This document shows, piece by piece, positions 1 to 64,000 of a stretch of 64,000 nt of DNA. Each line of letters starts with the position of its first letter. Position 1 is the first letter of the stretch. The stretch covers positions 2,706-66,705 of the forward strand of contig CAWCCK010000018.1 in the NCBI GenBank assembly GCA_963794025.1. Reading direction: 5' to 3'. Both the position numbers and the translations under genes were made by a program. Under the pieces are notes generated by a model that saw only the letters and a program-made list of their open reading frames with translations, did no database searches and had not been told where the DNA came from. The DNA comes from Ignavibacteriota bacterium (GTDB taxonomy: Bacteria > Bacteroidota > Ignavibacteria > Palsa-1295).

Positions 1-83
1 AAAAAGATCCTGCGCAAGTCAGCGAGAAATTCGCGCTTGTTCGTTCCCACTGCGAACAGGCGGTGATAGAATTGCGTGAAAAA

Positions 84-133
84 CTGTAACGCAAATTGTA
101 GCGCAAAACTGTAGCGCAAACTTTAGTTTGCGA
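84..133. repeat. Three direct partial copies of TGTA(A/G)CGCAAA ending in the near-palindrome TGTAGCGCAAACTTTAGTTTGCGA, 45 nt upstream of the first CDS. The same 24-mer recurs at 41354-41414.
   Basis: Read directly: ctgtaacgcaaattgtagcgcaaaactgtagcgcaaactttagtttgcga, with GCAAAC-N5-GTTTGC inverted symmetry. Confidence 0.6.
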
Positions 134-177
134 CCTTCTATACCCTTTTAAATTTTTAGTATTACTTTTCCTCATTC

Positions 178-1584
178 ATGTTCACACTCCAATTCCTCGG
201 CGCGGCGGGACAGGTAACCGGCTCGAAATATTTTCTACGAACGGCTACGCATCGCGGCCTCATGGTCGATTGCGGCCTGTTCCAGGGCGGTCACGAGCTT
301 AGTCAGATGAACTGGAATCCGCTGCCGATTCAACTTTCGGATGTTGCGAATATCGTGCTTACGCATGCGCATCTCGATCACACCGGCTATTTGCCGCGTG
401 TGGTGAAGTCCGGTTTTTCGGGGCAGGTGTGGTGTACACCGGCTACGCTGGATGTGACGCAATATATCCTGCGCGATAGCGCGCATATTCAGGAAGAAGA
501 TGCGCTGATGGCGAACCGCCATCATTATTCTCGGCATAAACCCGCGCTCGCGCTTTATACTCCCGATGATGCGGAGAAAGCGCTCGGACTTTTTCATGTG
601 CAGGATCGTCACCAAAAGAAAGTTCTCCCGGACGAGATTAGTTTCGAGTATTCAAATGCCGGACATATCCTCGGCTCAAACTCTGTCTTGATGGAAAAGC
701 GATTCGATGACCGCGATCCGATCACGATCCTTTTTTCCGGCGATCTTGGGCGCGAAAAACCTATTTATCTCAATCCACGCGAAGCGCCCCCAGCGGCAGA
801 TTTCGTCGTCTGTGAATCGACGTATGGCGATAAAGAACACCATAACATCGACCCAACCGAAGAACTTTATGGCATTGTAAAGGATGTATTAGCATCGAAA
901 TCGGTGCTGTTAATTCCCGCATTTGCGGTCGATCGTGCGCAGGAATTAATTTATTGCCTGAACAATCTGATGCGTGCGGGCAGAATTCCGGCGATTCCAA
1001 CGTTTGTCGATAGCCCGATGGCTACGTCCGTAACCGCGCTTTACGAAAAATACACCGAAGAGCATACTATTTCGCAAGAGGAACTGAAATCGCCGGACAA
1101 AAATCCGCTTTCGTTCCCTTCGCTGAAATTTACGCAAACCGTCGATGAGTCCAAGGGGTTGAACGTTCTGAAAGGCCCGGCTATCATCATCAGTGCAAGC
1201 GGCATGGCCACGGGTGGGCGTATTATGCACCATCTTGCAAACCGGCTTAACAGGCCCGACACCACCGTTCTCTTTACCGGCTATCAAGCCGAGGCTACGC
1301 TGGGTCGGGAACTGATGGAAGGCGCTAAAACAGCGATGATCTTCGGACAGAAAATTCCTGTTGCCGCGAAAATTCTCACGCTCACGAATTTCAGCGCTCA
1401 CTCCGATCAGCGCGAGATCATGGATTGGCTGAAGCAGCTTCCAAAGCCGCCAAAGCGCATTTTTCTCACGCACGGCGAAGATGGGCCGCGAACCGTTCTG
1501 AAAGGCGTCATCGAAAAAGAGCTGGGATGGAATGTGGTATTGCCGAAGCTGAACGACACCGTGGATCTGACAACCATAGCCTGA
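178..1584 (+). CDS. MBL-fold beta-CASP ribonuclease (RNase J / CPSF-like RNA-metabolising metallo-beta-lactamase)
   Basis: 468-aa ORF with the HxHxDH metallo-beta-lactamase motif (THAHLDHTG) and a beta-CASP-like C-terminal half. Confidence 0.75.
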   Translation: MFTLQFLGAAGQVTGSKYFLRTATHRGLMVDCGLFQGGHELSQMNWNPLPIQLSDVANIVLTHAHLDHTGYLPRVVKSGFSGQVWCTPATLDVTQYILRDSAHIQEEDALMANRHHYSRHKPALALYTPDDAEKALGLFHVQDRHQKKVLPDEISFEYSNAGHILGSNSVLMEKRFDDRDPITILFSGDLGREKPIYLNPREAPPAADFVVCESTYGDKEHHNIDPTEELYGIVKDVLASKSVLLIPAFAVDRAQELIYCLNNLMRAGRIPAIPTFVDSPMATSVTALYEKYTEEHTISQEELKSPDKNPLSFPSLKFTQTVDESKGLNVLKGPAIIISASGMATGGRIMHHLANRLNRPDTTVLFTGYQAEATLGRELMEGAKTAMIFGQKIPVAAKILTLTNFSAHSDQREIMDWLKQLPKPPKRIFLTHGEDGPRTVLKGVIEKELGWNVVLPKLNDTVDLTTIA

Positions 1585-1632
1585 TGCGTTCCCAGAGGAA
1601 GGCCATCTTTAGGGATCGAATTGCATGGAACT

Positions 1633-1663
1633 TGACAAAGGCCAAAAAATTCCGTATCTTTGC
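1633..1663 (+). promoter_or_regulatory. Bacteroidetes-type promoter candidate (-33 TTG ... -7 TAtcTTTG) upstream of ftsB
   Basis: ttgacaaaggccaaaaaattccgTATCTTTG lies 20 nt upstream of the ATG at 1683. TAnnTTTG is the Bacteroidetes sigmaA -7 consensus. Confidence 0.35.
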
Positions 1664-1682
1664 AAAATAGTTCTGTATTACT

Positions 1683-1997
1683 ATGGCACGAACACCTATT
1701 AAAAAACGCCTGAAACGCATCGTGCGCTCGCCGCGCTTGCTGCTCATCACGGGAATCTTAGCGGTTCTCACGTTCAGCTTGCTCTTTGCGAACAAGGGCT
1801 TGTGGCGCCATCTCGAAATTCGCCATGAGATCACACAGCGCCGCGCGGAACTTGCAAAACTTCAGGCGGATGAGGCGAGCGTATCCCGTGCCGTATCACT
1901 GCTTCAACTCGGAGACGCCTCGACCATCGAACGCATTGCACGGGAACGCTATGGGATGAAACGACCGGGTGAAACGATCTACACAATTATGAATTGA
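1683..1997 (+). CDS. ftsB: Septum formation initiator family protein (FtsB/DivIC-like)
   Basis: 104 aa with a single N-terminal TM helix, a coiled-coil stretch (ELAKLQADEAS) and a C-terminal RIARERYGMKRPGE motif typical of FtsB/DivIC. Confidence 0.6.
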   Translation: MARTPIKKRLKRIVRSPRLLLITGILAVLTFSLLFANKGLWRHLEIRHEITQRRAELAKLQADEASVSRAVSLLQLGDASTIERIARERYGMKRPGETIYTIMN

Positions 1998-2074
1998 GAA
2001 TTAATAATTAAGCATCTGGGTATTATTGTGCGTTCCTAATTATTAACTCTTAATTCTTACTTATTAATTGAGCT
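1997..2074. repeat. Intergenic hairpin built of AATTAA/AATTAT-type short units (gaattaataattaag ... ctaattattaactcttaattc)
   Basis: Inverted arms visible in the sequence. It belongs to the AATTAnGAA-type hairpin family seen throughout the window. Confidence 0.5.
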
Positions 2075-3061
2075 TTGCTCTTAGGCGTTGATATTGGCGG
2101 CACAACGGTCAAGCTTGGCGTCATCGATGCCGCGAGTGGAAGCATTATTGCCGAGTCTGCTTTTCCCACGCCACAAACAGGTTCACGCAATGTGGCAAAA
2201 GCGATCGCTGAACGGGTATATGAAAAGCGATCGGCATATCCAGAGATCGCGCGAATGGGTGTTGGGGTTCCGGGTGCTATGAATCGGGATCGTTCCCTCG
2301 TCCGCTACCCTCCAAATCTTTTGGGATGGAAAGAAGAGCCGCTCCAAACATATCTCAAGGAATTTTTGCCGGATTTTGAACGCATTGAAGTAGATAACGA
2401 TGCCAACGTAGCCGCATTAGCGGAAGCGCATCATGGCGCGGGTCGCGGACTTTCGCATTTTCTTCTCATCACGCTCGGAACCGGAATCGGCGGCGCAATT
2501 TACGCAACAGAACCACCCCCCGCATCGTCGGCGATGCGCCCTCGCCTTGAAAAGTCGGGGGGATTATTGTATCGCGGCGCATCCGGCGGCGCTGGTGAAT
2601 TTGGGCACATCTCTATCGATCTCAATGGCCCGGTATGCAATTGCGGTTCCCATGGGTGTATCGAAGCATATCTCGGTCAGCACTATCTTTCGGAACGAAC
2701 TCGAAAAAAATTGATGGAAAATCCATCCATTCAATCAGTTCTACGGATGGAAGTGGATGAGCTTACCCCGAAAATCATAGCCGACGCTATGAATGACGGC
2801 GATGCGTTTGCGCGAAGTGTGTTTGAGGAAGCCGGAATGCTGCTTGGCGTTGCGCTGGCGAATGTGGCGAATTTACTTGACATGCACGTATTTATTCTCG
2901 GCGGCGGCGTGGCGGAAGCTGGGGAAGTTTTGTTCGATGCCGCGCTTGCTTCGCTTCGTTCGCGGGCGCTGGCAAATTTGCGTCCCGTTGTGGAAATTCG
3001 CAAAGCGCATCTCGGCAATCGGGCGGGAATGATTGGCGCAGCGATGCTCGTGGCAGAATAG
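2075..3061 (+). CDS. ROK family sugar kinase (glucokinase). Carries an in-frame ~18-aa insertion from a GC-rich palindromic element.
   Basis: LGVDIGGT N-terminal ATP motif, the CNCGSHGCIEAY zinc motif and GAGEFGHI. The insertion ATEPPPASSAMRPRLEKSGG splits the conserved LGTGIGG...LYRGASGGAGE block. Confidence 0.8.
   Translation: MLLGVDIGGTTVKLGVIDAASGSIIAESAFPTPQTGSRNVAKAIAERVYEKRSAYPEIARMGVGVPGAMNRDRSLVRYPPNLLGWKEEPLQTYLKEFLPDFERIEVDNDANVAALAEAHHGAGRGLSHFLLITLGTGIGGAIYATEPPPASSAMRPRLEKSGGLLYRGASGGAGEFGHISIDLNGPVCNCGSHGCIEAYLGQHYLSERTRKKLMENPSIQSVLRMEVDELTPKIIADAMNDGDAFARSVFEEAGMLLGVALANVANLLDMHVFILGGGVAEAGEVLFDAALASLRSRALANLRPVVEIRKAHLGNRAGMIGAAMLVAE
2511..2565 (+). mobile_element. In-frame GC-rich palindromic element, a degenerate copy inside the ROK kinase gene
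   Basis: gAACCACCCCCCgcatcgtcggcgatgcgCCCTCGCCTTgaaaagTCGGGGGGatt shares the AACCACCCCCC head, CGCCTT..GGGGG hairpin core and GGGGG tail with the copies at 14152, 28270 and 28689. Confidence 0.5.
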
Positions 3062-3072
3062 GTCACAAATTA

Positions 3073-4491
3073 ATGCCTACGGAACTTCCCATTTGCATTT
3101 CCGTCAATGGTTCATACATTTATTACATGAGGATTCTCTCGTCAATGCTCTTGTTCGTACTTGCGCGGGGAACTGTCCTCGCGCAAGAGGTGCAAGTTCC
3201 GTTCGACTCGTCAGGAACGATTCAAGTGATCAATCAGGATTTCGAAAAAAAATTAGATCTGTTTCCGGCGCATCCTCATTTTCTTGAAGCTCGTCTGTTT
3301 CGGGAACCGGATAGTGGGTATGTACTCGAAGTTACGTCGTTTGAGAACAGCCAGCTTGTAAAAGACCGACTTCCGATCAATGCGAGCACGCTGAAATTGC
3401 TGCGAGAGAAAGTCGATGCGCTGCTCGGCTCGCAAACGGCAGTTGTGACACCGTATCAAAGTTCCAGATCAAAATTTGTTCTTGGCGAGACGCTTCTATC
3501 GACCTTTCTATATGGGCCGGCGATCATCACTGCGATCAATTCGGAGAATGTCGGATTGGATCTCGGCCTCGAATTGATCATCGGTGGCTCGGGGTATTTT
3601 CTTTCTTCTGCACTGACCCGAAATGGGTCGATGACGGACGCTGAAGGTTCCCTTTCACTTGGAGGAGCATTTTTAGGAGCCGTGCATGGTGGATTAATTG
3701 ACGTGCTGTTTGCAAAGGGGGGTAATCCCGGCCTTGCGATCGGGCCTATAATAGCCGCCGCCAGCCTTGCCGAAACAGGAATAGGTTATGCGATCGCATC
3801 GCACGATACGATGACCCAGGGAACTGCCGATATGATCCGTTATGGTGGCTTGTTTGGAATGGTGGATGGCTTTGGAATGGCGTTCGCGGTAAATAATCAT
3901 GCTCCGCATGAACTGTGGTCTGGACTGAGTTTAGCAGGATCGGCTGTTGGCTTCGCTGCCGGGGCTATGATGGCAAACAGCCAATTCTACAACCGGGGTA
4001 GTGGGTTGGTTGTTGCAACCATCGGAACGTATAGCGCTTACATTCCAGCCATTATTTATGCTTCTATGATCGATTATAATTTCGCGCATTCGCCGCCCTC
4101 CGGCCTCCCGCTCGTTGGAATTGCCGGCAATATCGGAGGTGTATTGCTCGCTAATTCTTTCGTGCAAAAGCGGGATTTCTCGACTTCGGATGGAACCACC
4201 GTTATTCTCGGTACAACGGCAGGATGTCTTATCGGAAGCGGCTTGGGAGCTATCTTGATTTCGCAAAAAGCACTGAGCAATTCGCTATGGGCATTTTCGA
4301 TTCCCTCCATTGTTGGCACCGTTGCGGGCTTTGGTATAAGCCTTGCAAGCCTCGGCAATGGCACTGACAAAACATCTACCGGTTGGAAATTCGATGCCAA
4401 TCCCGCCGCGCTTATGGGCGCATTGATGCCGAAGCATGAGAATAACGCGCCGGTTTCTGTGCCCATTTTTTCAGCAAGCTGCAAGTTCTAA
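3073..4491 (+). CDS. Hypothetical glycine-rich integral membrane protein (signal peptide and multiple G/A-rich helices)
   Basis: 472-aa ORF with N-terminal hydrophobic signal and repeated GxxxG-rich hydrophobic segments. No recognisable catalytic motif. Confidence 0.4.
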   Translation: MPTELPICISVNGSYIYYMRILSSMLLFVLARGTVLAQEVQVPFDSSGTIQVINQDFEKKLDLFPAHPHFLEARLFREPDSGYVLEVTSFENSQLVKDRLPINASTLKLLREKVDALLGSQTAVVTPYQSSRSKFVLGETLLSTFLYGPAIITAINSENVGLDLGLELIIGGSGYFLSSALTRNGSMTDAEGSLSLGGAFLGAVHGGLIDVLFAKGGNPGLAIGPIIAAASLAETGIGYAIASHDTMTQGTADMIRYGGLFGMVDGFGMAFAVNNHAPHELWSGLSLAGSAVGFAAGAMMANSQFYNRGSGLVVATIGTYSAYIPAIIYASMIDYNFAHSPPSGLPLVGIAGNIGGVLLANSFVQKRDFSTSDGTTVILGTTAGCLIGSGLGAILISQKALSNSLWAFSIPSIVGTVAGFGISLASLGNGTDKTSTGWKFDANPAALMGALMPKHENNAPVSVPIFSASCKF

Positions 4492-4515
4492 CGCTCATGT
4501 GTCGTATCTTTGTAG
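4480..4515 (+). promoter_or_regulatory. Bacteroidetes-type -7 element (TATCTTTG) 15 nt upstream of the pyrF start
   Basis: gtcgTATCTTTGtagaaaattaattctATG. Confidence 0.3.
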
Positions 4516-4527
4516 AAAATTAATTCT

Positions 4528-5310
4528 ATGACCTTCCTCGAAAAAATAAAAGCGGCTCAGACAAAAAGCCATTCCATGCTGTGCGTCGGATTAGATACCG
4601 ACTGGAAAACCATTCCCGAAATTCTGAAGAACGAGCCGAATCCTGTGGCAGCGTTCAATCGCGCTATCATCGACGCAACGAGCGATCTCGCGTGTTGCTA
4701 TAAATTGCAGATGGCCTATTATGAAGCGTACGGAACGAAAGGTATCGAAGCAGTGGAGCAAACGCTCGCGCATATTCCGGCGCACATTCTCACCATTGGT
4801 GATGTAAAGCGCGGTGACATCGGCGCGACAAGCGAGAAATACGCTTACACCTATCAGGAATTGTTCCCATTCGATGCGATCACCATTAACCCGCTGATGG
4901 GATTCGATGGCATCGAACCATTCATGCGACGTGAGGATAGAGGCGTGTTCTTTCTCGGATTAACCTCGAATCCCGGCGCGCGCGATTTCGAATATCTCGA
5001 ACTCACGAATGGGAAAAAGCTGTATGAAGAAATTACGGATAAAGTCCGCGAATGGAACGCTCCGAAAAAGAATGCAGGACTCGTCGTTGGCGCAACAAAG
5101 CCAACGGAACTTAAAGCACTCCGCCAGCGCGCTCCGGAACTTCCGTTTCTCATTCCCGGCGTAGGCACGCAGGGCGGAACAATGGAAGAAGTACTCGAAG
5201 CGAATGGCGATGGTCTCGCGCTTATCAATGTAAGCCGTGGCATTGCCGGAGCATCGAAAGGATCGGACTTTGCAGAAGCGGCTCGAAAAGCAGCCCAGCA
5301 GTATCTCTAA
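4528..5310 (+). CDS. pyrF: Orotidine 5'-phosphate decarboxylase
   Basis: 260 aa with N-terminal CVGLDTD and a lysine-containing GDVKRGDIG motif and C-terminal IPGVGTQGG. These are the OMP decarboxylase signature blocks. Confidence 0.8.
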   Translation: MTFLEKIKAAQTKSHSMLCVGLDTDWKTIPEILKNEPNPVAAFNRAIIDATSDLACCYKLQMAYYEAYGTKGIEAVEQTLAHIPAHILTIGDVKRGDIGATSEKYAYTYQELFPFDAITINPLMGFDGIEPFMRREDRGVFFLGLTSNPGARDFEYLELTNGKKLYEEITDKVREWNAPKKNAGLVVGATKPTELKALRQRAPELPFLIPGVGTQGGTMEEVLEANGDGLALINVSRGIAGASKGSDFAEAARKAAQQYL

Positions 5311-5315
5311 TTCTG

Positions 5316-5408
5316 GATTCCCGCTTTCGCGGGAATGACATAAAATGATCTTAGTGCGCGAAGCGCCACGATAAAAACGTACTTGTCATTCCCGCGAAAG
5401 CGGGAATC
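5316..5408. mobile_element. REP/MITE-like palindromic element with ~25-nt inverted termini (gattcccgctttcgcgggaatgaca ... tgtcattcccgcgaaagcgggaatc)
   Basis: Perfect terminal inverted repeat read directly. A second copy with the same termini and the same gcgcgaagcgc core lies at 49240-49324. Confidence 0.65.
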
Positions 5409-5457
5409 TATTCCCCAAATCCTGCACAATCCGCTAAAAATCCCATAAATCAGAGTC

Positions 5458-6825
5458 ATGATTTCCGAATCCTTCCTGCGCGAAATATGGAAAGCTCACG
5501 CAAGCTTTCTCGTTTCTCCGATCTTACTTTCGGATGGTTCGCCCGTTGATATTATTGATTGTGGCACAGATAACACCCATCGTGGAGGCCCGGATTTTCT
5601 CAGCGCACGCATTGTAATGGATGGCGTTCAAATTAGTGGCGATGTTGAACTACATATCACGCCCGAAGGCTGGCACGTACATGAGCACGATGGCGATGCA
5701 CGTTATTCGAATGTCATACTTCACGTTGTGCTCGAAGATTCGGACGAGAAAGTTGGTCCGCCGGTACCGCAAGTGGTGCTGCGTGATAATCTTGCCTTTG
5801 GCCGAAGCGATTTGTGGGAACAGTTATTCCGCAAAATGTACGACCGTTCTCCGGAACTTCCATGCTTTCCGCAGAATATCCTTGTTCCCATGCGCTTCAA
5901 GCGTAAAGTGCTCGATCAATTCGGGCATGCTCGTCTTGAAGAATTAATTGATCGCGTTACCATTTCCGAGCGCGAAATTCCATCGGAATCAGACATGCTT
6001 GAGCGAGTCTATCAGCTTACGATGGATGCGTTAGGCTATTCGCAAAATCGGGTTCCATTCCGAGAACTTTCTGCGCTCTTGCCCCTATCGCGTCTGCGAT
6101 TTGCGCGTGAAGCTTTTAGTGAGAACAGGAGTATCTCATTGGAAGCCGTCTTTTTCGGCGTCGCCGGACTTTTGCCGAAACCATCCCTCGAATTCGACAA
6201 CGAGACGAACGAATATCTCCTCGAACTGAACGCGCGATGGAATGCCATTCAGCAATCCCTCCGATTTCCGGAAGTGCTTGCCGAGCACGATTGGGCGTTC
6301 TTTCGGATTCGTCCGGCGAATAGTCCGCACCGGCGCATTGCGCTTGCGGCTGTATTGGCGGAGAAGTATTTCAGTCGGTCAGAATGGGATTTTCGGCACA
6401 ATTTCTTCGATAAAGGCCCAATCGTAAATTTAGGCGATAGCCCTTATTGGGAAACGCACACCTCATTTGCGTCGAAATTACCCGCTCCACAATCGCTTTT
6501 GGGCGAGGAGCGTGGTTCGGCAATATGGCTGAATGTCGTTATTCCTGCACGAATAGCAAGGCTGCGAACAGAGCCGGAAAATCCTTCACTACGGCGGAGC
6601 GAGCGCGAATTGATCGAAGAATGGGGAAGCGCGCGGACACAATCGAGCGCAAAATACCTTTCTGTGATCGAACAGGAACTTCTGGAAGGCGAAAACGTTA
6701 AATCCGTCCGCTCCGAACAGGGTGCGCTTTTACTTCAGAGAAACTTCTGTCAGAAGCTACGCTGTTCTGAGTGTCCCATCGGTCATCGCCTGATAGAAAA
6801 GGGATGGCGGGTGGGGAAAGTATGA
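5458..6825 (+). CDS. DUF2851 family protein
   Basis: 455 aa. The N-terminal FL..W....F........G..V.I...G..N...GPDF..A.I...G....G.VE.H...S.W..H.H..D..Y.NVILHVV pattern matches the DUF2851 family common in Bacteroidota. Confidence 0.5.
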   Translation: MISESFLREIWKAHASFLVSPILLSDGSPVDIIDCGTDNTHRGGPDFLSARIVMDGVQISGDVELHITPEGWHVHEHDGDARYSNVILHVVLEDSDEKVGPPVPQVVLRDNLAFGRSDLWEQLFRKMYDRSPELPCFPQNILVPMRFKRKVLDQFGHARLEELIDRVTISEREIPSESDMLERVYQLTMDALGYSQNRVPFRELSALLPLSRLRFAREAFSENRSISLEAVFFGVAGLLPKPSLEFDNETNEYLLELNARWNAIQQSLRFPEVLAEHDWAFFRIRPANSPHRRIALAAVLAEKYFSRSEWDFRHNFFDKGPIVNLGDSPYWETHTSFASKLPAPQSLLGEERGSAIWLNVVIPARIARLRTEPENPSLRRSERELIEEWGSARTQSSAKYLSVIEQELLEGENVKSVRSEQGALLLQRNFCQKLRCSECPIGHRLIEKGWRVGKV

Positions 6826-6866
6826 AGTATGAAATGGGAAAACGAGCCTATTTCATACTTCATACT
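6819..6866. repeat. Hairpin (agtatgaagtatgaaat ... atttcatacttcatact) overlapping the DUF2851 stop codon; possible terminator
   Basis: 17-nt inverted arms with tandem (g)tatgaa units. Followed by the tRNA-Gly gene. Confidence 0.5.
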
Positions 6867-6874
6867 TGGCAAAT

Positions 6875-6948
6875 GCGGGAGTAACTCAGTTGGTAGAGTG
6901 CGACCTTGCCAAGGTCGATGTCGCGGGTTCAAGTCCCGTCTCCCGCTC
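6875..6948 (+). tRNA. tRNA-Gly (anticodon GCC)
   Basis: 74-nt cloverleaf: acceptor gcgggag/ctcccgc, anticodon stem cgacc/ggtcg with loop ttGCCaa, T-loop ttcaagt. No encoded CCA. Confidence 0.85.
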
Positions 6949-6954
6949 TACGGG

Positions 6955-6990
6955 GAAATTATGAATGATGAATTATGAATGATGAGTTGA
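6955..6990 (+). repeat. Single-arm copy of the AATTATGAATGATGA tandem unit (x2), identical to the hairpin arms at 8833 and 8905. It supplies the start codons of the following ORF.
   Basis: ggaaattatgaatgatgaattatgaatgatgag. Confidence 0.5.
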
Positions 6991-7157
6991 AATTTAAGTA
7001 TAGCAGCGATATTGATGCACTTTGGATAGACATTCAAGAGGGCATAGTCAATGACACGATCGAAATCGCGCAAGATTTATTCGTCGATTTTGATGAGAAT
7101 AGGAATATTTTAGCGATTGAAATGCTGGATGCTTCAAGAATTGTAAATGATGTTTGA
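6975..7157 (+). CDS. DUF2283 domain protein (small protein usually partnered with a DUF4258 toxin); orphan copy
   Basis: 60 aa: KYSSDIDALWIDI..G.......I..D..VDFDENRNILAIEMLDAS matches the DUF2283 pattern (Y..e.DalYI.l........e.....i.D.d..g.ivGIEildAs). Confidence 0.6.
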   Translation: MNDELKFKYSSDIDALWIDIQEGIVNDTIEIAQDLFVDFDENRNILAIEMLDASRIVNDV

Positions 7158-7190
7158 CTATTAGAGGTCTTTTGCGGAAGCACATAAAGT

Positions 7191-8396
7191 AATGCCCACT
7201 CCTCAAGATTTAGCCGCCGAATTATCTCAAGAGCGATTTCGCACTGACATCGCTGCTTGAATTCGCGCGCACGCTTACGCCCGATCTTGGGCCGAGCGGG
7301 ATTATCCGCAGCGTGCTCCGGACGGTCATGGGCAAATCGCTTATCAAGGAAGCCATTGCGTATCTCGGCACCGTGGATGGCGAGCGATATGAATTAGTTG
7401 CTCGCGCCGGATTTGACCATCTCAAGCTTTCGGAATCGGTCGATCGCAGAAAACCTTGACGAACTAATCGCAAAAATATCGGAGCCATTTACCGCCGTTC
7501 CGCTTATGACTGCCGATGGCACGGGCTATCTCGGATTGCTCGCGCTTGGCCCATCCATCAACCCGAAATTAAGCGGCGATTCCGAAGCAACGTATCTCGC
7601 ATCGCTTGCTGCGCTTACATCCATTGCACTGACGAATGCGTGGTTATTTGAGCGAGAAAAAGAACGAGAGCGATTAGAATCCGAATTACGACTTGCGAGA
7701 GATATTCAAGAATCACTGCTTCCGCAACAGTTGCCGAAGATTGCCGGAGTCGAGTTCGCTGCGATGTCGCGGCCTTCCGAATGGGTCGGCGGCGATTATT
7801 ACGATGTTATTCAATTAGATGAAAATCGCGTGCTTCTTGCTATTGCCGATGTTGTTGGCAAGGGCGTAACGGCTGCGCTTACGATGTCCAATTTGCAGGC
7901 TGCGCTCCGTGCATTAGTAACCATGCTTCGGGCGGGACATTTAACACTGCTCGATGTCGTAAAAGAATTGAACCGCCTGATGTGCGAAAGCACCGCACCG
8001 GAGCGATTCATTACCGCCGCGTTCGTTGTGCTCGATATTCATCGCCATACGATGGAAACGGTTGTTTGCGGCCATCCAAATCCGATCATAATATCACCCG
8101 AACGCCAACCCGTTATTGCAGAAAGCACCGGCATCCCGCTTGGGATCATCCCAACATTTCCGTATGAATCTCGAAATTACCATTTATCGCGAGGCACCCT
8201 GATCGTACTTTACACCGATGGCTTATCCGAAGCATTCTACGGAGATGCTCTTCTTGGAGAACATGGCACGATTCAACTGGCATTAAAAGCGTTGCAACAG
8301 CAAGGGAGCCTTCAGCAGATATTAGAAGAAATGGGGCGTTCCGAGCAAATATCCATCGAAGATGATATCACGGTCTTAGCGGTTCGCATGAAGTGA
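7191..8396 (+). pseudogene. GAF-PP2C (SpoIIE/RsbU-type) serine phosphatase with two frameshifts in the N-terminal GAF region
   Basis: Frame 0 (7191-7259) encodes MPTPQDLAAELSQERFRTDIAA and then hits a stop. Frame +1 (7258-7460) continues with EFARTLTPDLGPSGIIRSVLRTVMGKSLIKEAIAYLGTVDGERYELVARAGFDHLKLSES. The third frame (ORF 7398-8396) carries the rest of the GAF domain and a complete PP2C domain (GGDYYDV...DVVGKG...LYTDGL). Joining the frames reads naturally (..TDIAA-LEFARTL..). Confidence 0.5.
7398..8396 (+). CDS. PP2C-family serine phosphatase domain (longest intact ORF of the disrupted gene above)
   Basis: SpoIIE/PP2C motifs: GGDYYD, ADVVGKG, YTDGLSEA. Confidence 0.7.
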   Translation: MLAPDLTISSFRNRSIAENLDELIAKISEPFTAVPLMTADGTGYLGLLALGPSINPKLSGDSEATYLASLAALTSIALTNAWLFEREKERERLESELRLARDIQESLLPQQLPKIAGVEFAAMSRPSEWVGGDYYDVIQLDENRVLLAIADVVGKGVTAALTMSNLQAALRALVTMLRAGHLTLLDVVKELNRLMCESTAPERFITAAFVVLDIHRHTMETVVCGHPNPIIISPERQPVIAESTGIPLGIIPTFPYESRNYHLSRGTLIVLYTDGLSEAFYGDALLGEHGTIQLALKALQQQGSLQQILEEMGRSEQISIEDDITVLAVRMK

Positions 8397-8544
8397 TAGA
8401 ATTGAAGCATTACCAAATTCATTGAAAGCGAACTTGTAACGGAAGCCGCCTGTTACCTCGCTCCGCGTCAGGCAGAACCACGATTACACGGATTGGATGG
8501 ATTTTCTGGATTATGCAATAATCCTTAAAATTCTCAAAGTCAAT

Positions 8545-8578
8545 AGCGTAATCAGCTCAGATCAGCGTAATCCAGGTT
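8545..8578 (+). repeat. GCGTAATCCAGGT box, copy 1 (agcgtaatcagctcagatcagcgtaatccaggtt), abutting the 5' end of tRNA-Arg
   Basis: Tandem half-site plus full 13-mer. The same composite recurs at 10393, 37408 and 44436, all on the + strand. Confidence 0.6.
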
Positions 8579-8652
8579 GCGCCCGTAGCTCAGGTGGATA
8601 GAGCAACAGCCTTCTAAGCTGTGGGTCGCTGGTTCGAGTCCAGCCGGGCGCA
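8579..8652 (+). tRNA. tRNA-Arg (anticodon TCT)
   Basis: Acceptor gcgcccg/cgggcgc, D-arm gctcaggtggatagagc, anticodon stem acagc/gctgt with loop ctTCTaa, T-loop ttcgagt. Confidence 0.85.
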
Positions 8653-8654
8653 CG

Positions 8655-8745
8655 ATTTTTGCAATTATGAATTATGAATTATGAATTATGAAAGGGGAAT
8701 AGCGTCCTTTTTCATAATTCATAATTCATAATTCATAATTGCCCA
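8655..8745. repeat. Hairpin whose arms are tandem AATTATG heptamers (x3 / x4) around a 25-nt loop, between tRNA-Arg and tRNA-His
   Basis: gcaattatgaattatgaattatgaaagg ... cctttttcataattcataattcataattcataattgc. Confidence 0.65.
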
Positions 8746-8749
8746 TCAT

Positions 8750-8824
8750 GGTGGGCGTAGCTCAGTTGGTTAGAGCGCCAGGTTGTGGCCCTGGAGGTCG
8801 TGGGTTCGAAGCCCATCGCTCACC
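8750..8824 (+). tRNA. tRNA-His (anticodon GTG) with encoded G-1
   Basis: G(-1) then acceptor gtgggcg/cgctcac with discriminator C. Anticodon stem ccagg/cctgg with loop ttGTGgc, T-loop ttcgaag. Followed by CCA. Confidence 0.8.
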
Positions 8825-8825
8825 C

Positions 8826-8935
8826 CATTTTTGGACAATTATGAATGATGAATTATGAATGATGAAGGTTGTTCGCCACTTTCTCATTGCCTGTTTTCTT
8901 AATTCATAATTCATCATTCATAATTTCATCCCATG
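8826..8935. repeat. Hairpin with AATTATGAATGATGAATTATGAATGATGA arms (inverted) between tRNA-His and gltX
   Basis: Left arm caattatgaatgatgaattatgaatgatgaagg. Right arm cttaattcataattcatcattcataatttcatcc. Confidence 0.6.
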
Positions 8936-10372
8936 GTTCGCGTAAGATTCGCTCCTTCTCCTACCGGTTTCGTACACGTCGGCTCGCTGAGAGGGGCGTT
9001 GTACTGCTATCTCTTTGCCCGGCATCACGGTGGGGTTAACATTCTTCGCATCGAAGATACCGACCGCACCCGATACGTCGAAGGGTCGGTTGAAAATCTG
9101 TTTTCCACGATGGCGTGGGCCGGTATCACATTCGATGAAGGCCCAATGGAAGGTGGAGCGTTCGGCCCGTATGTTCAATCCGAGCGGAAAGAACTTTATT
9201 CGAAGTATGCTGCTGAATTAGTTACCGGCGGTCATGCGTATCCATGCTTTTGTTCTGCGGAACGATTAGATATGGTTCGTAAAGCCCAACAAGCCGCTGG
9301 AATTCCACCGATGTACGACCGGCACTGCCGCAATCTTACAAAAGAGGAAACGGATGCTCGCATTGCTGCCGGTGAGCCGCATGTCATTCGGTTGCGGGTT
9401 CCCATTGGCGAGACAGTTCGATTCCACGATCTGATTCGCGGTGATATTGCGTTCGAAAGCGGTACCATTGACGATCAAGTGCTGATCAAGTCCGATGGTT
9501 TTCCACTCTATCATCTTGCGAACGTTGTGGACGATCATCTGATGCAGATCACGCACGTTATTCGTGGCGAGGAATGGTTATCGTCAACGCCAAAACATGT
9601 TTTGCTCTATGCAGCGTTCGGATGGGAACCACCGAAATTCGCGCATCTTCCATTATTACTGAATGCCGACCGCTCGAAGCTCTCGAAGCGTCAGGGCGAT
9701 GTGGCTGTAGAAGATTATCGCGATAAAGGTTACTTGCCGGATGCGCTCATCAATTTCGTTGCCCTGCTTGGATGGAACCCGAGCGCAACAGAAGAGATAT
9801 TTTCGATGGACGAGCTGATTCGTGGATTCGATCTGGAGCGCGTCAATAAAGGCGGCGCGGTCTTTGGTCGTGAAAAGCTCGATTGGATGAACTCGGAATA
9901 TATTCGAAAGAAATCTCCGGAGGAATTGCTTTCGCTCGTTCGCCCGCTTGCGGAGAATAGAAAATATGTGGTGAGCGATGAATATCTGCTTTTTGTCATT
10001 CGCGTAATGCAGGAGCGCGTCCGCACACTGCCGGATTTTGTCGATTTCGCAAGCTACTTTTTCGTTCCTCCCGATTTTAAGGACATCGACGAGAAATACA
10101 AACAGAAACACTGGAACCCGGAAGCGAAAGCGCGACTCACTGAAATCCTTCCACGTTTCGAAGCGGCGGAAAAATGGGATCACGATACGCTCGAAGCCAT
10201 CGTCCGCACGTTTGCGGAAGAGCAAAGCATCAGCGCAGGCAAGCTGATCCATCCCATTCGCCTTGCGGTAACAGGCCGAGGCAACGGGCCGGGGTTGTTT
10301 GAATTGCTCGCTGTAATAGGCAAGCCAGAATCGCTTAGGCGAATTCGAACTGCTTTGAATTTGCTTGATTGA
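8933..10372 (+). CDS. gltX: Glutamate--tRNA ligase
   Basis: 479 aa with the class I HIGH-region signature RFAPSPTGFVHVGSLRGAL, a KLSKR-type KMSKS motif (KLSKRQGD) and the GluRS-specific tRNA-binding C-terminus. Confidence 0.85.
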   Translation: MVRVRFAPSPTGFVHVGSLRGALYCYLFARHHGGVNILRIEDTDRTRYVEGSVENLFSTMAWAGITFDEGPMEGGAFGPYVQSERKELYSKYAAELVTGGHAYPCFCSAERLDMVRKAQQAAGIPPMYDRHCRNLTKEETDARIAAGEPHVIRLRVPIGETVRFHDLIRGDIAFESGTIDDQVLIKSDGFPLYHLANVVDDHLMQITHVIRGEEWLSSTPKHVLLYAAFGWEPPKFAHLPLLLNADRSKLSKRQGDVAVEDYRDKGYLPDALINFVALLGWNPSATEEIFSMDELIRGFDLERVNKGGAVFGREKLDWMNSEYIRKKSPEELLSLVRPLAENRKYVVSDEYLLFVIRVMQERVRTLPDFVDFASYFFVPPDFKDIDEKYKQKHWNPEAKARLTEILPRFEAAEKWDHDTLEAIVRTFAEEQSISAGKLIHPIRLAVTGRGNGPGLFELLAVIGKPESLRRIRTALNLLD

Positions 10373-10392
10373 ACGCGATCCTAAAAATCAAT

Positions 10393-10427
10393 CCTCGTAA
10401 TCCATCCAAATCCGCGTAATCCAGGTC
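10393..10427 (+). repeat. GCGTAATCCAGGT box, copy 2 (cctcgtaatccatccaaatccgcgtaatccaggtc), between convergent gltX and the OmpA-like gene
   Basis: Read directly. It ends at the stop codon of the minus-strand gene. Confidence 0.6.
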
Positions 10428-12378
10428 ACTTCTTATCTTCCGCATTCTCGATAATAATAAATTCGATACGGCGGTTGGTCTCGCGGCCCTCATCGGTCGA
10501 GTTCGTTGTGATCGGGCGCGTCTGGCCATAACCGCGCGTTTCGAGGCGAGTGGAACTAATCGTGTGCTGCGTAAGCCAATCTCGAACAGCATTTGCGCGA
10601 TTGATCGAAAGCTTCTCATTCGCAGTCGAATCACCCTGGTTATCCGTATGACCCTGAACCGAGATTTTAATTCCCGGATATTTCTGCATCAATCCCAGTA
10701 ACTGATTAAGCGGCGCAAACGAGACCGGCAAAATATCCCACTTGCCTGTTTCGAATTCAATGCGCGGCAGATCGATACGCTGCCCGACTTGATAGGGAAC
10801 TTCTGGGCAGCCGTGATTCGATTTCGGCCCCGGTTCCAGCGGACACGCGTCCTCGCCATCGGGAACTCCATCGCCATCCGTATCGGGGTTGAGCGGGTTC
10901 GTATGATATTTAAATATTTCATCGTAATCCGAAAGCCCATCACCATCGGTATCTTTCAGAAGCGGATTTGTATGATAGACAAAGATCTCATCGTAATCCG
11001 AAATGCCATCGCCATCGGTATCTTTTTTCAGCGGATCGGTGTGGTATTTAAAGATCTCATCATAATCGGAAATGCCATCGCCGTCGGTATCGCGCGAAAG
11101 CGGATCGGTGTGATATTTCAGCACTTCATCGCCATCCGTAAGACCATCGCCATCGGTATCGGCAAGCCGAGGATTCGTATGATATTTATGGACTTCATCG
11201 CCGTCCGATAGCCCATCGCCATCCGTATCAGGGTTGAGCGGATCGGTGCCATAAATGCGCACCTCATCGCCATCAGAAAGCCCATCACCATCCGTATCCG
11301 GATTGTTCGGATCGGTGTGATAGATCATGATCTCTTCGATGTCCGTCAGCCCGTCGCCATCGGAATCGGCAAGTTGATCGAGCACAGCGTCGCCATATTC
11401 GTAAAACCCATCCGTCTTGCCAAACCCCAGCGCATACCGCATCGAAAGATACGCCTCCGGCCTGTGCGGCCCGCGTGAGGAACGTGGGAACGCATGTTCC
11501 AGCCGGAGCAGACCCGTCTCAATATCCAGGTGCTTCAAATTTCTGAGAACTATTCCAAAGTTCACATCGTCGCCGGCGACATCGAGCTGCGCGATCAGAT
11601 TGCGAACCCGGTACCGAACGAGCGCCAGTGGATTAAATCCCGGAATACCCTTATCGGTATAGACATTATACGTGTTAAAAAAATTGAGATAGCGAGAAAT
11701 AGGTCCCGAACCGGAATATTTTCCGTTCCCAAATCCGGCTCCGATGCTCACGCCATTGCGCGTCGAGTAACGCACTTCGCCGCCGGAACCCGGAAGCTCC
11801 GGCCCCATGATCACATCTTCCGCCATATCCTCAGCCGATGCTTCCCGAAGCAGCTTGCCATAATCGCTCGAATCCGGTGGATGACCAAGCCAGTACGTCA
11901 CCAAGAACGAGAGCGAATTCCGATCTGGGTAAATACTTTTATCGCTTTGACCATCGCCCAGATATTCGTTCGCATCTTTCTTTGCAAAAAGATTCTCACC
12001 GCGAATGCTGAGTCCTATCTTCGACGAATCCCCACCAATGACAAACCGGTCGATCTGGAACTGTGGGTTCCAATCGATGAACGGAAGCATATCCGATGGG
12101 AACACATACGAGATCAGCCCAAAGCGGAACTGCCCGTACTCCATCGAAACATACTGATTGAAATTGATCTGCTTATCGGTGACGCCACCTGTCGAGTGCG
12201 TAAAATCATCCCATTGCGAATTCGGCGGCGTCGAAGCACCCCATCCGATGATGACTCGAAAATCGCTGAAGCGCTCGAACGGCGAACGAAGATCCTCAAA
12301 TTGCGCGTGTGCAGAAGCACCGACGCTCAGAACGGCGGCGGTAATAGCAAATCTGGCAAAAATCAGTTTTACGCGCAC
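10426..12378 (-). CDS. OmpA-family outer membrane protein with thrombospondin type-3 (DTDGDGxxDxDE) repeats and a C-terminal OmpA/MotB peptidoglycan-binding domain
   Basis: N-terminal signal peptide, ~9 TSP3 calcium-binding repeats ([12 protein letters not shown]...) and a C-terminal OmpA-like block ([23 protein letters not shown]). Confidence 0.75.
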
Positions 12379-12511
12379 TACGATGAAAACAATGGCACCG
12401 GCACACGTCCGGCAAACTATGGGGGCGTATCCGTAAGAACTTTTCTGCCAAAAAAGTTTCGCTGTATCACGGGAAGCGAGATTCGCCTCAAACCGTTATT
12501 CTTTCAGACAA

Positions 12512-14638
12512 TTATGGTCGAATATATTTTCGCTGAAGTTGGCGTAGTTCTTCACGGGCAGCCTCTGGGTGTTTGAGCAGTTGTCCTGCTATATGAACGA
12601 TGTTGGGAACCGTAAACCCAAACGCCTCCAAGATCTTTTCTCCCGGCGAGGACACACCGAAATGATCGACCGAAAGCGATGCGCCTTGCGGCCCCACCCA
12701 TTTTCCCCATCCGAACGAAGTGGAAAGCTCGATGGAAAGCCTACACGTAACATCCGGCGGTAAAACGAGATCCTTGTAATGTTGCGTCTGCGCTTCAAAG
12801 AATGTACAGCAGGGCATCGAGACCACGCGTGTCATCATCCCTTTTTGCTCCAGTTCGATCTGTGCGGCAAGCGCCAGCGATATTTCCGAGCCGGTGGCAA
12901 TGAGAATGATTTCCGGCGCGCTCATCGCGTCCGATATAATGTATGCGCCTTTTGCAAGTTCCCGCGCAGGCGTGTATTTCTCCTGATCGATAACGGGAAG
13001 TTTTTGCCGCGTTAGCACGATCCCGATCGGGCCGCTCATCTTCATCGCGCATCGCCAGGCTTCCACCGTTTCATTCGCATCGGCAGGACGAATGATCGTA
13101 AAATTCGGCATCGCGCGCAGCGACGCAAGGTGCTCGATCGGCTGGTGCGTGGGACCATCCTCGCCAAGCGCAACGCTATCGTGCGTCCAGACAAAGATGG
13201 AGGGAATGTTCATCAGCGCAGAAAGCCGAACGGAAGGCCGCATGTAATCACTGAAGCAAAAGAAGGTTGAACCCGAAGGCCAGATACCACCATGCGCTGC
13301 CATACCATTGACGATCGCTCCCATTGCGTGCTCACGGATACCGAAATTGATGGTGCGTCCGTGATAGGAACCATGTTTAAGCTGGCTCGGCTCGAAATCA
13401 TCCGACGCTTCTAATTTTGTAAATGTCGATTCGTTAAGGTCGGCGGAACCGCTCATCAGCGTTGGGATTTTTTCTGCGATGCTGTTCATGACCTTGCCAC
13501 CGGTCGTGCGTGTAGCAACCGGGCCATCGGAAGGTTTATACACAGGGAGATTGGCATCCCAGCCATCTGGCAAGGAGTGATTTATTGCATGAAATAACGC
13601 TGCTCCATCGTTAGGATTCTCTTTTTGATATGCGGTAAATTGTTTATCCCACTCTGCACGTAATGTTGCTCCACGCTCGCCGGCTTCGTGAAAAACAGTT
13701 AGCACATCATTGGGAACATAAAAGTCGGGTTCCAACGGCCAGCCGAGATGCTGTTTCGTAAGGACCACTTCGTCTTTCCCCAACGGGTTCCCATGCGCTT
13801 TGCTGGAATCTTGTTTGTTAGGACTCCCATACCCGATATGCGTATGACACACAATGAGCGAGGGTTTATCGATCACCGATTTGGCTACGCGGATCGCGTG
13901 ATCGACAGCATCGAGATCGTTGGGGTCAGCCACATCCAGCACATGCCAGTGATACGCCTCGAAGCGTTTGCTAACATCTTCGGTAAAGGTGATGGCGGTG
14001 GAACCATCTATCGAAATTCCGTTGTCGTCGTAAAACGCAATAAGCTTCCCAAGTTCCAGATGTCCGGCAAGGGAAGCGGCTTCGCTCGTGATACCTTCTT
14101 CCATACACCCATCGCCAAGAATGACGTAGGTGTGATGATCGATAATTTCAGAGCTCCCCCTCCTTTCGAAGGAGGGGGCTGGGGGGTGGTTAAACGTGCT
14201 TGCAAGGAACTGTTCCGCGATCGCCATACCAACGGCGTTCCCAAATCCTTGTCCGAGCGGGCCGGTCGTTACTTCAATTCCTGGTGTGTGCCCACGCTCC
14301 GGATGTCCCGGCGTTTTCGAACCGAACTGACGAAATTGTTTGAGATCGTCGAGCGTCAGATCGTAACCCGTGAGATGCAAGAGCGCATAATGCAGCATCG
14401 AAGCGTGGCCGTTCGAAAGCATGAAGCGGTCGCGGTTGAACCAATGTGTATCCTTTGGATCGAAGCGGAGGTGCCGCGTCCAGAGCACATAGCCGACGGG
14501 CGCAAGGCCCATCGGAGCGCCGGGATGGCCGCTATTAGCCTTCTGAACCGCATCGACGGCTAAAAAGCGAATTGTATTTACGCAAAGTTGATCGAGATCG
14601 TCGGAGGTGATAGAAGAGTGTGAGTGTTCGTGAACCAT
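12512..14638 (-). CDS. tkt: Transketolase; carries an in-frame insertion (NHPPAPSFERRGSS) from the GC-rich palindromic element
   Basis: 708 aa with the ThDP-binding GHPGAPMG, GDGCMEEG and C-terminal transketolase domains. The insertion sits just upstream of the conserved DHHTYVILGDGC block. Confidence 0.85.
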   Translation of the reverse strand: MVHEHSHSSITSDDLDQLCVNTIRFLAVDAVQKANSGHPGAPMGLAPVGYVLWTRHLRFDPKDTHWFNRDRFMLSNGHASMLHYALLHLTGYDLTLDDLKQFRQFGSKTPGHPERGHTPGIEVTTGPLGQGFGNAVGMAIAEQFLASTFNHPPAPSFERRGSSEIIDHHTYVILGDGCMEEGITSEAASLAGHLELGKLIAFYDDNGISIDGSTAITFTEDVSKRFEAYHWHVLDVADPNDLDAVDHAIRVAKSVIDKPSLIVCHTHIGYGSPNKQDSSKAHGNPLGKDEVVLTKQHLGWPLEPDFYVPNDVLTVFHEAGERGATLRAEWDKQFTAYQKENPNDGAALFHAINHSLPDGWDANLPVYKPSDGPVATRTTGGKVMNSIAEKIPTLMSGSADLNESTFTKLEASDDFEPSQLKHGSYHGRTINFGIREHAMGAIVNGMAAHGGIWPSGSTFFCFSDYMRPSVRLSALMNIPSIFVWTHDSVALGEDGPTHQPIEHLASLRAMPNFTIIRPADANETVEAWRCAMKMSGPIGIVLTRQKLPVIDQEKYTPARELAKGAYIISDAMSAPEIILIATGSEISLALAAQIELEQKGMMTRVVSMPCCTFFEAQTQHYKDLVLPPDVTCRLSIELSTSFGWGKWVGPQGASLSVDHFGVSSPGEKILEAFGFTVPNIVHIAGQLLKHPEAAREELRQLQRKYIRP
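14152..14191 (-). mobile_element. In-frame GC-rich palindromic element inside tkt
   Basis: Coding strand reads aaccaccccccagCCCCCTCCtttcgaaaGGAGGGGGagc, a perfect 8-bp stem hairpin with an AACCACCCCCC flank. Confidence 0.6.
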
Positions 14639-14707
14639 GCTACAAAAATACGACGGAAGTTATGATCGATCGCAGTTATTGAAAACAACAGATATGCCAA
14701 AAAGAAT

Positions 14708-16333
14708 TTAAACGCGCGCTAACGCTTCCTCAATGGTTGGCGCAAGATTTTCTTCACCCAGCTCTTTCAGAAATCCACTACCATTGAGCGCGATATAGGG
14801 CTGGGAATGAATTTCCGAGATTATAAAGCGGCCCTTGCCATGGCGGACGCGCTTTCGAATATCGCTGAGCACTTTCATTCCTGTTGCGTCGATGGCAGGG
14901 ACGTTCCGCATGCGCACAATGAGTACCCGTGGAAAATCGCCGACGGAAGCAATGGTTCGCGTAAACGTCTCCGCTGCCCCGAAGAAGAACGGCCCGTTGA
15001 TCTCGTAGATCTGCACACCTTCAGGAATAACAAGCTTGCTCATTTCGGCCGGCATATCGGTGTCCTCCATTTCGCGTGTAATAACACTCACATTTGTGAC
15101 GAGTGCCATTTGGCGCATGAAGAGGAATGCTGCGAGTACCATTCCCACTTCGATCGCAACCGTAAGATCGACCACAACAGTAAGAATAAATGTTGTTAGC
15201 AATACAACAACATCGCTCTTCGGTGCTTTCATGAGCGAGCGAAATGTGCGCCATTCACTCATGTTATATGCTACGATTATAAGGATCGCCGCCAACGCTG
15301 CAAGAGGTATCATCGACGCCAAATGTCCGAACGCAAGCAAAATAAGGAGCAATGTTAGCGCGTGGATGATACCTGCAATTGGCGTACGACCGCCGCTTTT
15401 GATGTTCGTTGCTGTTCGCGCGATGGCTCCCGTCGCGGGAATTCCACCGAATAGCGGTGTCACAATATTAGCAATTCCTTGTGCAACAAGTTCCATATTC
15501 GAGCGATGCTTACCACCGATCATTCCATCCGAGACCACCGCCGATAGCAAGGATTCTACCGCGCCAAGCACCGCAACGGTAAAGATCGAGGGCATGAGCA
15601 TCCGTATCATCGGAAGGCTGATGTGTGGGAACTGCGGTGCAGGAATTGCGCCGGAGATCACCCCGAATCTGCTGCCGATCGTTTCGACGGGTATATTAAA
15701 GAAGTACACGATCGAAGTCATCAAAACCAGCGCAACAAACGGAGATGGAATCTTTTGCGACACGCGCGGCCAATAGATTAGTATCAGGAGCGAGGCCACT
15801 GCAATCCCAATAGACCACGGATTGACATTCATGATATTCTCGCCAAAAGCTGACCACTTCGAAAAGAATTCCGCCGGGACGGCACCCATTTTTAAGCCAA
15901 GAAAGTCCTTAATCTCCGAAGAAAAAATAATAACGGCGATCCCACTCGTAAATCCCGTAATGACCGGAGCAGGAATGAATTTGATAACCGCGCCGAGCTT
16001 TGCAATGCCCATCAGCACAAGTAAAACTCCCGCAAGCATCGTTGTTACGATAAGCCCATCGACACCAAATTTCTCAACAACGCCATAAATGACGACAACG
16101 AATGCCCCTGTCGGCCCTCCGATCTGCACGCGGCTGCCGCCAAGCGCCGAGATGAGAAATCCTGCAATGATCGCGGTGATAATTCCACGCTCCGGAGAGA
16201 CTCCGCTTGCAATCGCGAAGGCGATCGCCAGTGGCAACGCCACCACGCCGACGATAAGCCCAGCCGTGACATCCTTGAAGAATGCTTGACGGTTGTAGCC
16301 CTTAAGAGTGGTGAACAGCTTTGGTACGAACAT
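14708..16333 (-). CDS. SulP family inorganic anion (sulfate/bicarbonate) transporter with C-terminal STAS domain
   Basis: 541 aa with the SulP N-terminal motif (KGYNRQAFFKDVTAGLIVGVVALPLAIAFAIASGV), ~11 TM helices and a STAS-like C-terminus. Confidence 0.75.
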   Translation of the reverse strand: MFVPKLFTTLKGYNRQAFFKDVTAGLIVGVVALPLAIAFAIASGVSPERGIITAIIAGFLISALGGSRVQIGGPTGAFVVVIYGVVEKFGVDGLIVTTMLAGVLLVLMGIAKLGAVIKFIPAPVITGFTSGIAVIIFSSEIKDFLGLKMGAVPAEFFSKWSAFGENIMNVNPWSIGIAVASLLILIYWPRVSQKIPSPFVALVLMTSIVYFFNIPVETIGSRFGVISGAIPAPQFPHISLPMIRMLMPSIFTVAVLGAVESLLSAVVSDGMIGGKHRSNMELVAQGIANIVTPLFGGIPATGAIARTATNIKSGGRTPIAGIIHALTLLLILLAFGHLASMIPLAALAAILIIVAYNMSEWRTFRSLMKAPKSDVVVLLTTFILTVVVDLTVAIEVGMVLAAFLFMRQMALVTNVSVITREMEDTDMPAEMSKLVIPEGVQIYEINGPFFFGAAETFTRTIASVGDFPRVLIVRMRNVPAIDATGMKVLSDIRKRVRHGKGRFIISEIHSQPYIALNGSGFLKELGEENLAPTIEEALARV

Positions 16334-16405
16334 GAGGACGGTCGCTCGCGAAAGTGTGAGAATTATCGGGAACGAGTAGCATCAAAAGATAATTCATTTA
16401 CAATC

Positions 16406-17272
16406 ATGGACATTAACAACTTCCTCGTCAAGCCCGACAGCAATTTTTTGTTAGCGAACATCGATCCGGCGAGCACTCCCGGCATTCGATCGAAAAAGAG
16501 CGCTCAAGAAAAACTCGAGAGCGATATCGAATCGCTCTCGAAGTTGCAGTCGATGCTATACGCCCAGGATAATTATTCGCTGCTCGTCATTTTTCAAGCA
16601 ATGGATACGGCTGGGAAGGATAGTGCGATCAAGCATGTGCTGACAGGAGTAAATCCACAAGGTGTGGAAGTGCATAATTTCCGCGTACCAAGCGCCGAGG
16701 AGTTGGAGCACGATTTTATGTGGCGAGCAATGAACGTCCTCCCCGGACGAGGTCGCATCGGAATATTCAATCGCTCCTGTTATGAAGAAGTGCTGACCGT
16801 TCGCGTGCATCCTAAACTTCTTGCCAATGAAAAGCTCCCAAAATCTGTGCGAAACAAAGACATCTGGAACGAACGCTATGAAGACATCAATGCCATCGAG
16901 AAGTATCTTACGCACAATGGCATTCGCATCGTAAAGTTCCATCTCGCCATTTCAAAAGAGGAACAGCGCAAGCGCCTTCTGGCGCGGATCGACGAACAAG
17001 ATAAAAATTACAAGATCAGCACCGCTGACATTCACGAGCGCACCTTCTGGAACGATTACATGGCAGCGTATGAAGAGATGCTGCGCCATACCAGCACGAT
17101 ATATGCGCCGTGGTACGTTATCCCATCGGATCACAAATGGTACACGCGGATTGCTGTTGCCGATATTCTGGTGAAAACGCTGCAATCGCTTCAACTTGAA
17201 TTCCCAAAAACCACGAAAGAAAAACTGCGCGAAATAGAACGAGCAAAGCGATTGCTTAACTCGGATTTATAA
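16406..17272 (+). CDS. ppk2: Polyphosphate kinase 2 family (polyphosphate:nucleotide phosphotransferase)
   Basis: PPK2 Walker A (MDTAGKDS) and lid motifs. The start is chosen at the internal ATG (MDINNFL) because the track ORF from 16286 would overlap the divergent SulP gene. Confidence 0.75.
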   Translation: MDINNFLVKPDSNFLLANIDPASTPGIRSKKSAQEKLESDIESLSKLQSMLYAQDNYSLLVIFQAMDTAGKDSAIKHVLTGVNPQGVEVHNFRVPSAEELEHDFMWRAMNVLPGRGRIGIFNRSCYEEVLTVRVHPKLLANEKLPKSVRNKDIWNERYEDINAIEKYLTHNGIRIVKFHLAISKEEQRKRLLARIDEQDKNYKISTADIHERTFWNDYMAAYEEMLRHTSTIYAPWYVIPSDHKWYTRIAVADILVKTLQSLQLEFPKTTKEKLREIERAKRLLNSDL

Positions 17273-18184
17273 ATCAGAGTTGCGTTTTAACCCTGCAAGC
17301 TTTGTCCGCTTCACCGGCGATTTCCGGAATCGTCTCGAAAATTCTTCCTGACCCATTTGTTGGATGTCCGTTGGAGTGAAATGCAGATTCTCCTCACGCG
17401 GCGCGAATTCCGCAACATGGGAAGGTTCCGAAAACCGGTTCCAGGGGCACACATCCTGACAAATATCGCAGCCGTAAAGCCAGCCTTCCATCTTTGAGGC
17501 AAATTCAGTGGGAATCTTATGCTGCGGCTTTAGCTCGATGGTGAGATAGGAGATGCAACGCGTCGCGTCTATTTCATACGGTTTGAGCGCATCGGTGGGG
17601 CAGGCATCGAGGCAGCGCGTGCAAGTGCCACACATATCATCGACCGGCGCGTCGGGTTCAAGCTTGATGGTGAGAATGATCTCCGCGAGAAACACCCACG
17701 AACCGAGTTCCCGCGTGATCACATTCGTATGCTTTCCCTGCCAGCCAATACCGGCGCGCTCGGCAATGGTTTTTTCGAGAAGCGGGCCGGTGTCGGTATA
17801 ATAACGTCCCTCGGTTTCGGGCGCGAGCAGTTTTATTTCTGCAAGTAATTTTCGTAGCATCGGTGGAATGACCTCGTGATAATCCGTTCCCCACGCATAA
17901 CGAGAAATTTTCAAATGACCATCCTCCTCATCCTGAAAATCCCGGTAATAATTAAGTGCAAGCGAGAGAATGCTTTTTGCTCCAGGAAGGATATTCCGTA
18001 CATCGCGGCGCTTGTTGTGGTCGTGTTCCATCCATTGCATCACGCCGTGCGCGCCGTTTGCAACCCACGCCTCAAATCTATCCGCTGCTTCGTTGAATGG
18101 ATCGGCGGTCGTAACGCCAGCTTTCGAAAAGCCGATCTCGATCGCTTTTGCTTTAATACGTTGTGTTAATTCGCCGCGTGTCAT
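17267..18184 (-). CDS. queG: tRNA epoxyqueuosine(34) reductase
   Basis: 305 aa with two 4Fe-4S cysteine clusters (CGTCTRCLDACP and CDICQDVCPWN) and QueG-type N-terminal and HEAT-like C-terminal regions. Confidence 0.75.
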   Translation of the reverse strand: MTRGELTQRIKAKAIEIGFSKAGVTTADPFNEAADRFEAWVANGAHGVMQWMEHDHNKRRDVRNILPGAKSILSLALNYYRDFQDEEDGHLKISRYAWGTDYHEVIPPMLRKLLAEIKLLAPETEGRYYTDTGPLLEKTIAERAGIGWQGKHTNVITRELGSWVFLAEIILTIKLEPDAPVDDMCGTCTRCLDACPTDALKPYEIDATRCISYLTIELKPQHKIPTEFASKMEGWLYGCDICQDVCPWNRFSEPSHVAEFAPREENLHFTPTDIQQMGQEEFSRRFRKSPVKRTKLAGLKRNSDL

Positions 18185-18193
18185 CGCAGGTTC

Positions 18194-19450
18194 TTAGTGG
18201 ATGACGGCGATCTTCTGTATTGTCCGCTGATCTCCACTTTCCGCAACAACAAAATAGATTCCCGATGGTAGCGAAGAGAGATCAATCTCAAGATTGCCCG
18301 AGCTATGCTCTGAAAAAACTTCCGCACCAAGCAGATTCAGAATCCGAATAGCAAAAGCGCCTTGCTCGTACTCTATCATAAGCCTATCGCCACTTTGAGC
18401 AATTTGGAACGCGGGCGGCGCGGGAACTTCACTCGCAACGCCGCTTGTCACCTGGAATTCGAGATCGTCGCAGGAAAGCGTATCAACCTGAGCATTGGCG
18501 GCGATCGTGTCGCGGGTTCCCGCGCTAAATACGACGGTTCCTCGCACCGGCAGCGGATGGAGCCTCCCGCCCGCTTTAATATAGTACGTATTCCAGTTCT
18601 CTTCCGAGGTGGTAAGAACGCCGCCGCCGCTATCGACAAAAATTGTTTGTGCATACAGCGTGGGTGGCACAGTATCGATCCCGCCGGATTTCACCCACAC
18701 AAAACTATCGGTGATGCTCGCTACCCCGGTCACGACAGTCGCATACCAGGGGAGCGTAGCATCGCAATCCAGTACGCGAAAATTGAAGAGGATCGTACTT
18801 TCGCAGCCCGCTGCATCCATAGTGGTAAGTAATCCGTCCTTGAGACCCATCGTGGGATAGCTGACCTGCACATTCGTGCCACTTTCCGAGGCCATGCTCG
18901 CATCTTCATTAAAGTTCCAAAAAAACGAATCCGCCGTTGGGAACGCAGAAGCGGTGAACGTTGCGAGCTGTCCGACCATCACCGCAGGGCCGGTAGTGGA
19001 ATCTAATATCCCGATAGGAAGTCGGTTCGTGCCGATAACAAGATAGGCCGATGGAATGGGGTAATTCGATACGCCAATATCCTGCCCATTGTTTGCGGAG
19101 GAATCGAAGGGAGCGATAGAGATCACGCGAACGCGGTAGCTTGGCCCGGAAGCAGCAAGTGGAACCTCGAAAGTTCCCACACTCGCGGAATTAGTTTCCG
19201 TAACAGATGGCGTTTGGAACGAACCGTTAATATCCGAAAGCTCTGCGATGAAAACATTCCCAGTATCGAAGGAGCCGGTTGCAGTGTAGCTTACGGCAAG
19301 CGAGTCACCGATGCAATAGGCGAGCTTGGTAATGGGTGCAAGCGTGATCGTTTGAGCGCGGGCGGCAATGGCGTTCACGCATAAGAGGAGTAGTGTCATT
19401 CGTAGCTTCATCGGCGTTCCTTCAGATAAAGAAGAAACACAAACCGACAA
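18194..19450 (-). CDS. T9SS C-terminal sorting-domain protein (secreted cargo), paralogue A
   Basis: Signal peptide and a C-terminal Por/T9SS CTD (SLPSGIYFVVAESGDQRTIQKIAVIH). The N-terminus is homologous to the next gene (QTITL...AYCIGDSLAVSYTATGSF). Confidence 0.7.
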   Translation of the reverse strand: MSVCVSSLSEGTPMKLRMTLLLLCVNAIAARAQTITLAPITKLAYCIGDSLAVSYTATGSFDTGNVFIAELSDINGSFQTPSVTETNSASVGTFEVPLAASGPSYRVRVISIAPFDSSANNGQDIGVSNYPIPSAYLVIGTNRLPIGILDSTTGPAVMVGQLATFTASAFPTADSFFWNFNEDASMASESGTNVQVSYPTMGLKDGLLTTMDAAGCESTILFNFRVLDCDATLPWYATVVTGVASITDSFVWVKSGGIDTVPPTLYAQTIFVDSGGGVLTTSEENWNTYYIKAGGRLHPLPVRGTVVFSAGTRDTIAANAQVDTLSCDDLEFQVTSGVASEVPAPPAFQIAQSGDRLMIEYEQGAFAIRILNLLGAEVFSEHSSGNLEIDLSSLPSGIYFVVAESGDQRTIQKIAVIH

Positions 19451-19463
19451 AGAAAGTTACAGC

Positions 19464-20726
19464 CTAATGCACCACCACGATCTTCTGAACCTGCCGCTGA
19501 CTTCCTGCTTCAACTACTGCGAAATAAACTCCCGCCGGAAGCGAAGAAAGATCGAGATCGAGCGAACCGTTGCCACTCTGCGAAAGCACTTCCGCGCCGA
19601 GGATATTTGAGATGCGAATTTCAACCGGCAATCCTTCATTATTTGCGAAGAGATGATCGCCCGATTGGAGGATGGTTATATTTGATGGGGGGGGATTTTC
19701 GACAACGCTTGGTTGGACTTGGGAATAATCGAAAGTTAAATTATCGCAAAAGAACGTGTCGATGTAATTGGAGCTACCAGATGACGGACCAATGACACTG
19801 CTGTACCCATTTTCTATGACGACAGGATCGTACCCATCAGATTGCGCTCGGAAGGATGAGCCAGGTTTCAGATAATATATAGCGCCAAACCCTCCTTCTT
19901 GCCCGGCGACAACCTCCCCACCCGATTCAACGAAAATGCGCTCATTCCCGAAATAGCCATTGATACCAGGGTCATATTTACCTCCGGGCTTTACCCAGAC
20001 ATCATCGGAGGATGTTCCTCCCGACCAGGATGTCGCATTTACGATAAGAGCACCTTGAGAGATTACAGGATTACAACTTACTATATCGAACTGGAACGAT
20101 ATACCAGCCTTGCAACCGTTGGAGTTCGTGACAATAAGAGATGCCGTTTTATATCCATCCGTTGAATATTCAATAGTGGGTGAGGAATCGGTACTTGTTG
20201 AAGGGATCGCAGTCGAATCAAATTTCCATTGCCATGATGATCCGGTAGCTTCTGAGCTTCCATCAGAGAACTTAAAAAGGTTACCAGTCAGGCCGATAAC
20301 ATCTATATCACCGCCGATATTGGGCAATTCTCCGAGCAGCGTATCATTATAAGAAACCCATGCTTGTGGGGAAGGAAGGCCAACCACTTCGATATTTGAA
20401 CCATTGGAATCGGAAAGAAGATAAGGATCAGTAGATGCCACGCGAACGTGGAAGTTTAGACCGATGGCCCCTAAGGAAACAGAAATCGATCCATTTAATG
20501 CTGAACTGGAACCGACATTTGTGAACCCAACGAATGAACCGTTCGCAGCAGATAATTCGACAACGAATCGATTATCCGCCGCGAACGACCCGTTCGTCTG
20601 ATACGGTACTTCAAGCGTACTACCCACGCAATATGAGAGCGGTGAAATCTGCCCAAGCGTAATCGTCTGCGCTTGAGTTAAAGTGGATAATGTCAAAGCA
20701 AAAAGCTGAACAAGAATTTTTCTCAT
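19464..20726 (-). CDS. T9SS C-terminal sorting-domain protein, paralogue B
   Basis: CTD SSLPAGVYFAVVEAGSQRQVQKIVVVH. The N-terminus QTITLGQISPLSYCVGSTLEVPYQTNGSF parallels paralogue A. Confidence 0.7.
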   Translation of the reverse strand: MRKILVQLFALTLSTLTQAQTITLGQISPLSYCVGSTLEVPYQTNGSFAADNRFVVELSAANGSFVGFTNVGSSSALNGSISVSLGAIGLNFHVRVASTDPYLLSDSNGSNIEVVGLPSPQAWVSYNDTLLGELPNIGGDIDVIGLTGNLFKFSDGSSEATGSSWQWKFDSTAIPSTSTDSSPTIEYSTDGYKTASLIVTNSNGCKAGISFQFDIVSCNPVISQGALIVNATSWSGGTSSDDVWVKPGGKYDPGINGYFGNERIFVESGGEVVAGQEGGFGAIYYLKPGSSFRAQSDGYDPVVIENGYSSVIGPSSGSSNYIDTFFCDNLTFDYSQVQPSVVENPPPSNITILQSGDHLFANNEGLPVEIRISNILGAEVLSQSGNGSLDLDLSSLPAGVYFAVVEAGSQRQVQKIVVVH

Positions 20727-20767
20727 AATAATAATTATTTTCGAAAGGTGATTTTGTCACACCCCCG

Positions 20768-21960
20768 TTAACGCACGACCGCTATTTTCTGAACCAGCCT
20801 CTGATTTCCCGCTTGCACTACCGCGAAATAAACGCCTGCTGGAAGCGGAGAAAGATCAATCTCCAGTACCCCGGAACCTTGCTCAGAAAGCATTTCTGCG
20901 CCGAGCAGATTTGAGATGCGAATTTCTATTGGGAACCCTTCATCATTTGCGAAGAGATGATCGCCGGATTGTAGAGTGGTTACATTCGATGGGGGAGGAT
21001 TTTCAGCAACGCTGGCTTGGACTTGGGAATAATCGAATGTCAAATTATCGCAAAAAAACGTGTCGATTGAACCAGATGGCTGACCTATAACATTGATTGT
21101 TGCGTTCGCCATGACTACCGCATTGACAGATTATCATCTTCTTGCGCCTTGAAGGATGATCCCTCCTTCAGATAATAAATATTATAGATGCCCAAGCCCC
21201 CCGCAACAACTTCACCGCCCGATTCTACAAATATCTGTTGATTCTGATTGGCGACACCAGACTCGATCATGTATGTTCCGCCAGCCTTTAACCCAAACAT
21301 CCCAAGAATCAACTGCATCAGAGGCGCCAGTGACAACATAAGAATTTCGAGGTATTACCGGATTGCAACTAAGAACATCGTAGTTAAAAGAAACCGAATT
21401 ACTGCATCCTGCTGAATTAGTAACGGTAAGCGATCCATCCTTTATAGCCTTCAGTCGCATATTCGATTCCTGGTGCAGAATCAGATGCTTAAGGAAGGAA
21501 AAGCGGTCGAATCGAATTTCCATAGCCATGTCGATCCAGCAGGTTCCGAGCGTTGGTCGTTAAATTTGAACACGTCACCCGTCATTCCAAGGATAGGGAG
21601 ATCAAATCCGTGATAAATTGCGTAGTTGATCCATATCGTCAGGATGAGTCGGATTGTGTCAGAGACACGTAGGGTTGAGGTGACGGGGGGCAACACGTTA
21701 ATATTGGAACCATTATCATCGGAAACAACGTAAGGGTCGGAAGATCAACTCGAACACGAAATCCTTGACCAAGTGGTTCCCAAATAAGATAATCGATCCG
21801 GAATTGAAGATGAGAGCCAGCATCGGTGAAATCCTGAAATGACCAGTATCGCATCGGACAACTGAACGATAAAAGTGTTATCTGCTGCGAACGTACCGTT
21901 CGCCTGATAGGGTACGTCATCGTATCGCCTACGCAAAAGAGAGTTTAGAAATCGGTCCAA
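20768..21960 (-). pseudogene. Third tandem T9SS-cargo paralogue, fragmented into at least six frame-shifted pieces
   Basis: Fragments 20768-21112, 21115-21339, 21212-21529, 21481-21696 and 21745-21960 each align to successive segments of paralogue B. Examples are ..DTFFCDNLTFDYSQVQ.., ..FVESGGEVVAG.., ..LSCNPVI.., ..FKF.D..SE..GS.W.WKFDSTA.. and ..YQ.NG.FAADN.F.V.LS... Confidence 0.7.
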
Positions 21961-22162
21961 GCGTAATTGTCTGCGCTTCGAGAGAAGTGGAAGTGATTAA
22001 GAATGCTGAGAATAATTGCGATTTTTTTCATAAAAATGTCCGATAATGGTTGGAATGTACATACCTCTCCATATAGACAAGAACGCACAAGGTCGCTCGG
22101 GTTACAAAAAAATCTTAAAAAATATTTCGTGGGTGGTCAAAATAGCTCAGAATCGCCATTTT

Positions 22163-22531
22163 TTATTTAACTTTCTCCCGCACCCACACCTCGCCATCCG
22201 CCAGCTTTACGTCATAGACGGGAATGCTTCCGCTTGCACCCATAAGGTTGTCCGTGATAAGATGGCCGGTCGGAATATCGAATAGCCAGCCATGTAGCGG
22301 GCACGCGATGGTGCGGGCCGCACAATCGAGCGTTCCCGCCGCGAGAATCGGCGAGATCTCGTGCGGGCAGATATTCGAGGTAGCATAGATCACATCGTCA
22401 ATATTAAAAATAGCGATCTCCCGATCTTCTATAACAATAACCTTCCCACGCTCGCAATTTTTGGGAAGTTCTTGGGTGGTGCAAGCGAAGGTGAATTCCA
22501 TGGGCGCGCTTAGCTCGCCCCGCAATTCCAT
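22163..22531 (-). CDS. Rieske [2Fe-2S] domain protein (NirD / small Rieske ferredoxin-like)
   Basis: CPH...G...C..H motif: NICPHEISPIL...IACPLHGWLFD. Confidence 0.65.
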   Translation of the reverse strand: MELRGELSAPMEFTFACTTQELPKNCERGKVIVIEDREIAIFNIDDVIYATSNICPHEISPILAAGTLDCAARTIACPLHGWLFDIPTGHLITDNLMGASGSIPVYDVKLADGEVWVREKVK

Positions 22532-22576
22532 TCGCGCGGCTTCGAGGGCTTCGTCGTCGATTTCGTCCGTGTGTAT

Positions 22577-23788
22577 TTACCTATCCACTTCCCCCAGCAC
22601 AATATCGATCGAGCCGAGGATGACGATAAGATCGGCAATGAGATAGCCGCGCGAAATAAGCGGCAGCAAACTGAGATTCGAAAATGCCGGCGAGCGGACT
22701 TTCACGCGCCACGGTTTTACATCGCCTTTCGATACGATATAATATCCGAGTTCCCCGCGCGGCGTTTCGGTGCGAGAGAATATTTCGCCTTCCGGTGGTT
22801 TAAGCCGCTTGGGAATTGCGGATTGGACATCCGTTGCATCGTTTGATGGATATTGCTCTAAAATCTGCTCGATGATGTTCAGAGATTGTTCCCACTCCAC
22901 CATACGCACCCAATTTCGGTTGAAGGAATCGCCAAGCGTAGCGAGTTTGTCGGAGCCAACAGCAATTTCAAAATCGAAGCGGTCGTAGATGGAATAGGGA
23001 TCGTTTTTGCGGATGTCCCATTTCACGCCGCAGGCACGCAGCATCGGTCCGGACGCGCCGCCGCTTATTGCAACTTCGGCATCGAGTACGCCAATCCCCG
23101 CCGTGCGCTGACGAAAAATATGATTGAAGGTAAGCAGATCGTTGATTTCTTTATGCGTTGCACGGGAAGTTTTCAGGAACTCGCGGCACATGGGGAGCAC
23201 ATCGGCGTGGAGATCGTGCGAAAGTCCGCCGACCCACATATAGTTATAAAGAAAACGCGCGCCACACGTTTTCTCGAACATTTCGAGGATCGTTTCGCGG
23301 TCGCGGAAACAGTACAGGAAAGGCGTGAACGCACCAGAGTCCATCCCGAACGTACCGATGGCGATCAGGTGCGATGCAATGCGCTGAAGTTCAGCAAACA
23401 GCACGCGAATGTATTCTACTTTTTCGGGAACCTCTATATTCATCATGCGCTCGACGGCGGTTACATACCCGTGTTCGCCGGACATCGCGGCGATGTAATC
23501 CATCCGATCGACGTAGGGAATGATCTGCGGGTAGGTCAACTGCTCCGCGTGTTTTTCGAAACAGCGATGCAGGTAGCCGATATGCGGAATGACATCCACA
23601 ACAAGTTCCCCGTCCAGCACCACTTCCAACCGCAGCACGCCGTGCGTGGAAGGATGCTGCGGCCCCATATTCAGCACCATTTCTTCGGTATGAAGCCTGC
23701 CCCGCTCGACAAAAGCCGGGTCATGCACCGGCGCGCTGGCATGAAGCGCGCTATGTGTGATAGTGTGGCGTTCGAGAATTTCTGGCAT
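22577..23788 (-). CDS. nuoD: NADH-quinone oxidoreductase subunit D
   Basis: 403 aa. NMGPQHPSTHGVLRL is the NuoD/49-kDa subunit signature. Confidence 0.85.
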   Translation of the reverse strand: MPEILERHTITHSALHASAPVHDPAFVERGRLHTEEMVLNMGPQHPSTHGVLRLEVVLDGELVVDVIPHIGYLHRCFEKHAEQLTYPQIIPYVDRMDYIAAMSGEHGYVTAVERMMNIEVPEKVEYIRVLFAELQRIASHLIAIGTFGMDSGAFTPFLYCFRDRETILEMFEKTCGARFLYNYMWVGGLSHDLHADVLPMCREFLKTSRATHKEINDLLTFNHIFRQRTAGIGVLDAEVAISGGASGPMLRACGVKWDIRKNDPYSIYDRFDFEIAVGSDKLATLGDSFNRNWVRMVEWEQSLNIIEQILEQYPSNDATDVQSAIPKRLKPPEGEIFSRTETPRGELGYYIVSKGDVKPWRVKVRSPAFSNLSLLPLISRGYLIADLIVILGSIDIVLGEVDR

Positions 23789-23789
23789 A

Positions 23790-24293
23790 CTAATATGGCA
23801 CCTTCATTCCATGATAAAAATCGGGTTCCTTAAAATCTTTTCGAAGTGGGTGTCCCGGATAATCGTCGTCCAATAAAATGCGACGATGGTCGGGGTGTCC
23901 ATCGAAATGAATGCCCATCATATCCCACGCTTCGCGTTCCTGCCAGTTGGCGTGAAGCCATATATCGGTTACAGAGGGAACATGCGCATTCTCTGATGGA
24001 ATGGTTACTTTCAGAGCAAGCTGGTGCGCGTGTCGCGTCGATTCAAGATGATAGACCACCGAAAGGGAACCATCGCCGTTATCGAGCGAAGAAATAAGGA
24101 GTAGGCTGTCAAAATCCAGTTCCCGTTTATCGCGCAGAAAAAATGCGAGATCGCGAATGGTGGAGGGTTCCGCAATTTCGAGAAACGATCCCATCCGGCG
24201 TTGGTAAGCATTTTCGGAATTCGATTCATGCCACGCACCGAATGTTTCTCCGAAGGTAGCTCGAAGAGCGTCAATAATGTTTAATTGCTCCAT
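23790..24293 (-). CDS. nuoC: NADH-quinone oxidoreductase subunit C
   Basis: 167 aa in 30-kDa subunit family context, directly upstream of nuoD. Conserved HPDHRRIL and DYPG.PLRKDF motifs. Confidence 0.7.
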   Translation of the reverse strand: MEQLNIIDALRATFGETFGAWHESNSENAYQRRMGSFLEIAEPSTIRDLAFFLRDKRELDFDSLLLISSLDNGDGSLSVVYHLESTRHAHQLALKVTIPSENAHVPSVTDIWLHANWQEREAWDMMGIHFDGHPDHRRILLDDDYPGHPLRKDFKEPDFYHGMKVPY

Positions 24294-24302
24294 CAGTTAG
24301 CT

Positions 24303-24388
24303 GTCATTGCGAGGAGCGAGGAACGAGCGACGAAGCAATCTCATGCTTGAGATTGCTTCGTCGTCCCTCCGGGACTCCTCGCAATGAC
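24303..24388. repeat. Nested double hairpin in the nuoB-nuoC intergenic spacer
   Basis: Outer arms gtcattgcgaggag/ctcctcgcaatgac. Inner arms cgacgaagcaatctca/tgagattgcttcgtcg. Confidence 0.6.
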
Positions 24389-24390
24389 GG

Positions 24391-24909
24391 TTAAATTTCT
24401 TCATTCCGTTTCGCCTGCATTCTCACGATTTCCTGCAATTTCATCAGTCCTTCCAGCAGCGCTTCGGGGCGTGGCGGGCAGCCGGGAATATAGACATCGA
24501 CGGGAATGATTCTATCCACGCCTTTCAGCACATGGTAACCATATTCCCAATACGGTCCGCCGCAGTTCGAGCAATTGCCCATCGAGATCACGTATTTCGG
24601 ATCGGCCATTTGCTCATAGAGCATTTTAATGCGCGTGGCCATTTTTAGCGTCACGGTTCCCGAAATAATGATCACATCCGATTGCCTCGGACTCGGGCGC
24701 GGAATAACGCCAAAGCGCATCATATCGTAATGCGACGCAGCGGTGGACATCATCTCTATCGCGCAGCAGGCAAGGCCGAAGCTCATCTGCCACAAGCTGG
24801 AAAGCCGCGACCAATCGAAGAGCGTATCGAGGCTCGTCACAATAACATTCCCATCGCCCGTCTTATCGGTTGGAAGGACGGGGAGTTCGAGTTTATCTAA
24901 ATAGCCCAT
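24391..24909 (-). CDS. nuoB: NADH-quinone oxidoreductase subunit B
   Basis: 172 aa with Fe-S ligand motifs ([26 protein letters not shown]). Confidence 0.85.
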
Positions 24910-25035
24910 GGAATAATTACGAATTTCAAATTACGAATTACGAGTCTCAAAACTTCAGGGCGAATCTGCCGCGATCTTGTTTGGCGCAGATTCGTAATTC
25001 GCAATTTGAAATCCGTAATTTTTCATAATGACGAC
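24905..25035. repeat. AATTACGAA-type tandem-unit inverted repeats with an inner palindrome (ggcgaatctgccgcg...cgcagattcg) between nuoA and nuoB
   Basis: aattacgaatttcaaattacgaattacgag ... ttcgtaattcgcaatttgaaatccgtaattt. Confidence 0.55.
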
Positions 25036-25422
25036 ATCCTTCAGCCGCGCAATGTATGGCTTGGGACGCGCCCAATCCAGATCGCCTTTGGCCCATACAT
25101 AAATGTAGCCCACGAGGAGAATTCCCAGGAACGTAAACATTTCCGCAATGGCAAACCAACCCATTGCTTTATAAATGATCGCCCATGGAAACAAAAATAA
25201 GATCTCGACATCGAACAAAATAAAGATCAGCGCAACCACGTAATACCGAATGTTGAACTTCACCCATGCGCCGCCGATCGTATCTTCCCCGCATTCATAA
25301 GAAGAAAGCTTGAACTGATTCGGATTTTTCGGACGCAGAATTTTGCTCGTAAGGAGTCCGCCCGCAACAAAAATAATTGCGAGTATCCCGAATGCAAATA
25401 CGTGGCTGAATTCTCCTAACAC
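24955..25422 (-). CDS. nuoA: NADH-quinone oxidoreductase subunit A
   Basis: Three TM helices. YECGED...F..RYY..A..F..FDVE..FLFPWA is the NuoA signature. Confidence 0.7.
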   Translation of the reverse strand: MLGEFSHVFAFGILAIIFVAGGLLTSKILRPKNPNQFKLSSYECGEDTIGGAWVKFNIRYYVVALIFILFDVEILFLFPWAIIYKAMGWFAIAEMFTFLGILLVGYIYVWAKGDLDWARPKPYIARLKDVVIMKNYGFQIANYESAPNKIAADSP

Positions 25423-25553
25423 GACTGAGATTTATTGGGTGTTAACGTATTCTTATGAGACTCATTCAAAACGTTCGTCGCATGGAGATAATGCCGAGTA
25501 AGAAAGGCCGCAAAAAACTCGCAGCCTTTTCTTAAGAAAGTTCTCGCAAGCGA

Positions 25554-26210
25554 TCACTCGTTTTCGACGTACATCTTCTCCACTTCGGCGGCTCTTCCGG
25601 GATTCGTTCCACCGGGCTTGCCGGTGACATCGGGAAGATTCACGATCTTATCGACAACATCCATCCCATCGGTCACTTGGCCAAAGACGGTATATTGCTT
25701 ATCGAGAAACCCCGCATCGGCAACGCAGATGAAAAATTGGCAGGAAGCGGAATTAGGGTCATTCGTTCGCGCCATTGAAAGAATTCCACGCTCATGGTGG
25801 ACGGAATTAAATTCTGCGTTGAGGCGAACGGAGCCGTTATTACCTTGTCCATCATTCGAATAATCGTTATCTTTCGTATTCGGATCGCCGCCCTGGATCA
25901 TAAATCCCGGAATAACGCGATGGAAATAGGTGCCATTGTAAAAATGGCTGTCGGCTAATTTAATAATGTTCGCAACATGGTTCGGCGCTACTTTCTCAAA
26001 AAGCTGGAGCTTGATCGTCCCCTGCTTCGTCACAATAACGAGCCGGCGTTTCGGATGCGCGGTGAGTTGATCGAGTTTGGTTCCGGTCATGGGTGGTTTG
26101 TAACTCGGGCCTGTGCCCAAAATGGTTGCGGAGGTGATAATAGCTAACGTGGCAGCACACGCTGCGAACGAAGCCGCGAATAGAATAGATCTTTTAAGTT
26201 GTTTTTTCAT
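25554..26210 (-). CDS. Cyclophilin-type peptidyl-prolyl cis-trans isomerase (secreted)
   Basis: Signal peptide plus FHRVIPGFMIQGGDP and the downstream cyclophilin motifs. Confidence 0.8.
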   Translation of the reverse strand: MKKQLKRSILFAASFAACAATLAIITSATILGTGPSYKPPMTGTKLDQLTAHPKRRLVIVTKQGTIKLQLFEKVAPNHVANIIKLADSHFYNGTYFHRVIPGFMIQGGDPNTKDNDYSNDGQGNNGSVRLNAEFNSVHHERGILSMARTNDPNSASCQFFICVADAGFLDKQYTVFGQVTDGMDVVDKIVNLPDVTGKPGGTNPGRAAEVEKMYVENE

Positions 26211-26296
26211 GCAAATAGGTAAAACGAGAAAACGAAATTGTTAGAAAATACTATATGTAAAAAAACGACAATCCGTTCCCCGATTTTACTTCTACG

Positions 26297-27115
26297 TCAT
26301 TCTATCGTAATTTTCCCACTCGGACTATTATACGATCCCGGCACCACGCTGCCATCGGGCGCGAGGAGCTGTAATTTTACCGTATGCTCACCTTTTGCGA
26401 GACCGGTAATGTAATACGGCTGCCATTTCACAATGTCCGGCGCATGATCGATTATGCAGGCGGTGGTATCGATCCACACTTTCACTTTATACTTATCCGG
26501 CGCAAGCGTGGCATTCGATACGAAAAAATCGAGCAGCACGTTAGAATTTTCTCCGGCGGCATACGTGCCTTTCGGTCGGGAATAGGTTAGCAGCGGGCCG
26601 TTCAGATTATTCATCTGAGCGGAGTCCACTTTGGCAGTTCCCACATAAAACGTTCTCGTCGCAAAGGCATGTGGCGATTTCATACTCTCATGCCACGAAA
26701 ACGATGGGAACGCGCGAATCGTATGCATCCCCGGAGCGAGCACGCCAATATTGAACGGCTCGCCATTCTTGTAATCCGCCATGTAGGGCTTCGCATCGAC
26801 GATAACGTGAACATGCTGGCCCTGCTTCGAATACGCAATGCCCAGCGTGCTATCGCCATCGGTATGCGTGCCAAGATCGGTTCCCGAAACCTGCATCACG
26901 ATCTTCACGGAATCGGCGGCATTCTTCAGCGTCTCGCCTTCTTTCGGCGAAACGATGGCGAGCGAAGCATCCGGATACGCCCGATGCGGCGCCGGAACGA
27001 TGGCAACGTGGCTTGCCGTGGTATCCACGCTGGATTGTTCCTCATGCTTACCGCACGAAATGAGAACTGCTGAAAGAAGCGCTACACTAAAAATGACGGA
27101 AAATGTTTTATGCAT
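26297..27115 (-). CDS. Hypothetical lipoprotein
   Basis: Signal peptide with lipobox (LLSAVLISCGK). No catalytic motif recognised. Confidence 0.4.
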   Translation of the reverse strand: MHKTFSVIFSVALLSAVLISCGKHEEQSSVDTTASHVAIVPAPHRAYPDASLAIVSPKEGETLKNAADSVKIVMQVSGTDLGTHTDGDSTLGIAYSKQGQHVHVIVDAKPYMADYKNGEPFNIGVLAPGMHTIRAFPSFSWHESMKSPHAFATRTFYVGTAKVDSAQMNNLNGPLLTYSRPKGTYAAGENSNVLLDFFVSNATLAPDKYKVKVWIDTTACIIDHAPDIVKWQPYYITGLAKGEHTVKLQLLAPDGSVVPGSYNSPSGKITIE

Positions 27116-27449
27116 ATTGATCTCCTTAAAATAAGTGATACAAAAATACGAAATATCTCATAGGCAGGTGTGAATATCAAAGAATGACATGAGTAAGACA
27201 TTCTGGCAGGCTTCACACAGAAATAGGTGCCGTTTTTCTTTCTTGCGAGTTCCCGATGTACCTTCGTTTCCAAGCTGTTTTCGCCATTTGTTCCAAAAAA
27301 CGCCCGTAATTTACTTTTCACAAAGAACTCGTTCATAAAGAAAGCTAATCTTTGTTATTCTTATAGAAACAGGTGCCTATCAATGCACTTCCAATATAAC
27401 ACATCCAAAACCCAAAAGCAAGCAAATCCGAAATTATTTTTGAAAATGT

Positions 27450-27538
27450 CCGTAGGGACGTGCTGCGCACGTCCGTTTGGCGGAAAACGAAATTCTTCAG
27501 CTTCGAACAAGCGGGACGTGCGCAGCACGTCCCTACGG
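27450..27538. mobile_element. Palindromic element with 25-nt perfect terminal inverted repeats CCGTAGGGACGTGCTGCGCACGTCC / GGACGTGCGCAGCACGTCCCTACGG in the 5' leader region of the RM gene
   Basis: Exact reverse-complement arms separated by 39 nt. It shares the CCGTAGGG..CCCTACGG termini with the elements at 61259-61446 and 62941-63001. Confidence 0.65.
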
Positions 27539-27559
27539 TTCTACACGTTGCGTACTACC

Positions 27560-27589
27560 TCTCTGCGAAAATGTCGTATTTTTGTCCCA
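27560..27589 (+). promoter_or_regulatory. Candidate -7 element TATTTTTG 5 nt upstream of the RM start codon (possible leaderless transcript)
   Basis: gtcgTATTTTTGtcccaATG. Confidence 0.25.
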
Positions 27590-30500
27590 ATGGCTAACAA
27601 GTTCGTCCAATCCTACCTTCGGGAGATCGAGCAGATTCACGCGCGCGGCAACGCGACCGAGCATAGCTATCGCGGCGCGTTGCAACGGCTGACCGATGCG
27701 CTGAACCCAAAAGTTCGGGCCGTCAATGAGCCAAAACGCGTAAATGTTGGCGCGCCCGATTATATCATTATGGAGGGCGAAACCCCGCTCGGATATATCG
27801 AAGCAAAGGATATTGGCGTTGATTTGGATGGCAAGGATACGCAGAAACAGCTTGCACGCTATGTCGATGGATTGGGGAATGTCATCCTTACCGATTATCT
27901 GGAATTCAGATGGTATGTCAACGATTCAAAAAACTACCGCCATGCCGTAACACTTGCAAAACCAAGCGGTAAAAAACTTATTTCGGAAGATAACGACGAG
28001 AAATTCATCGCGCTCTTTGCACAATTCTTAGGTTCCCCGGCAAGTACCGTCAAGTCCGCGAAAGAGCTTGCACTCCGGATGGCGAAGCTCGCCGATATTA
28101 TTCGCGACATCATTCTGAACGCGATTAACGAGGGTGAAAGCGTGCAGTTGAACGACACCATGAAATCGTTCCGCGAAGTGCTGCTGCACGACATGACCGA
28201 CCATCAGTTCGCCGATATGTACGCGCAAACTATTTCTTATGGCATGTTCGCCGCGCGCGTCAATCACCAACCGCCATCGAACCCCCGCCTTTCCAAGGCG
28301 GGGGCAGGGGGTGGTTTTAATCGCATGACCGCCGGATACGATCTCCCCAAGACGAATCCGTTCCTGCGCCAGCTTTTCAATACCATCGGAGGGCCAGAGC
28401 TGGATGAGCGTGTAACATGGGCTGTTGATGAACTCGCCAATCTGCTGCGACACACCGCGATGGAGGACATCCTACGCGATTTCGGAACCCGAACCCGACA
28501 GGAAGACCCCGTTGTACACTTTTATGAAACATTCCTTGCCGCCTACGATCCCAAACTTCGCGAGTCACGCGGTGTCTATTACACGCCGGAACCCGTCGTG
28601 AGTTATATCGTCCGTTCGGTCGATCATATTCTCAAAACCGATTTCGGATTGGAAAAGGGTTTGGCAGATTCGTCGAAGATTAAAACCCAACCACCCCCCA
28701 ACCCCCGCCTTAGAAAGGCGGGGGAGCCGATTCCCCCGCCTTTTCAAGGCGGGGGCCAGGGGGTGGTTGCCCCCCAGGATCTACACAAAGTCCTCATCCT
28801 CGATCCCGCTTGCGGGACGGGAACCTTCCTGCACGGCGTCATCGACCAAATTCACGATAACTTCAAAGGCAACGAAGGCGCGTGGTCCAGCTACGTCTCC
28901 GAGCATCTCCTGCCGCGCATTTTCGGATTTGAATTGCTCATGGCCCCGTATGCCGTCGCGCATCTCAAGCTTGGGCTGCAGCTAAAGGAATACGGGTACG
29001 ATTTCAAAAGCGACGAACGCCTCCGCGTCTATCTCACCAATACGCTCGAAGAAGCATTCACCGCCGACGAGCGCCTGCCCTTCTCCAATTACCTCGCTAA
29101 AGAAGCCAACGCCGCCAACGAAGTAAAGCGCGATCTCCCAATTATGGTCGTGCTCGGGAACCCGCCGTATTCGGGACACTCAGCAAATGCAAGCTGGAAA
29201 GAAGTTATCAATCCCAAAACCGGCAAAGCAAAAAAAGAAGCGACTTGGATTGGGGAGTTGATCCAGGATTATTATTATGTCGATGGCGCGCCACTCGGAG
29301 AAAAGAATCCCAAATGGCTGCAAGACGATTATGTGAAATTTATCCGCTTCGCTCAATGGCGTATCGAGCAGACCGGCTATGGCGTTCTCGCGTTCATATC
29401 GAATCACGGCTATCTCGATAATCCGACATTCCGCGGAATGCGCCAAAGCCTGATGAAAACCTTCGACGATATTTATGTTCTTGATCTTCATGGGAATAGC
29501 AAGCGAAAAGAGCGATCACCTGATGGCAGCAAAGATGAGAATGTATTCGATATTCAACAAGGAGTGGCAATTGGAATTTTTGTAAAGAAGAAAATTGAAA
29601 AGAAAAAAGATGCCGTTGTGAAGCATGGGCAACTTCATGGAATAAGGGAATCAAAATACAACACGCTTTGGAATAAACAAATTGAGAATTCAAAATGGAA
29701 GAAGCTACAACCTGATTCTCCTTTTTACCTTTTTATTCCACAAGATAAAGGAATTTGGGAAGAATTCGAAAAGGCACAGTCTGTAATAAGTTTCATGAGT
29801 GTTAATGGATGGGGCGTTGCCACAAGAAAGGATTATATTCTTGTTGACTTCAATAAAGTCGATTTGAAAAACAAGTTCGACAAAATTTTGTCTGGTGGAA
29901 TTGATGAAGCCTATGAATTAGGAATCCGAGACAATCCTCATTGGTCATTTAGGAATGTTAAAATCAAGTTGGGCAAATCTGTTGGCGATAGGATTTTAAA
30001 TTACACTTTTAGACCATTCGACAATCGCTTTGTTTTCTATGAGCCTTTAATGATTGAGCGAGGCGATCATAGGTGGCCAATTGCAAGACATTTGGTTCAA
30101 AAAGAGAAGAATTATAGCTTGTTAGTAAGCCGAACTGGGTCTGCGGCCGGATCACCAGTTTGGGATGTATTATTTGTTGCGAATAATTTAAGTGACCTAA
30201 ATTTATTTAGACGAGGAGGCGCATTCATCTTTCCTCTCTATCTCTACCCTGACGCCACCAAAAAAGACCTCTTCTCCGAAGCATCCACACCCGATCCGAC
30301 GCGCCGGGAACCGAATCTTTCGCCCGCCTTCATCGCGGAGTTTTCGGAACGCCTCCACCTAACATTCATTCCGGATGGTAAAGGGAACCTAAAAAAGACG
30401 TTCGGCCCCGAAGATGTTTTTCATTATATGTATGCTGTTTTTCACAGCCCCGCGTACCGCGCGCGTTATGCAGAATTTTTGAAGATCGATTTTCCGCGTT

Positions 30501-30898
30501 TGCCGTTAACGAGTAATCTTGCATTATTCCGCCAACTCTGCAAACTTGGCGAGCAGCTTGTGCAATTGCATTTGATGGAGAAATTCGGCAAGCCGCTCAG
30601 CGGCTTTCGCGGGAAAGGCAGCGATATGGTGGAGTATGTGAAGTATTCCGAGGAAACAGGCCACGTACAGATCAACGAAGATCAATACTTCGAAGGCGTT
30701 CCGGATGCGGTATGGAATTTCCATATCGGCGGCTATCAGGTCGCGCAAAAATGGCTGAAAGACCGCAAGAACCGCACGCTCCAATTCGATGACATCGAGC
30801 ATTATCATCATATCATCTCCGCGCTTTCAGAAACCATGCGATTGATGAAGGAAATAGACGAGGTGATCAGCGAGGCCGGCGGTTTTCCATTAAAATAA
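27590..30898 (+). CDS. Fused type IIG restriction-modification enzyme: N-terminal HsdR_N-like PD-(D/E)xK nuclease, gamma-class N6-adenine methyltransferase and C-terminal target-recognition region. Carries two in-frame palindromic-element insertions.
   Basis: N-terminal PD..EAK (GAPDYIIMEG...GYIEAKDIG...QLARYV). MTase motif I LDPACGTGTFL and motif IV VLGNPPYSG. The start is set at MANKFVQ (27590) because the upstream part of the track ORF is low-complexity and contains a hairpin. The insertions are PSNPRLSKAGAGGGFN and QPPPNPRLRKAGEPIPPPFQGGGQGVV. Confidence 0.6.
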   Translation: MANKFVQSYLREIEQIHARGNATEHSYRGALQRLTDALNPKVRAVNEPKRVNVGAPDYIIMEGETPLGYIEAKDIGVDLDGKDTQKQLARYVDGLGNVILTDYLEFRWYVNDSKNYRHAVTLAKPSGKKLISEDNDEKFIALFAQFLGSPASTVKSAKELALRMAKLADIIRDIILNAINEGESVQLNDTMKSFREVLLHDMTDHQFADMYAQTISYGMFAARVNHQPPSNPRLSKAGAGGGFNRMTAGYDLPKTNPFLRQLFNTIGGPELDERVTWAVDELANLLRHTAMEDILRDFGTRTRQEDPVVHFYETFLAAYDPKLRESRGVYYTPEPVVSYIVRSVDHILKTDFGLEKGLADSSKIKTQPPPNPRLRKAGEPIPPPFQGGGQGVVAPQDLHKVLILDPACGTGTFLHGVIDQIHDNFKGNEGAWSSYVSEHLLPRIFGFELLMAPYAVAHLKLGLQLKEYGYDFKSDERLRVYLTNTLEEAFTADERLPFSNYLAKEANAANEVKRDLPIMVVLGNPPYSGHSANASWKEVINPKTGKAKKEATWIGELIQDYYYVDGAPLGEKNPKWLQDDYVKFIRFAQWRIEQTGYGVLAFISNHGYLDNPTFRGMRQSLMKTFDDIYVLDLHGNSKRKERSPDGSKDENVFDIQQGVAIGIFVKKKIEKKKDAVVKHGQLHGIRESKYNTLWNKQIENSKWKKLQPDSPFYLFIPQDKGIWEEFEKAQSVISFMSVNGWGVATRKDYILVDFNKVDLKNKFDKILSGGIDEAYELGIRDNPHWSFRNVKIKLGKSVGDRILNYTFRPFDNRFVFYEPLMIERGDHRWPIARHLVQKEKNYSLLVSRTGSAAGSPVWDVLFVANNLSDLNLFRRGGAFIFPLYLYPDATKKDLFSEASTPDPTRREPNLSPAFIAEFSERLHLTFIPDGKGNLKKTFGPEDVFHYMYAVFHSPAYRARYAEFLKIDFPRLPLTSNLALFRQLCKLGEQLVQLHLMEKFGKPLSGFRGKGSDMVEYVKYSEETGHVQINEDQYFEGVPDAVWNFHIGGYQVAQKWLKDRKNRTLQFDDIEHYHHIISALSETMRLMKEIDEVISEAGGFPLK
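28270..28318 (+). mobile_element. In-frame GC-rich palindromic element, copy 1 in the RM gene
   Basis: gaaCCCCCGCCtttccaaGGCGGGGGcaGGGGGTGGTTtt. The stem is a perfect 8 bp. Confidence 0.65.
28689..28767 (+). mobile_element. In-frame GC-rich palindromic element, tandem double copy with AACCACC/GGTGGTT outer inverted termini
   Basis: AACCACCCCCCaaCCCCCGCCttagaaaGGCGGGGGagccgattCCCCCGCCttttcaaGGCGGGGGccaGGGGGTGGTT. Confidence 0.7.
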
Positions 30899-30938
30899 AT
30901 AGCGAATCCCTCCGCCACATTCCCCGTATAGCGTTGCA

Positions 30939-32276
30939 ATGACGCTTCAGCCCATTGCCATCAAGCGGTCAATCTTTGGCTTGCTATCGGGGACATTCCG
31001 GTCGCTCCGGCATCGTAACTACCGGCTGTTTTTTATCGGCCAGACGATCTCGCTGATCGGGACGTGGCTGCAAAACACCGCGCTTGCGTGGCTTGTGTGG
31101 TCGCTTACGAAGGACTCGATGATCCTCGGCATCATGAGCTTTCTCGGTTCGATCCCGGTGCTGTTTCTTTCTATTTTTGCGGGAACGTTTGCGGATGAAA
31201 ATCCGAAACGGCGCATTCTCGTTATCACGCAAGCGGCTGCCGGAGTGCAAGCCATTCTTCTCGCCATCGCAATCTGGACGCACTCTGCGACGGTCATCGT
31301 GATCGGCGCGGCAAATTTATTATTGGGAATCGTTACCGCGTTCGATCTGCCGACGCGCCAAGCCTTCGTCGTAGAAATGGCGAGCAAAGAGGATGTGACG
31401 AACGCCGTTGCGCTGAACTCTGCCGTTTTCAATTCTGCGCGTTTAATCGGCCCGGCGTTCGCGGGATATATTATCTACGCACTTTCGATGCAGATGTGTT
31501 TTTTCTTGAATGGGGTCTCATATATCGCCGTCATTATCGGTTTGCTGATGATGCGTTTCGACCGTCCGCAGGTTCCCATTCATTCGCGCGAAGGCTCGCG
31601 CATCGAAGCAATGAAGGAGGGAATTACGTATCTCTATTCTGTCCCGCAGCTTCGTTCCCTCATGTTCCTCGTGCTCGGTATGACGCTGTTTGGCTGGAGC
31701 TACACGGTTAATCTTCCGGTCGTTGCTGGGAATCTATTGCGCGGCGGCGCATCGACCTATAGCGCGCTGCTCTCGGCGAACGGCGCGGGCGCGCTGCTTG
31801 CGGCGCTTTCGCAAGCTGCGCTGGCTGGTCGGCTCGATGCGCGTAAAATGCTGTTCGTCGGTTTGGGAGTTTTTATCGTGGCGTTATTTCTGCTTTCGTT
31901 CGCGCATACGCTTGCGGTTGCCGTGGCGCTGCTCATCTTTATCGGATGGGGCCTCATCACGTTTTTCATTACCGCCAACACCACGCTCCAACGCCGCGCG
32001 CCGGACGAACTTCGCGGGCGCGTGATGAGCATTTACTCGTTCGCGTTCGCGGGATTGTTCCCGTTCGGGAGCTTATTTGCGGGATGGATCGCCTCGCAAT
32101 TCGGCGTAGCAGACGCCTTCCGGCTGAATGCTGCAATGTTGTTATGCTTTGCAGTTCCCGCGTTTCTCTTCATACGAAAGCTGCCGCGCCTCTCTGCTAC
32201 GCGCGCGGTAGCCGTTCAGGAAGTGCTCGAGGGCGAAGAAGAAGTGTTCGAGGCGGAACAGATTTCGCGCGGATAG
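30939..32276 (+). CDS. MFS transporter (EntS/YbdA-like efflux family)
   Basis: 445 aa with 12 predicted TM helices and MFS N-terminal motifs. Confidence 0.65.
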   Translation: MTLQPIAIKRSIFGLLSGTFRSLRHRNYRLFFIGQTISLIGTWLQNTALAWLVWSLTKDSMILGIMSFLGSIPVLFLSIFAGTFADENPKRRILVITQAAAGVQAILLAIAIWTHSATVIVIGAANLLLGIVTAFDLPTRQAFVVEMASKEDVTNAVALNSAVFNSARLIGPAFAGYIIYALSMQMCFFLNGVSYIAVIIGLLMMRFDRPQVPIHSREGSRIEAMKEGITYLYSVPQLRSLMFLVLGMTLFGWSYTVNLPVVAGNLLRGGASTYSALLSANGAGALLAALSQAALAGRLDARKMLFVGLGVFIVALFLLSFAHTLAVAVALLIFIGWGLITFFITANTTLQRRAPDELRGRVMSIYSFAFAGLFPFGSLFAGWIASQFGVADAFRLNAAMLLCFAVPAFLFIRKLPRLSATRAVAVQEVLEGEEEVFEAEQISRG

Positions 32277-32313
32277 GCTTTACAAGAAATATGCTATCGC
32301 CAGTCCATCCGGC

Positions 32314-32730
32314 ATGATCGCTTTCCTGTTCTTAGTTGGGAAGGAATTCAGCTTACCCGAAGGTGTGAGCACGGCTATTATTGGCCTTTTTTTTGGATTG
32401 ATCGGCGGCCTTTTTTATTATCAGCACTATTACAAGCCCTATTTTTGGGGCTTCTCGCTGGTTGGCGGGTTGCTGTTGACGGTCATGTCGCACTCGTTCT
32501 TTCAACGGTGGAACACAACGGACGATGCAAAAGCAATTTGGTTAACCATTGCCACGTTTGGAATTCCGTTCATCCTGACGCTCGCGCTTAATCATGGCCT
32601 GTATTATATCAAGAAGAGCAAACGCAAAAAACGGACGAAACTCCGCGAGCCGAATCGTTTTTTCGATACGACCATTCATCCCGGCGATACAGGACGTTCG
32701 ACAGAAGCAGGGAAGGATCTTACAGGATGA
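32314..32730 (+). CDS. Hypothetical membrane protein
   Basis: 138 aa with four hydrophobic helices and a basic C-terminal tail. Confidence 0.35.
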   Translation: MIAFLFLVGKEFSLPEGVSTAIIGLFFGLIGGLFYYQHYYKPYFWGFSLVGGLLLTVMSHSFFQRWNTTDDAKAIWLTIATFGIPFILTLALNHGLYYIKKSKRKKRTKLREPNRFFDTTIHPGDTGRSTEAGKDLTG

Positions 32731-32999
32731 AATACTTCATTCCTATTTTCATTGCCGTGCTGTGCGTTGGCTGCTCGGTGGCACCTCCGGTGCAGCAGGA
32801 GTATATGATCGTTGCGCCGCACGCGATCGTTTTTTCCACCTCTACACCGGACACGATGACGGTTTCTATCACACATTCCTGTACCTGCCCGTTCTCGTGG
32901 AACGCAACGGTTTCTCCGGCAGCTCCTGGCTTCGTTTCCCGGCCTCGCCGATGGGCGATAAATCGGACATTCCTATTTCTGATCGATCCGCGCTCTTAA
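32727..32999 (+). CDS. Hypothetical small lipoprotein
   Basis: Signal peptide plus Cys lipobox (AVLCVGCS). Start overlaps the preceding ORF (ATGA). Confidence 0.35.
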   Translation: MKYFIPIFIAVLCVGCSVAPPVQQEYMIVAPHAIVFSTSTPDTMTVSITHSCTCPFSWNATVSPAAPGFVSRPRRWAINRTFLFLIDPRS

Positions 33000-33729
33000 C
33001 AGCAGATACCAACCGGGCAACGATTGTGATCGTCTCGAATAGTTACGGCGAGGATTCGATCATCGTTACGGCGATAAAATAAATCCCTTAGTAAGCATTC
33101 CCACACGCGATGCTCGGCTTCCTGCATGAGCGTAGTTCTTCTGCGCGTTTTTCCGAGGTGATTCTGGCGGACACGGCCGAATGTAATCGGTTCTCCAATC
33201 CGGATCTCTGCCGAATATCCCCAGTTCGGGAGCCATTTCTGACGTGGTAGAATTTGATACGAGCCGATAAGCGCAATAGGTACAACAGGTACGCTGGCTT
33301 CCCGCGCTAAATGAAATGCGCCACGTTTGAACGGTTGCATGGTTCCCGAATGGCGTTCTTGTTCCTTCCGGAAAAAAAAGCACGGATGCGCCACGCTCGT
33401 ATGCGTTCGATAGCCTTCCCGATCGTGCGCTGCGCCTTTGCGGGATTGGTGCGATCGAGCACGAGAAATGGCCTGACAAGCAGCGCCCATCCCCAGATCG
33501 GAATGCGTGTTAGGGAACTTCTGAGCGTCAAACGGAGATTATCCGGGACATATCCAAGCAAAATCGGGATGTCCATGTAGCTCGAATGATTTGCGGCATA
33601 CACATAGTTTTGGTCGCGCTGAATATGCTCTGCGCCTTTAATAGTTACACGTATTCCGAAAAAAAAGAGACTGCATTTGCTCCAGATCTTTGCTACCCAA
33701 AGATAGCGTTTTTCCGCTCCGATCCACAA
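32996..33729 (-). pseudogene. plsC: 1-acyl-sn-glycerol-3-phosphate acyltransferase (PlsC family) split over three reading frames
   Basis: Frame a (33307-33729) carries the HxxxxD block (AANHSSYMD). Frame b (33066-33479) carries FFPEGTRTPFG. Frame c (32996-33490) carries PFKRGAFHLA...VPVVPIALIG. The two +1 shifts are ~70 nt apart and flank a T8 run. Confidence 0.55.
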
Positions 33730-34442
33730 GCGCGGCCACCACGGAGACGATAGAAAAAATAATGGTCGTGATTAGAAATAACACCACGCCCAAGAATCGA
33801 GAGTACGATCATTGGAGCATTTCCAATCCCTTCAAGTTCATCGACTTCAGCAATGCGGCGAACTTCATTGATATTATCCGCTCCATCTTCGGTGATCGAA
33901 ATGACATACCGGTTTCCGGGAAAAAGCGTGATCTCTCCATGCGGCTCTTTTTTCTCCATCGATTGCACTGCGCGGTAACCGGCGATGGTGGTCGTTTCCG
34001 TGCGTTCATCGTTGTTATCGTCAAGATAAATTCCCTTAAATTTCTGCCACGGATCGTAAAGGTAAGGAACGTACGCAAAATCATCGATCTGAATCTTTAG
34101 TTTTTTCGTGCCATTCACAAAATTCAACGCGACGCGCGAGCGATTAAAGTTCTCGCGGATCTGAATTTCTTTAAGCGTATCACCCTGCGGCATCCAGCCG
34201 GGCAGCGTGGGAAGGAATAGAGCCAGCCGATCTGGCTCGATGGCTTTTGCCATCGGCGGGAGATTGGAGGTATCGGCTTTCGCTTTTGCAGTATCCTGCG
34301 CGGGCTTCGGCAGCGTGTCAGCCGATGGATGCAGCGAATCCAGCGAAGGTGGAAGCTGCTCGTTGTGGCGGCATCCATCCCATGAAACACAGGAGATTCC
34401 TGCGATCAATAAAAAAAATCCGAAAAACCAAATGCGGTTCAT
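33693..34442 (-). CDS. Hypothetical lipoprotein
   Basis: Signal peptide with lipobox (LLIAGISC). 249 aa, no recognisable domain. Confidence 0.4.
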   Translation of the reverse strand: MNRIWFFGFFLLIAGISCVSWDGCRHNEQLPPSLDSLHPSADTLPKPAQDTAKAKADTSNLPPMAKAIEPDRLALFLPTLPGWMPQGDTLKEIQIRENFNRSRVALNFVNGTKKLKIQIDDFAYVPYLYDPWQKFKGIYLDDNNDERTETTTIAGYRAVQSMEKKEPHGEITLFPGNRYVISITEDGADNINEVRRIAEVDELEGIGNAPMIVLSILGRGVISNHDHYFFYRLRGGRACGSERKNAIFG

Positions 34443-35170
34443 AACCCTGCAAGCTTATTGAAAAAATGCGCCCCGATCCAAAAAAGGAGCATACCGAGAA
34501 ACACCAAGATCGGGCCGCTGCGTCCCCGAAGAAAGGATAAATCGTGATCGCTTCGCCGATTAATTTCTGGAATGAGATCGGCGGCGCCAACATAGACGGC
34601 GCTTCCGGCGCTGAACGCAAAAATAAATCCTATCAGCCGCGCATCGATCGTGACGAACACTTGCACGAAAAGCGCGCCGGCGAGTGTCGCGGCAGGAAGC
34701 AGGAAGTTTGCCATTCGCGCTGCACGGTGGGTGCTGCGCCCGGCCCGCATGACGCTCGCGACGGTCAACCCTTCTGGAACTTTATGAAGCAGCACCGCAA
34801 TGAACACGAGAATTCCTATGCTGGATTTTGCCTCCGTTGCCGCACAGATAGACATGCCATCGAAGAATGCGTGAACCGCCAACCCGCCGATCGCGCCAAA
34901 AACAGAGTGCGATGCCAGCGCGGCCTCATGGTGGATTTCCTCGCCAAAGTGCATGTGGCCTGCGAGAATATGCTCGAAAAAATGCAGCGCACTAAAGCCG
35001 ATCAGCATGGCGAGCAACGCAAGATCGTTCCCGTTCGTGAGCGCAAGGCTTTCGGGAATGAGTTCCAGGAACGCAAGCGCTAATAAAAATCCCGCGCCAA
35101 TGGCAAGCAGCGCGCCTTCAACGGCTTTCGGCCATTCTTTTTTGCGCTGCACGAGCAAACCCCCGCTCAT
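34439..35170 (-). CDS. ZIP family metal (Zn/Fe) transporter (ZupT-like)
   Basis: 243 aa, 8 TM. His-rich motifs HFFEHILAGHMH and HKVPEGLTV match the ZIP signature. Confidence 0.7.
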   Translation of the reverse strand: MSGGLLVQRKKEWPKAVEGALLAIGAGFLLALAFLELIPESLALTNGNDLALLAMLIGFSALHFFEHILAGHMHFGEEIHHEAALASHSVFGAIGGLAVHAFFDGMSICAATEAKSSIGILVFIAVLLHKVPEGLTVASVMRAGRSTHRAARMANFLLPAATLAGALFVQVFVTIDARLIGFIFAFSAGSAVYVGAADLIPEINRRSDHDLSFLRGRSGPILVFLGMLLFWIGAHFFNKLAGL

Positions 35171-35389
35171 TTGAGCAAGCGCAGCTATGAGTGAAAGAGA
35201 AATTCCGAGTATCAGAATTCCCCCAAAAGCAATTGATCCCCGAACAGATAAAAGGTCCAGCTTTTTCTACTCTGCTTTTTCCCGTTCAGGTGAAGGATTT
35301 GCGAAATATGTTTTTGTCCCGAAGGAGTATCTTTCGTTTTAAACACGGTATAGAAATCGCGGCGCGTATCAGGGAAATCATGAAAGAGT

Positions 35390-35689
35390 TTATTTATTCT
35401 CGTGAGGATTCCCGAAACATAAGCACGCTCGGAGGAGTCGCTTGGCGTTCACAGCGCGTAACCATTGCTTGGATGTATCTTTCCACGCAATGAGCGGCGC
35501 GGCGCTATCAATGTTATTCGTTTCGGCGAATCGCTTCAGATCCATGATATGCTGGAATACGACATCCGAAAGCGAATCGCGCGTTACCTGCGATAGCATG
35601 ACAATATCCGTGCGCGGCTTGTTGCCAAGCCCGCCCTGCGCGAACGCGAGGGAGGGGAAAAGAAGGAGTGCAAAAAGAATTTTCTTCAT
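35390..35689 (-). CDS. Hypothetical small secreted protein
   Basis: Signal peptide only. Confidence 0.3.
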   Translation of the reverse strand: MKKILFALLLFPSLAFAQGGLGNKPRTDIVMLSQVTRDSLSDVVFQHIMDLKRFAETNNIDSAAPLIAWKDTSKQWLRAVNAKRLLRACLCFGNPHENK

Positions 35690-35767
35690 AAGTAAATGTG
35701 GAAACGTGTAGCACGAATAGTATGCTCCCGGAGAATTTTGCTGTGTAGCACCCGGAGTGTTCGCAGA

Positions 35768-37285
35768 ATGTTACACGAATACAAACTTACGGTTATTATG
35801 CACACCCATTTTCAAAACTACATCGCCGGCGTATGGCGCGATTCCTCCGATCGTAAAACATTCGAAAATCGCAATCCCGCGAATTGGAACGAAATACTCG
35901 GCACATTTCCGCTTTCGACAAGCGAAGATGTCGATCGAGCGGCGAACGCTGCGCTGGAAGCATTCCGTGTCTGGCGTCTTGTGCCCGCGCCGGAGCGCGG
36001 CGATATTATGCGCCGCGCCGGAGAAATTATGCTTCGCCGAAAAAATGAGATTGCCGAAATTATGACGCGCGAAATGGGCAAATCGCTCACCGAAACGAAA
36101 GGCGATGTGCAGGAAGGCATCGACACCGCGTTCTATTCTGCAAGCGAGGGCCGGCGGCTGTTCGGCATCAACACGCCGAGTGAGTTACGCAACAAATTGA
36201 ATCTTTCGTTCCGAGTTCCCATCGGCGTGTGCGGCCTTATCACGCCATGGAACTTCCCGATGGCGATCCCAACATGGAATCTTTTTCCCGGACTTGTTGC
36301 CGGAAATACGTTCGTCTTCAAACCCGCAGAAGATACGCCGTGGACTGCGAATGTGCTCGTTGAAATTCTCATCGAAGCAGGATTGCCAAGCGGCTGCGTA
36401 AATCTTGTGCATGGTTCCGGCGAAGTTGTTGGCGCTGGGATTACGGAACATCCGCTCATTCGTGCGGTGAGTTTTACAGGTTCGAACGCAACGGGAGCTA
36501 AAGTTGCGCAAAGCTGTGGCATACTAACGAAGCACGTTTGCCTTGAAATGGGAGGTAAGAACGCGCAGATCGTGATGGACGACGCCAATCTCGATCTTGC
36601 CGTCGAAGGCGTGCTTTGGGGTGCGTTCGGCACGACGGGCCAGCGATGCACGGCAACCTCGCGCCTTATTCTTCACGAAAAAATTCATGATGAAATGATC
36701 GAACGGCTCGTGAAGCAAGCATCCAAATTGCGATTAGGAAATGGATTGGATGCTGCAACGGATGTTGGCCCCATCATCAACGAAAAGCAGAGAAAAAATA
36801 TCGAGCGATATATAAAGATTGGAAAAGAAGAAGGGGCAACCTGCATTCTTGGCGGAGAAATTGCGAAAGAAGAGAAGTTGAAAAACGGATGGTTCTTTCA
36901 GCCAACAATTTTTACGAACGTAACGCCAAAAATGCGGATTGCGAAAGAAGAAATTTTTGGCCCGGTGCTTTCGGTGTTGAAATGTTCATCGCTGGAAGAG
37001 GCCATTGAAATAAATAACTCGGTGATCTATGGGCTTTCCTCCAGTATTTACACGCAGGATATTAACCGCGCCATGCAAGCCGCGCGCGACATCGAAGCTG
37101 GTATTACCTATATCAATGCCGCCACAATAGGTGCGGAAGCGCACATGCCGTTTGGTGGAGTAAAGGCAACCGGCAACGGTCACCGCGAAGGCGGATGGGC
37201 GGTCTTCGATTTTTATACGGAGTGGAAATCGGTGTATATCGACTATAGTGGCAAGCTTCAACGTGCGCAAATAGACAATGCTTGA
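35768..37285 (+). CDS. Aldehyde dehydrogenase family protein (ALDH; semialdehyde dehydrogenase-like)
   Basis: Catalytic Glu (LEMGGKN) and Cys (GQRCTATS) motifs and the NAD-binding GSGEVVG block. Confidence 0.8.
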   Translation: MLHEYKLTVIMHTHFQNYIAGVWRDSSDRKTFENRNPANWNEILGTFPLSTSEDVDRAANAALEAFRVWRLVPAPERGDIMRRAGEIMLRRKNEIAEIMTREMGKSLTETKGDVQEGIDTAFYSASEGRRLFGINTPSELRNKLNLSFRVPIGVCGLITPWNFPMAIPTWNLFPGLVAGNTFVFKPAEDTPWTANVLVEILIEAGLPSGCVNLVHGSGEVVGAGITEHPLIRAVSFTGSNATGAKVAQSCGILTKHVCLEMGGKNAQIVMDDANLDLAVEGVLWGAFGTTGQRCTATSRLILHEKIHDEMIERLVKQASKLRLGNGLDAATDVGPIINEKQRKNIERYIKIGKEEGATCILGGEIAKEEKLKNGWFFQPTIFTNVTPKMRIAKEEIFGPVLSVLKCSSLEEAIEINNSVIYGLSSSIYTQDINRAMQAARDIEAGITYINAATIGAEAHMPFGGVKATGNGHREGGWAVFDFYTEWKSVYIDYSGKLQRAQIDNA

Positions 37286-37407
37286 ACCGCGCATGATCGC
37301 TCATCCGGATTACGCTGATGATGCAGATTTTCAGGATGAACTGTCAATCCAAAGAAAGTTGTTGAGGGTCAAATAGTGAGATGTTTTTTAAACAAATCCT
37401 CAAAATC

Positions 37408-37446
37408 GTCCGCGTAATCCATTTTAATCCGCGTAATCCAGGTTCC
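37408..37446 (+). repeat. GCGTAATCCAGGT box, copy 3 (cgtccgcgtaatccattttaatccgcgtaatccaggttcc), 4 nt upstream of the acyl-CoA dehydrogenase start
   Basis: Read directly. Confidence 0.6.
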
Positions 37447-37449
37447 CTT

Positions 37450-38607
37450 ATGAATTTCCAATACACCGAAGACCACATCGCCATTCGCGACGCCGCGCGA
37501 GAGTTTGCTGAGAATGAAATCGCGCCTTCCGCCGTCGAGCGCGATAAAACGGGCGAGTTCCCAACGGAGATCGTCCAAAAATTGGGCGAGCTTGGGTTCT
37601 TAGGAATGATGGTCGCGCCGGAATGGGGCGGCGCAGGACTCGACACCGTCAGCTACGTGCTTGCCATCGAAGAAATCGCGAAAGTCGATGCGAGCGTGGC
37701 TGTCATCATGTCGGTGAATAATTCCCTTGTCTGCTGGGTGATCCAAACCTTCGGCACGGATGAACAAAAGGAACGGTTCCTGCACCCGCTTGCAACCGGC
37801 CAAAAGCTCGGCGCGTATTGCCTCAGCGAACCCGGCGTTGGCTCCGATGCTACGAAGCAAGCCACGACGGCCACGCTGCAAACCGATGGAAGCTACCTCA
37901 TCAACGGCGCGAAAAATTGGATCACCAATGGCACGACGGCAGATCACTATGTCATTTTCGCGCAGACCGACGCTACAAAAGGACATCGCGGCATCACCTG
38001 TTTCGTGATCGATAAAGGAATGCCCGGTTTCGAAACGGGACTGAAAGAAGATAAGCTCGGCATTCGGTCGAGCGATACATGTTCGCTCGGTTTTACGGAG
38101 CTAAAAGTTACGACCGATCGGATTATCGGCGATGTCGGGCAGGGATTTAAGATCGCAATGGAGACGCTGAATGGCGGTCGCATCGGGATTGCTGCACAGG
38201 CGCTCGGCATAGCGAGCGGCGCAATGGATAAAGCCATTCGTTATTCGTTCGAACGCCATGCGTTCGGCAAGCCGATCAATCAATTACAAGCAATTCAATT
38301 CAAGCTGGCCGATATGCAGGTGAAGGTCGAGGCTGCGCGAATGCTCATTCTTCGTGCTGCCCGAAAAAAAGATGTAGGAGAAAGTTTTATCAAAGAAGCT
38401 GCGATGGCGAAGCTCTATGCCTCCACGATCGCGAACGAAGTAGCGACGCAAGCCATTCAGGTGCATGGCGGCTACGGTTATGTGCGCGAGTATTTAGTCG
38501 AGCGCAGTTTGCGCGACGCGAAGATCACCGAGATCTACGAAGGCACGAGCGAAATTCAGCATATTGTGATCGCCAGGCAGCTTTTGAAAGAATACCAAAA
38601 TAATTAA
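37450..38607 (+). CDS. Acyl-CoA dehydrogenase (short/medium-chain type)
   Basis: ACAD N-terminal, middle and C-terminal domains. The catalytic Glu lies in the YEGTSEIQ motif. Confidence 0.8.
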
Positions 38608-38700
38608 GAATTAGAAATTAAGAATTAAGAATGAAGGGAGCAACGAAAAAAGCTGTCACGCTATCTTTATTCTTCATTCTTAATTCTTCCTTCTTAACTA
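38598..38700. repeat. AATTAAGAA-type tandem-unit inverted repeat overlapping the 5' end of the next ORF
   Basis: aattaagaattagaaattaagaattaagaatgaagg ... ctttattcttcattcttaattcttccttcttaac. Confidence 0.55.
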
Positions 38701-39185
38701 ATAAATGTGAAGCGCAGACCGGAGGGAAATACGATTTCTACCGATACCTTCAGCAATACGCTGTCGAGATCGATCCGATTGGAGATATTCTTGGCCGGGT
38801 GAGCGGGCAATTCGAAGAACGGCTCGATCCCAATTTCTCTCGGGTGTATGACATTGTTTATCAACGAGCGGTAGAGGATAAACACACGACCGGTTGGTAT
38901 CCGGAATCAGCGATCACCGTTGGCGCGATGGAACGCATTTTTCTTACCGATAATGCAGCGATTCTCGGTCAATATATTGGCATCGGAGTGGGGGCTGGTG
39001 TCATTCACAAGTCCATTGCCGTGCGCGTGACTGCTGAGATCGGATATAAGATCGCGTTCGGCGGAGGAACCGGGCATTTCTTCATCGAACCGAAAATTCT
39101 TATGGATTCCTACATCATCACAAACGCGGTCGGACAGCGTATTTTACCCTACGTTGCACTGCCGTTTGGGTACTCCTGGTGGTAG
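38631..39185 (+). CDS. Small outer-membrane beta-barrel protein (C-terminal ..FGYSWW)
   Basis: Signal peptide, alternating amphipathic strands and an aromatic C-terminus typical of OMP barrels. Confidence 0.45.
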   Translation: MKGATKKAVTLSLFFILNSSFLTNKCEAQTGGKYDFYRYLQQYAVEIDPIGDILGRVSGQFEERLDPNFSRVYDIVYQRAVEDKHTTGWYPESAITVGAMERIFLTDNAAILGQYIGIGVGAGVIHKSIAVRVTAEIGYKIAFGGGTGHFFIEPKILMDSYIITNAVGQRILPYVALPFGYSWW

Positions 39186-39297
39186 AACTTCGTCCCTCCT
39201 GCCAATTTTTTCCGTATATTTGAAGGACTATGTTCGCGTGAGTATAGAACGAACGTAGTGTTTTTCGACAAATACTTAAAGAAAGACCATTAAAATT

Positions 39298-39837
39298 ATG
39301 AAATTCGGATTTGCAAAATGTCTCGCGCTTCTTGCGCTGTTCGCCATAACGCTTTCAGCGGGTAAAATGTACGCTCAGGCTCGGCCCAGCCCGGCAACAT
39401 CGGTCATTTCGGTCGATATTGTGCCACTCATTTATACGTTTCCGCTGACGTTTCAATATGAGTTCAAGGCTGACCCGGTCACAAGCTGGGTGCTCCGTTT
39501 GCATTACTGGCCCGGCCTCACGGCGGACTACTCCGGCTTTGGGTTCGGCGCTGCCTATCGGATCTATATTGCCGACAGCCGCGCGCTAACCGGACTTGCC
39601 GTTGCGCCCGCTGCGGACGTTTTCTTTTTTCGGCAACCGCAGCAAACCGGCGGCACCGGAAGCCGGTCGGCCATCGGGTTAGATCTCGGCGGCGATCTTA
39701 GCTACAAATGGATCTTCGATGAGTTCGCGGTCGAGCCGATCTTCGGGCTTCGTTTTGGAATTGGCGGGTCGAATGCGCCGGGCACCTTTACGACGATCGC
39801 GCCGCTTATCGGAGTCAACTTAGGGTATGCGTGGTAA
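39298..39837 (+). CDS. Small outer-membrane beta-barrel protein (C-terminal ..NLGYAW)
   Basis: Signal peptide (AQA) and an aromatic terminal residue. Confidence 0.45.
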   Translation: MKFGFAKCLALLALFAITLSAGKMYAQARPSPATSVISVDIVPLIYTFPLTFQYEFKADPVTSWVLRLHYWPGLTADYSGFGFGAAYRIYIADSRALTGLAVAPAADVFFFRQPQQTGGTGSRSAIGLDLGGDLSYKWIFDEFAVEPIFGLRFGIGGSNAPGTFTTIAPLIGVNLGYAW

Positions 39838-39903
39838 TGTTTTACATCGAGACACACGCATGAACCGCCAAGCATACTCGGAACCTAATTATTCCAAAAC
39901 TGA

Positions 39904-40611
39904 ATGATGCGCTTCGCTATTGCGGCGATCCTACTTGTGGCCGCCGGCGAAGCATTCGCGCAGGCGGGCACGGGCGTGCAACCCAATAGAGTTCCCACGC
40001 TCGTAGATTCCGTAACGTTCATGCCGTACCTGACCGCAAGTTTGAACCTCTTCTCCGGTCAGGCATTTCTGGCGAATGCAAGCGGCCCCGGATTCGGAGG
40101 CGGCATCACGTTCGATCTTACAAAAGAAGGACAGAAAGTCGGGTTCATGTTCGATTTCGCCTTTCAGGAGATGTATGGCGTCGCGCAAAATGGAAGCGTC
40201 CTTAGCCCGCTCGTCACCTTAGATACCAGCATCAGTCCTTCTGCCAATGCGTATCATTACTGGCAATATCTTCTGTTCGAACCGTTTCTTAAGTTCCAAA
40301 CGAGCAGCAAGCGCATGGGATATTTTATGATCGGGGCAAGTCTTGGGTTCGCGGTGGAATCCGAGACCGTTAGTATCGCTCCCGGTTATCCAAACGAATA
40401 TCAGATCTGGAACGATACGCCGTTCGGCAATAGATTCCGGCTCGATATTCGTGCCGGGGTCGGCGTGGAACTTGCAAAGATCGGTACGCACTCGCTCATG
40501 CTCGAAGCGCGTGCCGGTTACCCGGTAACGAGCGAGATCTCCAACTATGGCAGCTCATCCGGGAGTTTGAGGATCATCACCATTCAAGGAAATTTGGGCT
40601 TGAGATTATAA
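39904..40611 (+). CDS. Outer-membrane beta-barrel protein
   Basis: Signal peptide, alternating beta-strand pattern, ends ..GNLGLRL. Confidence 0.4.
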   Translation: MMRFAIAAILLVAAGEAFAQAGTGVQPNRVPTLVDSVTFMPYLTASLNLFSGQAFLANASGPGFGGGITFDLTKEGQKVGFMFDFAFQEMYGVAQNGSVLSPLVTLDTSISPSANAYHYWQYLLFEPFLKFQTSSKRMGYFMIGASLGFAVESETVSIAPGYPNEYQIWNDTPFGNRFRLDIRAGVGVELAKIGTHSLMLEARAGYPVTSEISNYGSSSGSLRIITIQGNLGLRL

Positions 40612-40629
40612 TTTTATACATTCAACATT

Positions 40630-41331
40630 ATGAAAAAAGGAACACTCATCGTCGGCGGCATCGTCGTACTCCTGCTCATTATTTTTATGTGGTGGCGCAC
40701 CACGTATAACAGCTTCGTCACAATGGATGAGGGCGTCAAAGCGCAGCTCGGGCAGCTAAACAACGTCTATCAACAGCGCGCCGATCTCATCCCGAATCTC
40801 GTGGCAACAGTGCAAGGTTCGGCGGTGAACGAGCGCCAAACGCTGACGGACGTTATCGATGCGCGCAGTAAAGCCACGGGCATTAATCTCACTCCGGAAG
40901 CGCTGAAAGATCCGACTGCCTTGCAAAACTTTCAGAAAGTGCAAGGCGATCTTTCGAGCGCGCTTTCCCGGCTCATGGTCGTTGTGGAAAAATATCCGGA
41001 CCTTAAAAGTCAGGCTAATTTCACTGTGCTCATGTCCCAGCTTGAGGGACAAGAAAACCGCATTCGCTTGGAACGAAATCGGTATAACGATCAGGTGAAG
41101 GATTTTAACGCGCGTATTCGTTCCTTCCCAGCAAGCTCGATCGCGAGCATGTCGGGCTTCACTGCATATCCCTATTTCGAAGCCGCCGCCGGCGCGGAAA
41201 ACGCGCCGAAAGTGAATTTCGGCGCACCTGATGGCGCACCAAGTTCGGGAACCGGAACTGCGCCGGAGAACACGCCGCCAAGTCCGGCATCGGAGCCACA
41301 TGGTCCGGCAAGGCCCGCGCCAACGAAATGA
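40630..41331 (+). CDS. lemA: LemA family protein
   Basis: N-terminal TM helix plus the LemA motif (YNSFV..DE.V.A...QL.NVYQ.RADLIPNLV). Confidence 0.8.
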   Translation: MKKGTLIVGGIVVLLLIIFMWWRTTYNSFVTMDEGVKAQLGQLNNVYQQRADLIPNLVATVQGSAVNERQTLTDVIDARSKATGINLTPEALKDPTALQNFQKVQGDLSSALSRLMVVVEKYPDLKSQANFTVLMSQLEGQENRIRLERNRYNDQVKDFNARIRSFPASSIASMSGFTAYPYFEAAAGAENAPKVNFGAPDGAPSSGTGTAPENTPPSPASEPHGPARPAPTK

Positions 41332-41353
41332 AAAAGCCAAATTCAACGAAAAA

Positions 41354-41414
41354 TGTAGCGCAAACTTTAGTTTGCGATTCTGGGATGGGGTCGCAAACTA
41401 AAGTTTGCGCTACA
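41354..41414. repeat. Two inverted copies of TGTAGCGCAAACTTTAGTTTGCGA forming a 24-bp-arm hairpin between lemA and the TPM gene
   Basis: tgtagcgcaaactttagtttgcga-ttctgggatggggt-cgcaaactaaagtttgcgctaca. The same 24-mer occurs at 110-133. Confidence 0.65.
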
Positions 41415-42252
41415 TTTTGCAATACATTTATTGCGCTCTTGATTTTCTTGAGTGCGAGCATTTCCTTCGCTCAATCCTCCGGTTCCCCCGCAATCCCCAT
41501 GCTCCATGCCGGGTACGTGCTCGATGAAACGAACACGCTGAACCCCAACGAGCTTTCCGCGCTCGATGCAAAACTTCGGCATTACGAAGATTCCACTTCG
41601 ACGCAAATTTGCATTGTGCTGATTCCAACGCTGAACGGCAATCCGGTGGAGGATTTCGCTGTCACCGTGCTTGATAGCAATCATATTGGGCAAAAAAACA
41701 AGAATAATGGTGCGCTTATTTTGCTTGCGCTCACGGATCATCAGGGATGGATCTCCACCGGCTATGGACTCGAACCCACGCTCACCGATGCTGCATCGAG
41801 CATGATCTATCAGCAAATCTTAGTTCCCGCACTGCGCAAAGGCGATGTCTATGGCGGACTCGATCAGGCAACGACGGCGATGTTCCAGGTCATCGGCGGG
41901 GAATTTAAGAACGAGAACCCGCAAAGCCCCATTCGCGGCAGGCGCGGCGCGCCATCGCCGGCGGGTGCGCTTCCTTATCGTATTAGGATTTTTCATTTTT
42001 CTCTTTATCATGCGTGCGTTGGCGGGGACGGGTTCCCGGCGCACGGTTGTCGGCGCGGGCGGAGCAGGTTCCGGATGCATGGGAGGGATCTTGCAGGGAT
42101 TGTTCTGGTCCTCGATCTTTAACTCCGGCCGTGGCGGATGGGGTGGTGGTTTCGGCAGCGGCGGAGGATTTGGCGGAGGCGGCTTCGGCGGCGGTGGTTT
42201 CTCCGGCGGCGGCGGCATGGGCGGCGGAGGTGGTGCGGGCGGTGGGTGGTGA
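41385..42252 (+). pseudogene. TPM-domain protein (YgcG-like; LemA partner) with a frameshift between the TPM domain and the C-terminal TM/glycine-rich tail
   Basis: Frame 1 (to 42122) holds the signal peptide and TPM domain (ICIVLIPTLNG...ALILLALTDHQGWISTGYGLE). Frame 2 (41845-42252) holds the TM FLIVLGFFIFLFIM and the GGGFGGGG tail. The junction is near 41940-41980. Confidence 0.55.
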
Positions 42253-42273
42253 GTTAATGCGGTTTTTTTAACA

Positions 42274-42994
42274 ATGATGAAAAAACGGCAAATTTACGCG
42301 ATACATTGTGCTGTCATTTTGATGGTATTAATCTCATGCTCCACTGCTAAATCCCAATGGTACGCTGGTGCGAGCGCACGGATGCTAACCGACGCGAAAT
42401 CTTTTGGGGGATCGTTTGAGATCGGGAAGGAATATTCTTTTGGGTGGTTGTTTATTCAAGGCGCGTATATTAATCGACTGCTTAATTATGATCAAACGTT
42501 TTTTGGATTCATTGGCTCTTCTCAGGTTCCGTTTGGGTATGGGATTGGGCCAGGCGACGTTTCATTCCCTAAAAGTACAGTCGTAGGGGGAGTGACTTAT
42601 GCCCAAGGTACCTACGAAGCGAAAACCTACAGCGCCTATATACCTAGAGGGGCCACAATACGTAATTTCTACATCTTATTGTTACATATTGTCCCATTCG
42701 ATTATGCTCGGACCAACTATTGGCTTTGCAGTCCAGAATCAATCCCCGGTTGCTGCTACCAATGATATTGAGGGTACTCCGTCCGCTCCTCTATATGGGC
42801 CGTTGATCTCCGCAGGTTCCATTCCAGAAAACTATCCTCCCGAATCATACACATCTGCTGGGAAGATAATAATTGTTGGGAACTTCGGTGGCTGCGTCAA
42901 AATTTCTTTGTCTGGAAGAGATCGACCAGCTTTGCTAATTCTCGATTATGCAACCCAGACGGGAGCAGGAGCCGGGTTGGCTTTTCCACTCTGA
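42274..42994 (+). CDS. Hypothetical secreted protein, apparently split across two frames (42274-42765 and 42599-42994)
   Basis: Signal peptide in the first frame. Both frames are protein-like and overlap by ~165 nt. Confidence 0.3.
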
Positions 42995-43816
42995 GGTTAG
43001 GGCGTAGTTTAATTTATAGATCCCTGTTGCGGAACCATAGTTTTTCCGTTTTTTGTACTGAGGAGATATTTATGCAATAAGGAAATTGAGATAATCGAAT
43101 TCGGCTTCCAATTCGAGTTGACCTAATTCGCTCTCAAAATAAGGGCGACCGTCACATTGAACCGTCGCTAATTGAGAGTGCATTATGCTTACGCTTGATG
43201 CAAGCTTTGAATAGGCAGGTTTTCGTTTCCAAATTAATGCTACCTCATCATCAATTTGGGCAGAAACATCTTTCGGTTCCCATTTTCGCTTAGGCGGAGT
43301 GATGGTAAGCGGTTTAATATCGTATAAGGGTAAAACAGAATCGTCTGAAATTATTTAAATAATGGTAATGAGGAAAAAGAGCTAAGTTGTCTGGGTAATC
43401 TCTCCTTGCAAGGCCATCGGAGCAATTAATGTTATCCCAATAACGAGTTGATGGGAACAGAATCCCAGCGTAGTTTTCCTCCTTAATCGCTTCAGTAAGG
43501 AGCTGGCAAGCAAGTATTCTTCAACGAAAGTCCCCGAGCGTAAGGGGGCTTTGCGGAAGGTACACATTTGCGAGATAATAAAACGATGAAATAAAGCAGG
43601 AAAATGGTTTATGTTCGGGTGATAACTCAAATCATTACAGTCCAGAATCCCAATTTTATTTTTGGCAAAACTTACAAAAGTATGGTTTATGGGTAAAAAC
43701 TTATGAACCGTATTCGATAGGTCGTAAATTGGCGGAACCTTTGAGGTGCTGATAAATATAGTGGAGATAACCGAAATGCCGCGAAAGCTATATCATTGTC
43801 TCCGCTCTTTTCCCAT

Positions 43817-44236
43817 CTAGCCGGCAATTAGTGAGCGGCTAAGATAGAGGATAGGAATTCCAGAGATACCAAACCTTTGGTTACCAACAAGATAACGTTT
43901 GTTGAATGGTATATGGTAGAAGAACTCTGCATTTATAGGTTCGGTATTGCTATCAAGAGATCTTCCACGAAACATTAAACCTAAATCGTCAAGTTTAAGG
44001 CCTTGAATCGGTGGATGGCTTTGTATAATGCCGTGCGCTTTTTCGAGTGCTAAAGATGGCTTACCATCTACATAACTTCTGTATATAAATAATAGGAGAC
44101 CGAAAATTGATCTTGCTTCACCACTGCTCCTTGCCGACTCAAGGAAGCAATCGATCCATGGTGCTATGTCACCCCTAATTTCAATTGGAAGACAATTACA
44201 CAAACTGGCACTTCCAAGGTTATCAAATTCAGACAA
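43817..44236 (-). CDS. Hypothetical protein in a low-GC degraded region. The C-terminal GNQRFGISGIPILYLSRSLIAG resembles the N-terminal motif of RES-domain toxins.
   Basis: Resemblance to the RES start motif (GGRWN.PG.PVLYlAes) but truncated. The surrounding 43000-44400 lacks intact ORFs. Confidence 0.25.
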   Translation of the reverse strand: MSEFDNLGSASLCNCLPIEIRGDIAPWIDCFLESARSSGEARSIFGLLLFIYRSYVDGKPSLALEKAHGIIQSHPPIQGLKLDDLGLMFRGRSLDSNTEPINAEFFYHIPFNKRYLVGNQRFGISGIPILYLSRSLIAG

Positions 44237-44403
44237 AAAACGATCTTGATAGTCTTAAGCGTGTCTTCGAATCGCTCTTTTCGGGACGATTGTTTTAGAT
44301 CATTCTGGAAGGAATCATTAAGAAAGCAGTTTAAGCAAGCCATTGTTGTTCTTACAAACAACGATGAGCATATGAATTGTGCCAATAATGAAACAAAACC
44401 AAA

Positions 44404-44427
44404 AGGGACACGCCTCTCAGCGTGTCC
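44404..44427 (-). terminator. Rho-independent terminator for the kamA-like gene
   Basis: Perfect hairpin gggacacgc-ctctca-gcgtgtccc. On the minus-strand transcript it is followed by uuuugguuuuguuu. Confidence 0.7.
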
Positions 44428-44435
44428 CTTCAAAT

Positions 44436-44476
44436 AAATCAGCGGAATCAGAAAGTAATCAGCGTAATCCAGGTTC
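44436..44476 (+). repeat. GCGTAATCCAGGT box, copy 4 (aatcagcggaatcagaaagtaatcagcgtaatccaggttc), overlapping the last codons and stop of the minus-strand kamA-like gene
   Basis: Read directly. Confidence 0.6.
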
Positions 44477-45598
44477 TGGATTCTGATTGAACACCTTCTT
44501 CTTCCTCGGCGCGCGAACGGGGCGTTTGCGAGCGGGAGCTTTTGTGGGCTTCGTCTCTTCGACGACATCGGGATAGGTATAGATGTCGTACTTGTAATTG
44601 CGGAGCACCCAGTTCTTTTCGTCGTGGCTGACAACGTAATTCGGCAGCATGGGAATTTTCCCGCCGCCGCCGGGCGCGTCGATCACGTAATAGGGGATTG
44701 CAAGCCCCGAAGTCCAGCCGCGAAGCTTTTCCATAATATCCAAACCAACCTTGACCGGCGTTCGGAAATGGTTTGCGCCCTTCGTAAGATCGGCCTGATA
44801 AATATAATATGGACGAACGCGCATGGCGAGCAGCTTTTGCATTAGCTCTTTGACGATCATCGGGTCGTCATTCACGCCTTTCATCAGCACCATTTGGTTA
44901 CCAACGGGGCATCCGGCGTTGGCGAGCATCTCCGTAGCTTGCTTTGCTTCCGGCGTGCATTCCCACGGATGGTTAAAGTGCGTGTTGACGTAAATCGGAT
45001 GATACTTCTTGATCATCTCGCACAAATTCGGCGTTACGCGTTGTGGAAGTACGCACGGAATTTTCGTTCCAAGCCGAATAATTTCGACATGCGGGATTTC
45101 GCGTAAGCCCTTGAGAATTTTTTCGAGCATGAAATCCGTCAGCGTGAGCGGATCGCCGCCGGAGAGAATCACATCGCGGACTTCCGGATGCGCGGCGATG
45201 TAATCCAGGCCATCCTGAATGTACTTCATCGAAATTTTTGAAGAATCGCCGACCTTGCGTTTGCGCGTACAGAAACGGCAATACATCGAGCACTGGCTCG
45301 TTACGAGAAACAGTACGCGGTCGGGATAGCGGTGCGTGATGCTCGGCACCGGCGACATAGCGTCCTCGTTCAGAGGATCGTCGGGCGCGTCGATGTCATC
45401 GAGTTCTTTTTCGTCCGGCACACATTGGAGCCAGATCGGATCGCCCTTATGACGGATGAGCGATAAATAGTACGGGTTTACGCGGGTTTGAAAGAAGTCG
45501 TTCAGTTGTTCCGCAACTTCCGGCTTGATACCGAATTGAGAAATGATCTCTTCTTTGGATTCAACGGATTTGCGAAGTAGCTCTTGCCAGTATTCCAT
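44459..45598 (-). CDS. kamA: Lysine 2,3-aminomutase (KamA-family radical SAM enzyme)
   Basis: 379 aa with the CSMYCRFCTRKR radical-SAM cluster and KamA-family flanking regions (PLP-binding). Confidence 0.75.
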   Translation of the reverse strand: MEYWQELLRKSVESKEEIISQFGIKPEVAEQLNDFFQTRVNPYYLSLIRHKGDPIWLQCVPDEKELDDIDAPDDPLNEDAMSPVPSITHRYPDRVLFLVTSQCSMYCRFCTRKRKVGDSSKISMKYIQDGLDYIAAHPEVRDVILSGGDPLTLTDFMLEKILKGLREIPHVEIIRLGTKIPCVLPQRVTPNLCEMIKKYHPIYVNTHFNHPWECTPEAKQATEMLANAGCPVGNQMVLMKGVNDDPMIVKELMQKLLAMRVRPYYIYQADLTKGANHFRTPVKVGLDIMEKLRGWTSGLAIPYYVIDAPGGGGKIPMLPNYVVSHDEKNWVLRNYKYDIYTYPDVVEETKPTKAPARKRPVRAPRKKKVFNQNPEPGLR

Positions 45599-45832
45599 AA
45601 TAAGTGATTTAATCGAACCATTGCTTCCGGCCTCCCGGAAGACACGGCCCGCGCACGATCGTTCATATTATCATGATCGCTCATGCTTTGTTAGTGTCAA
45701 TGCTTTACATCACGCTGCACAATTCGCAGCTCTGATGCGCCGACGATTTTCTCAACGACTCGGATGATCGCTCATCCTAAATGCAATATACTACATTCGA
45801 ATCGAAAAAGCAAATCGGCGGCTTAAAAATCC

Positions 45833-45893
45833 GGTGGTGTGGCACATGCTTTAGCTTGCGTCAGGTGACACAAGCTAAAGCATGTGCCACACC
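45833..45893 (-). terminator. Long hairpin terminator immediately after the GNAT gene
   Basis: ggtggtgtggcacatgctttagcttg-cgtcaggtgaca-caagctaaagcatgtgccacaccac. On the minus transcript it is followed by ccggauuuuuaag. Confidence 0.65.
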
Positions 45894-45895
45894 AC

Positions 45896-46363
45896 TTACA
45901 CTCTTTTGCCGAAAATGACGAGGTCGTCGCCCGGCTTGTAATAATCTTTGATCTGTGCAAGCACTTCGTAGTGCTGCTTGATGTAGAACGCTCGCGTGCG
46001 TTCGTAACTTAGCTGGCTGCTGGTTTCGGCGATGAGGAGATAGCCGTGGCGCTCGCTTACAAAGCGAACGGCGTATGCGTCTAACTCCTGCGCGATGCCG
46101 TGCCCCTGATATTCCGGATCGACAGCGATCCAATACATATCATAAGTTCCAATGGTTGCTGGCGTTGGGCCGAGCAGTAGAAAGCCTGCTACGTTATTCG
46201 ATACTTCGGCGATGTAAGCAAAATAATCTTTTTGCTCTGGTTGTCCCGTACAAATGTCAATGAGCTCTTCGGCGATCGTCACTTCCGCTTCGGAAAAATT
46301 CTTCGTCGCGCGGATGAGTCGGAGAATGTGATCGCGGTCTTCTTTTTTTATTTCACGTATCAT
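45896..46363 (-). CDS. GNAT family N-acetyltransferase
   Basis: 155 aa with an acetyl-CoA binding motif (Q.HGIAQEL). Confidence 0.7.
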   Translation of the reverse strand: MIREIKKEDRDHILRLIRATKNFSEAEVTIAEELIDICTGQPEQKDYFAYIAEVSNNVAGFLLLGPTPATIGTYDMYWIAVDPEYQGHGIAQELDAYAVRFVSERHGYLLIAETSSQLSYERTRAFYIKQHYEVLAQIKDYYKPGDDLVIFGKRV

Positions 46364-46464
46364 GCAAAAAAATGTTCCGCATGGTGTGTTTAACGACGTG
46401 TTCGTTTCGATGGTTCAATTTTCAACGCTTCATTCAAAATTATTAATGCAAGCTCTCACGAATT

Positions 46465-47520
46465 TTATTGTGAGCGTTCTGCTGCGCGATTGAGAATTTC
46501 GTTGATCGTCGCAGCATACGTTCTTCCGCTCGTTCGGGCGGCGCGCATGAAGCCGGCGTCTTCGCTAATATCCGGATTCGGATTTGCTTCGAGCACGAAA
46601 AGGTTACCATTCGCATCCAGCCGCATATCCACGCGCCCGTAATCACGCAAGCCTATGGCGTTAGCGGCTCGAAGTGCGATGGATCGCGCTTCAATCGCAA
46701 TGTGCTCCGGTAACTTTGCCGGACATTCCGGCATCGTTGTCTGATAGATCGGCGATTCTTCCACCCACTTCGCTTCATAGCTCACGATGTGTGGCATTCC
46801 CTCCGGCATTTTGTCGAAGGTGATCTCCGAGATCGGAAGCGTGATGAACGTACTATCAGACGCCGCTAAGACGGCAACGTTTAATTCTCTGCCATCGATA
46901 AATTCTTCCGCAAGCGCGGGTTGCTCGAATTCTTTCTGAATAAATTTTACTCGTTTTGCGAGGGACGTTGCATCTTGCACGATGGCATTGGAATCTATTC
47001 CAATACTTGCATCTTCATGCACAGGTTTTACGATGAGCGGAAAGCGTAGATGAGGATCGAGCGATTCCATTTTCTCGTGCTCGAAAAGTTGATGTCTCGG
47101 CGTAGGAATGCCGTTGGCGAGAAAGACAGCTTTTGCCAGCGCCTTTTCGAGCGCAAGCCCCAGTGCAAGCGGCGGTGAGCCGGTATAAGGAATGCGAAAT
47201 AACTCATAGAGCGCAGCTACGTTCATCTCAAGCTTCGATTGACCGAGAATAGCTTCGCAGCAATTAAAAATTACTTCAGGGCGCTCGGTCGATAGAAAGG
47301 AGCACAACCTCTGGGTATCGTCATCGGCGCTAAAGATAGTTACCTGATGTCCGTGCTCTTTCAGCGCGCTTGCGATGGAGCGCATTTGTTCGAGCACGCC
47401 AAATTCGGACGCGTCGATAAATTCGCTGGAAGGCGGATGGTAATTTGGATCCGACCGGCGCAGCCAGTGATCCTCGGAAGCCGTGTTGCGCGGCTCGTTA
47501 TAAATAACAGAGACTTTCAA
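46465..47520 (-). CDS. D-alanine--D-alanine ligase-family ATP-grasp enzyme (paralogue 2)
   Basis: Ddl-like blocks: IPYTGS, FPLIVKP, EEFIDGRE, EANPNPD. Confidence 0.65.
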   Translation of the reverse strand: MKVSVIYNEPRNTASEDHWLRRSDPNYHPPSSEFIDASEFGVLEQMRSIASALKEHGHQVTIFSADDDTQRLCSFLSTERPEVIFNCCEAILGQSKLEMNVAALYELFRIPYTGSPPLALGLALEKALAKAVFLANGIPTPRHQLFEHEKMESLDPHLRFPLIVKPVHEDASIGIDSNAIVQDATSLAKRVKFIQKEFEQPALAEEFIDGRELNVAVLAASDSTFITLPISEITFDKMPEGMPHIVSYEAKWVEESPIYQTTMPECPAKLPEHIAIEARSIALRAANAIGLRDYGRVDMRLDANGNLFVLEANPNPDISEDAGFMRAARTSGRTYAATINEILNRAAERSQ

Positions 47521-47555
47521 GTCAATTACGAATTACGAATTTCAAATTACGAATT
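47521..47555. repeat. AATTACGAA-type tandem-unit repeat between the ATP-grasp gene and the four-helix-bundle gene
   Basis: caattacgaattacgaatttcaaattacgaattggg. Confidence 0.5.
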
Positions 47556-47921
47556 GGGATCCGAGTCATTCTTCAGCTGGCCTCTCATCGTTTTCTGAAT
47601 GGAGCCTAAAATTTTCAGTAATTCCTCGCAGTCCGTGAGCATCGATTCTGCCATTTTTTTAGAGAGATAGTCGGAGTCACGCAGAAGTCGAAGCCAATAA
47701 TGTGTTTCTCTCGCTTCACGATATGAGATATTAAGTTTTGCAAGAAAATCTTTCTTCGAACTCGCTCCGACAAACTCTTCAGCATTTGCACCTATCGAAG
47801 TTCCGGAACGAAGAATTTGGTCTTTTAAGACGAAAGCCTTTTTCTCTTGCAAATATTCACTCAACCCTATGATTCGGAGAGCAAAAGCATAGCTCTTATC
47901 TAATATGATATTTTGTTTCAT
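47547..47921 (-). CDS. Four-helix-bundle protein (TIGR02436-like, the family often found inside 23S rRNA intervening sequences)
   Basis: 124 aa. N-terminal YAFALRIIGLS...GTSIGANAEEF and C-terminal ETHYWLRLL match the family. Confidence 0.6.
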   Translation of the reverse strand: MKQNIILDKSYAFALRIIGLSEYLQEKKAFVLKDQILRSGTSIGANAEEFVGASSKKDFLAKLNISYREARETHYWLRLLRDSDYLSKKMAESMLTDCEELLKILGSIQKTMRGQLKNDSDPNS

Positions 47922-47968
47922 TGATAATGGGACAAAGAGAAAGCATCTATTATATAAAATTCGTAATT

Positions 47969-49054
47969 CTATTTCTTCACTTGTTTGCGTTCGAATTGGA
48001 ATGGGATACTATACCGGTCACAGCCGGATTTCAGGACAGATAGGAGCATGCCTTCGTAGGTAAGTCCGGCAGCGCGGGCGGCTTTGGGGAAGCAGGAATT
48101 TTCTTCCGGTTTGGGAAGAATTCCCGGCAACGGATTCACTTCTATGACATTTACTCGCCCGCGCGCGTCTAAACGCACATCGATGCGTGCCCAGTCGCGG
48201 CAATCGAGAACTTCGAACGTTCTGAGCACTACTGCTTCGATCTCTTCTTTGAGCTTGCTCGAAATATCTGCGGGACACGTAAAAATATGAAGCGGTCGCT
48301 CGGCGACATCATACACCCATTTCGCTTCGAAGGAATAAATGTTGTTTGCTTCCGGCGGAAGCTCGCCTAAATTAATTTCGACGACAGGCAGTACGCGCGC
48401 GTGCTCTCCATTTCCAAGTACGGCAACGGTAAACTCGCGTCCCGGCAGAAATTCTTCGATAAGCGCAGGCTGATGATATTCCTGTGAGATGCGTTCGATC
48501 TCCCGATTCATCGCGTCCAAGCTCGTAACGAACGACGAATTACGAATGCCTTTCGAAGAACCTTCGGAGATCGGCTTCACAATAAACGGAAAATCCGAGC
48601 CGGGCAGCATCGAACGGATGGAGCCGATAGGACGATCGGAAGTTATAAACCTTGCAACAGGAATTCCGTGATAGGATAAAATCTCTTTTGTGCGAGCTTT
48701 ATCGAGCATGATAGCAAGCGCGAGCGGCCCGGAGCCGGTATAAGGAATTTGCAGCATTTCAAGCAGCGCGGGAAATTGCGCTTCGCGCGCCGCTCCGGCA
48801 AAACCTTCGGCAAGATTGAATACGATGTCCAGATCATGCACCAGCAGCCGGTCGATCGCGCGGTCGGGCACGGCCTCGATCACTTCTACCGTAACCTCTG
48901 GATGCGAAGCAAGCCCTGCGCGAACGGCCTCGATGGTTTCCGGCGCATCCCACTCGGCGTAGAGATCGTCAAGCGGGATGTGCGGATGGCGGGAACGCTC
49001 TCGTTCATCGAGAGCGCCTCGTGGTTTGATATTCGCTAAAAGTCCTACGCGCAT
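47969..49054 (-). CDS. D-alanine--D-alanine ligase-family ATP-grasp enzyme (paralogue 1)
   Basis: IPYTGSGPLALAIMLDK, FPFIVKPISEGSSKGI, EEFLPGREFTVAVLG, EVNPLPG. Confidence 0.65.
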   Translation of the reverse strand: MRVGLLANIKPRGALDERERSRHPHIPLDDLYAEWDAPETIEAVRAGLASHPEVTVEVIEAVPDRAIDRLLVHDLDIVFNLAEGFAGAAREAQFPALLEMLQIPYTGSGPLALAIMLDKARTKEILSYHGIPVARFITSDRPIGSIRSMLPGSDFPFIVKPISEGSSKGIRNSSFVTSLDAMNREIERISQEYHQPALIEEFLPGREFTVAVLGNGEHARVLPVVEINLGELPPEANNIYSFEAKWVYDVAERPLHIFTCPADISSKLKEEIEAVVLRTFEVLDCRDWARIDVRLDARGRVNVIEVNPLPGILPKPEENSCFPKAARAAGLTYEGMLLSVLKSGCDRYSIPFQFERKQVKK

Positions 49055-49239
49055 GATATTAAATGTATTGATGACCGGGGTGAATTTTTTAGTATTAAGA
49101 AATACTCAGTATAAAAATAAGAATTGGAAATGGAAAGTCAAGTGTTCAGAGTATTTTGTGGAAAAAAAATGCATCTGTTCACAACTTAAGGAAATTCTGA
49201 TTAAGTCATGAATCCCCGGCGCATGACCGATCATGCGCT

Positions 49240-49324
49240 ATTCGCGGGAATGACAAGGATTAGAATCATTGCGCGAAGCGCAAAAAAGGATACGTTCCTG
49301 TCATTCCCGCGAATGCGGGAATCC
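49240..49324. mobile_element. Second copy of the 'cgcgggaatgaca ... tgtcattcccgcgaa(t)gcgggaatc' REP/MITE element
   Basis: attcgcgggaatgacaaggattagaatcattgcgcgaagcgcaaaaaaggatacgttcctgtcattcccgcgaatgcgggaatcc. Confidence 0.65.
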
Positions 49325-49405
49325 AGTTTTCAGATGTTCCTTAGCATTACTATAAACTATTGTGTTCATTAAATGCTTAATTAATCCTCCGTAATTTTTG
49401 AAGAC

Positions 49406-51562
49406 ATGAACAACTCTCTTTTTTCACGCGCGAAATTATCGCTCCTGCTTTGCATGATTGTGTGCGGTATGTGCGCGATACCATTCGCGCTTCACGCGCA
49501 AGTACATTTCAGCGCCGACGAGCGCCGCATCATCACGATCGCCGATGAGCGCCGCGATGCCGATAGCTTGCTGCCATATCTAAAATCCCCAACGATAAAA
49601 GTTGCGTGGCGCGCTGCGATCGGGATCGGGAACATTGGCGATACTTCCATTCGGCCTGCGCTGCTAACCTATTTTCTTTCGGAGCAGCGCGATTCCGTCG
49701 CCGATGCCGAAGCGTTTGCGCTCGGTCTGCTCGGACGTGATAAAACTACCTGTCAGGCGCTGACAGATGCCACAATGCAGCACCCCACGGCAGAGCGATT
49801 GAAAGCTATTGCGCGAACAGCAACGAAAGCCGATAGCGCATCCGCTGCTATAATTGTAGGCCAGCTTACCGATCAGAAAAAGATCGATGCGCTTACGGAA
49901 GCCGATGCGTACGTGGAATTTGCCATTCATCATGAAGTTAGTTCTCGGATGATGAACGATCTCGATGCGCTGACCGGAGATAATAATCCTAACGTCCGGT
50001 GGCGTGCGGTTTATTCGTTCGCGCGCGCAGACGATTCTCTCGATCTCGCCGGGCGATTTCCAAAACTGAAAGACCTATTACTCGATCAAGGTTCGCCGTA
50101 TGTGCGCATGTTTTCTGCGCTCGCGCTTGGGAAACTTCATGATCCGCGCGCTGATACGGCACTCTATCGCGCATTTCGCGGCGAGGACGATTGGCGCGTT
50201 CGCGTGAATATCCTTCGAGGTTTCGGGCAATTCAAATCATTTGATTCTCTCATTCTCACTACGCTTCAGCTTGCCTGCGAAACCGGGCTGCGCGATAGCG
50301 CGCTCGCTATTCTTGTTGGGCTTGCGGCTGGCGATGACATCGAGAATTTTGTTGCTTCCGGCTGGCTCACGAATGCCGATTCTTCGGCGCTCAGAGATTG
50401 GCTCGATGCATTTAATGGCGTCGATGGCCGCCGCGATGAAATCGATCCCACCGTGTGTGCTCGGCTGACGGGGCCGGCAGTACGATTAGGGACGCCGACG
50501 TTTCACGATGCCGTTAGAAATTACGCGCTCTTCCGCGACCCGACCACCCGGAACTATGCCGTGCTGGCCGCGAGTACGATACCGGATACCGGTTTCTTCA
50601 TCTCTATTGTAGAGACCATGTCCAGGTTTGAACCGGTAGAACAAGTGATGCGTATTGAAGTGCTCGATAGCTTATGGGCGATCGCCAAGCGTAACCCGAG
50701 TTACCGAAAAGCACTCGAATCGGATAACATGGCGAGGTTGTACCGGGGATTGCTCATCCATATTTGTAACGCCGTGTATGACCCCGCCGTCGATGCCGTT
50801 GCGCTGGAGAGTTTGCGGGACACAAGCGTTATCGAGGATTCCGTGTATCGCGCCGAAGCGATAGAACAGATGGCAAAATACATTCCCACGTTCTGCACCC
50901 AGCGTTTTCGCGATGCGTTGCTCGCTGCCGTTCAAGATGCCTCATGGCTTTCCGATACCTCACATGAGTTAATTCCCATGCTCCGCATTGCGTACGATTC
51001 CGCGAACCGCTGGAACGATAACGAACTGAAGGATTCGATCGCTGCGCTGATGAAAAACATAGAAGGAACGAAGGTAGCGCTTCCCAAATCGATCCCGCGC
51101 GTAAGCATCATCGATTGGACTGCCATAGAAAAGTTACCCACGAGAGCGATCATTAATTTTACGAGCGGCTCCATCTTGCTTCGGCTTCTTACCGACGAGG
51201 CTCCGCTCACGACGCTCAATATGGTTACGCTTGCTCGCGAACAATGGTTTGCCGGTAACATGATCCATCGCGTGGTTCCCAATTTCGTGATCCAATCCGG
51301 AGACCCAAGCAGCACCGGATGGGAAGGCCCCGGCTACACCATTCGCAGTGAGCTAACCCCCCGCGAATACGACCGCGAAGGAATGATGGGTATGGCGCGC
51401 GATGGCAAGGACACCGAGAGTTCCCAGTGGTTCATTAACGAATGTCCGACCCCGCATTTGGATGCGCGCTACACCATCTGGGCCGAAGTGACAAGTGGCA
51501 TGGATGAAGTGTGCAAACGAAAGGTCGGCGATAAGGTCGATTCTTTTAATGCGTTTCAATAA
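49406..51562 (+). CDS. Secreted HEAT-repeat protein fused to a C-terminal cyclophilin-type PPIase domain
   Basis: Signal peptide, HEAT-like repeats (NPNVRWRAVYSF, SPYVRMFSALALGKL, DWRVRVNILRGFG) and a C-terminal cyclophilin block (HRVVPNFVIQSGDP...WEGPGY). Confidence 0.65.
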   Translation: MNNSLFSRAKLSLLLCMIVCGMCAIPFALHAQVHFSADERRIITIADERRDADSLLPYLKSPTIKVAWRAAIGIGNIGDTSIRPALLTYFLSEQRDSVADAEAFALGLLGRDKTTCQALTDATMQHPTAERLKAIARTATKADSASAAIIVGQLTDQKKIDALTEADAYVEFAIHHEVSSRMMNDLDALTGDNNPNVRWRAVYSFARADDSLDLAGRFPKLKDLLLDQGSPYVRMFSALALGKLHDPRADTALYRAFRGEDDWRVRVNILRGFGQFKSFDSLILTTLQLACETGLRDSALAILVGLAAGDDIENFVASGWLTNADSSALRDWLDAFNGVDGRRDEIDPTVCARLTGPAVRLGTPTFHDAVRNYALFRDPTTRNYAVLAASTIPDTGFFISIVETMSRFEPVEQVMRIEVLDSLWAIAKRNPSYRKALESDNMARLYRGLLIHICNAVYDPAVDAVALESLRDTSVIEDSVYRAEAIEQMAKYIPTFCTQRFRDALLAAVQDASWLSDTSHELIPMLRIAYDSANRWNDNELKDSIAALMKNIEGTKVALPKSIPRVSIIDWTAIEKLPTRAIINFTSGSILLRLLTDEAPLTTLNMVTLAREQWFAGNMIHRVVPNFVIQSGDPSSTGWEGPGYTIRSELTPREYDREGMMGMARDGKDTESSQWFINECPTPHLDARYTIWAEVTSGMDEVCKRKVGDKVDSFNAFQ

Positions 51563-52593
51563 TGGCAGCAAGCGCACTTGAAACGATACGATCGAAAGCT
51601 CGGCGATCCAATGCGCTGCGCGGGAACCCGGCGCGTATTGCGCTCGGTGATTCCTCCGACGTACGGATGCTCCACGCCGCGCGCATCGCAACGGATGAAG
51701 AAATTGCGAAGATTGTTTTCATCGGAGATGCCAATCTTATTGAAGAAGGCTCAAAACGCGCAAACATTTCTTTGGATGGGATCGAAATAGTTTCACAGAC
51801 AAACTTCCCAAGTTTTGACGAACTTGCGGCTTCGTACTTCAATCGGCGCAGAGAAAAATTACATTCTGTCGAGGATGCAGCTTCAGAACTTCGTTCGAAT
51901 GATCTGCTCTTCGGTGCGGCGCTCGTTGCATCAGGATTTGCCGATGGAATGGTAGCCGGTTCGCTTTCTACTACCGGTGATGTAATTCGCGCTGCGCTGA
52001 AAGGCATTGGACTTGAAGCGAATGTTTCGCTCCTTTCGAGTATGTTCCTGCTCCATTTTAGTAAGATTCCCGGAATGCGCGAACACGCATTTACGCTTGC
52101 GTTTGCCGATGCTGCCGTGGTTCCCGATCCCACAGCAGAGCAGCTTGCCGATATTGCACTATCCACAGCACACACCTACCGAACGATAACCGGAAACGAG
52201 CCGCGTGTTGCCATGCTTTCGTTTTCGACGCACGGCAGCGCGCATTCCCATTCCACTCAAAAAATGATCGAAGCTACTGCGCTTGCACGCGCAAAGAATC
52301 CCGATCTTGTGATCGATGGCGAATTGCAATTCGACGCGGCATTTGTTCCCGACGTTGCGGAACGTAAAGCAAAAGATAGTGCAGTCGCAGGCCGCGCGAA
52401 TGTTCTTATTTTTCCCAACCTCGATGCCGGTAATATCGGCTACAAAATTGCCGAGCGGCTTGGAATGGGCGAAGCCATCGGCCCGGTGCTGCAAGGACTT
52501 CGCAAGCCGATGAACGATCTCTCGCGCGGCGCGAGCATCAGCGATATTGTGAACATGATCGCAATTACGGTGTTGCAAGGAGGACAACAATGA
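51562..52593 (+). CDS. pta: Phosphate acetyl/butyryltransferase (short Pta/Ptb family)
   Basis: 343 aa with the phosphate acyltransferase fold motifs (GD..L...A...GI.L, SMFLL, AGN..YK). Confidence 0.7.
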   Translation: MAASALETIRSKARRSNALRGNPARIALGDSSDVRMLHAARIATDEEIAKIVFIGDANLIEEGSKRANISLDGIEIVSQTNFPSFDELAASYFNRRREKLHSVEDAASELRSNDLLFGAALVASGFADGMVAGSLSTTGDVIRAALKGIGLEANVSLLSSMFLLHFSKIPGMREHAFTLAFADAAVVPDPTAEQLADIALSTAHTYRTITGNEPRVAMLSFSTHGSAHSHSTQKMIEATALARAKNPDLVIDGELQFDAAFVPDVAERKAKDSAVAGRANVLIFPNLDAGNIGYKIAERLGMGEAIGPVLQGLRKPMNDLSRGASISDIVNMIAITVLQGGQQ

Positions 52594-53366
52594 ATATTCT
52601 CGTAACGAACGACGATGGCATCGACTCACGCGGCATCTACGATCTCGTGCGTGCCTTACGCGAGATCGGGAATGTTATCGTGATGGCGCCGCTTGGAGAA
52701 CAATCGGCAGTGGGGCACGCGCTGACGGTTAGCTTGCCACTCCGCGTAACGGAGTTCCATAAGAATGGGGAATTTTTCGGGTTTGCTGTCAGTGGTACTC
52801 CCGCCGATTGCGTGAAGCTCGCACTGCGTACTTTTTTTGCAGAACGCGGACTTCCGAAACCCGATATTGTTGTGAGCGGGATCAATCACGGGCGGAATAC
52901 AGCGGTGAATATCATCTACTCCGGCACAGTGAGCGCGGCGACGGAGGCGACGGTGCTCGATGTTCCTGCCATCGCTGTTTCGCTCACGAGTTATCGTCTC
53001 GATGCAGATTTCGTTCCCGCGGCGGAGTTTATGAAGCGATTTACGCCCGAAGTTGCACGCATGGGATTGCCGCGCGGAACGCTGCTGAACGTAAACGTTC
53101 CCGCGCTACCCATTTCTGAAATTCGTGGTATTGCTTATACCAAACAGGGCGCATCGTATTGGGAAGATGAATTCGAAAAGCGCGTCGATCCACAAGAGCG
53201 ACCCTATTATTGGCTGAAAGGCAGATATATTTTAGAAGATACGAATGAGGACATTGACGACATCGCAATTCGGGACAGCAAAATCAGCATCACGCCGATC
53301 CATTACGATCTGACGAATTACGATTTTCTCGAAACGCTTCGTTCATCCTGGCCAAATACATTTTAA
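52590..53366 (+). CDS. surE: 5'/3'-nucleotidase SurE
   Basis: MNILVTNDDGIDSRGI N-terminus and GINHGRN. Confidence 0.85.
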   Translation: MNILVTNDDGIDSRGIYDLVRALREIGNVIVMAPLGEQSAVGHALTVSLPLRVTEFHKNGEFFGFAVSGTPADCVKLALRTFFAERGLPKPDIVVSGINHGRNTAVNIIYSGTVSAATEATVLDVPAIAVSLTSYRLDADFVPAAEFMKRFTPEVARMGLPRGTLLNVNVPALPISEIRGIAYTKQGASYWEDEFEKRVDPQERPYYWLKGRYILEDTNEDIDDIAIRDSKISITPIHYDLTNYDFLETLRSSWPNTF

Positions 53367-53367
53367 C

Positions 53368-54225
53368 GTGTTTGTAATTCGAGAAACATTTCGTTATTTA
53401 CGTCACGCGTGGGCCGCGTGGCTCATGCAGGCGCTGACGCTCGGCGTGGCGCTTGGCGTGAGCGCGCTCTTTGTGTTGCTCGCAGCAAAAGCGCACGATG
53501 CCATGTCGTCGCTTCGCGCCAATCTTGCGATCGAAGCATTTTTCGATCCCGATGTTTCCTCGCTCGATGCTTCCGCTCTGTTGAATGAAAATATAAAATC
53601 AATTCCCGGAATAGCGCGCACTATTTTTATTTCGAAGGAACAAGCCTTACAAGATTACGCGAAAATGTCCGGCGAAAACCCGGAGCAAGTGCTTGGCGTG
53701 AATCCGCTGCCGGCCAGCGTAAAAATTTATCTTGCCGATCCGACGGCATACGCTGCCACGCACATAGAAACGCTTGTTCGTCGAGTTCCCAATATCCAGG
53801 ATGTGAAAAGCAATGCTCCGCTTATTGGCATGATGGAATCGCGCTCGCTTGCGCTTGATCGCATCGCGGAATTGCTTTGCTCGCTGCTCATCGTATCGGC
53901 ATTTTTCCACGCGCTTACAGCTGCGCGGCATGGCTACGAAACCCGTCGAGAAACGATGCAAACGCTGTCTCGCATGGGGGCGACCCGCTTTACGATACTC
54001 GCGCCAATGCTATGTTATAGTTCGCTGGCTGGTCTATTCGGCGGCGCGATCGCAATGGGAATTCTTCTGCTCATTCACACGCAAGTGCTGGCGGCAATGA
54101 GCTATGTCTTTACACTCACGCTAACATCGCAGGAATCTATTATTGCGTGTGGCGTGCTAATGCTATCCGGGTTTGTGATAAGCGCGTTTGCATCTGTAAT
54201 GGCTTCTATTCGCGTGCGGTCTTAA
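53368..54225 (+). CDS. FtsX-like permease family protein (cell-division FtsX-type topology)
   Basis: N-terminal TM, a ~100-aa periplasmic loop with NPLPAS and three C-terminal TM helices. No adjacent ftsE. Confidence 0.5.
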   Translation: MFVIRETFRYLRHAWAAWLMQALTLGVALGVSALFVLLAAKAHDAMSSLRANLAIEAFFDPDVSSLDASALLNENIKSIPGIARTIFISKEQALQDYAKMSGENPEQVLGVNPLPASVKIYLADPTAYAATHIETLVRRVPNIQDVKSNAPLIGMMESRSLALDRIAELLCSLLIVSAFFHALTAARHGYETRRETMQTLSRMGATRFTILAPMLCYSSLAGLFGGAIAMGILLLIHTQVLAAMSYVFTLTLTSQESIIACGVLMLSGFVISAFASVMASIRVRS

Positions 54226-54227
54226 CG

Positions 54228-54815
54228 CTACTCTATTTTCGTTACCGGATGAATTTCCCGGTAATTTTTAGCATGTCCATCCTGCCCGTGATTAAAATCC
54301 TGAAACAGAACGCCGGTGATGGTCGCAGGCACATTCACATTTTTGAAATCAGTTTTGGGTGAGCCTAAATTATTCGTTACCCACTGCGCTGCCGCATCGA
54401 ACTGCGAAGCATACGCAGATGCCGCTACTTCCGCGCATTCCGTGCTGGGAATTTCTGCGATCATCGAGTCTCCGGAATTATCTACAATGATAAGATGAAT
54501 ATCCATATCGGATTCGCGCACGAACGCAGTGATCGTGCATTGAACGGTTACGACTTGTTCTTCGAAGGCCATGCGCGTAGTATCCTCGCTGACGGTAATT
54601 TCTGGGAATGAATTCTGCTCGGCAATGGTGGTTGTTACCGGAGTCCAATTAATGAAGGAAGTATCGGGATCGGTCAGAATTTTCACATGCCATCGTTCGA
54701 TGCCGCATTCCGTCTCCGAAGATGTGCTCGACGTAGTGCTCGATTTCGAGCAGCCGGCCATCATTACCGCAACGAGCAGGCATAATCCAAAACCCAAGGG
54801 ACGTTTCTTTTGCAT
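54228..54815 (-). CDS. Hypothetical lipoprotein
   Basis: Signal peptide with lipobox (MMAGCSKSS). Confidence 0.4.
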   Translation of the reverse strand: MQKKRPLGFGLCLLVAVMMAGCSKSSTTSSTSSETECGIERWHVKILTDPDTSFINWTPVTTTIAEQNSFPEITVSEDTTRMAFEEQVVTVQCTITAFVRESDMDIHLIIVDNSGDSMIAEIPSTECAEVAASAYASQFDAAAQWVTNNLGSPKTDFKNVNVPATITGVLFQDFNHGQDGHAKNYREIHPVTKIE

Positions 54816-54936
54816 ATAGTTAGTACAAAGATATGGAATTTTTAGCTCTCATCCACAATTTCTAAGAATCGCATTCATGTTTGTAAAAATTTCCGGTTAT
54901 TCTTTTCACCGATTGTGTGTTGAGGTGCCGCACCAC

Positions 54937-56802
54937 ATGAAGCTTACGCTGATCCTCGTCCTGAACGCCGGCCTGATCGGGCTGTTCATCTATCTCGGAA
55001 AGAAAAAGAACCTGCTCTCCTTTATGGATGGCGGGAAATGGTGGCTGACCTGGCTTGCCATCGCCATCATCACGCTGATGGACGAGCTGACGAGCGTGTT
55101 TTACGTCGCGGCGGAATCCTATTTGCTGGTTGGCATAGCGGCATTTGTATTCATTATAGCGACCTCGATCTTCATCCGGTTTCTATCGAGCCGAATGGTG
55201 GAGATCGCGCATATTCTCGAACATCATGGCATCCGGGGTGGGGGAGTATATAGCTTTAGCTATCTCGTGCTGGGTCCGACGATGTCCTTTGCGGCGGTTG
55301 CTTCGATCCTTGTCGATTATATTTTAACGGCTGCGATCTCGACGGTTTCTGCCGTCTATAATGGAAGCTCGTTTTTCTCTGTCCCACAATATGTAATCTA
55401 TTTCCTATTTTTTGCATCGATATGGGCCGTTGCATTTTTAAATATTGTTGGTATTCGTGAAAATGCGCGGTTCACGTATTTCATTTTCATCGCAGCGGCG
55501 ATGATCTTGCTGACGCTCATCGTTTCAGCGGCGGTCGATCCGAGTCCCGGCCAATGGGCACGCGCAACAGATGGATTTCATCTTACATGGACGGGCCTCA
55601 TCGGCCACGGATTCGTTGGCGGCATTAACTTTTTTATTTTTGGATTTGCGGGCGTTATTCTTGCATATTCCGGGATCGAAAGCGTCTTGCAAACGGCGGG
55701 GCTTTCTAAAAGTTGGAAGGATATTCGCAAGGCATATCTCTTTCTCGCTGTGACGGTTGGCATTGTCACCCCGCTTATTACGGCACTTGTGCTTACGCGA
55801 ACGGATATTGATTTCCACGCGCACGAGGACGATCTCATTACCTATTTTGCTCAAGTGGTAAATGGTCGATATTTCGCGTATGCCGTTGGCGCGCTTGCGA
55901 GCTTTACGCTTATCATGGCAGTGAATACGGCGTTCGTTGCATCGAGTGAACTATTGGAGCGTGTGGCGCACCGCTATGGGTTCCACTGGCTGATCAAAAC
56001 GAACAAAGCAGACTCGCTCTATCGCATTCACATCATTAATGCGACGCTCTTCAGTGTGATTATTGCGATCACAGCGGGAAGCCAGGAACTTCTGGCGCAC
56101 ATGTATGCCGTCGGCCTCGTGGCAAGCTTCACGATCAACATGGGCGCGCTGGTGTATTACCGGTATTCGGAGGGCAGCGAAGAAATTCCGGATTATCATA
56201 CTTCGCGCACGGGAACGTTTGTCATCTTCCTGCTCTTGCTTGCGTGTTTTAGTTTTATTGCATATCACAAATGGCAGGGGTTTTTGTTGTGGGCGATCAC
56301 GGTCACGATCTTTCAGATCATCGGATTTCGCGTGGCGAAACGGCGCGCGCCGGAAATCGAGCAGTTCCGTAAAACCGATAGTCCGATGGACATCATCTTC
56401 CGCATTGCAGAGTCCGATTCCACGAAGCCATTCCATTTTTATTTTCGCAGACCGCAGGATAATTCACAGCTTCTGGAAGATGCGAACGTTGCGTACGTCA
56501 CGTTCTTCTCACCTCGTTCCGGTTCGCCGCCGAAGCTCGGCAAGAACCATTATCTACTTACGCTCTTTCGGGAATCGTTGGCGAATCGCTTAGTATCGCT
56601 TATACAAATGCTGCAATACGATTTTGCCGATCGCGATATTGTGTTTCATCTCGGCTGGCCGACTTCGAGCTGGCTCGACCGATTTTCTACCGGCGTGATG
56701 GTCTTTTCGCTCATGCGCTTGCCACGACGGTTCCCGCACTACAGTTTCCTCATGGAATATGAAGGTTCCGAAGACCGAGCCATCGAACAAGCCCATGCGT
56801 GA
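54937..56802 (+). CDS. APC-superfamily-like permease with a C-terminal cytoplasmic domain
   Basis: ~12 TM helices followed by a ~200-aa soluble tail. The start is chosen at MKLTLILV. Confidence 0.4.
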   Translation: MKLTLILVLNAGLIGLFIYLGKKKNLLSFMDGGKWWLTWLAIAIITLMDELTSVFYVAAESYLLVGIAAFVFIIATSIFIRFLSSRMVEIAHILEHHGIRGGGVYSFSYLVLGPTMSFAAVASILVDYILTAAISTVSAVYNGSSFFSVPQYVIYFLFFASIWAVAFLNIVGIRENARFTYFIFIAAAMILLTLIVSAAVDPSPGQWARATDGFHLTWTGLIGHGFVGGINFFIFGFAGVILAYSGIESVLQTAGLSKSWKDIRKAYLFLAVTVGIVTPLITALVLTRTDIDFHAHEDDLITYFAQVVNGRYFAYAVGALASFTLIMAVNTAFVASSELLERVAHRYGFHWLIKTNKADSLYRIHIINATLFSVIIAITAGSQELLAHMYAVGLVASFTINMGALVYYRYSEGSEEIPDYHTSRTGTFVIFLLLLACFSFIAYHKWQGFLLWAITVTIFQIIGFRVAKRRAPEIEQFRKTDSPMDIIFRIAESDSTKPFHFYFRRPQDNSQLLEDANVAYVTFFSPRSGSPPKLGKNHYLLTLFRESLANRLVSLIQMLQYDFADRDIVFHLGWPTSSWLDRFSTGVMVFSLMRLPRRFPHYSFLMEYEGSEDRAIEQAHA

Positions 56803-57490
56803 TGTTGCAGCGATATTGGTTGCCGGAGGGTCGTCCGTTCGCTTCGGAACTCGGAAGCAATTCGAGCTTTTGGGTGATGTGCCGATATATCAATATGTGG
56901 CGAGAACTTTTTCGTGCGTTGAATCCATCCATACAATAGTTCTCGTTGGTCCACCGTCCGATATAGCAGAAATGGAAGCCGGTTTGCAAAGCATGAATTT
57001 GCCGATGCAATGGAAAGTTGTCGCTGGCGGCGAAACGCGACAGGAATCGGTGGCGAATGGACTGCGCGCAATATCCGGGAATGAAATCAACATTGCGATC
57101 GTGCATGATGCAGCCCGCGCATTAGTGGAGGACGCGCTTATTCGTTCCGTGATCGAAGCGATCCGAGAGCATGGGGCGGCGGTGGCCTGTATCCCCGTTG
57201 TTGATACGATAAAGCGTGCAGTAGAAAACGAAATTATAGAAACGATCCCGCGCGAAAACCTGTGGAGCGCGCAAACCCCGCAAGGCGCGAGGGTAGAACT
57301 CCTCCGCGCCGCGCACGACAACGCCCGCAAAGCCAATGTTCAGGCCACCGATGAATCGCAGCTTTTGGAACGCACCGGCATTCACCCACGTATAGTAAAA
57401 GGCAGCGAGCTGAATTTCAAGATCACCTATCCGAGCGATCTGGAACGAGCGCGACTGACCATTCAAAAGCATGGGTTTCTTAGAGAATGA
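56795..57490 (+). CDS. ispD: 2-C-methyl-D-erythritol 4-phosphate cytidylyltransferase
   Basis: AILVAGGSSVRFG...KQF motif and IspD fold. The start is set at MRDVAAIL. Confidence 0.8.
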   Translation: MRDVAAILVAGGSSVRFGTRKQFELLGDVPIYQYVARTFSCVESIHTIVLVGPPSDIAEMEAGLQSMNLPMQWKVVAGGETRQESVANGLRAISGNEINIAIVHDAARALVEDALIRSVIEAIREHGAAVACIPVVDTIKRAVENEIIETIPRENLWSAQTPQGARVELLRAAHDNARKANVQATDESQLLERTGIHPRIVKGSELNFKITYPSDLERARLTIQKHGFLRE

Positions 57491-57606
57491 ACATTCTACA
57501 TCTTTCACAACGTTTTCCATTACGTTTGTGTTAAACGACACCTGCACCAAAGCAAAATTGCGAAAATAGGCTGTTTTTGCCAAAAACGGAGGAATTTCAG
57601 TAAGGA

Positions 57607-58272
57607 ATGATCAATTTAACGTTCGTCATTATCGCGAGCTATCTTATCGGCTCGATACCATTCGGTATTATTATTTCGAAAAAATTTCGCGGATTCGACA
57701 TCCGCACGAAAGGATCGGGGAACATCGGTTCCACGAACGCTTTTCGAACGCTGGGCTGGAAACTCGGCCTGACCGTTCAGTTGCTCGATCTCGCGAAGGG
57801 CTTCGGCGTCGTTCTGCTTGCCACGTTCCTTTATAATGGACTTCCATTCCATAATGCAACGCCATTTCAGGATGTCACCGTTTTCCGATTGATCGCAGGT
57901 TGCTCGGCGGTGCTTGGGCATGTATTTACGATCTTCGCAGGATTTCGTGGCGGCAAAGGTATCAGCACTGCTGCCGGTATGATGATCGGCATTGCGCCGG
58001 TAGAGGTTGCCGTTGCGGTAGGGATTTTTCTTTTGGTGGTACTCTTCAGCGGTTACATTTCGCTGGGATCGATCATCGCGGCCATCACGCTTCCCACGAC
58101 GATGTTCCTTCGAGAGAATGCGTTCGGCGTTCAGATCATCGGCTATAATACGCTGATCGTTTTTGTGATCGGTCTTTCTGCGTTCCTGATCTATACACAT
58201 CGTTCGAATATCGGTCGGTTGCTTGCGAACCGTGAACATCGGTTCGATAAGCTCAGGATATTTCGAAGCTAA
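57607..58272 (+). CDS. plsY: Glycerol-3-phosphate acyltransferase PlsY
   Basis: GSIPFG...GSGNIGSTNAFR...GGKG signature. Confidence 0.85.
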   Translation: MINLTFVIIASYLIGSIPFGIIISKKFRGFDIRTKGSGNIGSTNAFRTLGWKLGLTVQLLDLAKGFGVVLLATFLYNGLPFHNATPFQDVTVFRLIAGCSAVLGHVFTIFAGFRGGKGISTAAGMMIGIAPVEVAVAVGIFLLVVLFSGYISLGSIIAAITLPTTMFLRENAFGVQIIGYNTLIVFVIGLSAFLIYTHRSNIGRLLANREHRFDKLRIFRS

Positions 58273-58314
58273 ATTTTCCCATCTCATTTCGATGAGATTT
58301 AATGGTGCAGCGCA

Positions 58315-59313
58315 ATGAAGACCGCAGTAATTGGCGCGGGCGGTTGGGGCACAACGCTTGCCCGTGTGCTTCATGAGCGAGGGCATGATGTTACCTTGTG
58401 GGCACGCCGTGAGGCCTTCGCAGAACAAATCCGAAATGCACGAGAGAACGCGGTGTATCTTCCAGGGATCGAAATCTCGCCGCTCATCAAGATCACGCAC
58501 GATGCTTCTGCGCTCGAAGGGAACGATCTGTACGTCTTTGCGCTGCCAAGCCAGGCTACGCGGGAAGTAATTAGCGAACTTGCTCCTCACATCTCCCACG
58601 GCAACGCGGTTTACGTCAGCGCCTCGAAAGGTATCGAACGAAAAACGCTGTTGCGCGTAACGGAAGTAATTTCCGAATCGCTTTCGGTGGAACCATCCCG
58701 AACGGTTGCGCTGTCCGGACCGAGCCATGCGGAAGAAGTTGCTCGTCAGGTTCCCACCGCCATCGTTGCCGCAAGTGTGGAACACGATGTAGCCCGTGAA
58801 GTGCAGTCTGCTTTTTTCCTTCCCTATTTCCGAGTCTATTCCAGTTCCGATGTCGTGGGTGTGGAACTCGCTGCTGCGTTGAAGAATGTGATCGCGATCT
58901 GCGCCGGTATTACCGATGGCGCCGGTTTCGGCGATAACACCAAAGCGGCCCTCATGACGCGCGGCCTTGCCGAAATGCGCCGATTGGGCATCGCGCTCGG
59001 CGCCGAAGAGCATACCTTTAGCGGTCTTGCGGGACTTGGCGATCTTGTCGTGACGTGTTCCAGCAAACATTCCCGCAACCGTTTCGTCGGCGAACAAATT
59101 GGGCGCGGCAAAAAGCTTTCCGAAATTCTGCATGGCATGAAATCCATCGCCGAAGGCGTTGCAACGGCGGAATCCGCGAAGAATCTTGCCGAGCTTCATA
59201 AAATTGAAATGCCGATCGTGCAGGAAACCTACAAAATTCTTTTCGAACATAAAAATCCCCGCGAGGCCACGAACGATCTCATGAGCCGCGATATGAAGGC
59301 GGAGCGCTGGTAA
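58315..59313 (+). CDS. gpsA: NAD(P)H-dependent glycerol-3-phosphate dehydrogenase
   Basis: N-terminal GAGGWGT Rossmann motif and the GpsA catalytic region (NVIAICAGI.DG...N...A). Confidence 0.85.
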   Translation: MKTAVIGAGGWGTTLARVLHERGHDVTLWARREAFAEQIRNARENAVYLPGIEISPLIKITHDASALEGNDLYVFALPSQATREVISELAPHISHGNAVYVSASKGIERKTLLRVTEVISESLSVEPSRTVALSGPSHAEEVARQVPTAIVAASVEHDVAREVQSAFFLPYFRVYSSSDVVGVELAAALKNVIAICAGITDGAGFGDNTKAALMTRGLAEMRRLGIALGAEEHTFSGLAGLGDLVVTCSSKHSRNRFVGEQIGRGKKLSEILHGMKSIAEGVATAESAKNLAELHKIEMPIVQETYKILFEHKNPREATNDLMSRDMKAERW

Positions 59314-59410
59314 ACCACGATTTTAGGGATTTAGAGGATTAAAAGGAGTGCGAAATAATAGTGGTGAACGAATCGAGCTTCTGTTGCTTTTAGTATCCTG
59401 AGGTACCATT

Positions 59411-59965
59411 ATGTTATTAACCACCGAAAAGCGATATACGAAAGAGGATTTCGAGCGGTTGCCCGAAGGTGCGCCGTATCAATTGATTGCAGGAGAATTA
59501 GTTATGAGTCCGAGTCCCACATTTTTTCACCAAGAGATCGTTGCTAATATTCTGGAAAAGCTCCGGCCTTTTGTTCGAAAGAACGGTCTCGGCCAGCTTG
59601 CGCTTTCTCCATTAGATGTTCATCTTACAGAGGAGGATATTTATCAGCCAGACCTTATCTTCATTCGGAAGGAAAATCTGACGCGTATCGAACCGCATGA
59701 TCGCATTCACTTCGTTCCAGATCTGGCGATCGAAGTGCTTTCGCCATCGACGGCCTATTACGATTATTCGCATAAGAAAAAAGTATATGCTGAACGCGGG
59801 GTCAAGGAATATTGGATCGTCGATCCGCAGGATAAAACAATCGAGATCATGGTAAACGATAACGGAATGTTCCGAACAGAAGCATTGCTTGGAGAATCCG
59901 GCACAGTTGAATCCACCATGTTTCCCGGGTTCAGGATGAATGCCGAAGAAGTTTTCGCGCTCTGA
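59411..59965 (+). CDS. Uma2-family (DUF820) putative endonuclease
   Basis: PDL...IEVLSPST...EYWIVDP are PD-(D/E)xK motifs characteristic of Uma2. Confidence 0.7.
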   Translation: MLLTTEKRYTKEDFERLPEGAPYQLIAGELVMSPSPTFFHQEIVANILEKLRPFVRKNGLGQLALSPLDVHLTEEDIYQPDLIFIRKENLTRIEPHDRIHFVPDLAIEVLSPSTAYYDYSHKKKVYAERGVKEYWIVDPQDKTIEIMVNDNGMFRTEALLGESGTVESTMFPGFRMNAEEVFAL

Positions 59966-59978
59966 TAATTTTTTATAC

Positions 59979-60962
59979 ATGCTTCGAATAGGAATTGCCG
60001 GAATCGGTCATTTAGGAAAAATTCACGCTAAGCTTTGGAAAGAAGTCGAAGGCGTTGCCGTCACGGGAATTTATGATGCAAATTCCGACGCCGCGAACGC
60101 CATTTCGAACGACTTAGGCATCGAAAGCTTCGAGAACTATTCTGCATTCTTGCAACAGGTCGATGGGCTTTCCATCGTAACGTCCACGCCTTCGCATTAT
60201 GAAATCGCAAAGCAAGCTATCGTTGCAGGTAAGCATGTCCTGATCGAAAAACCGATCACTACCACCACCGAGCAAGCCGAAGAACTGATAGCGCTCGCAA
60301 AAAAGCATAACGTAAAAATTCAAGTCGGGCATATCGAGCGATTCAATCCCGCGCTGCTGGCTGCGGAACCATATCTCGACGATCCCCGCTTTTTCGAATC
60401 GCACCGCATGGCGCAGTTCCAGCCGCGCGGCAGCGATGTCGCCGTCGTGCTCGACCTCATGATTCATGACATTGATGTCATTCTCTCGCTCGTGAAATCG
60501 CCGGTGAAATCGATAGATGCTTCGGGAGTTGCCGTCGTATCTGAGGAACTCGACATTGCTAACGCCCGCATCAAATTCGAGAATGGCGCCGTTGCCAACG
60601 TCACCGCCAGCCGCATTTCCCAAACGCCGATGCGCAAGCTCCGTATTTTTGCCAAGGAAGCGTATCTTTCGCTCGATTTCGGAACCAAATCCGCCGATAT
60701 TTTCCGTCTTATCTCCGGCGATGAAAAAGCTCATCACGGAGGTCTTACCATGAAACTTGGCCAGATCGAAAAAGGGAATATCCCGCGCACGATCGTTTAT
60801 GAAAAGCCCGACGTCCGCGATCTGAACCCGCTCAAATTCGAACTTGAAATGTTCCGCGATGCCATTCTGAAGGATACCACCCCCCTCGTCTCCGGAGAAG
60901 ATGGACTGAACGCCCTCCGCGTAGCCGAGATGATCCTGAAAGCCATCGAAGAGGGGATGTAA
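59979..60962 (+). CDS. Gfo/Idh/MocA family oxidoreductase
   Basis: N-terminal Rossmann GIAGIGHLGKIH and an EKP motif (HVLIEKP). Confidence 0.75.
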   Translation: MLRIGIAGIGHLGKIHAKLWKEVEGVAVTGIYDANSDAANAISNDLGIESFENYSAFLQQVDGLSIVTSTPSHYEIAKQAIVAGKHVLIEKPITTTTEQAEELIALAKKHNVKIQVGHIERFNPALLAAEPYLDDPRFFESHRMAQFQPRGSDVAVVLDLMIHDIDVILSLVKSPVKSIDASGVAVVSEELDIANARIKFENGAVANVTASRISQTPMRKLRIFAKEAYLSLDFGTKSADIFRLISGDEKAHHGGLTMKLGQIEKGNIPRTIVYEKPDVRDLNPLKFELEMFRDAILKDTTPLVSGEDGLNALRVAEMILKAIEEGM

Positions 60963-61258
60963 GGTCGGTTCATCCTCGAAATTCGCTCACTTTCGCCAGT
61001 TGTCTTTTAGCAATAGGTGCCAATTACGCGCGCACGCATTTGTTTTTCATTAACTCATGCAGTTATCCATCAGTTTTTCATTAATTTCACGATGAAAACT
61101 ATGTTCCCGATTTTCAAAGAACCACCGAGCATCTACTCTTAATTCATACTTCTTAACGCTTCATTGATATAGGTGCCCATCAAAGTAGTACCAATATAAG
61201 CAATTAAAAGGGCCATGTCAAGGGGTTGCGAAAGATTTATGGAAAATATTTTTCAGTG

Positions 61259-61446
61259 CCGTAGGCACGGCATCTTTGTAGCCCAGGGCGTCAGCCCTGG
61301 GTTTGCGATTTTATTAGAGCCAGGAGTCCCGGAGGGACGGTATATTATTTGGGACGGGGAATATGCCGTCCCGATGGGACTCCGGAGGTGTTGCGCTCAT
61401 CTACCCCGCGCTTACGCACGGGGCTACAAAGATGCCGTCCCTACGG
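61259..61446. mobile_element. ~190-nt highly structured palindromic element with 26-bp terminal inverted repeats (CCGTAGGCACGGCATCTTTGTAGCCC / GGGCTACAAAGATGCCGTCCCTACGG) and nested inner hairpins
   Basis: The outer arms have one mismatch. Inner hairpins are cagggc-gtca-gccctg, ggagtccc...gggactcc and gggacgg-ggaatatg-ccgtccc. The termini match the family at 27450 and 62941. Confidence 0.65.
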
Positions 61447-61474
61447 GACTAAAAATTCCCGGTTCGGCCGCCCC

Positions 61475-62797
61475 TCATTCCTTCACAAATTTCGCCCGCC
61501 TCTTCCCATCGCTTACGAAATACACGCCGGATGGAAGCGAGGAAATATCAATCGTGTTGCCGGTTTGCTTTACTTCATAACTGCGGCCAAGCGGATCGAG
61601 AATAGAAATTTTTTCTTCACTCGATGTAATTTGAATTTTGACAGTTGTGGGATTAGGGAAAATGGAGAAATTCTGCTGCGAAATATCTGGAGCATTAACG
61701 CTCGAAGGAACCGGCTCTAAATAGGCAACCAAGTTCGATCCAAGAGAGTCGTCGTCAGGCGCGATAATCGCTATGACACGCCCTGATTGCGTAACTGCAA
61801 CCGACTGAATCCAATAATAAGACTCACCATCGTCAAGTGGCACCGTGTCTGCTTGCCACGTTTCGCCGTGGTTTGCGCTCATCAATACTCGACCAGCAGA
61901 ATCAACCCCAGCTATAACAATAGGATTTTGATCGAACGGCGTGATTACCTGCGGATTCATATAAATAGATGGCAGTGGAAGTTCCGACCAATCATTCCCC
62001 AAGTCCGAGGAAACCCATAACATGACGGAAGAATCAGTGTGTGTGGAATCCCACTGAGTGCCAACGATTTCCAATGAGTCGCCATTGCCAAAAACTAAAA
62101 ATGAGGGCGAGGCAATGGAACTATTAATAGAATCGCTCAACTGCATAAGCGATGTATCGATCGTTCTCCAATCATCGAATGAGGTATAGATCGAATTCGG
62201 AGGTCCAAAGGCTCGGAATGTGCCGCTGCCATAAGAATGGCAGGTTCCCGTAACATCGTTATGCATAATTTCTTGATCCCAATGCTTTCCAGTGTCCAAC
62301 GTAGTGAGAAAGAAACCGAATCCTTCGCTGACCATGCCTTCGCCAGCACTCGAAAAATCAACATTGTAAAATGCATAACCGGAATTAAGGCTGGTATCTT
62401 GCGTAAATGTTCTCCAGCCATCGAAGGTGCGGATAATCGCTCCGCCACTCATATCGACCGCGATCGCATCGAGCGAATCTATTTGCTGAACCTTATCAAA
62501 GTAAAGATGGGTCTTCCCCTGATTGTTATAACTCCACTGTGGCACGGAGTCCACCGAAATCCACGTTTGCCCTCCATCAGAGCTATGTAAGAGAATACAC
62601 GAATCGTATGAATTTTTGCTATAAGTGACACCTACAGCCGTACAATTCTCACCGTGACAGGACACATTCGAAAATCCGAAAAAAGATGTATCAATTCTGT
62701 CAGGGATGACGATGTGCCAGCGAAATTGTGCATTCGCGCCCGAAACGAATGTGAGGCATGAGAACAGCGCGATAAGGCCGATCTTCGATTTAAGCAT
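61475..62797 (-). CDS. BNR/Asp-box repeat (sialidase / Ycf48-like beta-propeller) protein with T9SS C-terminal sorting domain
   Basis: Signal peptide, three S-x-D-x-G-x-T/H-W Asp-boxes (SDGGQTW, TLDTGKHW, SANHGETW) and the T9SS CTD (ISSLPSGVYFV). Confidence 0.65.
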   Translation of the reverse strand: MLKSKIGLIALFSCLTFVSGANAQFRWHIVIPDRIDTSFFGFSNVSCHGENCTAVGVTYSKNSYDSCILLHSSDGGQTWISVDSVPQWSYNNQGKTHLYFDKVQQIDSLDAIAVDMSGGAIIRTFDGWRTFTQDTSLNSGYAFYNVDFSSAGEGMVSEGFGFFLTTLDTGKHWDQEIMHNDVTGTCHSYGSGTFRAFGPPNSIYTSFDDWRTIDTSLMQLSDSINSSIASPSFLVFGNGDSLEIVGTQWDSTHTDSSVMLWVSSDLGNDWSELPLPSIYMNPQVITPFDQNPIVIAGVDSAGRVLMSANHGETWQADTVPLDDGESYYWIQSVAVTQSGRVIAIIAPDDDSLGSNLVAYLEPVPSSVNAPDISQQNFSIFPNPTTVKIQITSSEEKISILDPLGRSYEVKQTGNTIDISSLPSGVYFVSDGKRRAKFVKE

Positions 62798-62940
62798 GGA
62801 TTTGCAGGTTATTAAAGTAAAAGATAGAGGGGATAAATAAGGTACTTAAACCCTCCATTGTTTAAAACGCACTGGGTCGCTCGGGTTACAAAAAAATCTT
62901 TAACAAAATGCGTGTCAAAGAGACAACTGCGCTAATTTGA

Positions 62941-63001
62941 TCGTAGGGGCTAATGGCATTAGCCCATTTTGTCCAAAGGGCTAATGCCATTAGCCCCTAC
63001 G
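62941..63001. mobile_element. Perfect 25-bp-arm palindrome TCGTAGGGGCTAATGGCATTAGCCC-N11-GGGCTAATGCCATTAGCCCCTACGA
   Basis: Read directly. It shares the CGTAGGG/CCCTACG termini with the family above. Confidence 0.65.
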
Positions 63002-63090
63002 ATTCGATTATCTCTACAATTCCATCCCCGCCAACTTCTTCAACTGATGAATCTCTTGCAGTGTTAGCGGGCGGGATTCGCCGCGGGGCA

Positions 63091-63351
63091 TTATGTATAG
63101 ACCAACACTTTCCCAATCGTCTTCAGCTTCTCGCGACTTCGTTCCAATTCCCGCTCGATGTTTTCCAATTTCCGGACGGTCGCGCGGTCAAAATATCGCT
63201 CGCCGCATTGAGTGCATACCAGCGCATCGACGGCGACATAAATAATGTCGTCAGCGACGTGAATTTCCTCGCGTACACTGCGCGGCACAATTTCCTCGCC
63301 GCGGCAGATCACGCACTTCATTTGTTTCGCCTCTTCTTGTACGCTATCCAT
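63091..63351 (-). CDS. YgiT-type zinc-finger protein (MqsA-like putative antitoxin)
   Basis: Two CxxC pairs (CVICRG...CTQCGE) in the TIGR03831-like arrangement. Overlaps the upstream DUF4258 gene by 34 nt. Confidence 0.6.
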   Translation of the reverse strand: MDSVQEEAKQMKCVICRGEEIVPRSVREEIHVADDIIYVAVDALVCTQCGERYFDRATVRKLENIERELERSREKLKTIGKVLVYT

Positions 63352-63647
63352 AAAACTGGGTTCGGATGGTAAACAGTTACGACCGTCGTTCGATCGAAGT
63401 TAGTATTATAACCAAATACTGCATGAATTGGTCTCCCGGCTGAATTTGTTCCAAAAACCAAGCACGCGGGCCAGGGAAACGCATCGGGATACTCCTCGAT
63501 AATCTCTCCATTAATCAGAGCTTCCAAAACATCATCGTCGTAAATGCGTCCGAATTCGTCATTTTTCATTTCGTCCAGAGCGTGATCGCTATACCGAACG
63601 CGGCCTTTTTCGAAGCAAAGACGGAGATGAGAAATATCGAATTGCAT
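63318..63647 (-). CDS. DUF4258 domain protein (putative toxin of a DUF4258/zinc-finger TA pair)
   Basis: 109 aa. The H.L.....RV.......A..EM..D......I...L..GEIIE.YPD pattern is typical of DUF4258. Confidence 0.55.
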   Translation of the reverse strand: MQFDISHLRLCFEKGRVRYSDHALDEMKNDEFGRIYDDDVLEALINGEIIEEYPDAFPWPACLVFGTNSAGRPIHAVFGYNTNFDRTTVVTVYHPNPVLWIAYKKRRNK

Positions 63648-63668
63648 TTTAGAATATGCTAAGATTGC

Positions 63669-64000
63669 TCAACTTTCCATCCCCGCCTCTTTCTTCAACC
63701 GATGGATCTCTTGTGGCGTAAGCGGGCGGGATTCGCCGCGCGACATGCCGCGGTGCGTGAGTCCGGCAAAGGTTACGCGGTCGAGTTTTTCTACTTCGTA
63801 TCCTAAGGTTTCGAAGATACGGCGCACCTCGCGGTTCTTTCCTTCCTTAATTTTCAGCTCGATCTCCATGGGCGTTTCCATGATGGAAAGTTCCGCCGGG
63901 CCGGTTACGTCGCCTTCGCCGATGTCAAGTCCACCGGCAGCGATTTTCTTTGCGTCTGAAATCTCTAATTTTTTATCGAGCGTAATGTGATATTCCCGCT
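63669..64000 (-). CDS. Pseudouridine synthase (RsuA/RluB family) C-terminal portion; gene continues beyond the window
   Basis: C-terminal KEGKNREVRRIFE..G..V..L.R motif. Confidence 0.55.
   Translation of the reverse strand, partial: REYHITLDKKLEISDAKKIAAGGLDIGEGDVTGPAELSIMETPMEIELKIKEGKNREVRRIFETLGYEVEKLDRVTFAGLTHRGMSRGESRPLTPQEIHRLKKEAGMES

Follow-up and report, generated by a model that had tools for sequence, protein, structure and literature searches.

Gene content of the locus

The locus lies within a 64,000-nucleotide stretch of an Ignavibacteriota contig, referred to here as the window, and comprises five co-oriented open reading frames on the minus strand. The first cassette gene, AG1 (47969–49054, 361 amino acids), encodes an ATP-grasp ligase with a Ddl-like fold. 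It is followed by a gene for a four-helix-bundle protein (47547–47921, 124 amino acids), a second ATP-grasp ligase, AG2 (46465–47520, 351 amino acids, TTG start), a small, single-domain GNAT acetyltransferase (45896–46363, 155 amino acids), and KamA, a protein of the radical-SAM/PLP lysine 2,3-aminomutase family (44459–45598, 379 amino acids). A preliminary description of this DNA had reported these five genes and their likely domains, and both were confirmed by our analysis: Dala_Dala_lig_C in AG1 (1.7e-34) and AG2 (3.3e-27), 23S_rRNA_IVP (PF05635, 2.1e-27) and TIGR02436 (1.5e-30) in the four-helix-bundle protein, Acetyltransf_1/7 in the GNAT protein, and Radical_SAM plus LAM_C in KamA. Neither the lysine-fermentation genes kamDE, kdd and kce nor mur or ftsQ genes were found near the cassette, in the window or in the compared loci, and we found no paper on an AG1-AG2-GNAT-KamA cluster in the literature.

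Conservation of a four-gene cassette

A genome scan yielded at least 597 species-level matches, and gene order was read in the best 80. In 71 of these, AG1, AG2, GNAT and KamA are encoded in this order on one strand, and contig ends cut the locus in five more. Chance is far from sufficient to explain this arrangement in 71 of 80 independent genomes, and the four genes form a real and widely conserved cassette. The matches span Kapabacteria, Ignavibacteriota and Kryptonia as well as MAGs labelled Desulfuromonas, Acidobacteriota and Planctomycetota, and most other lineages leave only 0–40 nt between neighboring genes of the four. The flanking genes are lineage-dependent (HEAT-PPIase/LemA in the window, RecG/GpsA/PlsY in Ignavibacteriales, NusG-like/Wzc in Kryptonia), and only the four cassette genes travel together. 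The preliminary description had named two outcomes that would contradict its interpretation, a cluster not conserved among relatives and ligases grouping with bona fide Ddl enzymes; the cluster is kept in relatives and across phyla, and the ligases form clades of their own (see below). Within Ignavibacteriota, the cassette is near-universal and placed amid housekeeping genes, with no transporter or regulator. This is not the usual setting of genes for an osmolyte or a secondary metabolite and counts against the pathway proposed below.

The fifth gene is not part of this unit. Between AG1 and AG2, the four-helix-bundle gene occurs elsewhere only in loci L006 (91% identity) and L008 (46% identity); it is missing in L007 and all other compared loci, and one relative lacking it is 91% identical. 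The heptamer repeats previously noted on both sides of the gene are real. The upstream arm, GAATTACGAATTT (GAATTAC GAATTT; 47957–47969, minus strand), was read directly from the sequence and overlaps the AG1 stop codon. The downstream array of AATTCGT-type heptamers (47524–47555, minus strand; TRF period 7, 4.6 copies), also recovered by pattern search and alignment, is complementary, in inverted orientation, to the upstream arm and stops 3 nt short of the AG2 start codon. L006 has a longer upstream arm, and at the same site L008 carries a different heptamer. Intervening sequences (IVS) of rRNA genes are bracketed by inverted repeats able to fold into a long stem. The gene described here resembles them in passing both family cut-offs of the 23S rRNA intervening-sequence protein/TIGR02436 family and in being bracketed by inverted repeats that could form such a stem. 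It differs from them in lying between two protein-coding operon genes rather than in rRNA, and its bracketing repeats are heptamer arrays that vary in sequence from allele to allele. As a lineage-specific, IVS-like inserted passenger cassette, the four-helix-bundle gene stands outside the pathway proposed below. Of the five-gene cluster suggested originally, four genes therefore remain as a conserved unit.

KamA is predicted to be a lysine-type aminomutase

KamA passes the KamA-family model TIGR00238 and matches the solved lysine 2,3-aminomutase 2A5H with 1.4e-115. It retains C103/C107/C110, R112 (R134 of 2A5H), D270 (D293), D307 (D330) and K314 (K337), and these active-site residues are at least 95% conserved among 72 cluster-linked orthologs. 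By comparison with the lysine 2,3-aminomutase structure and glutamate 2,3-aminomutase, they correspond to the Fe-S cysteines, the PLP-binding lysine, the carboxylate-binding arginine and the two aspartates that hold the ε-ammonium group of lysine in 2A5H. The best-scoring named model is AblA (465 bits, cut-off 525), followed by glutamate 2,3-aminomutase (425 against 650) and EpmB (220 against 369). Residue conservation thus predicts a lysine-type 2,3-aminomutase, in agreement with the initial assignment.

The two ligases are distinct from D-alanine–D-alanine ligases

AG1 and AG2 share 33% identity (BLASTP 9e-57), and their trees are congruent; they are ancient paralogs of each other. Both share the three-domain ATP-grasp fold of Ddl and Van enzymes together with the ATP/Mg-binding and catalytic residues (TM 0.7–0.84, 24–31% identity to Ddl). 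The AF2 model of AG1 has a pLDDT of 82.9, and its top Foldseek PDB matches are DdlB and DdlA at 24–29% identity. AG1 retains E15, S150, K215, R255, D257, E270 and N272 of Ddl as E34, S166, K245, R290, D292, E305 and N307, including the glutamate and serine of the triad that handles the first substrate. In AG2, the catalytic positions K165, K251-W252, R296, D298, E311 and N313 are kept in 79 orthologs.

Since their nearest relatives in sequence and structure are all Ddl enzymes, both proteins could be ordinary cell-wall D-Ala-D-Ala (or D-Ala-D-X) ligases that lie beside kamA by happenstance. We consider this highly improbable, and the identification as ordinary Ddl is largely refuted by scores, context, clades and linkage. 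Both proteins stay below the cut-off of every Ddl and Van family; their best Ddl NCBIfam scores are 177 bits (AG1) and 150 bits (AG2), compared with cut-offs of at least 243. Neither matches the N-terminal Ddl domain Dala_Dala_lig_N, and the mur/ftsQ context is missing. In the tree, AG1 is monophyletic in 200 of 200 bootstraps and lies outside E. coli DdlA/B, which are set apart in 196 of 200, and the ligases show a fixed linkage to GNAT and KamA in different phyla. Both also carry tryptophan in place of Ddl Y216 (W246 in AG1) and glutamate in place of H63 (E83 in AG1, E89 in AG2). In addition, the AG1 loop equivalent to the second-substrate-binding loop of Ddl is extended by an acidic insertion of four residues, and AG2 lacks the equivalent of Ddl E15. 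Based on scores, context and phylogeny, AG1 and AG2 are not bona fide Ddl enzymes, and the comparison with Ddl proposed earlier came out accordingly.

The acetyltransferase does not resemble AblB

N-ε-Acetyl-β-lysine is an osmolyte made by a known two-enzyme route from KamA and an acetyltransferase (AblA/AblB) in methanogens and green sulfur bacteria, and the kamA-yodP pair of Bacillus is similar. KamA and GNAT could be such a pair, with the ligases serving an unrelated purpose: a lysine 2,3-aminomutase with its lysine-specific active-site residues is genetically linked to a GNAT protein, and AblA is the top named model for KamA. However, KamA scores below the AblA equivalog cut-off, and the small single-domain GNAT reaches no named NCBIfam family at its cut-off, with the AblB model unlisted even at E≤10. 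Its best named match is RimI, a weak one (33 bits), and its only close solved relative is 2R7H (2e-24), an uncharacterized structural-genomics protein annotated as “putative D-alanine N-acetyltransferase”. The acetyl-CoA P-loop Q-x-x-G-x-G/A is retained in 74–79 of 79 orthologs. Moreover, both ATP-grasp ligases are constant components of the cassette, GNAT accompanies them even where KamA is missing, and KamA accompanies AG1 where GNAT is missing. By its profile results, GNAT is not of the AblB type, and an AblA/AblB-type pair is very unlikely.

A putative pathway to an acetylated β-lysine peptide

We propose, with a probability of roughly 0.55, that the cassette encodes an ATP-dependent pathway to a putative N-acetylated, β-lysine-containing peptide. 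KamA would first convert L-lysine into β-lysine (3,6-diaminohexanoate). AG1 would then form an acyl-phosphate and, from it, an amide bond involving β-lysine, and AG2 would form a second amide bond. AG2 lacks the glutamate that holds the free α-amino group in Ddl, so its acyl donor is probably one that has been extended or blocked beforehand. Finally, GNAT would acetylate a leftover free amine with acetyl-CoA. The pathway is thus predicted to yield a small, cytoplasmic, N-acetylated di- or tri-(pseudo)peptide with β-lysine as a constituent, among whose possible roles are those of a solute or a polyamine-like cation. Residue-level evidence is confined to the KamA step, and we infer the later ones.

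By analogy, this logic would resemble the synthesis of N-ε-acetyl-β-lysine and of NAGGN, an N-acetylated dipeptide solute, although the predicted compound appears to be undescribed. NAGGN is made by Ngg, a GNAT domain fused to an ATP-grasp ligase, together with AsnO; NAAG synthetases are comparable. These systems likewise combine an acetyltransferase with ATP-grasp ligation to yield a small N-acetylated peptide. Unlike the cassette enzymes, their ligases are of the RimK/cyanophycin-synthetase type (the ligase profile results contain weak RimK matches) and GNAT-fused, and they involve neither an aminomutase nor a β-amino acid.

The core of the cassette occurs without KamA

In five loci from Thermodesulfobacteriota MAGs (L035, L070, L078, L086 and L087), AG1-AG2-GNAT is found beside a pyruvoyl arginine decarboxylase (PvlArgDC), in some of them together with an agmatinase and a deoxyhypusine-synthase-like gene. 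The Acidobacteriota locus L088 has neither KamA nor an ArgDC partner. AG1-AG2-GNAT is the invariant core, and its occurrence without an adjacent KamA counts against the proposed pathway. In the KamA-less loci, 82 of 87 conserved positions of AG1 and 59 of 63 of AG2 are unchanged, so the core chemistry may not need β-lysine, unless kamA is located elsewhere in those genomes. In Nitrospinota, on the other hand, the arrangement is lepA-lepB-KamA-AG1, with KamA and AG1 overlapping by 16 nt and AG2 and GNAT absent; this separate arrangement independently ties the aminomutase specifically to AG1. The originally suggested β-lysine peptide holds in so far as a peptide or conjugate is more likely than N-ε-acetyl-β-lysine, but β-lysine may be neither the sole nor an obligatory substrate of the core.

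The replacement of KamA by PvlArgDC in five loci could also mean that the trio performs a general conjugation of cationic amines, in which common amino acids are joined to a basic amine supplied by the neighboring enzyme and then acetylated. In the window this amine would be β-lysine; in Thermodesulfobacteriota, arginine decarboxylase/agmatinase would provide agmatine or putrescine. β-Lysine would act as the nucleophile instead of the activated acid. The 4-nt overlap of the ArgDC and AG1 genes in L078, the extra conserved acidic residues E83/E89 at Ddl H63 in both ligases, and the change of E317 in the acidic loop of AG1 to lysine in four of six KamA-less loci are consistent with this reading. 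Nevertheless, we regard it as rather unlikely: the ArgDC-linked loci have the common flanks RecJ, SLT and PyrK/PyrD and hence probably represent one clade, so that the adjacency may be lineage synteny; the near-identity of the conserved ligase residues in both locus types speaks against different nucleophiles; and the trio in L088 has neither partner.

The deoxyhypusine-synthase-like gene near some loci, the housekeeping surroundings with near-universal presence in one phylum, and the RimI match of GNAT would fit modification of a macromolecule, such as β-lysylation and acetylation of a protein or of a peptidoglycan or polysaccharide carboxylate, with no free metabolite. Analogs would be EpmA/EpmB acting on EF-P and RimK/RimI acting on ribosomal proteins. 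EpmB, a KamA paralog, serves protein modification, and in that system, too, a KamA-family aminomutase feeds β-lysine to an ATP-dependent ligase. That ligase, however, is LysRS-like rather than ATP-grasp, and KamA is of the KamA/AblA type (465 bits compared with 220 for EpmB). The Ddl omega-loop region and the conserved K-W pair are retained in the cassette ligases. Neither the 85 loci (L001–L085) nor the window contain an efp-like ORF (KPGKG motif), and clustering of the neighbors revealed no ribosomal-protein or mur gene recurring beside the cassette across lineages. Taken together, modification of a macromolecule is unlikely.

Transcription of kamA in the lineage of the window

Both terminators noted in the preliminary description are real, and its caution about co-regulation is justified for this lineage. 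Directly after the GNAT stop codon, a terminator-like hairpin with a perfect 29-bp stem is followed by a T-run (about 45825–45895, minus strand; –58.1 kcal/mol, z = –13). Its arms are unique in the window, and in close relatives this site is occupied by a long palindrome with another sequence, again followed by the same T-run. This strong terminator parts kamA from the other three genes, which, together with the promoter-like site and leader described below, is a further point against the proposed pathway. Downstream of kamA, a second intrinsic terminator combines a 13-bp stem (seven GC pairs) with a T-run (44392–44431, minus strand, with the hairpin at 44402–44431; –23 kcal/mol, z = –6.3). 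Between GNAT and kamA (45599–45814, minus strand), we identified a promoter-like site (TTTG-N20-TATATTGC) and a structured leader, conserved in the window, L001 and L006–L010. Terminator, promoter-like site and conserved leader together predict that kamA is a separate transcription unit in this lineage. The leader matches no Rfam family. It contains two hairpins (about 45708–45738 and about 45612–45651), and RNAalifold predicts 27 base pairs, four of them with compensatory changes. The CCGTG...CAATGG hairpin is also present upstream of kamA in L011–L013, where the stem sequences are different.

Gene organization and conservation of the cassette

The five co-oriented minus-strand genes that a preliminary description had placed in this part of the window match our ORF listing exactly. 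The first, AG1 (47969-49054, 361 aa), encodes a Ddl-like ligase recognized by Dala_Dala_lig_C and by generic ATP-grasp models of Pfam and NCBIfam. It is followed by the gene for a four-helix-bundle protein of 124 aa (47547-47921; 23S_rRNA_IVP/TIGR02436) and by a second Ddl-like ligase gene, AG2 (46465-47520, 351 aa), which also matches Dala_Dala_lig_C and generic ATP-grasp models. The last two genes encode an acetyltransferase matched by GNAT models (45896-46363, 155 aa) and the lysine 2,3-aminomutase KamA (44459-45598, 379 aa), which matches Radical_SAM and LAM_C and passes the cut-off of TIGR00238. No further AG or KamA paralogue is present within the window.

The surroundings of AG1 homologues on megabase contigs were compared for three cases (a Kapabacteria-like genome, a Kryptonia genome, and the locus L004 on a contig of 3.5 Mb). 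The order AG1-AG2-GNAT-KamA is present in all three, and the flanking genes differ among them. Next, using patterns taken from the AG1 alignment, we searched one genome for each species, which yielded at least 597 confirmed matches, and determined the gene content of the best 80 of these loci by tblastn with the five window proteins. Conservation of the cluster in relatives, which had been proposed as a check, was borne out by this analysis: 71 of the best 80 loci contain AG1, AG2, GNAT and KamA in the same order and on the same strand. At five of the 80 loci the cassette is interrupted by a contig end, three carry AG1-AG2(-GNAT) without KamA, and one, from Nitrospinota, has KamA-AG1 alone. 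The hosts include the cultured Ignavibacteriota Ignavibacterium album, Melioribacter roseus, Stygiobacter electus and Rosettibacter primus, as well as Kryptonia and metagenome-assembled genomes labelled Desulfuromonas, Acidobacteriota, Planctomycetota and others. Adjacent genes overlap or lie 0-40 nt from each other in most lineages, and the cassette of Ignavibacteriales and others has the appearance of one four-gene operon.

All-against-all clustering of the flanking ORFs from 86 loci revealed no additional conserved partner gene and, among the candidates for such a partner, no transporter, regulator, racemase or precursor peptide. The neighbors that do recur (RecG, GpsA, PlsY, IspD, QueA and NAD kinase) reflect lineage-specific housekeeping synteny. 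As a side observation, several long-read or metagenome-derived contigs show AG2, GNAT or KamA as a pair of neighboring matches or gene calls (L001, 9173-10225; L004, 9183-10278; L010; L015; L018; L077), which could be due to sequencing-error frameshifts or to true pseudogenes.

The four-helix-bundle gene is an insertion

The four-helix-bundle protein scores well above the cut-offs of PF05635 (95.8 vs 33.8) and TIGR02436 (105.6 vs 24). In the tblastn analysis of the best 80 loci, an insert at the AG1/AG2 junction was found outside the window only in two close relatives, L006 (91% identical) and L008, the latter carrying an allele with 46% identity. A third close relative, L007, whose AG1 is 91% identical to that of the window, lacks the gene, as do all remaining loci. 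This gene is an insertion and carries no information on the pathway, which reduces the cluster from the five genes first counted to four conserved ones.

The heptamer repeats that had been described around the gene are present. Inverted arrays of the heptamer AATTCGT bracket the ORF in the window (47524-47969) and in L006 (9087-9564), and in L008 (9105-9609) the brackets consist of GCCACTC-type heptamers, a different sequence in the same inverted layout. This layout recalls the stem-bracketed rRNA intervening sequences from which the 23S rRNA IVS family takes its name. The insert has the look of an IVS-like cassette that is mobile or can be exchanged, and pairing of its flanks could give rise to a long RNA stem within the operon transcript.

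Pairs of inverted heptamer arrays that enclose a short loop and no ORF are also found elsewhere in the window, at 6818-6867, 8663-8740, 8837-8925, 24915-25020 and 38602-38697, with further ORF-free pairs at about 2033-2069 and 6957-6985. These arrays are of the types AATTATG, AATTACG and AATTAAG and are predicted to form very stable hairpins (-51 kcal/mol and z = -12 for 8655-8745). Possibly, they represent the repeats of the four-helix-bundle gene in an "empty" state. Another gene of the 23S_rRNA_IVP family lies between pgi and lepA in the Nitrospinota locus L091 (2584-2928), a further case of such small genes amid unrelated housekeeping genes.

Variant arrangements define an invariant core

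In Nitrospinota, KamA and AG1 are combined in the order lepA-lepB-KamA-AG1-HU (L083, 3103-5572; L090, 5624-8002; L091, 5691-8002). In L091 there is a 16-nt overlap between the two, KamA carries an N-terminal extension (419-446 aa), and neither AG2 nor GNAT was found near the pair. Since this independent order ties KamA specifically to AG1, it is our main reason for placing beta-lysine at the AG1 step.

Five loci from Thermodesulfobacteriota/"Deltaproteobacteria" lack an adjacent KamA (L035, 4962-10573; L070, 90-5863; L078, 2837-7449; L086, 5283-10669; L087, 6421-10687). Here, the upstream genes encode a pyruvoyl arginine decarboxylase, with or without an agmatinase, a deoxyhypusine-synthase-like protein and a RimK-like ATP-grasp protein, and in most of the five AG1-AG2-GNAT is followed by a methyltransferase gene. 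L078 contains AG1-AG2 without a GNAT match, and its decarboxylase gene overlaps AG1 by 4 nt. These loci may represent a polyamine-linked version of the system. On an Acidobacteriota contig (L088), AG1-AG2-GNAT occurs alone. L086 belongs to CP129479.1, and L088 to JBFMAF010000010.1 and its sister contigs. Because of the decarboxylase-linked and Acidobacteriota loci, we regard the AG1-AG2-GNAT trio as the invariant core, in place of the five genes including KamA that had been proposed.

The positions conserved to at least 95% in KamA-linked loci are largely unchanged in the KamA-less ones (82 of 87 in AG1, 59 of 63 in AG2). Either kamA is located elsewhere in these genomes, or the core chemistry is independent of beta-lysine. 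The KamA-less core is the main weakness of the beta-lysine model that we prefer, and a general cationic-amine conjugation system, the rival that it brings into play, would accommodate such loci; the beta-lysine model has the specific KamA-AG1 linkage on its side. In the second-substrate loop of AG1, E317 is replaced by Lys in four of six KamA-less loci, a possible specificity change that is confounded by phylogeny. A specificity switch at D36 of AG2, which had seemed specific to KamA-linked loci, was rejected as a phylogenetic effect in the poorly conserved N-terminus.

KamA resembles lysine-type aminomutases

KamA aligns over 346 residues with the solved lysine 2,3-aminomutase of Clostridium, 2A5H (E 1.4e-115). 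It contains the Fe-S cysteines C103, C107 and C110 (CxxxCxxC); K314 and R112 correspond to K337 and R134 of 2A5H, and D270 and D307 align with D293 and D330. In 2A5H, we take K337 to be the PLP lysine, R134 the carboxylate-binding arginine, and D293 and D330 the pair that holds the substrate lysine by its epsilon-ammonium group. All of these KamA residues are at least 95% conserved in 72 cluster-linked orthologues.

Of the family models, KamA passes that of the KamA family, TIGR00238 (293 bits, cut-off 199), and stays below those of AblA (TIGR03820; 465 vs 525), glutamate 2,3-aminomutase (TIGR04368; 425 vs 650), arginine 2,3-aminomutase (336 vs 600) and EpmB (TIGR03821; 220 vs 369). Glutamate 2,3-aminomutase has Lys and Asn at the positions of the two lysine-binding aspartates. 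This assignment was considered for KamA and rejected, both because of the score for TIGR04368 and because both specificity positions are Asp. From the residue pattern we infer that KamA is a genuine lysine-type 2,3-aminomutase that would make beta-lysine and that belongs to a clade distinct from the characterized ones. At its C-terminus (44459-44560, residues about 347-379), the protein ends in a tail rich in Lys, Arg and Pro, ETKPTKAPARKRPVRAPRKKKVFNQNPEPGLR, and its match to LAM_C is confined to positions 1-58 of that model.

GNAT and the comparison with AblAB

GNAT is a single-domain protein of 155 aa that reaches the cut-off of no named NCBIfam family, the best being RimI with 33 bits against 86. 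Its only close solved relative is 2R7H (E 2e-24), which was deposited as "putative D-alanine N-acetyltransferase of GNAT family" and which is presumably an uncharacterized structural-genomics entry; 2R7H reportedly stems from a Desulfovibrio strain. Of 79 GNAT orthologues, 74-79 retain the loop for binding acetyl-CoA, along with a distinctive set of D-x-Y-W-I and E-T-S-S motifs. GNAT is probably an active acetyltransferase.

A plain AblAB pathway would account for an aminomutase and an acetyltransferase in one cassette. Against it, KamA misses the AblA cut-off, and the AblB model, presumably TIGR03827 in NCBIfam, is not among the NCBIfam matches of GNAT even at E<=10. In our preferred model, the cassette would amount to an AblAB-like route to which two ligases of the Ddl fold have been added.

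The ligases are related to Ddl

AG1 and AG2 are paralogues with 33% identity. Public annotations list them as "D-alanine--D-alanine ligase" or "ATP-grasp domain-containing protein", and Ddl models are indeed their best named matches. AG1 reaches 177 bits and AG2 150 bits with NF002378, against a cut-off of 243, and both score still lower with other Ddl and Van models. The Pfam scan gave no match to the Ddl N-terminal domain PF01820 in either protein. A Foldseek search of the PDB with the AlphaFold model of AG1 (pLDDT 82.9) returned only Ddl structures at the top (E 3e-26, 24-29% identity, TM 0.7-0.84), and AG1 is therefore predicted to have a Ddl-like fold and three-domain layout.

According to an alignment to E. 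coli DdlB and to conservation within the families, both ligases retain the ATP/Mg-binding and catalytic residues; the conserved catalytic set of AG1 comprises K119, K160, K245, R290, D292, E305 and N307. In AG1, E15 and S150 also have counterparts, namely E34, which is part of an invariant A-E-W/C-D motif, and S166; the E15 equivalent is unconserved in AG2. In both ligases, Y216 of Ddl is replaced by Trp (W246, W252) and H63 by Glu. Moreover, AG1 contains a four-residue insertion (LPxPExNSCFP) in the S281/L282 loop, the part of Ddl to which the second D-Ala is bound by its carboxylate. Ddl thus has the omega-loop tyrosine Y216 of the E15-S150-Y216 triad and a short S281/L282 loop, whereas AG1 has neither.

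We calculated a neighbor-joining tree from 15 AG1 and 13 AG2 proteins, DdlA, DdlB, RimK and GshB of E. coli, and the RimK-like protein of L035, one of the decarboxylase-linked loci. AG1 is monophyletic in 200 of 200 bootstraps, and AG1, AG2 and Ddl are united against RimK/GshB in 197. AG1 and AG2 group together with Ddl outside in 108 of the 200 replicates and AG1 groups with Ddl in 92, and we therefore leave the branching order among the three undecided. The branching patterns within AG1 and within AG2 are congruent, which is what a jointly inherited pair should show.

The annotation as D-alanine ligases raises the rival possibility of a true Ddl function, which agrees with the fold and the retained catalytic residues. 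Against this explanation are the missed family cut-offs, the absence of PF01820, the separate grouping of E. coli DdlA and DdlB (196 of 200 bootstraps) and the lack of a mur context, as no mur gene was found near the cassette in 85 loci. The preliminary description had named a grouping of the ligases with bona fide Ddl enzymes, together with a lack of cluster conservation, as the outcome that would speak against it; this combination was not found, the two E. coli enzymes being the only Ddl references.

A possible beta-lysine peptide pathway

In the model that we prefer, beta-lysine would be made by KamA, for which the evidence is at the level of residues. AG1 would then form an amide involving beta-lysine via an acyl-phosphate, a step suggested by its fold, its catalytic residues and two independent linkages to KamA. 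A second amide would be formed by AG2, whose acyl donor probably lacks a free alpha-amine, because the E15 equivalent is lost in this ligase. Finally, GNAT would acetylate the remaining amine, and the expected product is an N-acetylated beta-lysine di- or tri-(pseudo)peptide. Such a synthesis would be similar in logic to that of NAGGN, an N-acetyl-dipeptide solute. The initial interpretation is supported in part: the idea of a pathway holds, with its gene count and core composition amended and its product a predicted one.

To our knowledge, beta-lysine has few roles in bacteria and archaea: it serves as osmolyte precursor, fermentation intermediate, modification of EF-P and building block of some antibiotics. 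The EF-P precedent makes modification of a macromolecule a rival to small-molecule synthesis. A link to EF-P was rejected, as no EF-P-like (KPGKG-type) ORF was present in any locus. The retained omega-loop region of Ddl with its conserved K-W pair fits a small-molecule substrate, and extra conserved acidic residues fit a cationic one, although neither feature is proof.

Judged by family scores and diagnostic features, the cassette cannot be assigned to AblA/AblB, Ddl, EpmB or glutamate 2,3-aminomutase; what it does match are the broad KamA-family and ATP-grasp definitions. Full-text literature searches returned no description of it; the sole match for Ignavibacteria concerned glutamate-1-semialdehyde aminomutase. 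The enzyme families are familiar, and it is their fixed and widespread combination that seems to be undescribed. We propose, at slightly less than even odds (roughly 0.45), that AG1-AG2-GNAT(-KamA) constitutes an undescribed pathway, present in nearly all Ignavibacteriota, Kapabacteria and Kryptonia and sporadically in several other phyla, that yields a new class of N-acetylated beta-lysine (pseudo)peptides or, with lower probability, a new beta-lysine modification of a macromolecule, and that belongs to core physiology rather than providing a niche osmolyte.

In at least about 600 species-level genomes, KamA has an acetyltransferase and two dedicated ligases of the Ddl fold as fixed partners, which suggests that beta-lysine has one more, seemingly undescribed use. 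If this is true, the Ddl branch of ATP-grasp ligases would gain new specificities, and the widespread automatic annotation of AG1 and AG2 genes as "D-alanine--D-alanine ligase" would be corrected. We consider the cassette a solid lead rather than a surprise, and one that is directly testable given its cultured hosts, small soluble enzymes and the solved GNAT homologue 2R7H.

Transcription and surroundings of kamA

Terminator-like hairpins are present at both genes for which terminators had been claimed, GNAT and kamA. Directly 3' of the GNAT stop codon, a long perfect palindrome with a T-run is found in the window (45825-45895, minus strand) and at the same position in the close relatives L006-L009. 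Its sequence varies between genomes, and its position, the T-run and the downstream sequence are constant. Downstream of the palindrome lies a conserved Bacteroidetes-type promoter-like site, TTTG-N20-TATATTGC, followed by a kamA leader that is about 190 nt long and contains two conserved hairpins. The promoter-like site and structured leader (45599-45814, minus strand) also occur upstream of kamA in L001 and L006-L010. RNAalifold predicts 27 pairs for the leader, four of them with compensatory changes, and the hairpin proximal to the start codon (CCGTG-stem-CAATGG) is found 5' of kamA in three more distant Kapabacteria (L011-L013) as well, with differing stems. No Rfam family, riboswitches included, was detected 5' of kamA, where matches at E<=1 were limited to spurious hits of miRNA models on the terminator hairpin. 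The leader is a candidate cis-regulatory RNA. Because of the palindrome with its T-run, the promoter-like site and the leader, kamA is probably transcribed and regulated separately in the lineage of the window, in line with the doubt about co-regulation voiced at the outset.

The region 3' of kamA (about 42995-44400) contains weak ORFs only, without a family match, among them a 139-aa ORF (43817-44236) that matches nothing in our searches, and the GC content is lower here (0.456 for 42001-44000). The corresponding region is wholly different among the closest relatives, with a 913-aa gene in L006 and small ORFs in L007. Elsewhere in the window, at 10868-11298, a tandem repeat comprises 5.4 copies with a 69-nt period and 74% matches; alternatively, it can be read with a 138-nt period.
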